From NCBI RefSeq assembly GCF_055900595.2, contig NZ_CM148325.1: a DNA stretch of 64,000 bases. One strand, 5' to 3'. Of this stretch, positions 1-64,000 are shown piece after piece. How positions within the stretch are numbered: position 1 is the first letter of the stretch; every line of letters begins with the position of its first letter. The position numbers were made by a program, and so were the translations under genes. The notes beneath the pieces were generated by a model. The model worked only from the letters and a program-made list of their open reading frames with translations. It was not told the origin of the DNA and ran no database searches.

Positions 1-482
1 ACCGTAAACAGATAGGCATCAGCAATTGTAAATCGTTGCCCGCAGATCCAGTGCTCATCCTTCAGTGCATCGTTCACATATTGCAGCTTCTTCTCCAGCT
101 GCGCGCGAACTGTCGGTTTGTACTCTTCCGGTGTATCAGGGCGAAACAGAGGCGTGAAACCTTTATGCAGCTCGGTGGCGATGTAATTCAGCCATTCGAT
201 GGTTTTATAGCGGGAAATACTGTTTACCGGTGCCAGCAACTGGCGGTCGGGGACGCTGTCGGCAAGATACTGCATAATTGCTACGCCTTCCGTCAGCAAA
301 GTACCATCGTCCATCAGCAATGCAGGCACCTGTCCCTTAGGGTTAACTGCAAAGTAATCGTCACCGTTTTCGAGACGTTTTTTCATTAAATCCACACTGA
401 CGAGCGTAAAATCCTTTCCGCTCTCACGCAGGGTGATATGGGAAGCGAGAGAGCAGGCGCCCGGTTTGTAGAACAATTTCAT
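1..482 (-). CDS. gstA: Glutathione S-transferase, N-terminal part; gene continues past window start
   Basis: Reverse complement of 391-482 translates [35 protein letters not shown]..., matching GstA; start codon at 482-480; not in ORF track because no stop in window. Confidence 0.88.
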
Positions 483-531
483 CGGTAACTCCTTTTGTCT
501 GTGGTTTAAAGTATGGTAGTGCGTTGCTGAA

Positions 532-565
532 CAAAAAAAAAGCCGCTAACGAAAAGTTAGCGGCT
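532..565 (-). terminator. Rho-independent terminator downstream of dtpA
   Basis: Inverted repeat agccgctaac/gttagcggct (541-565) with 5-nt loop, flanked by A9 on plus strand, giving a U-run on the minus-strand transcript. Confidence 0.65.
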
Positions 566-587
566 TGTAAAAGAGTTTCCCTGAATT

Positions 588-2090
588 TTACGCTACAGCA
601 GCTTTCGCCGCTTTGTCTGCAGCGTCATCCTGCGTCATGCGGTGCAGTTTCGGCGCGGTCAGCAGCATCAGTACCGCAATAACGGCAGTAGCGACACCAA
701 TCTGCAAGAATACGCGACCATAGACTTCCAGTGACATCAGCGGATCGGTAACGTTATCCGGCACAGCCATCATACCCGCAACATAACCACCAATCAGGTT
801 TGCACCAGCAGTGGTCAGGAACCAGCTGCCCATAATGAAGCCCATCAGACGCTGCGGAACGAGTTGTGCAACCATTGCCAGACCCAGACCAGAGATCATC
901 AGTTCCCCGATACTCTGCAGGCCATAGCTTGCGACCAGCCAGCTTACAGACACGATACCTGCGTCAGACGCGAATTTTGCACCCAGCGGCAGAATCAGGA
1001 ACGCACCAGAACACATCACCATACCGATTGCAAACTTAGTTGGCATCGGCAGGGTATCGCCCATCTTGTTATAGATAGCGGCCAGAATCGGGCTACCAAT
1101 GATGATCCAGAACGGGTTCAGTGCCTGATACTGCTCAGGTTCTACGGCCAGGCCCAGAATGGTGTGTTCAACGTTACGAATCGCAAAGAAGTTCAGTGAC
1201 GTTGGCATCTGGCTGTACAGCACGAAGAAGATAATGGCTTCGAGCATCAGGATGAAGGCAACGATCATTTTACGACGCGCAGCACCTTTCATCGCGAAGG
1301 CTTCTTTACCGAAGATAACCACGATACCAAAGGCAACAACGCCCAGCGCCATACGCGCAACTTCCTGATTGTGCAGCAGCCAGGTGGCGATAGCGATCAG
1401 CGCCACAACACCAATAATGGTCAGCAGCAGGTTACGGTAGTTGATAGGCTCGAAGTCTGGTTTTGAACCGTACTGTTTAACCCAGCGTTGGCAGAAGGCG
1501 AAGTTAACGATAGTGATCAGCAGACCGACTACGCTCAACGCAAACGCAACACTCCAGCCGTATTTCGCGGCCAGCCACGGGGTGGCGATCATAGAGAAGA
1601 AAGAGCCGATGTTGACGGACATGTAGTACATGGTGAATGCACCGTCCAGACGCGGGTCGTTTTTCTCATAGCATGTAGAAAGCAGAGAAGACGGGTTAGC
1701 TTTAAACAGGCCGTTACCGACCGCAATAGCCGCCATACCCATATAAACGATACCGGCGTCGTGACCAGACCAGGCAACCAGAGCATAACCAATCGCCAGC
1801 ACAATAGCGCCAAGCATAATTACGCGTTTAGTACCCAGTACTTTGTCACCTAACCAGCCGCCGATAGCGACCAGACCATAAACCAGGGCACTAAAGGAAG
1901 AGAAAAGGGTGATTGAATCCGCTTCAGACATACCCAGTTGTTTAACCAGGTAAACAGCCATAATTCCTTGTAGGCCGTAATAACCAAAACGTTCCCATAA
2001 CTCAATCGAGAAGATGAGATAGAACGCCTTCGGTTGTTTGAAAGCGTTCAAACTGACGCTTTCAGTTGGTTTTTGGTTTGCAGTGGACAC
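588..2090 (-). CDS. dtpA: Di/tripeptide:H+ symporter (POT family)
   Basis: 500-aa ORF; translation and length match DtpA (YdgR/TppB); position between gstA and nth. Confidence 0.95.
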
Positions 2091-2700
2091 TTTTACCTCT
2101 TTTTTTACATCCCATATTAACGGGGGTGCTTTCTCGCGTTATGCCTAAAAAACATACGCGCAATTGTTATAGTGGGAGGGGAAACGGCAGGTAATGTTCA
2201 CTATCTTGCACTTTCAGACAAGTCCTTTGTAATAATCTGTTACATATAACTGAGGCGGGGAATTCAACCATTCCGGGAAATGTTATCCAGCGTTAAATTT
2301 TTCAAAAAACGTAACGGCAGATTTTTTCACTACCCTGAGAGGGGGATGATGGCTTAACGGCGATATGTTCTGCTATTTAGCGTTTTTCCTAGTGAGATAG
2401 TCCAGTTTCTGAAAAATAGCCAGTGTAATGTTTTGTAGGTCAATATTTGTTGCGTGTGTAAATTTAAATGATTTTAACCTAGTTCTTGCAATGTTTTTAC
2501 ATTGCCACAGCATCGTGATCTTGATCACGAATGAATAGAAAATTTCGCTATTAAAAAAACAATTAACCTGCATTTTTGGTTATCCGCAAACGGATTACCT
2601 GATGATAACGCTAAGCAATGGCATCATTGACGTTAAAAAGATGTTTTAAAAGAGGATAAAGAAAGGTTATCAATGGGGTAATCGGTGTTACCCCTTTTCT

Positions 2701-3336
2701 TCAGATGTCAACTTTCTCTTTGTATTCACAAAGATCTTCAATAATACAAGAGCCACAGCGAGGCTTGCGGGCAATACAGGTATAACGCCCGTGCAGGATC
2801 AACCAATGGTGGCAGTCGACTTTAAACTCTGCCGGAACCACTTTCAGTAGCTTTTCTTCTACCTGTTCGACGTTTTTCCCCGGCGCAAATTGAGTACGAT
2901 TACAAACGCGGAAAATGTGCGTGTCGACAGCAATAGTCGGCCAGCCGAATGCGGTGTTTAATACGACGTTGGCTGTTTTACGACCTACACCAGGCAGGGC
3001 TTCAAGCGCAGCACGATCTTCAGGCACCTCGCCATTATGCTGTTCCAGTAAGATACGGCAGGTTTTGATGATATTTTCTGCTTTGCTGTTATAAAGGCCA
3101 ATAGTTTTGATATAGTTTTTCACCCCTTCGACGCCCAGCTCAAGCATCGCTGCAGGCGTATTCGCTACCGGGTAAAGTTTTGCCGTCGCCTTATTAACGC
3201 TGACATCGGTGGCCTGAGCGGAAAGCAGCACGGCAATCAGCAATTCAAAAGGCGAACTGAAATTAAGCTCAGTAGTGGGATGAGGATTGTTCTCACGCAG
3301 GCGGGTGAGGATCTCCAGGCGTTTTGCTTTGTTCAT
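2701..3336 (-). CDS. nth: Endonuclease III (DNA glycosylase/AP lyase)
   Basis: 211-aa ORF with C-terminal Cys cluster (CIARKPRCGSCII); last gene of the rsx-nth cluster; overlaps rsxE stop by 1 nt. Confidence 0.95.
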   Translation of the reverse strand: MNKAKRLEILTRLRENNPHPTTELNFSSPFELLIAVLLSAQATDVSVNKATAKLYPVANTPAAMLELGVEGVKNYIKTIGLYNSKAENIIKTCRILLEQHNGEVPEDRAALEALPGVGRKTANVVLNTAFGWPTIAVDTHIFRVCNRTQFAPGKNVEQVEEKLLKVVPAEFKVDCHHWLILHGRYTCIARKPRCGSCIIEDLCEYKEKVDI

Positions 3337-4031
3337 CAGACATTCCCTGTTTCACCGTTTGGCAATGCACCTTCGGCAGCTGCTTCAGCACGGCGCTTTT
3401 TCATTCTTTCATCAATCAGGTATTTTCCTGCCAGCATCAGTCCCAGGCCAATAAATGCACCTGGTGGCAGCATTGCCAGCAGGAAAGGGGAGTCGGTGTG
3501 GAAAATCTCCACGCGTAATACTTTGGCCCAGCTACCTAACAGCGCATCTGCACCGTCAAACAACGTGCCATTGCCGATAATTTCGCGTAGTGAACCCAGC
3601 ACGAACATGGCGCAGGTTGCGCCCATACCAATTGAAAAGCCGTCCAGTGCCGAAAGCGCCGGACCTTTTTTTGCGGCGAAGGCTTCAGCGCGGCCCACAA
3701 CGATACAGTTAGTGACAATCAGCGGAATAAAAATCCCTAACGATTGATACAGACCAAAGGCGTAGGCGTTGATCAGCATCTGTACAGCGCTGACCACCGA
3801 GGCGATGATCATCACGTAAATGGGAATGCGGATCTCGGCTGGGGTCCAGTGGCGCAGCGTCGAAATGGTCAGATTGGTCAGCGTCAGCACCAGCGTTGTC
3901 GCAAGTCCTAAACCCAGGGCGTTGGTGGCAGTGGACGTGACCGCCAGCAGCGGACAAAGGCCGAGCAACTGGACCAGCGCAGAGTTGTTTTTCCACAACC
4001 CCTGAACAATAACGTCTTTAATTTCGCTCAC
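3336..4031 (-). CDS. rsxE: Rnf/Rsx electron transport complex subunit E
   Basis: 231-aa hydrophobic ORF in conserved rsxABCDGE order. Confidence 0.92.
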
Positions 4032-4034
4032 GCT

Positions 4035-4655
4035 TTATTCTCCACAGGCAGGAAGTTGAGAAAGTTGTGCCGGTAACGTCTGCGCGTACAATCCGGCGCG
4101 TTTTACCGCATTTACCACCGCGCGCGGAGTAATCGTCGCGCCGGTGAACTGGTCGAAATCACCACCATCTTTCTTCACCGCCCAGTGCGCATCATCCGCA
4201 CCACTGATTTTTTTACCCGCAAAATGGGTGATCCAGTCAGAAAGGCGCAGTTCGATTTTATCGCCAAGCCCTGGCGTTTCGTGGTGCTCTGTCACGCGCG
4301 TGCCTAGTACCGTGCCGTTAAAATCGGCTCCCACCAGCAGCTGAATCGCACCAGAATAGCCATCTGGCGCGGTTGCTTCCAGAACGGCGGCTACCGGTTT
4401 GTCATCCTGTTTGGCGATGTAAACCCGATGCTCACCTTTACCTAACTCTGGCGCAGTTACCAGATAGCAACTCTGTGCCAGCGCATTGTTATAGCGTTCG
4501 GCTGGCAGCACCTGATCAAATAACGCCTTTTGTTGCAGACTGGCCTGTTCAGCAATTGTCGTTTTGGTCATCTGGTTGATGGCCGCAGTTAACCCTGTAG
4601 AACCCGCTGCAAATAGTGCCAGTGTAATGCCGTGTTTTCGGATAGTTTTCAGCAT
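4035..4655 (-). CDS. rsxG: Rnf/Rsx complex subunit G
   Basis: 206-aa ORF with N-terminal signal/anchor; conserved operon position. Confidence 0.92.
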
Positions 4656-4658
4656 GGT

Positions 4659-5717
4659 TTACCCTTTGCGATGGCCGTAGACGCGCGGACGCGTGTAGTA
4701 ATCGATCAGAGGAACCGTGATGTTCGCCAGCAGGACGGCAAAAGCCACGCCGTCAGGATAGCCGCCGAAACTGCGGATCAACCAGACTAATAAACCCGCC
4801 AGCGCGCCGAAAATAAGACGACCACGATTGGTCGTAGAAGCGGTAACCGGGTCAGTCAAAATAAAGAATGCGCCGAGCATGGTCGCTCCAGACAGCAGAT
4901 GAATTTGCGGTGCTGCCAGTGTTTCTGGTGAGAACAACCAGCCCAACGTTGCGCATAACGCCAGCGTTACTAAGAAGCTGAGGGGAATATGCCAGCGAAT
5001 CGCTTTCTGCCATAGCAACCACACGCCGCCAGCCAGCCAGGCGAGATTCACCCATTGCCAGCCTGCACCCGCGAGAATACCGCTGTAGATAGGATATTGC
5101 ATAATCTGTTCAACCGAATGACCGGCGCGGACAGAGGTTTTGAATGTATCCAGCGGTGTTGCCTGACTTATGCCATCAATACCTAAGCGTAGTGTGTTCA
5201 TATCATTGCCACTGGTGGTATGACCGCTGAAAATAACCTGTACGGCGTCGACAAAACCAGGGATGTTGACCGCAATGTCATGCGGCGGTAACCAGCTGGT
5301 CATCTGCACCGGGAAGGAGATCAGTAAGACCACATAACCAATCATTGCCGGATTAAACGGGTTTTGCCCCAGACCGCCATACAACTGTTTAGCGATGATC
5401 ACCGCAAACACCGTACCCAGTACGACCATCCACCATGGCGCGAGGGGGGGAATACTTACCGCCAGCAATAAGCCTGTCAGCAATGCTGAGTTATCTTTCA
5501 ACGTTGCGGCTACTGATTGCTTGCGTAGTTTGAGTACGAGAGCTTCGGCTAACAGAGCACTGACCGACGCCAACAGGATCTGAACGAGAGTACCCCAACC
5601 AAAAAACCACAGTTGCGCTGCGATTCCTGGCACGGCTGCGAGCAACACCAACAGCATAATGCGCGATGTTTGGCGCTGGTTATGGGTATAAGGGGAGCTA
5701 GCTATTCTGAATACCAT
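4659..5717 (-). CDS. rsxD: Rnf/Rsx complex subunit D (polytopic membrane protein)
   Basis: 352-aa hydrophobic ORF; conserved operon position. Confidence 0.92.
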
Positions 5718-8510
<2,793 letters not shown>

Positions 8511-8511
<1 letters not shown>

Positions 8512-9092
8512 TACAACTTCACCAAACCACTAAAGCCCATAAAGGCCAGAGACATAAGACCTGCGGTAATTAACGCAATGGCATTACCGCGAAAAGGTGC
8601 CGGGACATCAGCCACAGCAAGGCGTTCGCGGATGGCGGCGAAGAGCACCATCACCAGCGAGAAACCGACAGCGGCGGAAAAACCGTACAGCGCCGACTGC
8701 AAGAAATTGTGCCCGAGATTGATATTCAGCAACGCCACGCCGAGCACTGCACAGTTGGTGGTGATAAGCGGCAAAAAAATCCCCAGCAGACGGTAAAGCA
8801 CCGGGCTGGTTTTGCGCACCACCATCTCGGTGAACTGCACAACCACAGCAATCACCAGAATAAACGCCAGGGTGCGCAGGTAAATCAGATTAAGCGGGAT
8901 CAAAATCCACGTATCGATAAGCCAGGCGCAAATAGACGCCAGCGTCATCACAAACGTTGTAGCCAGCCCCATGCCCATCGCGGTTTCCAGCTTTTTGGAA
9001 ACCCCCATAAACGGACAGAGACCGAGAAACTTGACCAGTACAAAGTTATTGACCAGTACAGTTCCGACAAACAGTAACAGGTAGTCAGTCAT
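8511..9092 (-). CDS. rsxA: Rnf/Rsx complex subunit A
   Basis: 193-aa hydrophobic ORF; first gene of the operon; 1-nt overlap with rsxB. Confidence 0.93.
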
Positions 9093-9168
9093 TTTTCGGC
9101 CTGAAATAAAAAAGCCGCCTATTATCCGTTAATCCAGAGCAGGCGACAACAGGTTAACTGTAAGGTTA

Positions 9169-9609
9169 TTACGGATTCACAAACGTCGCTTTCACCCGCG
9201 ACGAGCGTTTAAAATAGGGGACGATCAATGCGGTTGCCAACAAAGTAAACAGTAACTGGCGAACGGCTATGCCATCTTCCACGGGTGAAAAAGCGAACGC
9301 TTTTACTGCCAGCAATACGGAAATAAGCAGCCAGATAATATAGTGTTTAGGAACACAACGCCGACGTTTAAAGAAAGCGATGGTCAACCACAGTGTGTAA
9401 TACCACATGGCGATAGCGGTAATAAAAGAAACGCCCCATAAGATTTGTGTCGTCAGTGCTTGTTCGCCGAGCGTTTGAAATGTTTGCGGAGAAGATAACG
9501 CAGCGGTATACAGCAACAACGCCAGCGTCGTACTTAACAGAGCGACTAAAAGCCAGGCTAATGGGCCAAGCAACCAGCCTCCAATACGTTGTGGCGTTGT
9601 GGTGGTCAT
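9169..9609 (-). CDS. ydgK: Inner membrane protein YdgK
   Basis: ORF 9169..9633; start taken at the internal Met (MTTTTPQRIGGW...) to give the 146-aa K-12 length; start choice is from memory. Confidence 0.8.
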   Translation of the reverse strand: MTTTTPQRIGGWLLGPLAWLLVALLSTTLALLLYTAALSSPQTFQTLGEQALTTQILWGVSFITAIAMWYYTLWLTIAFFKRRRCVPKHYIIWLLISVLLAVKAFAFSPVEDGIAVRQLLFTLLATALIVPYFKRSSRVKATFVNP

Positions 9610-9694
9610 AGGTTCTCCAGAATAGCGACGCAAACAGGCAAATCTAATTTTAGGGGCGTTATTATAAGGCTTTTATAACCGATCGCTACTTTCT

Positions 9695-9910
9695 TTATTG
9701 GACATAGTGCCAGACGGACTTCGGTACCTGGCCGAGGTCAAACAAACGCCCGCCAGAAACCAGCTCTGCGCGACGGTGATCGGCAGCACGATACATATTG
9801 ATCAGTTCCTGATCGTCCGTCAGGGTGTAATTAAGATGGTCGTAGAGTTTTTCCAGACTTTCGAGTGAACTGATTTTGCGAAATTTTAATAAGTAGTCCT
9901 GAACAGTCAT
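9695..9910 (-). CDS. cnu: OriC-binding nucleoid-associated protein Cnu (YdgT, Hha family)
   Basis: 71-aa [74 protein letters not shown], Hha/YmoA-like. Confidence 0.9.
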
Positions 9911-10182
9911 AAAAGGTCCATAAAATAATTAATACCAAAGGGGTAGGTATTATTAGTGATGATAAAATTTCACCAAAAGTGAACGTTTGTATTATTACAA
10001 TAATAAGAATGCGCTGATGGTAAATATTCAGGGATGAAAAACTGCTCTGAAAAGAGTAACGCGCTTTACTATCCCTGACAATCACCAACATCATCGAACA
10101 AGATAATAAATTCCTGGTTTAATATCCGACAAGTTAAAACATGCACCCGGTCGGGCAGCATGTCGCTCTACAAGAGTAGAGT

Positions 10183-10308
10183 TTACTTGTGTTGTACCGT
10201 AGCACTCTGTTCAGGTGGCTGATAGTTGTCAATGTGACTCGCCACGCCAAGAAGAATGACTGAAACGACAAGAACGATCCAACCTGTTAATTCAATAAGA
10301 CGATTCAT
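10183..10308 (-). CDS. blr: Small membrane protein Blr (41 aa)
   Basis: Internal Met of ORF 10183..10383 gives MNRLIELTGWIVLVVSVILLGVASHIDNYQPPEQSATVQHK; ATG at 10308-10306. Confidence 0.8.
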   Translation of the reverse strand: MNRLIELTGWIVLVVSVILLGVASHIDNYQPPEQSATVQHK

Positions 10309-10550
10309 TACAGCCCACATCTCTGTTGATTGATCCATTAACTTCAGGGGGTAAATGTTACTTAGCAATAATAGCTCCAGCAAGATTTTTACTGAGGTTT
10401 TTGCGATATTTAGCTTTTGTCGTTGGAAAATTCGCTATTTTTTTGACTTAAGTTAAACAACATCCCTTATTGCTGGCAGGTTATTAAACTGTTGAGCGAG
10501 GGTAAAGGATAGTGTCAAATAGCCATCATACTTCAATGAGAGGCAATGAC

Positions 10551-11591
10551 ATGAGCGACAACATCCGTGTTGGGTTGATTGGGTATGGTTATGCGAGCAA
10601 AACCTTCCATGCGCCCCTGATTGCGGGCACGCCCGGGCTGGAACTGGCGGTAATCTCCAGCAGCGATGAAACAAAAGTAAAAGCCGACTGGCCAACGGTT
10701 ACGGTTGTCTCTGAGCCGAAGCATCTGTTTAACGATCCCAACATAGACCTGATTGTCATTCCTACACCCAACGATACCCATTTTCCGTTAGCCAAAGCGG
10801 CGCTTGAGGCGGGTAAACATGTGGTCGTTGATAAACCCTTTACCGTGACACTGTCACAAGCGCGAGAGCTGGAAGCGCTGGCAAAAAGCCTGGGGCGTGT
10901 GCTGTCTGTATTCCATAACCGTCGCTGGGATAGCGATTTCCTGACGCTAAAAGGTTTGCTCGCGGAAGGCGTACTGGGTGAAGTTGCTTACTTTGAGTCT
11001 CATTTTGACCGCTTCCGTCCGCAGGTGCGCGATCGTTGGCGTGAACAGGGCGGCCCTGGCAGCGGTATCTGGTACGATTTAGCACCGCATCTTCTTGATC
11101 AGGCCATTACGCTATTTGGTTTACCGGTTAGCATGACGGTAGATTTGGCACAGTTACGGCCCGGAGCGCAGTCGACTGATTATTTCCACGCCATCTTGTC
11201 CTATCCGCAGCGGCGAGTCATTTTACACGGCACCATGCTGGCAGCCGCTGAGTCAGCACGTTATATCGTGCATGGATCCCGAGGCAGTTATGTGAAATAT
11301 GGCCTCGATCCACAGGAAGAATGTCTGAAAAATGGCGAGCGTCTGCCGCAGGAAGACTGGGGCTACGATATGCGTGATGGCGTACTTACCCGCGTGGAAG
11401 GTGAGGAACGTGTCGAAGAAACGCTGTTGACGGTGCCGGGGAATTATCCGGCTTACTATGCGGCTATTCGTGATGCGTTAAATGGCGATGGTGAAAATCC
11501 GGTTCCGGCAAGTCAGGCAATCCAGGTAATGGAGTTGATTGAGCTGGGCATCGAATCCGCCAAACATCGCGCGACTTTGTGCCTTGCGTGA
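10551..11591 (+). CDS. ydgJ: Gfo/Idh/MocA-family NAD(P)-dependent oxidoreductase
   Basis: ORF 10512..11591; start taken at MSDNIRVGLIGYGYASK (346 aa), a Rossmann N-terminus typical of this family. Confidence 0.88.
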   Translation: MSDNIRVGLIGYGYASKTFHAPLIAGTPGLELAVISSSDETKVKADWPTVTVVSEPKHLFNDPNIDLIVIPTPNDTHFPLAKAALEAGKHVVVDKPFTVTLSQARELEALAKSLGRVLSVFHNRRWDSDFLTLKGLLAEGVLGEVAYFESHFDRFRPQVRDRWREQGGPGSGIWYDLAPHLLDQAITLFGLPVSMTVDLAQLRPGAQSTDYFHAILSYPQRRVILHGTMLAAAESARYIVHGSRGSYVKYGLDPQEECLKNGERLPQEDWGYDMRDGVLTRVEGEERVEETLLTVPGNYPAYYAAIRDALNGDGENPVPASQAIQVMELIELGIESAKHRATLCLA

Positions 11592-11626
11592 AAAGGGGAT
11601 GGTGCAATTAGCACCATCCATTTTTG

Positions 11627-12628
11627 TTACTTCGCGGCGACTTTTTCTCGCAGTGCGCGTTTTTCCTCTGCGCTGAGGAAAGCCATTTCCAGACCATTAA
11701 TCTGTGCCTGGCGGATTTGCTCGCGGGATAACCCAGCAGCTGGCGCGGCAACGGTATATTCGTGAATGATATCCACTCCCTGTACGCCGGGATCGTCAGT
11801 GTTAATGCTGGCACGAATGCCATGCTCAAGGAACGTTTTCAGCGGATGTGCCGCCAGCTCTGCCACGGTGCTGGTCTGAATATTGGAGGTCAGACAGGAT
11901 TCAATACCAATTTCCTGCTCGGCGAGAAAATCCATCAGCGCCCGATCTTCAATGGCTTTTACGCCATGTCCAATACGTTCCGCCCCCAGTTCACGAATCG
12001 CCTGCCAGATGCTTTCCGGCCCGGCAGCTTCGCCTGCATGGACGGTAATATGCCAGCCCGCATCACGCGCGCGGTTGAAGTGAGAAAGGAACAGACTTCC
12101 CGGGAAACCAAGTTCATCACCGGCTAAATCAAGTGCGGTAATCTGGTCACGGTGGGCTAAAAAGGCCTCCAGTTCTTGCTGACAGGCGGCTTCACCGAAG
12201 GTCCGGCTCATAATGCCGATAAGCTTCGCCTGCACACCAAAGGTGCGGCAACCTTCACGTACGCCATCGATCACCGCTTCGACAACACCCGCTACAGGCA
12301 GCTGATGTGCCATTGCCATGTAGCCTGGTGAAAAACGCAGCTCGACATAGTGCAGGCCGTTACGGGCTGCATCTTCAATGTTTTCAAATGCCACGCGGCG
12401 GCAAGCATCAAGAGAGGCGAGAACTTTAACGCCCCAGTCAAGTTTGGTCAGAAAGCTCACAAGATCGGGTTCGTTGGCAATGACCTGAACGTGGGGAATC
12501 AGTGTTTCCAGGGATTGTGCAGGAAGCGAGATATTATACTGGCGGCCAAGTTCAAGAATGGTCTGGGGACGAATGTTGCCATCAAGGTGGCGATGGATAT
12601 CAGTTAATGGCAGGGTGGTATCAATCAT
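11627..12628 (-). CDS. add: Adenosine deaminase
   Basis: 333-aa ORF with the metal-dependent hydrolase signature (start [17 protein letters not shown]). Confidence 0.95.
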
Positions 12629-12731
12629 GGTCGCACTCTTTTTCTGGATATAAAAGTGCGCACCATTATAAAAACAAAGCAGGGTAAAAATCCACGATTG
12701 CGCAACGATTTTTTACGTTGCGCAATTGGGG

Positions 12732-13904
12732 TTAACGAACAGCGCGGATGGCGTTAATTAATCCAGCAACACCTTTTTCCAGTTTCGAACGCGGGCAGCC
12801 GGCATTGAGACGGACAAAACCACGACCTTCTTCACCGTAGGTATACCCCGGCATGATCGCGACCTTCTCTTGCTCGATAAGCGCTTTTTGCAACGCGTTG
12901 TCGTCAATATTCAATGGACGTAGATCAAGCCAGGCCAGATAAGTGGATTGCGGGATCTGCCAATTGAGTTCAGGGAACGCGGCGTTCATTTTATCTGCAA
13001 TATACGTCAGGTTATCTTTCAGATAGACGCGTAAGGCATCCAGCCACGGCGCGCCTTGCTGATAGGCGGCGATATGGGCAGTTAACGCCAGTACTGAAGG
13101 GGAAGAAAGGCCATCACGTCCTTTCAGTGCTGATAAATAGGCATCACGGCTGCTGCTATTTTCTATAATCCCGTAAGCACCGGTCAGGGCGGGAATATTG
13201 AAACTTTTCGATCCCGACGTTAGCAATGCCCAGTCTCCGCGCGCCACATTACTCCAGGGAATATGCGGCTGCTCGCCCCAAACCATATCCATATGGATTT
13301 CATCGGAAATAACCCGCACACCATGACGCTCACACAGGTCAGCCATGATCTCCAGCTCATCGCACGTCCACACTTTCCCGGTAGGATTCTGTGGGCTACA
13401 CAGGAGCATAATTTTACATTCTGGTTTCGCCAGCACGGCTTCCAGCTTGTCCATATCGCAAAACCAGCCGTCAGGCTGCTTCTCTAAAGCAACGGGCATT
13501 ACTGTGCGCTGGTTACCTTCAATGGCCTTATAAAATGCGTCATAGGCGGGTGTGTGGATCACCACGCCTTCACCTGTTTCAGACCACTGACGAATCAGTT
13601 CTGAAACCATATAGATAACAGAAGGGCCATACACCACCGACTGAGGATCGATGGCGGTGTAATGCTGGGTGGAAAACCAGTGGGCAATAGCCGCGAGAAA
13701 CTCATCGTTTTTCCAGCGGCTGTAACCAAACACGCCGTGCATCAGGCGCTGATTCAGCGCCTCGATAATGCAGGGGGCAGTGGCAAAATCCATGTCTGAA
13801 ATCGTGAACGGTAACAGGTCAGCAGTGCCGAAACGGTCAGCGACATAATCCCACTGCGTACACCATGTGCCATGACGATCCACGACCTTTGAAAAATCGA
13901 ACAT
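12732..13904 (-). CDS. malY: PLP-dependent cystathionine beta-lyase / MalT antagonist MalY
   Basis: 390-aa ORF; aminotransferase-class fold; directly downstream of malX. Confidence 0.94.
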   Translation of the reverse strand: MFDFSKVVDRHGTWCTQWDYVADRFGTADLLPFTISDMDFATAPCIIEALNQRLMHGVFGYSRWKNDEFLAAIAHWFSTQHYTAIDPQSVVYGPSVIYMVSELIRQWSETGEGVVIHTPAYDAFYKAIEGNQRTVMPVALEKQPDGWFCDMDKLEAVLAKPECKIMLLCSPQNPTGKVWTCDELEIMADLCERHGVRVISDEIHMDMVWGEQPHIPWSNVARGDWALLTSGSKSFNIPALTGAYGIIENSSSRDAYLSALKGRDGLSSPSVLALTAHIAAYQQGAPWLDALRVYLKDNLTYIADKMNAAFPELNWQIPQSTYLAWLDLRPLNIDDNALQKALIEQEKVAIMPGYTYGEEGRGFVRLNAGCPRSKLEKGVAGLINAIRAVR

Positions 13905-13913
13905 ATCTTATCC

Positions 13914-16709
<2,796 letters not shown>

Positions 16710-16820
16710 TCCTCTCTTTATCTGCTATACCTGGTAGTGTCCTTTCCTCAAGGTTAATGATAAAAAATGTGGCACACAGGCGGTGCCTTTTATTTTTACT
16801 GAAGTTCACAGGAGGTTTAT

Positions 16821-17588
16821 GTGTTTAATTCTGACAACCTGAGACTCGACGGAAAATGCGCCATCATTACAGGTGCGGGTGCAGGTATTGGTAAAGAAAT
16901 CGCCATTACATTCGCGACAGCTGGCGCATCTGTGGTGGTCAGTGATATTAACGCCGATGCAGCTAATCATGTTGTAGATGAAATTCAACAACTGGGTGGT
17001 CAGGCATTTGCCTGCCGCTGCGATATTACTTCCGAACAGGAACTCTCTGCACTGGCAGACTTTGCCGTCAGTAAGCTGGGTAAAGTTGATATTCTGGTTA
17101 ACAACGCCGGTGGCGGTGGTCCTAAACCGTTTGATATGCCAATGGCGGATTTTCGCCGTGCTTATGAACTGAATGTGTTTTCTTTTTTCCATCTGTCACA
17201 ACTTGTTGCGCCAGAAATGGAAAAAAATGGCGGTGGCGTTATTCTGACCATCACTTCTATGGCGGCAGAAAATAAAAATATCAACATGACCTCCTATGCG
17301 TCATCTAAAGCTGCGGCCAGTCATCTGGTCAGAAATATGGCGTTTGACCTGGGTGAAAAAAATATTCGGGTGAATGGCATTGCGCCGGGGGCAATATTAA
17401 CCGATGCCCTGAAATCCGTTATTACACCAGAAATTGAACAAAAAATGTTACAGCACACGCCGATCAGACGTCTGGGCCAACCGCAAGATATTGCTAACGC
17501 GGCGCTATTCCTTTGCTCGCCTGCAGCCAGCTGGGTAAGCGGACAAATTCTCACCGTCTCCGGTGGTGGGGTACAGGAGCTCAATTAA
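16821..17588 (+). CDS. hdhA: 7-alpha-hydroxysteroid dehydrogenase (SDR family)
   Basis: 255-aa ORF with SDR motifs (TGAGAGIG; Y-x3-K region). Confidence 0.93.
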   Translation: MFNSDNLRLDGKCAIITGAGAGIGKEIAITFATAGASVVVSDINADAANHVVDEIQQLGGQAFACRCDITSEQELSALADFAVSKLGKVDILVNNAGGGGPKPFDMPMADFRRAYELNVFSFFHLSQLVAPEMEKNGGGVILTITSMAAENKNINMTSYASSKAAASHLVRNMAFDLGEKNIRVNGIAPGAILTDALKSVITPEIEQKMLQHTPIRRLGQPQDIANAALFLCSPAASWVSGQILTVSGGGVQELN

Positions 17589-17808
17589 TACACTAACGGA
17601 CCGGTAAACAACCGTCCGTGTTGTTTACCGGGATAAACTCATCAACGTCTCTGCTAAACAACTGGCAACCAAATCACGGATATTGGTTAACCAATTTACG
17701 AGTGAAAAGTATACGAATAGAGTGTGCCTTCGCACTATTCAACAGCAATGATAGGCGCTCACCTGACAACGCGGTAAACTAGTTATTCACGCTAACTATA
17801 ATGGTTTA

Positions 17809-18399
17809 ATGATGGATAACATGCAGACTGAAGCACAACCGACACGGACCCGGATCCTCAATGCTGCCAGAGAGATTTTTTCAGAAAATGGATTTCACAG
17901 TGCCTCGATGAAAGCCATCTGTAAATCTTGCGCCATTAGTCCCGGGACGCTCTATCACCATTTCATCTCCAAAGAAGCCTTGATTCAGGCGATTATCTTA
18001 CAGGACCAGGAGAGGGCGCTGGCCCGTTTCCGGGAACCGATTGAAGGGATTCATTTCGTTGACTATATGGTCGAGTCTATTGTCTCTCTCACCCATGAGG
18101 CCTTTGGGCAACGGGCGCTGGTGGTCGAAATTATGGCGGAAGGGATGCGTAACCCACAGGTCGCCGCCATGCTTAAAAATAAGCATATGACGATCACGGA
18201 ATTTGTTGCCCAGCGGATGCGTGATGCCCAGCAAAAAGGCGAGATAAGCCCAGACATCAACACGGCAATGACTTCACGTTTACTGCTGGATCTGACCTAC
18301 GGTGTACTGGCCGATATCGAAGCGGAAGATCTGGCGCGTGAAGCGTCGTTTGCTCAGGGATTACGCGCGATGATTGGCGGTATCTTAACCGCATCCTGA
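17809..18399 (+). CDS. uidR: TetR-family repressor of the uid operon
   Basis: 196-aa ORF; TetR-type N-terminal HTH; immediately upstream of uidA. Confidence 0.92.
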   Translation: MMDNMQTEAQPTRTRILNAAREIFSENGFHSASMKAICKSCAISPGTLYHHFISKEALIQAIILQDQERALARFREPIEGIHFVDYMVESIVSLTHEAFGQRALVVEIMAEGMRNPQVAAMLKNKHMTITEFVAQRMRDAQQKGEISPDINTAMTSRLLLDLTYGVLADIEAEDLAREASFAQGLRAMIGGILTAS

Positions 18400-18554
18400 T
18401 CCTCTCTCTTTCCGCGGGCTGGTGACAACTGAGCCCGCGTTTCATATCGTAATTTCTCTGTGCAAAAATCATCCTCCCAGGGATCGGAGAATCCCACCTA
18501 AATATTCATCTTAGCAATATATCATGAGGGTTTATCGCTCCCAATATGTTCGAA

Positions 18555-18564
18555 CGAACGTTCG
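18555..18564. promoter_or_regulatory. Palindrome cgaacgttcg in uidA upstream region; candidate UidR/UxuR operator
   Basis: Perfect 10-bp palindrome within ttcgaacgaacgttcgattg, about 220 bp upstream of the uidA start. Confidence 0.35.
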
Positions 18565-18735
18565 ATTGCTTATTTTGTGGCTTCTGTCAACGCTGTTTTA
18601 AAGATTAATGCGATCAATATCACGCTGTGGGTATTGCAGTTTTTGGTTTTTTGATCGCGGTGTCAGTTCTTTTTATTTCCATTTCTCTTCCATGGGTTTC
18701 TCACAGATAACTGTGTGCAACACAGAATTGGTTAA

Positions 18736-21968
<3,233 letters not shown>

Positions 21969-22006
21969 TATTCAATAAAAATAATCAGAACATCAAAGGT
22001 GCAACT

Positions 22007-23272
22007 ATGAGAAAAATAGTGGCCATGGCCGTTATTTGCCTGACGGCTGCCTCTGGCCTTACCTCTGCTTACGCGGCGCAACTGGCTGACGATGAAGCGG
22101 GACTACGCATCAGACTGAAAAACGAATTGCGCAGGGCGGATAAGCCCAGTGCTGGCGCGGGAAGAGATATTTACGCATGGGTACAGGGAGGATTGCTCGA
22201 TTTCAATAGTGGTTATTATTCCAATATTATTGGCGTTGAAGGCGGGGCGTATTATGTTTATAAATTAGGTGCTCGTGCTGATATGAGTACCCGGTGGTAT
22301 CTTGATGGTGATAAAAGTTTTGGCTTTGCCTTGGGTGCAGTAAAAATAAAACACAGTGAAAATAGCCTGCTTAAATTAGGTCGCTTCGGGACGGATTATA
22401 GTTATGGTAGCTTACCTTATCGTATTCCGTTAATTGCTGGCAGTTCGCAACGTACATTACCGACAGTTTCTGAAGGAGCATTAGGTTACTGGGCTTTAAC
22501 GCCAAATATTGATCTGTGGGGAATGTGGCGGTCACGAGTATTTTTATGGACCGATTCAACAACCGGTATTCGTGATGAAGGGGTTTATAACAGCCAGACG
22601 GGAAAATACGATAAACATCGCGCACGTTCTTTTTTAGCCGCCAGTTGGCATGATGATACCAGTCGCTATTCTCTGGGGGCATCGGTACAGAAAGATGTTT
22701 CCAATCAGATACAAAGTATTCTCGAGAAAAGCATACCGCTCGACCCGAATTATACGTTGAAAGGGGAGTTGCTCGGCTTTTACGCGCAACTCGAAGGTTT
22801 AAGTCGTAATACCAGCCAGCCCAATGAAACGGCGTTGGTTAGTGGACAATTGACCTGGAATGCGCCGTGGGGAAGCGTATTTGGCAGTGGTGGTTATTTG
22901 CGCCATGCAATGAATGGTGCCGTGGTGGACACCGACATTGGCTATCCCTTTTCATTAAGTCTTGATCGTAACCGTGAAGGAATGCAGTCCTGGCAATTGG
23001 GCGTCTATTATCGTTTAACTCCGCAATTTACGCTGACATTTGCACCGATTGTGACTCGCGGCTATGAATCCAGTAAACGAGATGTGCGGATTGAAGGCGC
23101 GGGTATCTTAGGTGGTATGAACTATCGGGTCAGCGAAGGGCCGTTACAAGGGATGAATTTCTTTCTTGCTGCCGATAAAGGGCGGGAAAAGCGCGATGGC
23201 AGTACACTGGGCGATCACCTGAATTACTGGGATGTGAAAATGAGTATTCAGTATGACTTTATGCTGAAGTAA
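22007..23272 (+). CDS. uidC: Outer-membrane glucuronide porin
   Basis: 421-aa ORF with signal peptide and C-terminal aromatic residues; third gene of the uid operon. Confidence 0.92.
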   Translation: MRKIVAMAVICLTAASGLTSAYAAQLADDEAGLRIRLKNELRRADKPSAGAGRDIYAWVQGGLLDFNSGYYSNIIGVEGGAYYVYKLGARADMSTRWYLDGDKSFGFALGAVKIKHSENSLLKLGRFGTDYSYGSLPYRIPLIAGSSQRTLPTVSEGALGYWALTPNIDLWGMWRSRVFLWTDSTTGIRDEGVYNSQTGKYDKHRARSFLAASWHDDTSRYSLGASVQKDVSNQIQSILEKSIPLDPNYTLKGELLGFYAQLEGLSRNTSQPNETALVSGQLTWNAPWGSVFGSGGYLRHAMNGAVVDTDIGYPFSLSLDRNREGMQSWQLGVYYRLTPQFTLTFAPIVTRGYESSKRDVRIEGAGILGGMNYRVSEGPLQGMNFFLAADKGREKRDGSTLGDHLNYWDVKMSIQYDFMLK

Positions 23273-23280
23273 GAAAAAAC

Positions 23281-23308
23281 GCCGGAGAGAAAAATCTCCG
23301 GCATTTTG
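23281..23308. terminator. Bidirectional terminator between convergent uidC and ydgA
   Basis: Hairpin gccggagag-aaaaa-tctccggc followed by attttgg; A-rich on the other side. Confidence 0.6.
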
Positions 23309-23316
23309 GCTGTGAA

Positions 23317-24825
23317 TTACTGCTGCGGAATAGCGGGTACAGCCGGAACGTTTAATGCCGGCATCGCAAACATGCCAACAAAATCTTCCAGTGGCATTTT
23401 CTGCCCGTTTAACGTGATCTGACCGTTAGCATATTGCAGGCTGGTGGTGATGGTATTGTCCTGCAAGGTGGTCAGACGGAACATCTGCCCCATTGCTGAT
23501 GCACCTTCAACTTGCTGTTTCGCCAGTTTTTTCGCTTGATCTTCCTGATAACCTTCCAGCTTCGCTACCTGAGTCATCAACTCAGTTGCCATATCCACCG
23601 GAATGGTCAGTTTCGCATCCAGAGATTTAACCGAGCGGTCTACTTCCTGTGCCAGCGTTTGCGGCGCTTCTTTTGTCGTTGCCGGATCTTTCAGGAACAG
23701 CGACAGATTCAACGCACTTTCACCCTGACTGTTTTTCCAGCTTAACGGCGCGATAGTAATCACCGGATCGCCTTTCAACATCAGCGGCAGGGCGCTAAAG
23801 AAGGCTTCCGTCACTTTCTCCTGATAAAGTTCGGGATTGTTGGCAATCTCTGGCTGTGCCAGAAGCGCCTGAGTTTGCGCGTTATATTGCTGACTAAACT
23901 GATGCCAGGCTTCGCCATCAATCTGGCCGACTTTTAAAGTCAGCTTGCCGCTGCCCAGATCCTGATTCTGTACCTTAAGGCTATTTAGCGAGTAATCCAG
24001 TTGGCTATTGATCGTTTTACCGTCATTGACCAGATCCGATTTACCGCTGATCTCCATGCCTTCCAGCAGTGCCAGTTCTTTGCCTTCCACTGAAATGGTC
24101 ATTTTCTCCAGCGACAGTTTTTGGTTTCCTACGCGCTCACCAAAACTTGCCAGCGTGCTGGAACCGTCGGTTTTCAGATTATTAAAGGTCAACTGCACTT
24201 TCTGGTTGTATTCGTTAACCGCGTCTATCCGACCACTTTGCGCCTCCCCTGAAAGGGAGATAGTTTTACCGTCTCTGTCAGCATTTAACTGGAACTCGCC
24301 GCCGCTAAAGGCGACTTTTTCATCCTTTTGCTCGTAATTCAGTGGCTTGAGCGAAATATCGGAACTGGAATCACCGCTATAACCAATGCGGGAGTTAATC
24401 TCAAAAGGCGTTTCACCCTTTGCCATATCAAACAGTGGCTTGCTTACTTCGTTATTGACCAGCGTGGTTTGAATTGATGCCATAGACGGGATCAGGTTCA
24501 GTTTTTTAAGCTGGGCAAAGGGGAAGGGGCCATGATCAACTGATTCGTTGAAGATGACGCTCTGACCACTTTTAATCCACGGATTTTCTTTTCCGGCAAC
24601 GGGTTTCACCAACAGCTGCAACTGGCTGCTGAATACGCCGCGATGATAGTTTTGATAACTTACTTCCAGGTTGGATTCAGGAGCTGTCAGTTTGAGTTGC
24701 GCGTTCGCCTGCGCGACCATGTCTTCGAGATGGGTTTCTATCTTCTTGCCTGTATACCATGCGCCGCCTGTCCAGACTACGCCTAGCGCAACAATGACGC
24801 CTACCGCTACCAGCGATTTATTCAT
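23317..24825 (-). CDS. ydgA: DUF945-family periplasmic/membrane protein YdgA
   Basis: 502-aa ORF with N-terminal anchor; position between uidC and manA. Confidence 0.88.
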   Translation of the reverse strand: MNKSLVAVGVIVALGVVWTGGAWYTGKKIETHLEDMVAQANAQLKLTAPESNLEVSYQNYHRGVFSSQLQLLVKPVAGKENPWIKSGQSVIFNESVDHGPFPFAQLKKLNLIPSMASIQTTLVNNEVSKPLFDMAKGETPFEINSRIGYSGDSSSDISLKPLNYEQKDEKVAFSGGEFQLNADRDGKTISLSGEAQSGRIDAVNEYNQKVQLTFNNLKTDGSSTLASFGERVGNQKLSLEKMTISVEGKELALLEGMEISGKSDLVNDGKTINSQLDYSLNSLKVQNQDLGSGKLTLKVGQIDGEAWHQFSQQYNAQTQALLAQPEIANNPELYQEKVTEAFFSALPLMLKGDPVITIAPLSWKNSQGESALNLSLFLKDPATTKEAPQTLAQEVDRSVKSLDAKLTIPVDMATELMTQVAKLEGYQEDQAKKLAKQQVEGASAMGQMFRLTTLQDNTITTSLQYANGQITLNGQKMPLEDFVGMFAMPALNVPAVPAIPQQ

Positions 24826-24925
24826 AATGATTATCCATAAAATGAAATCAGGCGGACTGGCCGCCTGAAGGTGTTATAAGCCTTTAATAAGCTTAGCAAG
24901 AGATGTTAATTTTTTCAGTAAGCTC

Positions 24926-26101
24926 TTACAGCTTGTTGTAAACACGCGCTAAACGGCCGTGGCCTTTGACAGTCACCGGTGATTCGTTGGCGGCAATAAA
25001 CGCTGATTCACCCGGTTTAAGCTGTAACTGCTGAGAACCTTTACACAGCGTTGCATCGCCTTCGACGCAGAACAAAATGGCGGCACTCTGCTGGCTGATG
25101 GTGGTTTCTTCTTCGCTAAGGTCATGCAGCGAGAAGGCAAAATCATCCACCGGAATCGGGAAGTCCAGTTCTGCACCTTGTTTCACTGGCTGGGTCAACA
25201 ACTGGTTAGCCGGTTTGGCTTCGAACTTCACGTTGGCAACCAGTTCCGGAATATCAATATATTTAGGCGTCAGACCCGCACGCAGCACGTTATCGGAGTT
25301 CGCCATCACTTCCAGCGCCACGCCTTGCAGGTAAGCGTGCGGCGTTTCAGCGAACAGGAACATCGCTTCGCCAGGATTCAATTTCACCACATTCAGCAAC
25401 AGCGGGGAGAACAGACCGCTGTCATCCGGGTAAAATTCAGAAATTAAACGAATCGTTTGCCACGGTTCACCCTGCTGACTGTCGAGCGCCGATTTTAAAA
25501 TCGCCAGCGCGCGGGATTTTTCTTCCCCCTGCATATTCAGCAGGCTGGCGAACAGTTCGCTTAAACGTTCGGCATCAGGCTGTTGTAAAAAGTGAGCAAT
25601 CGCCGGATGTGCACCTGCGACTGGCTGGAGTAGGGAGACAATCTCGGAAAACTCACGAAACGCGTTCATCGCAAGGAAAGGCGTCAGCGCAAAAACCAGC
25701 TCCGGCTTGTGGTTAGGATCTTTATAGTTACGCTCAGCGGCATCCATCGGAATACCTGCAGCATTTTCTTTGGCAAAACCGATTTCAGAATTGCGTTTGT
25801 TTGGATGAACCTGAATGGAGAGCGGCTGTGCTGCGCATAATACTTTGAACAGGAAAGGCAGTTCGCCAAAGCGTTTGGCAACGGCCTCTCCGAGCAGAGT
25901 CGATTTATCACTCTCAATCACATCACGCAGTGAAACGATATCTCCGGCGGCATTCTGCACTCGTGAACTGCTTTTCGGATGTGCGCCCATCCACAGCTCG
26001 GCCATCGGCTGGCTGGACGGATTTTCCATACCATAAAGTTCAGTCAACGCCGTTTTGCTGCCCCAGGCATAGTTTTGCACTGAGTTAATGAGTTTTTGCA
26101 T
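24926..26101 (-). CDS. manA: Mannose-6-phosphate isomerase
   Basis: ORF 24926..26179; start at internal Met MQKLINSVQNYAWGSKTALTELYG gives the 391-aa ManA length. Confidence 0.95.
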   Translation of the reverse strand: MQKLINSVQNYAWGSKTALTELYGMENPSSQPMAELWMGAHPKSSSRVQNAAGDIVSLRDVIESDKSTLLGEAVAKRFGELPFLFKVLCAAQPLSIQVHPNKRNSEIGFAKENAAGIPMDAAERNYKDPNHKPELVFALTPFLAMNAFREFSEIVSLLQPVAGAHPAIAHFLQQPDAERLSELFASLLNMQGEEKSRALAILKSALDSQQGEPWQTIRLISEFYPDDSGLFSPLLLNVVKLNPGEAMFLFAETPHAYLQGVALEVMANSDNVLRAGLTPKYIDIPELVANVKFEAKPANQLLTQPVKQGAELDFPIPVDDFAFSLHDLSEEETTISQQSAAILFCVEGDATLCKGSQQLQLKPGESAFIAANESPVTVKGHGRLARVYNKL

Positions 26102-26299
26102 GATCAATCCCTGTTTTAATGTGGAAATTAATCCCGCTATTAAAGCAAGAATCCTACGGGAAGTAACCTGGAGCCGCAAAAAGTCGTACTAGTCTCAGTT
26201 TTTGTTAAAAAACTGTGTAGGATATTGTTACTCGCTTTTAACAGGGCAACGGAACACCCGCCCAGAGCATAACCAAACCAGGCAGTAAGTGAGAGAACA

Positions 26300-27946
26300 A
26301 TGTCAAACAAACCCTTTCATTATCAGGCTCCTTTTCCACTCAAAAAAGATGATACTGAGTATTACCTGCTAACCAGCGAACACGTTAGCGTATCTGAATT
26401 TGAAGGGCAGGAGATTTTGAAAGTCGCACCCGAAGCGTTAACTCTGTTGGCGCGTCAGGCGTTTCATGATGCGTCATTTATGCTGCGTCCGGCTCACCAA
26501 CAACAGGTGGCCGACATTCTGCGTGACCCGGAGGCCAGCGAAAATGATAAATATGTGGCGCTGCAATTCCTGCGTAACTCCGACATCGCGGCAAAAGGCG
26601 TTCTGCCAACCTGTCAGGATACCGGCACCGCGATTATTGTTGGTAAAAAAGGGCAGCGTGTATGGACCGGTGGCGGTGATGAAGCAGCGCTGGCGCGCGG
26701 TGTCTATAACACTTATATCGAGGATAATCTGCGCTACTCGCAAAACGCGCCGCTGGATATGTATAAAGAGGTGAATACCGGCACTAACTTACCAGCGCAG
26801 ATCGATCTTTATGCCGTTGATGGTGACGAGTACAAATTCCTCTGTATCGCCAAAGGTGGCGGTTCGGCAAACAAGACGTATCTCTATCAGGAAACCAAAG
26901 CGTTACTGACGCCGGGAAAACTGAAAAATTACCTGGTTGAGAAGATGCGCACGCTGGGTACGGCGGCCTGTCCTCCCTATCATATTGCGTTCGTTATTGG
27001 TGGAACTTCTGCAGAAACGAATCTTAAAACGGTGAAACTGGCTTCCGCTAAATACTATGATGAACTGCCAACGGAAGGGAATGAGCACGGTCAGGCGTTC
27101 CGCGATGTGGAACTTGAAAAAGAATTGCTGATCGAAGCGCAAAATCTTGGTCTGGGTGCGCAGTTTGGTGGTAAATACTTCGCTCACGACATCCGCGTGA
27201 TTCGCCTGCCACGTCACGGCGCATCCTGCCCGGTCGGTATGGGCGTCTCCTGTTCTGCTGACCGTAATATCAAAGCGAAGATCAACCGTCAGGGGATCTG
27301 GATCGAAAAACTGGAACATAATCCAGGCAAATATATCCCGGAAGAGCTGCGCAAAGCGGGAGAAGGCGAAGCAGTGCGCGTTGACCTTAACCGTCCGATG
27401 AAAGAGATCCTCGCACAGTTGTCGCAGTATCCCGTTTCTACACGCTTATCGCTGAATGGCACGATTATCGTCGGTCGTGATATTGCTCACGCCAAACTGA
27501 AAGAGCGGATGGATAACGGTGAAGGGCTGCCGCAGTACATCAAAGATCATCCGATTTACTATGCGGGTCCGGCCAAAACGCCGGAAGGTTATGCCTCCGG
27601 TTCTCTTGGCCCAACGACCGCCGGACGGATGGATTCTTATGTCGATCAACTGCAAGCGCAGGGCGGCAGTATGATCATGCTGGCGAAAGGCAACCGCAGC
27701 CAGCAGGTGACGGATGCCTGTAAAAAACACGGCGGTTTCTACCTCGGTAGTATCGGTGGTCCGGCAGCAGTATTGGCGCAGGGAAGTATTAAGAGCCTGG
27801 AATGTGTTGAATATCCGGAACTGGGAATGGAAGCCATCTGGAAAATTGAAGTAGAAGATTTCCCGGCGTTTATCCTTGTGGATGATAAAGGAAATGACTT
27901 CTTCCAGCAGATACAACTCACACAGTGCACCCGCTGTGTGAAATAA
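26300..27946 (+). CDS. fumA: Class I fumarate hydratase (Fe-S, aerobic)
   Basis: 548-aa ORF; typical class I fumarase. Confidence 0.96.
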
Positions 27947-27949
27947 ACA

Positions 27950-27976
27950 GAGCCGCCCTTCGGGGCGGTTTTTTTA
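27950..27976 (+). terminator. Rho-independent terminator of fumA
   Basis: GC hairpin gccgccc-ttcg-gggcgg followed by T7, directly after the fumA stop. Confidence 0.7.
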
Positions 27977-28088
27977 CATGGCACGAAAGACCAAACATTT
28001 GTTATCAAATAGTAAATAATGAGTGAGCTAAAAGTTGCTTAACGAAAGCAAAACAGAAAGAAAAAATTAATCAGGTGAGGAGCAGGCC

Positions 28089-31796
<3,708 letters not shown>

Positions 31797-31799
31797 CGC

Positions 31800-32519
31800 T
31801 TATTCCCATGCATGAGGCGCAAAAAGATAGCCTTTGTTACGCACAGTTTTAATGCGATAAGGTTCTGCGGCGTTATCGAGCAGTTTTTTTCTTAATCGCG
31901 AAATAGCCACATCCACGCTACGATCCAGACCATCATAACTGACGCCACGTAAGTTCTTCAGCAATGCATCGCGGTCCATGATTTGCCCGGCATGAGTGGC
32001 TAATTCCCACAATAATTCGAAATCAGCCGTCGAGAGCGAGATTTCAGCATTAGCCAGAGTGACTACGCGGTTGATGGGATCGATAGTCAACGTGCCGAAA
32101 TGCAGGGCTTTGTAGGGAGTCAGCGTCGTTTCCTGAAGACCTTTGCTCAGTGTGGCTTGCTCATTCTGACGTAAATGCAAACGTAAACGCGCTAACAAAA
32201 CAGCAGGGGGCGTCGTTTTGAGAATATAGTCGCAGGCACCCATTTCTAGTGCCAGGATGTGGTTCATATCGCTATCGAGAGAGGTTAGAAGAACAATCGG
32301 TCCGGACCACTTTGCGCGTAAATCACGACAAATGGTCATGCCGTCCTTGCCTGGTAGCATGATATCGAGTAACACCAAATCCGGATTTTCTCGCAGAATA
32401 GTTTCTTCGGCCTGGTCGCCGCGCGGCTCTACGGTAACCTGCATATCATGTTTTGCCAGGTACGCGGCAATCAGTGAACCGACTTCCGCATCATCTTCCA
32501 CAAATACGATAGTGTTCAT
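31800..32519 (-). CDS. rstA: OmpR-family response regulator RstA
   Basis: ORF 31800..32579; start set at MNTIVFVEDD (239 aa); receiver plus winged-helix domains. Confidence 0.92.
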   Translation of the reverse strand: MNTIVFVEDDAEVGSLIAAYLAKHDMQVTVEPRGDQAEETILRENPDLVLLDIMLPGKDGMTICRDLRAKWSGPIVLLTSLDSDMNHILALEMGACDYILKTTPPAVLLARLRLHLRQNEQATLSKGLQETTLTPYKALHFGTLTIDPINRVVTLANAEISLSTADFELLWELATHAGQIMDRDALLKNLRGVSYDGLDRSVDVAISRLRKKLLDNAAEPYRIKTVRNKGYLFAPHAWE

Positions 32520-32647
32520 ATTATTCACGGTAGATATAAAAACGTCACAATACACCGCGCTGTTTTTACTTACTATCAATCGTTTCTAAACAAGGTTTCA
32601 TCAGGTATTCTACTGGTGACTTGTTATGGAAGTGTTAAGGTAAAAAG

Positions 32648-32983
32648 ATGGGGCTGGTAATCAAAGCCGCGCTCGGTGCGCTGGTAGTGCTGTTGATTGG
32701 TGTATTAGCAAAAACGAAAAATTATTATATCGCCGGACTGATTCCGCTTTTTCCGACTTTTGCGCTCATCGCGCATTATATTGTTGCCAGCGAACGCGGC
32801 ATTGAAGCCTTACGTGCAACAATCATTTTTAGTATGTGGTCGATAATTCCCTATTTTGTTTACCTGGTGTCGCTGTGGTATTTCACCGGAATTATGCGCT
32901 TGTCCGCCGCTTTTATCGGTTCTGTAGTGTGCTGGGGACTAAGCGCATGGGTGTTGATTATATGCTGGATTAAGCTGCATTAA
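32648..32983 (+). CDS. ydgC: GlpM-family small inner membrane protein
   Basis: 111-aa hydrophobic ORF. Confidence 0.85.
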   Translation: MGLVIKAALGALVVLLIGVLAKTKNYYIAGLIPLFPTFALIAHYIVASERGIEALRATIIFSMWSIIPYFVYLVSLWYFTGIMRLSAAFIGSVVCWGLSAWVLIICWIKLH

Positions 32984-33702
32984 CGCAGATGACGACCGCC
33001 ATCAAGTGGGAAACTGCGTCCGGTGACAAAGCAACTGGTAAGTAAGTAATCGACCAGGTCGATCACTTCTTTCTCGCCAGGCGCGGTTTTCATCAGTGAT
33101 TTATTCAGCGCCTGTTGTCGATATTCGGCATCATCATGCTCATTAAACAGGATCAGCGATGGCGCAATAGAATTCACTTTCACTTCCGGTGCCAGCTTGC
33201 GGGCAAACGAGCGGGTCATATTATCCAGTGCCGCTTTGCTTGCAGCATAGGCAATATGTTTGTCGCTACCGCGCTCCACCACATAATCGGTAAAGTGAAT
33301 GATATCGCTGGCGGCGTGTCCGTGCCCACGCAGTAATCTTTCCAGCGCGTGGTTAAGTAGGTATGGGGCATTAACGTGGATCTGCATCATGCAGGCCAGT
33401 ACGTCGGTGAGTGGCATACCTGGTTTTTCTGCCATCCACGCACTGGCATTGTGCAACACCGCACGCAGGCCGTGGGTGCTTTTTAGCACTTCATCGGCAA
33501 ACGCCATCACACCGTCGTTGGTCGAAAAATCAGCCTGAATACACAGCGCACCCGCATTCATCAGCCCATCAATGGCAGGATAGTGTGTCCGATAGCTGAC
33601 TATCACCGGTTGCTTTTGATTAATGAAATGCCATGCGAGGGCGAGGCCGATGCGACGGCCGCCTCCAGTAATTAATATTGGCAAGGGCTGGGTTTTACCC
33701 AT
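32980..33702 (-). CDS. folM: Dihydromonapterin/dihydrofolate reductase (SDR family)
   Basis: 240-aa ORF starting MGKTQPLPILITGGGRRIGLALA, an SDR Rossmann motif. Confidence 0.9.
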   Translation of the reverse strand: MGKTQPLPILITGGGRRIGLALAWHFINQKQPVIVSYRTHYPAIDGLMNAGALCIQADFSTNDGVMAFADEVLKSTHGLRAVLHNASAWMAEKPGMPLTDVLACMMQIHVNAPYLLNHALERLLRGHGHAASDIIHFTDYVVERGSDKHIAYAASKAALDNMTRSFARKLAPEVKVNSIAPSLILFNEHDDAEYRQQALNKSLMKTAPGEKEVIDLVDYLLTSCFVTGRSFPLDGGRHLR

Positions 33703-33738
33703 CGTTATCTCCTTTGCTATCCAACGATGGGATGAACG

Positions 33739-35121
33739 TTATCCCACCAGCATCCAGGTCGCCGGAACTGAGGCAATTAACAGCATGCCAATCAGCACCA
33801 TTTCCTGACGATTCAGTACATTATCATGTGTATGCGTTTTACGCGCGTACAGGAAGACCAGTAGCCCTGGCGCATACAGAACGACGGACAACAGCAGATG
33901 CATTGGACCAGAGGCGTACAATAACCATAAGCCATAAATGCAGGCACCGACACCTACCGCTTTATGCAGTGGACGGGTTGCAATTTTCAGCAAGAACGCG
34001 CCGACCAGGAAATAAGGTACCAGAATCATTTCTGAGGCGATGGTCAGCAACGTGTTGTAATCGGAACCGGTCAGCCAGATCAGTACCAGACAAATTTGCA
34101 CGCAGATATTGGTCAGCCACAGTGAGGCGGATGGCGCGGCTTGTGCGTTCTGGCGCGCAAAAATGCGCGGGAATGCTTTATGGGTGGCTGCCAGGAACGG
34201 AACTTCTGCCGCCATGATGGTCCAGCTTAAGTACGCACCGCAAACGGAAACGATCAAACCGGCAGCGATGATGATTTCGCCCCACGGTCCCATCATTTCC
34301 ACCATCAGACCGGCCATTGACGGGTTACGAATTTCAGCCAGTTCAGGACGTGCTACCACGCCCAGCGAAAGCAGCGTTACCAGCAAGTAAACGCCCAGAG
34401 CGGAGAGAACCGCCAGCAGTGTTGCTTTACCTACATCACGTTTATTACGCGCACGCGCCGAAACGACCACAGCACCTTCCACACCAATGAAAACCCACAG
34501 GGTGATCAGCATGGTGTTTTTCACCTGTTCCCATACCGGTACGCCAAGTGCAAGGCCAGTAAAGTCGAGCTTGAAGGTGTCCAGTTTGAACATCATCATC
34601 GCCAGCACAATAAACAGGCCCAGCGGCAACAATTTTGCCAGTGTCGCCACCAGGTTAATGCTGGCAGCGGTTTGTACCCCGCGCAGGATCAAAAAGTGAA
34701 CAATCCACAATAAAGCCGAGGCACCGACGATCGATTGCCAGGTATTGCCATCGCCAAACAGACGCAATTCCGGCGTGTCCGTAAAAAAGCTTAACGCGGA
34801 AAAAACGATCACCAGATAGGAGACGTTGGCGATAACCGCGCACAGCCAGTACCCCCATGCGGAACAAAAGCCGATTAACTCACCAAACCCTTCGCGGGCA
34901 TAGGTAAAGATGCCGCCGTCAAGCTCGGGGCGAATGCGTGTGAGGATCAGCATGGCAAAGGCCAGCAATAAAATGCCAGCACCAGTAATGCTCCAGCCGA
35001 TGAGCAGTGCTGCCGGGCTGGCAACTGCCGCCATATTTTGCGGCAGACTGAAAACACCCGCGCCCAGCATTGAGCTTAATACCAGCGCGGTGAGTGCGCT
35101 CAGTCCCAGTTTCTTTTCCAT
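33739..35121 (-). CDS. ydgI: APC-family arginine:ornithine antiporter-like transporter
   Basis: 460-aa polytopic ORF of the amino acid/polyamine antiporter type. Confidence 0.9.
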   Translation of the reverse strand: MEKKLGLSALTALVLSSMLGAGVFSLPQNMAAVASPAALLIGWSITGAGILLLAFAMLILTRIRPELDGGIFTYAREGFGELIGFCSAWGYWLCAVIANVSYLVIVFSALSFFTDTPELRLFGDGNTWQSIVGASALLWIVHFLILRGVQTAASINLVATLAKLLPLGLFIVLAMMMFKLDTFKLDFTGLALGVPVWEQVKNTMLITLWVFIGVEGAVVVSARARNKRDVGKATLLAVLSALGVYLLVTLLSLGVVARPELAEIRNPSMAGLMVEMMGPWGEIIIAAGLIVSVCGAYLSWTIMAAEVPFLAATHKAFPRIFARQNAQAAPSASLWLTNICVQICLVLIWLTGSDYNTLLTIASEMILVPYFLVGAFLLKIATRPLHKAVGVGACIYGLWLLYASGPMHLLLSVVLYAPGLLVFLYARKTHTHDNVLNRQEMVLIGMLLIASVPATWMLVG

Positions 35122-35306
35122 CGATATCCAGTGGTTAAAACGTGATTAGAAGAATAAATATTAGGGCAAAACGCATAAAAATGGAGTTTGCCACTGAAGC
35201 GCGGGATTTTACGAAGAGATGTGTCTGCATGCAATGGTCGTGGGGAAATTTGTGACTAAAAATGCGAAAGGCGGCATTAAGCCGCCTTATAGTGGTAACT
35301 GAATAG

Positions 35307-35385
35307 TTATTTATACAGATCTGCGCTAACGGTGAGGTTATTACCTCGTTCCTGCCACTGGCGGGTGATGTGGTAATACTTAGCG
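35307..35385 (-). pseudogene. ydgH: Orphaned 3' end of ydgH (last ~25 codons) separated by IS10
   Basis: Minus-strand translation of 35385-35307 continues the ydgH frame as ...AKYYHITRQWQERGNNLTVSADLYK*, the expected native C-terminus. Confidence 0.75.
35377..35385. repeat. 9-bp target-site duplication, left copy (tacttagcg)
   Basis: Identical 9-mer flanks both IS10 ends; resembles the IS10 target preference NGCTNAGCN. Confidence 0.85.
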
Positions 35386-59269: not shown

Positions 59270-59830
59270 CTATTGTGCGGTCGGCTTCAGGAGAGTCTGC
59301 CCCGGTGTTTTGTGCTCTGCCAGATACTGATGCTGGAATATGCACATACGAATGGCATTACGATATTGACCATTAATAAAGAACTCATGCATCAATTCAC
59401 CTTCAACCGTAAAGCCAAGCTTACGGTAAATGTGAATTGCTTTTTCGTTCTCTTTATCGACGATCAGATACAGCTTATAAAGATTGAGAACGGTGAAGCC
59501 ATAGTCCATTGCTAATTTTGCGGCGCGGGTAGCCAGACCTTTCCCCTGATACTCCGGGGAGATAATTATCTGAAATTCTGCGCGGCGATGGACATGGTTA
59601 ATTTCCACCAGCTCCACCAGACCGGCTTTTTCGCCGTCACATTCCACCACGAAGCGCCGCTCGCTCTGATCGTGAATATGCTTATCATACAGATCAGAGA
59701 GTTCAACGAAGGCTTCGTAGGGTTCCTCAAACCAGTAACGCATCACACTGGCGTTATTGTCGAGTTGATGTACATAGCGTAAATCTTCACGCTCCAGCGG
59801 ACGTAGCTTAACACTGTGGGCGCTTGGCAT
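59270..59830 (-). CDS. speG: Spermidine N1-acetyltransferase (GNAT)
   Basis: 186-aa [47 protein letters not shown]..., matching SpeG. Confidence 0.95.
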
Positions 59831-59864
59831 AACGTGTCCTTACATTCCTTAAATCAATAACAGG

Positions 59865-60206
59865 TTAGGGGGTAATAACGCGGCCAGTTCGACGGTCCAG
59901 GCAGCGCAATGTATTTGGCTCCCAGTAGGCATTGATGTTGGCACTTTGCTCGCATTTATCGCGGTTATCAAAAGCGGCGTCGGCTTTATCCCACTCTTTT
60001 TCAGTGCGTTTATTCACTTTCTGTCGCAGATTGCGCGTGTCATTCCATTGTTCTTTTTCCATTGCAGCGTGCTGGCGGCTTTGTGCACTGTCTCCAGACT
60101 CAATCACCAGTTTGTTAGTTTCGGCATGGGCCGTTGTGCTCAATGCCAGTGCGCAAGGCAGCAGAAAAGCGAGCAGGCCGATTCGTTTGCTGAGAGTGAC
60201 TTTCAT
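59865..60206 (-). CDS. ynfB: UPF0482 secreted protein YnfB
   Basis: 113-aa ORF with signal peptide. Confidence 0.85.
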
Positions 60207-60340
60207 AATTCATTCCTTGTGTGAATGATTAAAGGCGATTCTACACCATCCACTGTGAACGCAAAACGCACCGGGAGGATGTTTATATTGATGATATTAT
60301 GTCGCCCTATAACTATACATGATGTCAATAAGTGACAAAG

Positions 60341-60667
60341 ATGATTAAAACAACGTTACTGTTTTTTGCTACTGCGCTGTGTGAAATTATTGGATGCTTT
60401 CTGCCTTGGTTGTGGTTAAAACGAAACGCCAGTATCTGGCTGTTGCTTCCGGCGGGGATTTCACTGGCGCTATTTGTCTGGTTGTTAACGTTGCATCCTG
60501 CGGCGAGTGGGCGTGTTTACGCGGCTTATGGTGGCGTTTATGTCTGCACGGCGTTGATTTGGCTGCGCGTTGTGGATGGCGTGAAACTGAGTCTTTATGA
60601 CTGGACGGGGGCGTTGATTGCGCTTTGCGGCATGTTGATCATTGTTGCGGGCTGGGGGCGCGCGTAA
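60341..60667 (+). CDS. ynfA: UPF0060 small membrane protein YnfA
   Basis: ORF 60332..60667; start set at [23 protein letters not shown] (108 aa, four TM). Confidence 0.85.
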
Positions 60668-60704
60668 GGACATAAATCCATTTTATCAATAAGATACAAG
60701 GAAG

Positions 60705-60716
60705 TGTCAGCTGACA
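60705..60716. promoter_or_regulatory. Perfect 12-bp palindrome tgtcagctgaca upstream of rspA; candidate GntR-type operator
   Basis: Palindrome with GT...AC ends about 155 bp upstream of the rspA start. Confidence 0.3.
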
Positions 60717-60872
60717 AAAGGTATTCTATTTCATCTTTTGTCAACCATTCACGGCGCAAATATACGCCTTTTTTTGTGATCACTCCGGCTTTTTTCGATC
60801 TTCATACTTGTATGGTAGTAGCTCAGTTGCGTAGATTTCATGCATCACGACAAGCGATGCAAGGAATCGAAC

Positions 60873-62087
60873 ATGAAGATCGTAAAGGCTGAAGTTTTTG
60901 TTACCTGTCCGGGGCGTAATTTCGTCACATTAAAAATCACCACTGAGGACGGTATTACGGGCCTTGGGGATGCCACCCTCAATGGACGTGAGCTTTCCGT
61001 GGCCTCTTATTTGCAGGATCACCTTTGTCCGCAGCTTATTGGTCGCGATGCACAGCGTATCGAAGATATCTGGCAGTTTTTCTATAAAGGTGCGTACTGG
61101 CGTCGCGGTCCGGTGACGATGTCGGCCATTTCAGCGGTTGATATGGCGCTGTGGGATATTAAAGCCAAAGCTGCCAACATGCCGCTTTACCAGTTACTCG
61201 GCGGCGCGTCTCGTGAAGGGGTGATGGTTTATTGCCATACCACCGGTCACAGTATTGATGAAGCTCTGGATGATTATGCCCGTCATCAGGAGCTGGGATT
61301 CAAAGCCATCCGCGTGCAGTGCGGAATCCCTGGTATGAAAACCACCTACGGCATGTCGAAAGGCAAAGGTCTGGCTTATGAACCCGCAACCAAAGGACAG
61401 TGGCCGGAAGAGCAGCTGTGGTCGACGGAGAAATACCTCGATTTCATGCCGAAATTGTTTGACGCGGTACGTAACAAGTTTGGTTTTAATGAACATTTGC
61501 TGCATGACATGCACCATCGCTTAACGCCTATTGAAGCGGCGCGCTTTGGTAAAAGCATTGAAGATTATCGCATGTTCTGGATGGAAGACCCGACGCCTGC
61601 GGAAAACCAGGAATGCTTCCGCCTGATTCGCCAACACACCGTCACGCCAATTGCAGTGGGTGAAGTCTTCAACAGCATCTGGGACTGCAAACAGCTGATT
61701 GAAGAGCAACTTATCGACTATATCCGCACCACGCTGACTCACGCGGGGGGGATTACCGGTATGCGCCGGATTGCCGATTTTGCTTCGTTGTATCAGGTAC
61801 GTACTGGCTCACACGGTCCTTCCGATTTGTCACCAGTCTGCATGGCTGCGGCGCTGCACTTTGATCTGTGGGTCCCCAATTTCGGTGTCCAGGAATACAT
61901 GGGCTATTCCGAACAAATGCTTGAAGTCTTCCCGCACAACTGGACTTTCGATAACGGCTATATGCATCCGGGAGACAAACCGGGTCTTGGCATCGAATTC
62001 GATGAAAAGCTGGCGGCGAAATATCCCTATGAACCTGCTTATCTGCCAGTCGCACGTCTGGAAGATGGCACGCTGTGGAACTGGTAA
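60873..62087 (+). CDS. rspA: Starvation-sensing protein RspA (enolase superfamily, mannonate dehydratase-like)
   Basis: ORF 60840..62087; start set at [40 protein letters not shown] (404 aa). Confidence 0.93.
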
Positions 62088-62098
62088 GGAGTAAGATA

Positions 62099-63118
62099 AT
62101 GAAAAGCATTTTAATTGAAAAACCGAATCAACTGGCAATTATCGAACGCGAAATACCCACCCCGTCAGCGGGTGAAGTACGAGTAAAAGTGAAACTTGCC
62201 GGAATTTGTGGTTCAGATAGCCATATTTATCGTGGGCATAATCCTTTTGCGAAATATCCGCGCGTCATTGGACATGAATTCTTTGGCGTCATTGATGCAG
62301 TGGGTGAAGGCGTGGAAAGCGACAGAGTCGGTGAACGCGTTGCTGTCGATCCGGTGGTCAGCTGTGGGCATTGCTATCCGTGCTCTATAGGTAAGCCGAA
62401 CGTTTGTACGACACTGGCTGTATTAGGTGTGCACGCTGACGGTGGTTTCAGTGAATATGCCGTGGTGCCGGCAAAAAATGCGTGGAAAATTCCTGAAGCA
62501 GTGGCCGATCAATATGCGGTGATGATCGAACCTTTTACCATTGCGGCTAACGTTACCGGTCATGGTCAACCGACTGAAAATGATACCGTTCTGGTTTACG
62601 GTGCAGGTCCAATCGGCCTGACAATCGTTCAGGTATTAAAAGGCGTCTATAACGTTAAGAATGTGATTGTTGCCGATCGCATTGATGAACGACTGGAAAA
62701 AGCGAAAGAGAGCGGGGCAGACTGGGCGATTAATAACAGCCAGACACCGCTTGGCGAGATTTTCGCTGAAAAAGGCATAAAGCCGACATTAATTATCGAT
62801 GCGGCTTGTCATCCTTCAATCCTGAAAGAAGCCGTAATGCTGGCTTCTCCAGCGGCACGTATTGTATTGATGGGCTTCTCCAGTGAACCGTCTGAGGTGA
62901 TTCAGCAAGGAATTACCGGAAAAGAACTCTCTATTTTCTCTTCACGCTTAAATGAAAATAAATTCCCGGTCGTTATCGACTGGTTAAGTAAAGGGTTAAT
63001 TAAACCAGAAAAACTAATTACCCATACGTTTGATTTCCAGCATGTTGCTGATGCCATTAGTTTATTTGAACAGGATCAAAAGCATTGCTGCAAAGTCTTA
63101 CTCACTTTTTCTGAATAA
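62099..63118 (+). CDS. rspB: Zn-dependent alcohol dehydrogenase-family oxidoreductase RspB
   Basis: ORF 62075..63118; start set at MKSILIEKPNQLAIIEREIPTP (339 aa); GHE and Cys zinc motifs. Confidence 0.93.
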   Translation: MKSILIEKPNQLAIIEREIPTPSAGEVRVKVKLAGICGSDSHIYRGHNPFAKYPRVIGHEFFGVIDAVGEGVESDRVGERVAVDPVVSCGHCYPCSIGKPNVCTTLAVLGVHADGGFSEYAVVPAKNAWKIPEAVADQYAVMIEPFTIAANVTGHGQPTENDTVLVYGAGPIGLTIVQVLKGVYNVKNVIVADRIDERLEKAKESGADWAINNSQTPLGEIFAEKGIKPTLIIDAACHPSILKEAVMLASPAARIVLMGFSSEPSEVIQQGITGKELSIFSSRLNENKFPVVIDWLSKGLIKPEKLITHTFDFQHVADAISLFEQDQKHCCKVLLTFSE

Positions 63119-63175
63119 TACCAATAACGGCGAGTAAGTAGTACGCATCTTACCTCTTTTTTAGAGATAACCATT

Positions 63176-63304
63176 ATGACAATAGAAAAACACGAAAGAA
63201 GCACTAAGGATTTGGTGAAAGCAGCAGTATCGGGATGGCTGGGCACTGCGCTTGAATTTATGGATTTCAAGAGTCATACGTGTCAACTATTTGATAAATA
63301 TTAA
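63176..63304 (+). pseudogene. ydfJ: 5' fragment of an MFS (MHS-type) transporter gene, probably ydfJ, cut by the prophage junction
   Basis: Hand-found ORF MTIEKHERSTKDLVKAAVSGWLGTALEFMDF then out-of-context residues KSHTCQLFDKY*; the G-x-x-x-E-x-x-DF motif is the start of TM1 in MHS transporters. Confidence 0.5.
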
Positions 63305-63305
63305 A

Positions 63306-64000
63306 TTAATTTTTCATTGCTTCGTTATGGGGCATGGTTGGGGCAAACTCGCTTAACTGTGTATTTAACAAAGCTACCTGTGCATTATTGTTTTCAGACA
63401 TCCATTTTCCGTATACCTGAAATACCATTTGCGCATCTGCATGGCCCATCTGGTTTGCTATAAATGCCGGATTAGCACCAGCTGTCAGCGACCAGCAGGC
63501 ATAAGTATGTCTCGACTGATATGATTTTCGATGGCGGAGTCCGGCACGTTTTATCGCTGCGTCCCACATCTGCCTTATTGAGTCAACGGTAAAATGGTCA
63601 CCATAATTTTTTACTCTCGCTGACACTTCAGGTTGAAAAACAAAGGTGCATTTTTGTTTTTCTGTTCTGCCATACTCTCTGAGGTGAACATCAATGATAT
63701 GCTCTTTGCTCAGTCTCGTTAATGTCATCTGACTCCGGAGAGCGTCGATTGCTGGCTTAATAAGATGAATGACCCGATTGGTTCCCGCCTGTGTTTTTGG
63801 TACCGTGAAACGGTCTTTTGCTAAATTTCTCCTGATCATCATTGTTCCATTTTTCAGATCTATGTCCTCCCATCCAAGTGCACACAGCTCACCAGGGCGA
63901 ACGCCAGTATAAACAGAAACACACCATAAATTTTTTGCTTGCTGATTTCTGCACGCATCGATAAGACGGATAAATTCCTCCCGCGAAAGAGGATCCGGAA
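63306..64000 (-). CDS. intQ: Phage-type tyrosine integrase, C-terminal part in window (Qin-like prophage intQ); continues past window end
   Basis: ORF 63306..63842 has the catalytic region (R...HxxR...Y); the same frame stays open upstream to 64000 (…PLSREEFIRLIDACRNQQAKNLWCVSVYTGVRPGELCALGWEDIDLKNGTMMIRRN…). Confidence 0.8.
   Translation of the reverse strand, partial: PDPLSREEFIRLIDACRNQQAKNLWCVSVYTGVRPGELCALGWEDIDLKNGTMMIRRNLAKDRFTVPKTQAGTNRVIHLIKPAIDALRSQMTLTRLSKEHIIDVHLREYGRTEKQKCTFVFQPEVSARVKNYGDHFTVDSIRQMWDAAIKRAGLRHRKSYQSRHTYACWSLTAGANPAFIANQMGHADAQMVFQVYGKWMSENNNAQVALLNTQLSEFAPTMPHNEAMKN

Follow-up and report, generated by a model that had tools for sequence, protein, structure and literature searches.

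The peptide transporter gene dtpA (tppB) is among the classic genes regulated by OmpR; in Salmonella, tppB is also induced anaerobically, independent of Fnr. The nearest described parallel for its upstream region is ompF, whose weak promoter is activated by OmpR from sites abutting the -35 element (F1-F3, at -100..-41 in the MG1655 sequence) and which carries a further, distal site (F4, at -380..-361) that takes part in an IHF-assisted repression loop. Two other families of sites are relevant here. Direct activation by CRP at class I, II and III promoters needs a site at about -41.5 to -92.5, the pap site near -215 being a far-upstream exception. ArcA-P binds TGTTA direct repeats with an 11-bp centre-to-centre spacing, and other regulators of the OmpR/PhoB family recognise repeats similar to these ArcA boxes.

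The window analysed here is a stretch of 64,000 nucleotides of E. coli DNA in which dtpA, on the minus strand, starts with a GTG at 2090 and the nth stop (TCA/TGA) lies at 2701-2703. The gap between them is exactly 610 bp long (2091-2700, corresponding to 1712159-1712768 in MG1655), was found in 5423 of 5426 complete genomes and holds no annotated feature in MG1655 or in the other genomes listed. A preliminary description had called this gap unusually long, AT-rich and non-coding, and this holds up well: it is the longest of the 47 intergenic gaps in ∼50 kb of MG1655 (1665000-1714900), and its GC content is 0.33-0.40, compared with about 0.50-0.55 for the flanking genes. The tttacat-type motifs pointed out in the same description are also present (e.g., at 2497-2503 and 2104-2110, with gttacat at 2239-2245); read on the other strand, they are TGTAA/TGTTA pentamers, of which the gap contains 10, against 4.4 ± 2.1 in shuffled sequences. 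A search of E. coli genomes showed the distal 311 bp to be present in a single copy only, without paralogues. In its tail-to-head layout and gap of ∼600 bp the locus resembles asnS-ompF (602 bp). The gap is mostly not mRNA leader, there is no sign of a hidden RNA gene, and it looks like a multi-factor promoter-upstream region. The explanation that best accounts for the whole, and which we regard as probable, is that dtpA is preceded by a nucleoprotein regulatory region of fixed geometry, of the kind seen at ompF (Table 1).

Table 1. Features of the nth-dtpA gap (positions in the window; negative positions are relative to the dtpA transcription start; identities are across genera)
Feature	Position	Strand	Details
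Conserved 3' part of dtpA leader	2091-2130	minus	Shine-Dalgarno GAGG 2096-2099
dtpA leader, 96 nt	2091-2186	minus	5' C-rich element, hairpin, conserved 3' part
Leader hairpin	2135-2160	minus	structure kept, sequence variable
Invariant 5' C-rich leader element	2162-2186	minus	conservation across loci
dtpA promoter P1	2193-2221	minus	-35 TTGTCT 2216-2221; 17-bp spacer; -10 AACATT 2193-2198
OmpR ChIP-exo footprint	2203-2262		U00096.2 1710621-1710680; activator; centre -46.5 (PMC5438342, supplement)
Core tandem OmpR site TATGTAACAGATTATTACAA	2227-2246 (-60..-41)		nearly invariant across loci
Block D AAATTTAACGCTGGATAACATT	2279-2300 (-114..-93)		identity 0.91
Block C2 AGTGAAAAAATCTGCC	2316-2331		identity 0.76; adjoins GadX footprint (joint 2316-2349)
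GadX ChIP-exo footprint	2329-2349		U00096.2 1710534-1710554; position -151 (PMC4918353, supplement)
Block C AAATAGCAGAACATATCGCC	2359-2378 (-192..-173)		identity 0.86; anchor in 80/81 loci
66-aa ORF, not a gene	2373-2573	minus	ATG retained in 5/72 loci; frame disrupted in 67/72
Block B AAAACATTACACTGGCTATTTTTCAGAAACTGGACTATCTCACT	2391-2434 (-248..-205)		identity 0.72
Three pentamers, 11-bp spacing	2486-2512	minus	TGCTG 2512-2508, TGTAA 2501-2497, TGCAA 2490-2486
Near-consensus CRP site CGTGATCAAGATCACG	2514-2529		centre 2521.5 = -335.5 from start; 1712337.5 in MG1655
Block A CAGGTTAAT-N-T7-N8-AAATTTCTAT	2535-2570 (-384..-349)		identity 0.80
Fast-evolving AT-rich spacer of variable length, nth hairpin to dtpA control region	2571-2674		identity to other genera 0.32
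GC-rich hairpin, 6 nt past nth stop	2675-2694	minus	stem 2675-2681/2688-2694

The preliminary description had treated the gap as a very long dtpA leader, which the position of the transcription start does not support. This start, derived from a RegulonDB-based OmpR ChIP-exo table (PMC5438342, supplement), lies at ∼2186, or about 1712673 in MG1655, only 96 nt 5' of the GTG. It is backed by three concordant lines of evidence: the ChIP-exo table itself; a recurrent A to T up-mutation at 2198, in or next to the -10 element, which changes AACATT to TACATT and lifts dtpA mRNA ∼23-fold (PMC7858067); and the promoter P1, whose sigma-70 signal, seen in 92% of 72 loci in a comparative scan, is the only one conserved in the gap. 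With the start at this distance from the GTG, the leader is short. Conserved RNA structure was found in this short leader only and not in the distal part of the gap. When each species was folded separately, the leader hairpin appeared in 81/81 loci, in 64 distinct sequences with a median z of -2.5, and compensatory changes are visible. RNAalifold on the MAFFT alignment missed this hairpin because of misalignment, hence the per-species folding. The leader also varies somewhat in length, as the anchors at the -10 region and the Shine-Dalgarno, which span it, lie 92 to 99 apart. As for the small RNA GcvB, a full-length GcvB-dtpA duplex prediction was meaningless, and a scan restricted to the R1 part of GcvB placed its best site at codons 3-12, with 43% of shuffled mRNAs at least as good; we therefore claim no GcvB site in the dtpA leader.

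Upstream of the start, P1 follows the pattern of an OmpR-activated promoter, with tandem GTTACA/TGTAAC-like half-sites in 10-bp phase abutting a weak -35 element. A PdtpA(-201..+15)-lacZ fusion is strongly lowered in an ompR deletion and is thus already OmpR-dependent, and, as at ompF, low levels of OmpR activate dtpA whereas high levels repress it (PMC5175337). That OmpR control is reproduced by this fusion, i.e., without the distal part of the gap, counts against a distal role (PMC5175337). The core OmpR site is also alike to ompF F4 (TGTTACGGAATATTACATTG) at 15 of 20 positions, as counted by eye. Two differences from ompF concern the reach of OmpR: the dtpA ChIP-exo footprint is proximal and covers only 2203-2262, and repression by excess OmpR was seen in the fusion that lacks the distal part. 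A 20-bp OmpR matrix built from ompF F1-F4 and ompC C1-C3 (verified in MG1655) proved non-discriminating, in that the known dtpA site fell below threshold and matches were no better than in shuffled sequences. Further upstream, block D reads TGTTA-N5-CGTTA on the plus strand, and its 10-bp layout and orientation match those of the proximal OmpR site. Readings of individual blocks as sigma-54, IHF, Lrp, TyrR or CytR sites or as DnaA boxes, made by eye, did not fit across species. YdcI has been reported to bind upstream of dtpA. The heavy transcriptional control, including control by OmpR, that the preliminary description proposed is supported, with footprints of OmpR and GadX, a high-affinity CRP site, the YdcI report and five further conserved blocks held at invariant spacing.

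The comparison of loci from many genera, in about 70 of which the gap is 570-640 bp long, shows how strongly this region is constrained. The blocks are 72-91% identical across genera and the spacers between them 26-45%, compared with 58% at the four-fold degenerate sites of dtpA. The gap is thus far from neutral, and of the two observations that the preliminary description had said would together count against its reading, the single known start near dtpA was found, whereas conservation is well above the neutral expectation. Spacing is conserved as well. Block C lies 74 bp from block D in 78/78 loci, block D 56 bp from the OmpR anchor in 79/79, and a further pair of anchors in the gap 43 bp apart in 78/78, while an anchor pair 368 bp apart keeps that distance in 63/71 loci and is within 2 bp of it in the rest. 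A stretch of 368 bp thus keeps its length, next to 130 bp on the nth side that vary freely. The true leader is spaced less rigidly than this stretch, which fits a constraint at the level of DNA rather than RNA.

These data bear directly on whether the gap might be AT-rich filler, such as a horizontally acquired remnant or an H-NS landing zone, with only the proximal ∼160 bp functional. The low GC content would suit such an origin, the gap serves as a ‘neutral’ landing pad for reporter libraries, and the -201..+15 fusion is sufficient to reproduce OmpR control (PMC5175337). However, distal blocks conserved above synonymous sites, the lack of indels over 368 bp next to 130 bp that vary freely, and a CRP site at equal distance in a different family with different neighbours all speak against filler, a reading that is already contradicted by the conservation data and that we consider very unlikely. 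A small protein is less likely again, to the point of being scarcely credible, whether encoded by the 66-aa ORF or by a plus-strand mini-ORF in blocks B/C, e.g., the 11-codon MFCYLAFFLVR. Both ORFs exist in E. coli, and the 11-codon ORF is of equal length in E. cloacae (translated by eye). Nevertheless, the 66-aa frame contains stops in nearly all loci, E. albertii included, and its product has no Pfam match, in agreement with the earlier impression of an ORF without recognisable features in a gap without a convincing coding sequence. The ATG of the mini-ORF becomes ATC in Salmonella even though the DNA block is conserved, and block conservation shows no three-base periodicity.

The distal blocks are linked to dtpA and not to nth. 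Block A lies anywhere between 93 and 258 bp from the nth stop, with 28 distinct distances among the loci. In Kosakonia and Phytobacter an extra gene sits in the spacer that corresponds to 2571-2674, and in Kosakonia block A and the CRP site stay with dtpA although this gene is inserted next to nth. A tblastn search with the Kosakonia UPF0093 protein detected no remnant of a pseudogene, either in the window or in gaps of ∼600 bp. Furthermore, two Erwiniaceae, Paramixta and Erwinia billingiae, have genes other than nth upstream of dtpA and carry 8/10 CRP sites at -429 and -427, respectively, from the start codon. The internal spacing of block A is itself steady, at 26 bp in 66/70 loci.

The CRP site is the most readily recognised element of this distal part. 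A site with at least 8/10 half-site matches to TGTGA-N6-TCACA lies at -332..-336 in 60/81 loci, compared with about 1% in shuffled sequences, and the exact sequence CGTGATCAAGATCACG was listed as a novel CRP site with a Kd of ∼2.1 nM in vitro in a 2026 Footprint-seq preprint (PMC12871828). It is thus intergenic, conserved, near-consensus and of nanomolar in vitro affinity, like the sites of known CRP promoters. What sets it apart is its place, with the centre at -335.5 from P1, the only supported start, rather than at a class I/II distance (-41.5, -61.5, -71.5, -82.5 or -92.5); neither the sigma-70 scan nor the alignments revealed a conserved promoter at such a distance from it on either strand. 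We know of no precedent for direct action by CRP at -335.5, and a literature search found no report of changed dtpA expression in crp or cya mutants. The site has been lost in Kluyvera, Pseudocitrobacter and some Kosakonia, and is dispensable there.

Next to the CRP site, the three pentamers of E. coli are a degenerate copy of an ArcA-box-like TGTTA-N6-TGTTA direct repeat, and they also form the inverted repeat GCAATG-N6-CATTGC. A repeat of at least 8/10 adjoins the CRP site in 66/81 loci, compared with 1.7% in shuffled sequences. The likeness to ArcA-P sites lies in these two or three TGTTA-like pentamers with a spacing of exactly 11 bp; the difference is that the E. coli copy is degenerate, at 7/10. 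That weak match and the loss of the CRP site in some lineages are weak points for the model set out below. Compared with ompF, the conserved distal elements are equally far from the promoter (block A, -384..-349, versus F4, -380..-361), but in dtpA the distal module contains a consensus CRP site and TGTTA repeats with 11-bp spacing and has no recognisable F4.

An alternative is that the distal part (∼2280-2570) contains a transcription unit of its own. A plus-strand small RNA or antisense RNA under CRP control could end at the hairpin and T-run at 2675-2700, or a second dtpA promoter could give a leader of 300-400 nt. Intergenic high-affinity CRP sites are usually promoter-proximal, and a TATTAA at 2549-2554, noted by eye, would place CRP near -40 for a plus-strand start at ∼2561, although the sigma-70 scan scores it weakly. 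Some promoter-like matches are also found in E. coli only, e.g., a -10 TACATT ending at 2503 on the plus strand. Across genera these signals do not persist. The comparative sigma-70 scan detected no second conserved promoter in the gap on either strand, and median scores in the distal part are well below that of P1. A class II promoter at TATTAA was rejected as a conserved feature: in other genera the hexamer position is variable (the -10 would fall on the N8 and the invariant A7 run) and there is no T at -7.

The RNA evidence points the same way. RNAalifold on the distal 311 nt gave no consensus structure and no covariation (a term of -0.07), the four invariant pairs being the CRP palindrome itself. 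A comparison of the gap with Rfam gave only noise below the gathering scores, with nothing at E ≤ 10 beyond it, and the locus carries no annotation in the genomes listed. Together with spacing more rigid than that of a true leader and a plus-strand terminator layout in only 2/81 loci (see below), this leaves a separate distal transcript unlikely, and the unannotated small RNA suggested earlier gains no support.

The hairpin on which such a transcript would end lies beside nth. It had been described, with a T-run, as abutting the nth stop at 2666-2693; both are real and adjoin the stop, but the hairpin sits further along than stated and the T-run occupies 2695-2698(-2701). Its stability is unremarkable compared with shuffled sequences (z = -1.8 for the nth strand, -1.1 for the plus strand). 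In E. coli the T-run trails the hairpin only on the plus strand, antisense to both nth and dtpA, which is the one feature of the hairpin that would favour a plus-strand transcript. On the nth strand the tail past the hairpin is AUUGAUAACC, with 3 U in 8 and hence no U-tract. Nearly every one of the 81 loci has a hairpin within the first ∼80 nt past nth (mean dG -14 kcal/mol), the sequence of which is not conserved. A U-rich tail (≥5 U) follows in the nth sense in 12/81 loci, while an A-run upstream of the hairpin, equivalent to the plus-strand T-run, occurs in 2/81, both in the Escherichia group. A GC-rich hairpin a few nt from the nth stop in essentially all genera is what would be expected of an intrinsic terminator or 3' stabilising hairpin. 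The E. coli sequence differs from an intrinsic terminator in lacking a U-tract on the nth strand and having the T-run on the opposite one, so that a non-canonical or bidirectional terminator is the most it can be. It belongs to the 3' end of the rsx-nth transcript, as a hairpin of variable sequence that serves as terminator or stabiliser.

Returning to a fixed-geometry regulatory region as the probable explanation, the gap on this reading has four parts. On the nth side, 2571-2700 is the end of the rsx-nth transcript, which evolves fast, varies in length and bears the 3' hairpin. Next, 2187-2570 is ∼385 bp of length-invariant regulatory DNA belonging to dtpA, built of protein-binding blocks and of spacers free in sequence but fixed in length. 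Within this DNA lies P1, an OmpR-dependent sigma-70 promoter, and 2091-2186 is the leader, in which the 5' C-rich element, the structure of the hairpin and the ribosome-binding region are all conserved. The start, the positions of OmpR and GadX, in vitro CRP binding, the conservation of the blocks, their invariant spacing and their linkage to dtpA rest on published data or direct analysis. The distal module would comprise block A together with the CRP site at -335.5 and the ArcA-box-like repeats beside it; for this module we infer a long-range mechanism. The module appears unable to touch RNA polymerase at P1 directly, and would therefore act via a stereospecific higher-order complex, in which the DNA may be looped or wrapped onto the OmpR-bound proximal sites in a manner resembling ompF F4. 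The outcome would be that carbon status, and probably redox status, modulates an OmpR-gated peptide-transporter promoter. A bolder version, which we put forward tentatively and think somewhat more likely wrong than right, is that the distal module is an enhancer-like element of a sigma-70 promoter, requiring an exact distance and helical face relative to the OmpR-bound sites, and that dtpA has a long-range, stereospecific, CRP- and response-regulator-dependent promoter conserved across two enterobacterial families.

The promoter of dtpA is a recurrent target of adaptive mutations in starving cultures, and published work on dtpA, as far as we found, is confined to the proximal ∼200 bp. Length is more strongly constrained in the next ∼300 bp upstream than in the mRNA leader, and this stretch contains a CRP site that is among the strongest previously undescribed ones of the E. 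coli genome, at a distance that is invariant and non-canonical. Taken jointly, the length constraint and the strong CRP site suggest an ompF-type nucleoprotein complex of fixed geometry. Promoter-library reporters are placed in this gap as in a supposedly neutral chromosomal landing pad, and may thereby interrupt conserved regulatory DNA. If the enhancer-like reading of the distal module is true, the module could be the long-missing cis element for the Fnr-independent anaerobic control and the carbon control of tppB.

The 801 bases around the gap between the nth stop and the dtpA start (window 2091-2700) are 100% identical to those of E. coli strain 2016C-3878 and were found in 5423 of 5426 complete E. 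coli genomes. Gene order matches that of MG1655 (rsxE-nth-dtpA-gstA; MG1655 coordinate = 1714859 minus window coordinate), where the stretch from the end of nth (1712158) to the start of dtpA (1712769) carries no annotated feature. The gap is, as the preliminary description had noted, unusually long and AT-rich: its exact length of 610 bp is the greatest among 47 intergenic gaps in 50 kb of MG1655, and its GC content, 0.33-0.40, is below the roughly 0.5-0.55 of the genes on either side. Its distal part is single-copy, with no paralogous copies in E. coli.

Where a dtpA leader of about 600 nt had been envisaged, three independent lines of evidence agree on a transcription start at window 2186, and thus on a leader of 96 nt. 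The OmpR ChIP-exo supplement (PMC5438342) lists a dtpA footprint at U00096.2 1710621-1710680 (window 2262-2203), marked 'Act' and centred -46.5 from the transcription start, which places that start at U00096.2 1710697, 96 nt upstream of the start codon. The same A to T SNP 'adjacent to the -10' was reported in three long-term stationary-phase cultures, with dtpA mRNA approximately 23-fold up (PMC7858067); its position (nth +503 / dtpA -108) corresponds to window 2198 and converts the -10 AACATT (2198-2193) to TACATT. A sigma-70 matrix scan of 72 aligned orthologous gaps returned a single conserved promoter, the dtpA promoter P1, above threshold in 92% of them.

Scanning for DtpA in one genome per species gave 80 loci from Escherichia, Citrobacter, Salmonella, Klebsiella, Kluyvera, Enterobacter, Kosakonia, Atlantibacter, Siccibacter and others, with nth as the upstream neighbour of dtpA in all 80. 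About 70 loci have a gap of 570-640 bp; in Kosakonia and Phytobacter it is longer, at about 1060-1185 bp. Identity to E. coli, calculated with Escherichia excluded, is uneven along the gap. The distal and proximal blocks (0.72-0.91) exceed the neutral expectation set by dtpA four-fold degenerate sites from these genomes (0.58), while the spacers fall below it, indicating that the blocks are under purifying selection and the spacers have been randomised.

Features of the nth-dtpA gap and its flanking genes, with identity to E. coli where calculated
Feature	Window position	Strand	Identity	Remarks
gstA		minus		
dtpA	588-2090	minus		GTG start
Leader, 5' and 3' parts	within 2091-2186		0.86-0.88	
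Leader 3' part	within 2091-2186	minus		conserved, with Shine-Dalgarno sequence
Leader hairpin	2135-2160	minus		81/81 loci, 64 distinct sequences, compensatory changes, median z -2.5
Leader 5' element	2162-2186	minus		CCGTTTCCCCTCCCA..TATAAC (RNA CCGUUUCCCCUCCCA..UAUAAC); first 25 nt, invariant, C-rich
P1	-10 ending at 2193	minus		-35 TTGTCT, 17 bp, -10 AACATT; sigma-70 matrix scan
OmpR / -35 / -10 region	2187-2250		0.84	
Block D	2279-2300		0.91	
Block C2	2316-2331		0.76	
Block C	2359-2378		0.86	
Block B	2391-2434		0.72	
CRP palindrome	2514-2529		0.72	near-ideal CRP site CGTGATCAAGATCACG; centre 2521.5, -335.5 from transcription start
Block A	2535-2570		0.80	
nth-proximal part	2571-2700		0.32	
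Spacers between blocks	various		0.26-0.45	
nth	2701-3336	minus		
rsxE		minus		

The distances between these blocks are kept even where the intervening sequence is not. Anchors in blocks C and D are 74 bp apart in 78/78 loci, those in block D and the OmpR site 56 bp in 79/79, and those in the OmpR site and the -10 region 43 bp in 78/78; block A and the -10 region are separated by 368 bp in 63 of 71 loci, the remainder being within 2 bp. Essentially one gap was needed to align 311 nt across 24 genera. Elsewhere in the gap, lengths are free to vary: block A lies anywhere between 93 and 258 bp from the nth stop (28 distinct values), and the interval from the -10-region anchor across the leader to the Shine-Dalgarno sequence spans 92 to 99. 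Free sequence at fixed length would be expected of a stereospecific protein-DNA assembly, and not of an RNA or a coding region.

At the position homologous to the CRP site (-332 to -336), at least 8/10 half-site matches were present in 60 of 81 loci, compared with about 1% in shuffles, and several loci carry 10/10. A Footprint-seq preprint of January 2026 (PMC12871828) includes exactly the E. coli sequence among 'novel' CRP sites, assigning it to dtpA with its centre at NC_000913.3 1712342 and an inferred Kd of 2.1 nM. Comparison of the loci indicates that the site belongs to dtpA and not to nth, because the dtpA upstream unit stays collinear despite a gene insertion and the site is kept in Erwiniaceae with other neighbours. 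In Kosakonia and Phytobacter, approximately 480 bp upstream of dtpA are still collinear although a UPF0093-family gene has been inserted beside nth. In Erwinia billingiae and Paramixta manurensis, dtpA lies outside the rsx-nth neighbourhood, with a TetR gene and a BCCT transporter as upstream neighbours and an upstream gap of 505-663 bp, and CRP-like sites (8/10) occur at -427 and -429 from the start codon (-431.5 in E. coli). The site is dispensable in some lineages, having disappeared from Kluyvera, Pseudocitrobacter and some Kosakonia. The inserted gene, which separates nth from dtpA, encodes a membrane protein of 141-203 aa (UPF0093, PF03653, HemJ-like) and is divergent from dtpA (loci L044, L046, L051, L054, L055 at about 1833-2291, L058, L059, L069 and L080); no remnant of it was detectable in E. 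coli or the other gaps of ∼600 bp.

Directly on the promoter side of the CRP site, TGTTA-N6-TGTTA is matched at 8/10 or better in 66/81 loci (1.7% in shuffles), often as three pentamers with a spacing of 11 bp. This arrangement is the one known from ArcA-P sites; in E. coli the copy (TGCTG/TGTAA/TGCAA, 2512-2486) is degenerate and scores 7/10. Block D contains TGTTA-N5-CGTTA on the plus strand, in the 10-bp layout and orientation of the proximal OmpR site (TGTAA-N5-TGTTA). A GadX ChIP-exo footprint (PMC4918353) falls at window 2349-2329, adjoining block C2, and YdcI has been reported to bind upstream of dtpA. The heavy transcriptional control, involving OmpR, that had been proposed for dtpA is supported by published OmpR, GadX, YdcI and CRP binding together with the conserved blocks.

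The hairpin and T-run described next to nth are real, although placed a few bases off (stem 2675-2681/2688-2694, T-run 2695-2701). The T-run is on the plus strand, antisense to nth and dtpA alike, and the hairpin is unremarkable in stability against shuffles (z -1.8 and -1.1). In nearly all loci the nth stop is followed within about 80 nt by a GC-rich hairpin (mean dG -14 kcal/mol), not conserved in sequence; read in the nth direction, 12/81 have a U-rich tail, and the A-run that gives the plus-strand T-run occurs in 2/81, both of the Escherichia group. This near-universal presence, variable sequence and tail distribution identify it as the hairpin at the 3' end of the rsx-nth transcript, which in E. 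coli lacks a U-tract on the nth strand and is therefore at best a non-canonical, possibly bidirectional, terminator.

The same E. coli-specific T-run is the main point in favour of an independent transcript from the gap, such as the unannotated small RNA suggested previously. We consider such a transcript improbable: the sigma-70 scan of 72 gaps found no conserved promoter in the distal part on either strand, and RNAalifold of the distal 311 nt returned, besides a covariation term of -0.07, four invariant pairs that correspond to the CRP palindrome itself. Rfam searches gave only noise for the E. coli gap at E <= 10 and no match at gathering thresholds for the Salmonella, Klebsiella and Enterobacter gaps. 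A class II CRP promoter on the plus strand was rejected as a conserved feature, its expected -10 position holding an octamer that varies, with an invariant A7 run after it. The 66-aa ORF noted earlier (2373-2573, minus strand) exists but does not hold up as a gene: its ATG is present in 5/72 loci, it is out of frame in 67/72, it contains stops even in E. albertii, and it has no Pfam match. An 11-codon plus-strand ORF in blocks B/C was likewise rejected, its ATG being lost in Salmonella.

Within the dtpA leader, invariant sequence lies on either side of the hairpin. By eye, pairing could occur between CCUC and the Shine-Dalgarno GAGG, and between UCCCA and a downstream UGGGA; both partners are invariant in each case. 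GcvB has been reported to target dtpA (tppB), and duplex prediction gave no placement of a GcvB site on dtpA with statistical support. Between dtpA and gstA, the inverted repeat AGCCGCTAAC-GAAAAG-TTAGCGGCT (about 541-566), bordered by an A-run and, at its opposite end, a short T-rich stretch, is by inspection probably the dtpA terminator. A terminator-like hairpin with a T-rich tail returned by the terminator scan at 2038-2065 (plus strand, antisense within the first dtpA codons) is probably a chance match.

A large cis-regulatory region serving one promoter is the best-supported reading, and we think it probable that the gap comprises cis-regulatory DNA, a short leader and the nth 3' hairpin. 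OmpR at -40 to -77 activates P1, as published. The distal module (block A, the CRP site and the ArcA-box-like repeats, -300 to -384) is conserved with fixed geometry, and would act by looping or wrapping onto the proximal complex; this mechanism is the most likely, given that the module lies beyond the reach of known CRP activation classes and that length has been kept and sequence has not. A true phase-dependent long-range module, within the cis-regulatory reading, is a more tentative proposal, somewhat less likely than not.

The closest parallel is ompF, for which there is a loop model: the asnS-ompF gap of MG1655 is 602 bp (986983-987584), is arranged tail-to-head like nth-dtpA, and has a distal OmpR site, F4, at -380 to -361 and a terminator hairpin after asnS. 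Like ompF, dtpA is activated at low and repressed at high OmpR (PMC5175337), as seen with a fusion that lacked the distal part.

Earlier publications already cover the control of dtpA by OmpR, the peaks of GadX and YdcI and, very recently, in vitro binding by CRP. In the searchable literature we found no description of the deep distal-block conservation or indel-free spacing, nor of the persistence of the CRP site across two families at a fixed, non-canonical distance or of the adjacent 11-bp repeats. The gap at the nth-ydgR locus of MG1655 serves as a 'neutral' chromosomal landing pad for genome-integrated promoter-reporter libraries (bioRxiv 10.1101/2020.01.04.894907); approximately 385 bp of it are strongly constrained in sequence and spacing, so insertion may split the dtpA control region. 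The dtpA gap is of moderate interest as a well-defined new example of a complex bacterial promoter with distal sites, rather than a new kind of element.

Follow-up and report, generated by a model that had tools for sequence, protein, structure and literature searches.

Behind hdhA, the 7-alpha-hydroxysteroid dehydrogenase gene of Escherichia coli, lies a perfect stem-loop that no T-run follows, and the question raised by this locus is what such a structure does at the end of a gene. An earlier note, drawn from the letters of the window alone (the window being the whole 64-kb stretch of DNA that was analysed), held the hairpin to be too strong to be accidental but not a canonical intrinsic terminator. 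It considered an RNA-stability element, a structure adjacent to Rho utilisation, a protein-binding site and membership of a repeat family.

Sequence and uniqueness of the hairpin

The window comes from the E. coli chromosome and carries malX on the minus strand and malI, hdhA, uidR and uidA on the plus strand, in an orientation that is the reverse complement of that of K-12. hdhA and uidR are co-directional and 220 nt apart. The local order past hdhA reads TAA tacactaacgga CCGGTAAACAAC cgtccgt GTTGTTTACCGG gataaactcatc, in which a repeat finder detects a perfect 12-bp inverted repeat with 100% complementary arms 7 nt apart (Table 1). Together with the ORF coordinates, this confirms the perfect 12-bp-arm hairpin described in the earlier note, which starts 12 nt past the hdhA stop codon; the noted range, 17596-17635, takes in the hairpin with 5 flanking bases on one side and 4 on the other. 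In K-12, the stem and flanks are the same as in the window, with one loop difference (CGTGCGT), and the arms are found at 1697260-1697249 and 1697241-1697230 of NC_000913.3, on the minus strand. K-12 coordinates were carried to the window via the gap-free alignment of the two sequences.

Table 1. Features at the 3' end of hdhA (window coordinates)
Feature	Position	Strand	Remarks
hdhA CDS, 7-alpha-hydroxysteroid dehydrogenase	16821..17588	+	ORF; name from RefSeq annotation of matching E. coli genomes; stop TAA 17586-17588
Spacer between stop codon and hairpin, 12 nt	17589..17600	+	67-75% identity with sister Escherichia lineages
Stem 5' arm CCGGTAAACAAC	17601..17612	+	Variants C1>U, A11>G, C12>U; sense RNA pairing kept in each
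Loop CGTCCGT in the window strain	17613..17619	+	Variable between strains
Stem 3' arm GTTGTTTACCGG	17620..17631	+	Unchanged across the 6 E. coli haplotypes examined; in E. whittamii and L009 altered only jointly with its partner
Equivalent of the K-12 primary hdhA mRNA 3' ends	17635..17637	+	NC_000913.3 1697226 and 1697224, minus strand; TRS boundaries 1697220-1697230 = window 17631-17641
C-rich, G-poor tract 3' of the hairpin; candidate Rho-loading (rut) region, putative role	17632..17680	+	First ~20 nt predicted unstructured

The stem of 12 bp includes 6 G-C pairs (50% G+C) and, with its loop of 7 nt, has a size typical of terminator hairpins. The sense-strand RNA also folds into this hairpin, with an energy of -18.7 kcal/mol (z = -3.3), a stability reached by none of 200 shuffles, and the hairpin is kept in a 163-nt context fold. 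No other perfect hairpin in the 64-kb window combines arms of 12 bp or more with a 3-10-nt loop, for a mean of 0.04 expected per window according to a first-order Markov simulation, any such hairpin being present in 6 of 200 simulated windows. The hairpin is thus real and not due to chance, as the earlier note had supposed, and the covariation described in the next section speaks for the same conclusion.

The tail past the stem reads GATAAACTCATC and its equivalent on the other strand reads TCCGTTAGTGTA, with a T-run in neither. A terminator consensus scan of both strands reported nothing at the hairpin site. Among the 10 nt past the stem (GAUAAACUCA), 2 are U, and the other haplotypes have at most 3.

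BLAST with queries of 37-49 nt (E-value of at most 10) against 5426 complete E. coli genomes found a single site per genome in 5413 of them, and the 64-kb window holds no further copy with up to one mismatch. A repeat family is therefore ruled out, and the idea of one, raised in the earlier note, falls with exactly one copy per genome. A cmscan of positions 16500-18900 against Rfam 15 (E-value of at most 10) returned no family, the only match being a chance one to mir-84 inside hdhA.

Some smaller features of the site were considered and set aside. The bases ACGGAC (17596-17601) are complementary to GTCCGT of the loop and allow a weaker alternative hairpin, which is absent from K-12 and needs the rare loop variant of the window; this pairing is outcompeted by the 12-bp stem in folding, and the loop variant is carried by 12 genomes only. 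A third copy of TAAACAAC at 17655-17662 is not conserved, K-12 reading TAAATAAC there. A small ORF at 17618-17782 has its frame broken by an 8-bp indel between strains.

Pairing of the stem across Escherichia

About 99% of E. coli genomes belong to four haplotypes, all of them fully paired. The K-12-type haplotype, with loop CGTGCGT, is found in 2230 genomes, arm 1 CCGGTAAACAGC is combined with loop CGTATGT in ~2588 genomes and with loop CGTACGT in ~571, and the loop variant of the window (CGTCCGT) occurs in 12 of 5413. The A-to-G change of arm 1 at pair 11, present in ~58% of genomes, leaves a G.U pair on the hdhA sense RNA and an A.C mismatch on the antisense RNA, and it also makes the DNA palindrome asymmetric. 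In two rare E. coli alleles (L088 and L089), C1 or C12 of arm 1 is replaced by T, giving U.G on the sense strand. The same two pairs (1 and 12) are compensated from C-G to U-A in E. whittamii (L008) and in a divergent lineage labelled "E. coli" (L009), both of which have one additional G-C pair at the stem base and a loop of 9 nt, CGAGTGAGT or CGAGTGAGC.

These comparisons were made on 8 distinct haplotypes (six from E. coli and two from sister lineages), hand-picked from BLAST samples. On the sense strand, all 96 cells (12 pairs in 8 haplotypes) are paired, two pairs being doubly changed and three one-sided changes all being G.U or U.G wobbles, for 26-49% paired in slid controls. The antisense strand has A.C mismatches in 4 cells, which brings its paired fraction to 95.8%. 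All 8 haplotypes fold to the hairpin, with energies of -15.4 to -20.8 kcal/mol, and a U-tract is absent from every one examined. The shuffle statistics (13/500) are merely indicative, as the sample is small and hand-picked, and a few stem-breaking alleles may exist among ~30 rare E. coli haplotypes.

Compared with the sister lineages, identity reaches 83-92% in the arms and 67-75% in the spacer, with 44-56% in the loop and 39-54% in the poorly conserved 49 nt downstream (17632-17680). Taken together, the wobbles confined to the sense strand, the compensatory changes and the higher conservation of the arms than of the loop and flanks show selection for base pairing in the hdhA sense transcript.

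Strains also differ immediately beyond the stem. E. coli strains have none, one or two tandem copies of an 8-bp unit, GCGTGTGC, with its insertion point between 17635 and 17636. The unit is inserted directly past GGGATA, the exact place to which the hdhA 3' ends map, and its presence accompanies the G.U stem haplotype in the sampled strains.

Beyond Escherichia, the identity of HdhA homologues does not exceed 73%, and both the sequence and the hairpins downstream of them are unrelated, so that the hairpin is Escherichia-specific; for the same reason, the possibility that the element was inherited with hdhA from a donor was rejected. hdhA itself has a patchy distribution. It was recovered at 93-97% identity in other Escherichia lineages (E. 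whittamii, L009 and E. albertii), the next relatives at up to 73% come from Stutzerimonas, Stenotrophomonas, Rheinheimera, Shewanella and others (loci L011-L087), and no other Enterobacteriaceae carrying hdhA was found among the 80 best loci. This patchiness suggests that hdhA was acquired horizontally.

E. albertii (L010) has lost uidR and uidABC. The first deletion begins in the hairpin loop and removes arm 2, and no hairpin is left (-4.8 kcal/mol, z = 0.1). In the comparison of positions 2290-2430 of the E. albertii locus with window positions 17613-23277, one deletion runs from the hairpin loop to the last uidR codons; a 53-bp remnant of the uidR-uidA spacer is kept, and homology returns at the uidC-ydgA junction. 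The spacer remnant indicates that the uid operon is ancestral and was lost in that species. A recombination site at the hairpin was rejected, as the E. albertii break is a deletion of the ancestral uid operon and not an insertion boundary, and a second site is absent.

Mapped 3' ends and known systems

The 3' end of hdhA has been placed next to the hairpin in published K-12 maps. In Adams 2021 (eLife, PMC7815308, Supplementary file 1), a 'primary' hdhA 3' end is located at 1697224(-), that is 6 nt from the stem (window 17637), in LB at OD 2.0, and another at 1697226(-), 4 nt from the stem (window 17635), in M63 at OD 0.4; the LB OD 0.4 sheet is without an hdhA 3' end. TRS (Nat Commun 2023, PMC10687069), an independent source, reports for hdhA a primary terminus whose peak spans 1697220-1697230 in several datasets. 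The R value of 0.88-0.90 means that, of the reads starting locally, ~90% fail to extend into the following 67 nt, and Supplementary Data 2-4 of TRS show the hairpin in the same fold (-18.7 kcal/mol), followed by 1-2 U. In the Adams and TRS tables, all entries found at coordinates 16972xx belong to the minus strand, that of hdhA. Term-seq was done in K-12, the hairpin of which is one loop base off that of the window.

The hairpin is the 3'-terminal structure of hdhA mRNA, and the sense-strand RNA hairpin very probably marks and protects the hdhA 3' end. The 3'-end mapping proposed as a check in the earlier note thus comes out in its favour, the published primary hdhA ends falling 4-6 nt past the stem and the orthologous loci keeping the motif with covariation. 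Both the hdhA 3' end and its fold were already known from these K-12 tables (Adams 2021; TRS 2023); the covariation and population analysis is the new content here.

Several known systems can be compared with this element. Dar and Sorek 2018 (NAR, PMC6061677) described, in E. coli, stem-loops of Rho-dependent transcripts lacking U-richness and followed by a mild excess of C over G. In their study, the diffuse tails left by Rho termination are trimmed to the stems by PNPase and RNase II, and Rho-dependent transcripts have precise 3' ends too. The hdhA hairpin resembles this class in being a stable stem-loop directly upstream of a precise steady-state mRNA 3' end, without a U-tract or an upstream A-tract and with more C than G downstream; like 76% of the class, it is not a REP element. 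It thus has the sequence-level characters of protective 3' stem-loops of Rho-dependent transcripts. The functional characters of the class are read-through when Rho is inhibited by bicyclomycin and longer, exonuclease-dependent tails in pnp or rnb mutants; hdhA is likened to it by its sequence features and the position of its 3' end. No hdhA entry is present in the supplements of the PLoS Genetics paper of Dar and Sorek.

The likeness to a canonical intrinsic terminator is limited to a typical-size hairpin soon after the stop codon, with a 3' end a few nucleotides downstream. A G+C-rich hairpin of ~5-14 bp with a short loop, as expected of such terminators, is found at hdhA, but the run of U (~5 or more in 8 nt) directly past the stem is found on neither strand and in no Escherichia haplotype. 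The stem has only 50% G+C, and the transcript ends at +4 to +6, not inside a U-run. The verdict of the earlier note on this point, that the element is not a canonical intrinsic terminator, holds in every haplotype. REP elements, which act as 3' mRNA stabilisers, are also extragenic palindromes able to block 3'-5' exonucleases at the end of a gene; the hdhA hairpin differs from them in being single-copy, and we take its sequence to be unrelated to the REP consensus.

The closest comparison stands one gene downstream, where the uidR 3' end has the same architecture (window ~18414-18438), with a poor U-tract and a 3' terminus right past the stem. The uidR hairpin reads GCGGGC...GCCCGC and is followed by GTTTCATATCG (window ~18414-18450), and its TRS terminus lies at 1696411-1696413 after a hairpin of -15.6 kcal/mol (PMC10687069). 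The two genes differ in that a significant bicyclomycin-sensitive region is found ~75 nt downstream of the uidR 3' end, whereas none is listed for hdhA. This Rho termination region of Adams 2021 (PMC7815308), at 1696336 (window ~18525), has a Rho score of 5.8 and p = 1e-12.

The hdhA hairpin therefore belongs to a well-known class of 3'-end stem-loops, of which it is an ordinary member, and does not represent a new type of element. With it, the end of the hdhA transcription unit can be set at window 17635-17637, which has little importance beyond annotation. It further illustrates, neatly and within one gene, how compensatory changes on the sense strand maintain a 3' stem-loop that has no U-tract, and could serve as a test case for tools that predict Rho-type 3' ends.

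Other hairpins of the window form a separate observation. Seven further perfect ones have arms of 10-11 bp (540-566, 12697-12726, 36678-36701, 41048-41071, 43202-43227, 49534-49560 and 63635-63662), and the number of hairpins with arms of 10 bp or more comes to 12 when every loop variant is counted, for 0.64 expected. Several of those with 10-11-bp arms are without a clear T-run and may share this 3'-end class.

Possible routes to the 3' end and the uid signals nearby

A full mechanism of Rho termination plus trimming is, on balance, probable for the hdhA 3' end. The inverted repeat would be transcribed as the last structured element of hdhA mRNA, and the 12-bp stem-loop would fix and shield the steady-state 3' end. 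RNA polymerase would most likely pass the hairpin because no U-tract follows it. Termination would occur within the following ~50-200 nt, probably by Rho loaded on the C-rich, unstructured tract at 17632-17680 after ribosomes have left at the stop codon 12 nt upstream of the hairpin. PNPase and RNase II would then trim the loose tail to the stem, following the model of Dar and Sorek 2018. As a side effect, the uidR promoter ~55 nt downstream would be insulated from hdhA transcription.

As for the putative loading tract, its 49 nt count 14 C and 7 G, the C/G ratio in sliding 78-nt windows reaches 1.6-1.8, which is a moderate skew, and positions 17632-17651 are unpaired in the context fold. No Rho region is entered for the hdhA 3' end in Supplementary file 2 of Adams 2021 (PMC7815308), the nearest on the same strand being that at 1696336, beyond uidR; the bicyclomycin experiment in question is closest to LB 0.4, a condition without an hdhA 3' end, and so says little on the hdhA site. 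In the same data, a Rho score of 2.06 at 1697041 is not flagged as significant. Read counts under bicyclomycin rise 1.6-fold around uidR versus 1.2-fold around hdhA, which is only weakly suggestive. Of the roles proposed in the earlier note, that of an RNA-stability element or a Rho-adjacent structure fits the data best, its Rho part being a matter of inference, whereas a protein-binding site is disfavoured by the asymmetry of the palindrome in ~58% of genomes and by a local operator that differs.

The same 3' end could be reached by other routes. The hairpin might itself stop RNA polymerase as a non-canonical intrinsic terminator that needs no U-tract, perhaps with the help of NusA or NusG, so that the mapped ends would be termination points. 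E. coli RNA polymerase requires a U-tract for hairpin-driven release, and only 2 U are found in the 10 nt past the stem, with no haplotype exceeding 3, which makes such a terminator unlikely in spite of the strong stem, the sharp and reproducible 3' end with its ~90% signal drop directly downstream, and the lack of a called Rho region at the site. The ends at +4 to +6 are also closer to the stem than the usual +7 to +9, precise ends are found in Rho-dependent transcripts as well, and hdhA is absent from the supplements of the TERMITe intrinsic-terminator study. A related reading, in which termination efficiency is tuned in a U-tract-independent, factor-assisted terminator or insulator, for instance through the end of translation 12 nt upstream or through the variable GCGTGTGC insert at the 3' end, is very unlikely. 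If true, it would set the read-through of hdhA transcription into the glucuronide repressor gene uidR and would link, in gut E. coli, the control of beta-glucuronidase to bile-acid oxidation. Equally doubtful as the terminator formed by the hairpin alone is an hdhA-uidR co-transcript lacking any intergenic termination, the 3' end of which would result from endonucleolytic cleavage (e.g., by RNase E) in an A/U-containing single-stranded tract followed by trimming to the stem. The two genes are co-directional and separated by only 220 nt, a further 3' end maps to window 17820 inside the start of uidR, and the hairpin would shield an upstream fragment identically. Against this, uidR has a separate promoter in the spacer (TTAACC-17-TATACG, genomic SELEX), and TRS shows little RNA in the 67 nt past the hairpin. 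On present data, the co-transcript is inseparable from the model of Rho termination plus trimming.

The palindrome might also act as double-stranded DNA, either as the operator of a dimeric regulator or as a recombinase core site with 12-bp arms and a 7-bp spacer. Its 12-7-12 geometry is like that of tyrosine-recombinase core sites, the E. albertii uidR deletion begins inside the loop, i.e., the spacer of such a site, and a third CGGTAAAC 8-mer lies at 17775-17782. Such a role is nevertheless extremely unlikely. Indeed, ~58% of E. coli genomes lack the DNA symmetry at pair 11, where G.U is formed in the sense RNA all the same, and the changes at the end pairs are compensatory, so that pairing and not the bases is conserved. 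No genome holds a second copy, no mobile-element context is present, and the RNA 3' ends map exactly at the hairpin. Moreover, the box common to the uidR and uidA promoters is a different one, ATTGGTTAAC(C/T)AAT, represented by ATTGGTTAACCAAT and ATTGGTTAACTAAT and unrelated to CCGGTAAACAAC.

The uidR promoter known from published genomic SELEX (TTAACC-17-TATACG) corresponds to window 17686-17714. The -35 hexamer TTAACC of this promoter is overlapped by a perfect 14-bp palindrome, ATTGGTTAACCAAT (17682-17695), and a near-identical copy, ATTGGTTAACTAAT (18727-18740), stands just upstream of the uidA promoter region. From its sequence and placement, this box looks like a candidate shared operator for uid regulators. 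In genomic SELEX, UxuR alone bound at the gntP-uxuA spacer only.

The 5' region of uidR (17721-17822) retains 94-95% identity between E. coli and the sister lineages, for 39-54% in the adjoining spacer. A strong K-12 Term-seq 3' end at 1697041(-), found in LB 0.4 and M63, corresponds to window 17820, 12 nt inside the uidR ORF, and coincides with the base of a predicted stem at 17782-17820. This region may give rise to a conserved ~100-nt RNA derived from the 5' UTR, or may act as an attenuator.

Follow-up and report, generated by a model that had tools for sequence, protein, structure and literature searches.

The spacer between uidR and uidA raises the question of whether a perfect 10-bp palindrome inside it (CGAACGTTCG, enclosed in TTCGAACGAACGTTCGATTG at 18549-18568) marks an operator of the uid operon, and, if it does, which repressor binds there and how it acts. 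A preliminary description of this DNA had proposed a candidate uid operator at the palindrome, had named UidR and UxuR as the repressors of the operon, and had called the palindrome the most symmetric element in the region. The product of uidA, beta-glucuronidase (GUS), serves as a standard reporter, the enzyme of gut bacteria reactivates drug glucuronides, and the exact operator would be useful for building glucuronide-responsive switches. Our reading is that the palindrome is very probably the core of the principal uid/gus operator O1 (18550-18568), which would be bound by UidR and would repress at a distance. No new kind of element is described; what is added here is a consensus at base resolution from eight genera. 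This consensus, a conservation boundary within Escherichia, the decay of the site in lineages without uidABC, a neighboring GTCAAY element and the absence of a second O1-like site may go beyond the literature.

The window (the whole stretch of DNA analysed, 64,000 nucleotides) is E. coli chromosome and carries malX-malI-hdhA-uidR-uidABC, with gene names taken from 100% matches to annotated E. coli chromosomes; in K-12 DH1 the order is malX, malI, hdhA, uidR, uidA, uidB. The uidR/uidA spacer, which contains the palindrome, is 387 bp long (Table 1). Of 5426 complete E. coli genomes, 5418 contain the segment 18400-18790 (391 bp) with 91-100% identity, flanked by the annotated uidR and uidA genes. 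Searched against the PDB, the UidR protein retrieved 6AYI ("HTH-type transcriptional regulator UidR") with E = 3.6e-125 and also 6AYH, a Salmonella homolog, and its remaining PDB matches were all TetR-family proteins. Protein similarity confirms its assignment as UidR/GusR, of the TetR family.

Table 1. Features of the uidR-uidA region, in window coordinates.
Feature	Positions	Strand	Remarks
Perfect 14-bp palindrome ATTGGTTAACCAAT	17682..17695		GntR-type box overlapping the -35 of the uidR promoter; unrelated to the 19-bp site
uidR (gusR)	17809..18399	+	TetR-family glucuronide-responsive repressor; annotated matches, PDB 6AYI
Likely uidR terminator	18413..18439	+	Hairpin CGCGGGCT-N11-AGCCCGCG, then TTT; directly 3' of the uidR stop codon
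Conserved 19-bp site TCGAACGAACGTTCGATTG	18550..18568	+	Consensus TnGAAyGAACrTTCGrTTG; proposed UidR/GusR operator O1
Perfect 10-bp palindrome CGAACGTTCG	18555..18564		Core of the 19-bp site
GTCAAY element	18586..18591	+	GTCAA invariant in the eight-genus alignment; exactly 17 bp past the TTG of the site
CRP-like site TGCGATCAATATCACG	18609..18624		8/10 to TGTGA-N6-TCACA; centre 57 bp from the operator centre
Candidate uidA core promoter, -10-like CAGATAACTG	18704..18713	+	TGnTAAnTn in other genera
Putative GntR-type (UxuR/ExuR-like) box ATTGGTTAACTAAT	18727..18740		Differs at one of 14 bases (13/14) from the perfect palindrome upstream of uidR
Second GntR-type box AAAGGTTGACCAGT	18747..18760		GGTTGACCA or GGTTAACC conserved in 6/8 genera
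uidA (gusA)	18787..20598	+	Beta-glucuronidase, the regulated gene

A palindrome inside a conserved 19-bp block

The palindrome was found between uidR and uidA as the preliminary description had it, and it is the longest perfect palindrome within the spacer. Two further symmetries overlap it, namely GTTCGAAC (18548-55) and TCGAAC-N4-GTTCGA (18550-65). The claim that it is the most symmetric element in the region holds among perfect palindromes and fails otherwise, given that the box at 18727-40 is a 14-bp palindrome with one base off. As a dyad in the range of TetR-type operators (~15-30 bp), the site has a perfect 10-bp core and 7 of 9 pairs over 18 bp, centred at 18559/18560. Symmetry by itself was nevertheless rejected as evidence of function and is a weak argument, because palindromes of this length are no more frequent than expected at random: the window has 54 perfect ones of 10 bp or longer versus ~62 expected, and shuffled versions of the spacer contain a mean of 0.38 of them, with at least one in 32% of the shuffles. 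On these counts alone the palindrome could be a chance occurrence without function, and what bears on the matter is its conservation.

We compared the spacer across eight genera (Escherichia, Salmonella, Enterobacter, Cedecea, Buttiauxella, Mixta, Yersinia and Erwinia), whose UidR homologs, with 47-66% identity, were found by protein similarity and then traced to the contigs encoding them. A contig scan with a single UidR protein retrieved at least three loci, in Escherichia, and the orthologs were taken instead from the protein-similarity route. Each of the eight gusR/gusA spacers contains exactly one TnGAAyGAACrTTCGrTTG block, whose orientation with respect to gusA is constant and whose distance to the gusA ATG is 227-255 bp (~228 bp in the window). 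In a MAFFT alignment of the eight genera, 15 of the 19 block positions are invariant, the mean column identity being 52%, and no other 19-mer of the spacer is conserved as well: the mismatches of the block to the seven other genera add up to 10, versus a median of 52. Within the window the 19-mer has no second match at up to three mismatches (0.01 expected). The site is real, unique, and strongly and specifically conserved, and it co-occurs with gusR and gusA, at one copy in each of the eight genera.

The conserved unit does not coincide with the palindrome. In Enterobacter, Cedecea and Buttiauxella the perfect palindrome is shortened to 8 bp (GAACGTTC), and in Mixta it is interrupted by a G-to-A change (GAACATTC). 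Since the flanks TnGAAy and GrTTG are kept though the palindrome shrinks, the functional unit, as judged from the alignment, is the partly asymmetric 19-bp block rather than the 10-bp palindrome. Its flanks are conserved yet asymmetric, and conserved asymmetry of this kind is unusual for a simple dimer operator.

The arrangement of gusR differs between these loci. It is divergent from gusABC in Salmonella, Enterobacter, Cedecea, Buttiauxella and Mixta, and in tandem with it in Escherichia, Yersinia and Erwinia, and the position of the block relative to gusA is the same in both arrangements. This bears on a reading of the site as an RNA or DNA hairpin, in which TCGAAC-GAAC-GTTCGA with a T-rich tail would serve as a weak intrinsic terminator, or as an attenuator, against transcription running on from uidR. 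A consensus scan does mark 18550-18565 as terminator-like, and the predicted hairpin has -8.6 kcal/mol, but its z-score is only -1.5, with 15 of 200 shuffles folding equally well or better, and a much better uidR terminator hairpin lies directly after the gene (Table 1). The block is also equally conserved where gusR is divergent and there is no upstream transcript needing termination. Furthermore, a C-to-T change at 18555 in three genera is uncompensated, and uncompensated stem substitutions indicate that the sequence is conserved and not the pairing; no Rfam family matched the site. Judged by a stable GC-rich hairpin, a U tract and maintained pairing, the site does not qualify as an intrinsic terminator, and we consider the hairpin reading highly improbable.

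Scans of the window and of all ortholog spacers with a position weight matrix and by mismatch counting found no second O1-like site, neither a possible O2 nor one upstream of uidR. A 50%-identical Salmonella UidR homolog (L020) has no gusA and no site on its contig, which ends ~1 kb past the gene; neither this locus nor one frameshift-ridden E. coli assembly (L019) was informative. Several further observations concern the setting of these loci. The operator marks a rearrangement boundary between loci with divergent and tandem gusR (L005-L007 and L009-L013 compared with the window). In Enterobacter hormaechei (L005 and L006), gusR-gusABC has transposases of the IS1 and IS66 types and a group II intron reverse transcriptase on its flanks, and its neighbors on a replicon of 269 kb include ParM-like and H-NS genes; given these transposase flanks, these neighbors and this replicon, the cluster is probably plasmid-borne, and probably mobile as well. 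The Erwinia locus (L012) contains a tandem heptamer, (CACTCAG)n, immediately 3' of gusR (4592-4660).

Variation and loss of the site within Escherichia

Among seven Escherichia sequences, the spacer changes from a hypervariable uidR-side half, with ~70 variable columns in 18400-18549, to a nearly invariant uidA-side half, with 13 in 18550-18789, the transition coinciding exactly with the block's left edge. The only block position that varies within Escherichia is 18565 (A or G), which varies between genera too. As seen in these alignments, the proposed operator is the upstream boundary of the conserved regulatory region. A boundary this sharp, together with conservation in eight genera at a fixed position and orientation within otherwise diverged spacers, refutes the chance reading of the palindrome, which we give practically no probability.

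Two lineages, Escherichia sp. MOD1-EC7003 (L003) and strain SCPM-O-B-8794 (L004), have kept uidR at 92-95% identity and lost uidABC. In the region examined for both (4580-5100), the site is half deleted in the former and replaced in the latter. Strain SCPM-O-B-8794 retains the promoter-proximal 150 bp with both GntR-type boxes, without the operator. A different deletion was found in E. coli CUVET18-565 (L018), a urinary-tract isolate from dog urine. It extends from the middle of uidR to ~18673, so that the operator and the CRP-like site are missing together with the 3' half of uidR. An intact uidA keeps 117 bp of upstream DNA, and GUS expression in this strain is predicted to be free of UidR control.

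UidR, the published operator O1 and the GntR-type boxes

The two helix-turn-helix stretches of UidR (GFHS.SMK.IC and SPGTLYHHF.SK.AL) are invariant in all eight orthologs, while overall identity is only 47-63%. An invariant DNA-reading helix paired with an invariant site would be the pattern expected of a cognate pair. Pellegrino et al. 2023 (PMC9881133) report two operators upstream of gusA, O1 and O2, to which GusR binds, and that deletion of the O1 segment (164 bp) makes a reporter behave nearly alike in repressing and inducing conditions. The primers of that work (DE6279/DE6280) place the deletion at 18447-18609 of the window, where it encloses the 19-bp block. The loss of GusR and glucuronide control belongs to the whole 164-bp deletion and is thus coarser than 19 bp; within the deleted segment, conservation between genera is limited to the 19-bp block and GTCAAY. 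The two GusR operators of the literature contrast with the single O1-like site per locus here. For O1, the operator of the gus/uid operon to which GusR (UidR) binds with high affinity, the same paper refers to Little et al. 2018 (PNAS), and the first proposal of gus operator regions is credited to Blanco et al. 1985. A full-text literature search with the sequence of the site itself gave no relevant match. We take older accounts to have placed one gus operator palindrome far upstream, around an AACGTT (Psp1406I) site, which would fit 18557-62, and a second around an HpaI site, GTTAAC, which would fit 18731-36.

The site agrees with O1 of the gus/uid operon in its spacer, in its neighboring repressor gene, in its location inside the deleted segment and in the loss of the glucuronide response, and nothing in the 19 bp is demonstrably different. 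It is almost certainly the main UidR (GusR) operator O1 that has already been described, and as such an ordinary known element. The 19-bp block would then presumably correspond to the published O1 base for base, and UidR would contact these 19 bp directly. The preliminary proposal of a uid operator at the palindrome is supported by the footprint across eight genera, by the population pattern in Escherichia, and by the published deletion that ends GusR and glucuronide control. Its naming of both UidR and UxuR needs to be divided, as the site fits UidR and does not fit UxuR, whose putative GntR-type boxes lie elsewhere.

These boxes form a separate set. A search of the window with ATTGGTTAACCAAT at up to two mismatches returned 17682-95, 18727-40 and 38135-48, and the 19-bp site is absent from the result; the match at 38135-38148 is 12/14. 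At the first box downstream of the operator, TGGTTAAC is conserved in 4/8 genera, with TGGTTTAC in Yersinia and TGGTTGAC in Erwinia, and the second box contains GGTTGACCAGT. By a consensus of TTGGT-N2-ACCAA type, we take 17682-95, 18727-40 and 18747-60 to be candidate UxuR boxes. The constitutive uidR promoter is TTAACC-17-TATACG (PMC3946193).

Given that the comparative evidence shows just some sequence-specific constraint, the site might be bound by a conserved regulator of gusA other than UidR, such as UxuR/ExuR, CRP, KdgR or another factor. UxuR is a reported regulator of uidA and uidR, both uid genes being listed among its targets, and no factor has been assigned to the adjacent GTCAAY element. 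However, the UxuR/ExuR operators of the hexuronate regulon (GntR family), which control the same operon from the same spacer, are boxes of the TTGGT-N2-ACCAA type, and the site contains no such box, these being separate, nor any match to TGTGA-N6-TCACA. Every locus that bears the site also has a gusR ortholog with an invariant recognition helix, and deletion of the segment abolishes the response to glucuronide, which is the signal of UidR. The site is also absent upstream of uidR, where a GntR-type box covers the -35 of the promoter. Taken with these points, binding by a regulator other than UidR appears improbable.

Downstream elements and proposed repression from a distance

On its 3' side the site is followed by GTCAAY, the CRP-like site, the -10-like block, the two GntR-type boxes and the uidA ATG, in this order. 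GTCAAY starts 26 bp from the operator centre, a spacing that is identical in 9/9 sequences compared, and lies 17-18 bp before the CRP-like site. Readings of GTCAAY as an IHF or a sigma-E element were rejected on spacing. A sigma-70 promoter formed through the TTG of the site, or through the reverse-strand TTGAC of GTCAAY, was also rejected for lack of a -10 at 16-18 bp; manual inspection found no acceptable one at this distance on either strand in any genus.

In seven of the eight genera a CRP-like match of 7-9/10 has a constant offset, and the Yersinia equivalent is one base closer in the alignment. By its fit to the consensus, 18609-18624 may be a CRP site. Forty-two bp downstream of it, at 18651-18666, there is a weaker TGATC-N6-TCAGT, and the E. 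coli pair of CRP-like sequences is embedded in an 8-bp inverted repeat, GCGATCAA/TTGATCGC (18610-17 and 18651-58). The -10-like block begins 141.5-144.5 bp from the operator centre across genera, and we read it as the putative core promoter of uidA. In CRISPRi tiling data, the strongest upstream guides (-105 and -94) target the neighborhood of this block, a result compatible with, and not decisive for, a core promoter near 18685-18720. If the block is the promoter, transcription would start near 18720, with the centre of O1 near -160, the CRP-like site near -103 and the weaker TGATC-N6-TCAGT near -61.5.

The site resembles the operators of other TetR-family repressors, such as tetO of TetR and IR1 of QacR, in being a short dyad (~15-30 bp) beside the regulator gene, for a TetR-fold repressor that is released by its ligand. 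It differs from them in position, since tetO and IR1 overlap the promoters they control, whereas the 19-bp site is separated from the likely core promoter downstream by ~150 bp that contain activator-like sites, and has flanks that are conserved but asymmetric. No sigma-70-like -35/-10 pair overlaps the site on the plus strand, so that, provisionally, promoter overlap of the TetR type is not seen here.

In the mechanism that we propose, UidR (GusR), a TetR-family protein, would sit on 18550-18568 in the absence of glucuronide; glucuronide would bind UidR, UidR would leave O1, and uidABC would be transcribed. Because O1 lies ~228 bp from the ATG, with the CRP-like site downstream of it and the only conserved -10-like element ~148 bp away in that direction, UidR bound there would repress at a distance and not by simple occlusion of RNA polymerase. 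Two routes can be envisaged. In the first, UidR at O1 would cooperate, or form a DNA loop, with a promoter-proximal repressor, for example UxuR at the boxes in 18727-60 or UidR at a weak second site. In the second, UidR would interfere with the upstream activating region formed by GTCAAY and the CRP-like site. The title of a 1986 paper reports cooperative regulation of uidA expression, which points toward the first route. Across genera, the stretch from O1 to the GntR-type boxes differs in length by up to 5 bp, which would be awkward for a strictly phased loop. The cooperation referred to in 1986 is said to be one between UidR and UxuR. The spacing of O1, GTCAAY and the CRP-like site is identical in all genera compared, apart from one base in Yersinia, and this rigidity against the 5-bp spread to the GntR-type boxes slightly favors the second route. 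A more specific and rather unlikely version would treat O1, GTCAAY (at 26 bp) and the CRP-like site (at 57 bp) as a module of fixed geometry. UidR would there counteract activation, either with the help of a partner bound to GTCAAY or as a dimer of dimers, instead of occluding the promoter or simply looping to UxuR.

Elsewhere in the window, the divergent spacer between malX and malI contains two palindromes, GATAAAACGTTTTATC (15557-15572) and TAAAACGTTTTA (15637-15648), which we take to be probable MalI operators.

Follow-up and report, generated by a model that had tools for sequence, protein, structure and literature searches.

The final part of a 64,000-nt stretch of contig NZ_CM148325.1 (assembly GCF_055900595.2; the whole stretch is referred to here as the window) runs from the host gene rspB through a 42-codon reading frame into a gene on the opposite strand that continues past the window end. 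This arrangement raises the question of what kind of boundary follows rspB, and what DNA stands behind it.

BLAST comparison with the K-12 MG1655 chromosome revealed that the whole 64-kb window was collinear with positions 1714858-1652014 of K-12 at approximately 97-98% identity, with the gene order gstA, rsx, mal, uid, fumAC, tus, rst, pnt, ynf genes, and rspAB, and with the window end lying inside intQ. By its gene order and identity, the window is E. coli chromosome. Positions 63101-64000 were equal to the rspB-ynfP-intQ junction of K-12 at 894 of 900 bases, and the equivalent place in K-12 is annotated with rspB, ynfP (36 aa), an intQ pseudogene, and the 'cryptic prophage Qin' (1632277-1652745). 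In an earlier reading of the letters alone (the sequence-only reading), the proposal was that a prophage had entered a transporter gene, as Qin did with ydfJ of K-12. The elements it named all stood where it had put them, except that its att core was slightly displaced. This proposal was borne out by the K-12 alignment, by the empty site found in 2,006 of 5,426 genomes, by an attP that is made up of the phage-side halves of the two junctions, and by the phage genes and displaced ydfJ remainder in the three genomes inspected past the integrase. The region is almost certainly the place where a lambdoid prophage of the Qin type, seated in ydfJ, meets host DNA on its integrase side, and no observation spoke against this reading. 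The insertion lies at the 5' end of ydfJ at a shared att, an intQ-type integrase gene reads towards the junction, and an unoccupied attB is present in other strains of the species. A Qin-type junction in ydfJ is already known and ordinary, and the agreement is far beyond chance.

The coordinates of the features are collected in the table. The final intact host gene ahead of the junction is rspB, and the spacer that follows it showed no difference from K-12 and the empty-site genomes. The host/phage boundary is exact at 63268/63269, and the phage side inside the window comprises 695 bases. A scan of 62900-64000 for promoter and terminator consensus sites yielded sites that were no commoner than in shuffled sequence, and none in the rspB-ydfJ spacer; a search of 60000-64000 for structured RNA gave no Rfam match at E <= 1.

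Table. Features around the rspB-ydfJ-integrase junction (window coordinates)
Feature	Position	Strand	Basis
rspA	60840-62087		
rspB, Zn-dependent oxidoreductase	62099-63118	+	ORF list; RefSeq 1020-nt rspB at the same place in strain 104 and K-12
rspB-ydfJ spacer, 57 bp, host DNA with the ydfJ ribosome-binding region	63119-63175	+	
ydfJ'-phage fusion ORF, 42 codons and TAA stop, counterpart of K-12 ynfP	63176-63304	+	
Fusion ORF codons 1-31, ydfJ 5' end	63176-63268	+	31/31 identity to intact YdfJ
Fusion ORF codons 32-42 and stop, phage P' arm DNA	63269-63304	+	
att at the integrase-proximal junction, TGAATTTATGGATTTCAAG	63253-63271		Alignment of attB, attP, and both junctions
11-bp block TTATGGATTTC, identical in attP and attB, ydfJ codons 28-31	63258-63268		
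P' arm of attP, first phage-derived DNA, between core and integrase stop codon	63269-63305		
Tyrosine integrase 3' part, intQ-type, residues 197-426 of 426 and stop; extends past the window end	63306-64000	-	
Putative catalytic-residue codons, overall	63411-63899	-	HMMER alignment; roles taken from the family
Arg230 codon (putative catalytic)	63897-63899	-	
Lys264 codon (putative catalytic)	63795-63797	-	
Tyr356 codon, first-His position	63519-63521	-	
Arg359 codon (putative catalytic)	63510-63512	-	
His382 codon (putative catalytic)	63441-63443	-	
Tyr392 codon, putative nucleophile	63411-63413	-	

Elsewhere in the window, an IS10 copy of 1329 bp (annotated ISVsa5, IS4 family) was observed at 35386-36714. 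Its ends read CTGAGAGATCCCC... and ...GGGGATTCATCAG. A 9-bp target duplication, TACTTAGCG, borders it on both sides, so that the whole stretch is 35377-36723. The copy has an intact transposase ORF of 402 aa and sits in the 3' end of ydgH, of which the ORF encodes 292 aa, compared with 314 aa in K-12. The minus-strand rsxC contains a 96-bp tandem array of 5.4 copies with 89% identity at 5765-6285, and the same repeated region is present in K-12 rsxC. Approximately 150 bp between ydgA and uidC (K-12 1691401-1691552) are absent at 23276-23306, where the alignments overlap by 31 bases; a repetitive extragenic element has probably been lost or gained there.

Attachment sites and the empty host site

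The four att sites were reconstructed, with attP taken from the phages mEp460_ev081 and PhiR42_1 and attB from genomes with an uninterrupted ydfJ. In both phages, attP adjoins int and reads GTGAATTATGGATTTCAAGAG, and the empty host site attB reads TTGAATTTATGGATTTCCAGTT. The window junction is TTGAATTTATGGATTTCAAGAG; at the far end of the prophage, strain 104 and K-12 have GTGAATTATGGATTTCCAGTT, with ydfJ from codon 32 onward beginning CAGTTATATTCGCTC. The window and far junctions are exactly the two reciprocal recombinants of attP and attB, and the attP of mEp460_ev081 and PhiR42_1 consists of the left half of the far junction and the right half of the window junction. Because int adjoins the window junction, this junction is B-O-P', or attL in lambda nomenclature. 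Phages Tritos and mEp460_ev081 have the same sequence as window 63269-63305 at the flank of their attP.

The 11-bp block TTATGGATTTC is the longest block common to both K-12 junctions. Both attB and the attP of the two phages, mEp460_ev081 and PhiR42_1, contain it, and so do the junction in the window and the far one of strain 104 and K-12; as judged from these alignments, strand exchange must be located within it. For ydfJ prophages, the S7 Fig legend of PMC8112680 defines an att of 18/19 bp, and the matching lengths suggest that 63253-63271 corresponds to the 18-bp (attP) / 19-bp (attB) att given in that legend. The att core had been placed around 63265-63280 in the sequence-only reading. 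That interval does overlap the att at 63253-63271, but it lies slightly too far to the right, since the identical block occupies 63258-63268.

Sequence variation within the core was also observed. The attP of phage Tritos has ATGCATTTC, whereas ATGGATTTC stands in attB, in the two junctions of the prophage, and in the remaining phages; this mismatch inside the 11-bp block might hamper integration into ydfJ or be a sequence variant. In strain 2017-02-2CC, a T-to-C change at the equivalent of window position 63259 was present in both junctions (GAATTCATGG and GAATCATGG, positions 4023 and 29507 of locus L006), an att core variant common to both ends of one prophage.

Arm-type sites were sought as repeated 9-mers in the attP of mEp460_ev081, in a stretch reaching from 260 bp left of the core to 200 bp right of it. 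Tandem pairs of the motif T(T/A)TGGGGCA occurred on both attP arms, at +68 and +79 (window approximately 63326-63347) and at -139 and -115. Repeat families of equal size appeared in 24 of 60 dinucleotide shuffles, and such families are no commoner here than in shuffled sequence; the motif is therefore not claimed as an arm-type site, and a lambda-like arm architecture of attP did not emerge from this search.

The empty site was represented by a synthetic attB of 500 bases, in which the window up to 63268 was joined to K-12 ydfJ after the core. This sequence was matched with 100% identity in NZ_CM185151.1, where an intact ydfJ comes straight after rspB. Of 5,426 complete E. coli genomes, 2,006 had the uninterrupted ydfJ site (at least 80% of the synthetic attB in one piece) and 2,749 had the integrase junction of the window (coverage of at least 80%), the latter count being in agreement with the presence of Qin in 48% of 638 strains (PMC6379469). 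According to the same paper, Qin enters ydfJ site-specifically at its 5' end, and the gene thereby loses its promoter and 28 codons (PMC6379469). An intact, empty ydfJ is present in the genome nearest to the left part of the window (99.7%), and strain 2017-02-2CC is occupied; therefore, the ydfJ site is polymorphic among close relatives. The site is a common prophage hot spot of E. coli, and since about half of the complete genomes are occupied, its occupancy is useful for strain typing and unsurprising.

The integrase gene and the element behind the junction

The sequence-only reading had named a tyrosine integrase on the opposite strand, with a frame open to the window end, and had left its wholeness undecided. 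The minus-strand frame 63306-63998 was confirmed to consist of 230 codons open up to the TAA, and the 230 residues matched the PHROG families phrog_216 (E = 1.8e-53) and phrog_1 (E = 1.9e-46). At the amino-acid level, they equalled residues 197-426 of WP_000877006.1, the intact integrase of E. coli strain 104, and the sole DNA difference from strain 104 in this part, at 63471, is synonymous. The in-window part showed 99.2-99.9% DNA identity to K-12 intQ and the integrase genes of four deposited phage genomes, K-12 intQ being 99.3% identical to the minus-strand frame 63306-64000 over the junction region. The gene of the full-length relative was 99.2-99.8% identical in DNA to those of HannyBb, Tritos, PhiR42_1, and mEp460_ev081 (99.2-99.6% DNA identity for the genes of mEp460_ev081 and PhiR42_1). 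A non-phage integrative element was rejected because near-identical integrase genes and the same attP flank are found in deposited phage genomes; the same int-attP module is thus carried by free phages.

In the full-length relative, Pfam identified Phage_integrase (PF00589) at residues 201-392 (E = 8.4e-18) and Arm-DNA-bind_2 (PF12167) at residues 4-67 (E = 3.7e-23), a region outside the window. The best solved-structure match of the integrase was the Tn1549 integrase (E = 5e-9), and catalytic residues were assigned by HMMER alignment to its structures 6emy and 6en0 and then mapped to the window. Each aligned residue would have the catalytic role that its position has in the family. The tyrosine recombinase signature (Arg, Lys, His-x-x-Arg, His/Trp, Tyr) is present except for Tyr356 at the first His. 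This replacement is probably tolerated, because Tyr356 recurs in the integrase of each of the four deposited phages. The in-window part (codons 197-426) is intact, with an apparently sound catalytic domain. The first 196 codons fall past the window end, and the IS2 cut of K-12 intQ falls there too.

All three genomes inspected past the integrase (strain 104, K-12, and 2017-02-2CC) carry phage genes, a second att, and the C-terminal part of ydfJ at the far end. Strain 104 differs from the window by one mismatch over 901 bp. Past int, it has xis, exonuclease, ydfD, dicB, repressor/cro-like (immunity) genes, and the Q antiterminator, and further on lysis, terminase, portal, capsid, tail, and tail-fibre genes, followed by ydfJ without its N-terminus; this prophage spans approximately 44.5 kb and is complete-looking. 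K-12 Qin is a 20.5-kb remnant without the virion structural module, and the 5' end of its intQ is cut by IS2 at a point equivalent to approximately 470 bp past the window end. Strain 2017-02-2CC, which is closest for 40001-64000 (98.4%), has approximately 25 kb between the junctions, with non-phage cargo and without terminase, portal, and capsid genes.

For the element behind the window junction, we give an even chance to a decayed, immobile remnant like K-12 Qin, not an inducible prophage, which is a sub-case of the main explanation. A remnant would agree with the cut intQ pseudogene and small size of K-12 Qin, with the gene content of 2017-02-2CC as the closest relative of the right part, and with the reports that intQ mutations are frequent and that Qin sizes range from 11 to 97 kb (PMC6379469). 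However, the in-window integrase is free of defects and stands one synonymous base apart from that of strain 104, whose prophage is the complete-looking one.

Among the 5,426 complete E. coli genomes, none was identical to the window, the best match for the junction was 99.9%, and the backbone of the window was mosaic. The left 24 kb (1-24000) has relatives at 99.7%, whereas for the right 24 kb (40001-64000, ynf genes to rspB) the best relative is at 98.4% and most genomes are at approximately 97.4%. This pattern suggests that the right 24 kb beside the prophage site may have come in by recombination from a lineage with sparse sampling. The host DNA at 63083-63257, the 175 bp to the left of the att core, had zero differences from strain 104, K-12, and an empty-site genome, and rspB just to the left of it differs by approximately 2.6%. 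The invariant segment could reflect local conservation or the co-transfer of flank and prophage via homologous recombination.

It is possible, although rather unlikely, that the junction was acquired by homologous recombination of a prophage-bearing chromosomal segment and not by fresh integration in the lineage. At a backbone divergence of approximately 2.6%, one would expect the invariant 175 bp to contain about 4.6 differences, and the mosaic backbone, with its 99.7% and 98.4% relatives for the two parts, points in the same direction. However, 175 bp is short and the region may be conserved, as it is invariant against the empty-site genome too, and the empty ydfJ in the closest relative of the left part fits either route.

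The reading frame across the boundary

The fusion ORF starts 57 bp past the rspB stop at 63118. It had been described in the sequence-only reading as a 42-codon ORF whose first approximately 31 residues resemble the N-terminus of an MHS-type MFS transporter before diverging, and alignment to an intact ydfJ orthologue agreed with this description to the residue. Residues 1-31 (MTIEKHERSTKDLVKAAVSGWLGTALEFMDF) were identical to the start of the intact 449-aa YdfJ (31/31, BLASTP E = 6e-21), a reference annotated as 'MHS family MFS transporter YdfJ' from a prophage-free genome, and the identity ended at residue 32. The coding DNA of residues 32-42 (KSHTCQLFDKY) was the same as the attP flank of free phage genomes. 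A conserved motif of MHS transporters is E-W-(Y/F)-D-F; the att core encodes part of E-F-M-D-F, which we take to be similar to this motif.

A full-length MHS-family MFS transporter has approximately 450 aa and 12 transmembrane helices, and the fusion ORF holds only the first 31 YdfJ codons, by which it is to be classed as a gene fragment and not a transporter. The fusion ORF had no match among the NCBIfam models, and a search of the whole window for the 3' part of ydfJ gave no match. The ORF and the integrase gene run towards each other, and a single base separates the ORF end from the integrase stop codon. At 63284-63286, the window has CAA in place of the TAA of K-12, so that the product is 42 aa, compared with 36 aa for K-12 YnfP, and the TAA/CAA polymorphism also occurs among phage attP copies. 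The 36-aa YnfP has been detected as a small protein by chromosomal epitope tagging in K-12 (PMC6001520, Table 1), and translation of the ydfJ fragment is expected because the ydfJ start signals are retained.

It is very improbable that the ORF is a genuine independent small-protein gene and not the relic of a split transporter: K-12 annotates ynfP and its tagged product was detected, but codons 1-31 are the start of a full-length ydfJ in 2,006 genomes, the tail is attP DNA whose length switches between 36 and 42 aa with the TAA/CAA polymorphism, and the expected translation of such a fragment says nothing of function. Slightly more doubtful still is the idea that the fusion ORF is more than debris, in that expression of the fragment under rspAB/ydfJ regulation would disturb the int transcript at its 3' end and so tie prophage excision to starvation signals of the host, or that the 42-aa peptide would have a function of its own.

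Proposed integration and comparison with known systems

Lambda-type integrases bind core and arm sites on attP, exchange strands in the identity block, and require an excisionase for excision. By analogy, the integrase encoded here would bind the core and arm sites of its attP and exchange strands in the identity block, and excision would need the adjacent excisionase. For the Qin-type junction in ydfJ, a temperate phage with attP GTGAATTATGGATTTCAAGAG beside int would have recombined with attB TTGAATTTATGGATTTCCAGTT, located in ydfJ codons 27-32. The exchange would take place within the shared 11 bp TTATGGATTTC and would be catalyzed by the phage's own lambda-type tyrosine integrase, with its predicted arm-binding N-terminal and C-terminal catalytic domains; an excisionase gene adjoins int in the relatives. 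The exact cleavage positions would fall inside this block. Integration would leave the ydfJ start and 31 codons beside rspB, joined to 11 phage codons to give the 42-aa ORF, and the remaining approximately 420 ydfJ codons would be moved to the far prophage end, outside the window.

For annotation, the junction provides an exact host/phage boundary and accounts for the split ydfJ and the short ynfP-like ORF. It also flags a variable region, the cargo of which in other strains includes toxin-antitoxin, cold-shock, cell-division (dicB/dicF), and virulence genes.

According to PMC8112680, the PPydfJ prophages of enterohaemorrhagic E. coli (O157:H7, O26:H11, and O177:H25) are lambda-like phages that sit in ydfJ with an 18/19-bp att, similar to the present one. 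PPydfJ prophages often occur as tandem clusters with type III effector loci, none of which was seen within the window.

The temperate lambdoid phages mEp460_ev081, PhiR42_1, Tritos, and HannyBb share a near-identical integrase with the window, and their attP flank equals the phage side of the window. They differ from it in being unintegrated genomes, and Tritos has ATGCATTTC for ATGGATTTC in the identity block.

Phage lambda offers a broader parallel, which we interpret from established knowledge of lambda Int, Xis, and attP. The present integrase is predicted to be a tyrosine recombinase of the same heterobivalent kind as lambda Int, the arm-binding domain at the N-terminus being seen in the full-length relative. 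In both systems, int and xis are adjacent to attP (xis here in the relatives), and integration proceeds via a short identity block. However, the lambda target lies between gal and bio, whereas the target here is inside a coding gene, and the integrase, at 426 aa, is longer than lambda Int, is not close to it in sequence, and has Tyr in place of the first signature His.

The closest counterpart is Qin (Kim) of K-12. Although ynfP of K-12 encodes 36 aa compared with 42 aa in the window, and IS2 interrupts intQ of K-12 at a point that the window does not reach, the ydfJ host gene, att core, orientation, and integrase gene are all shared between the two.
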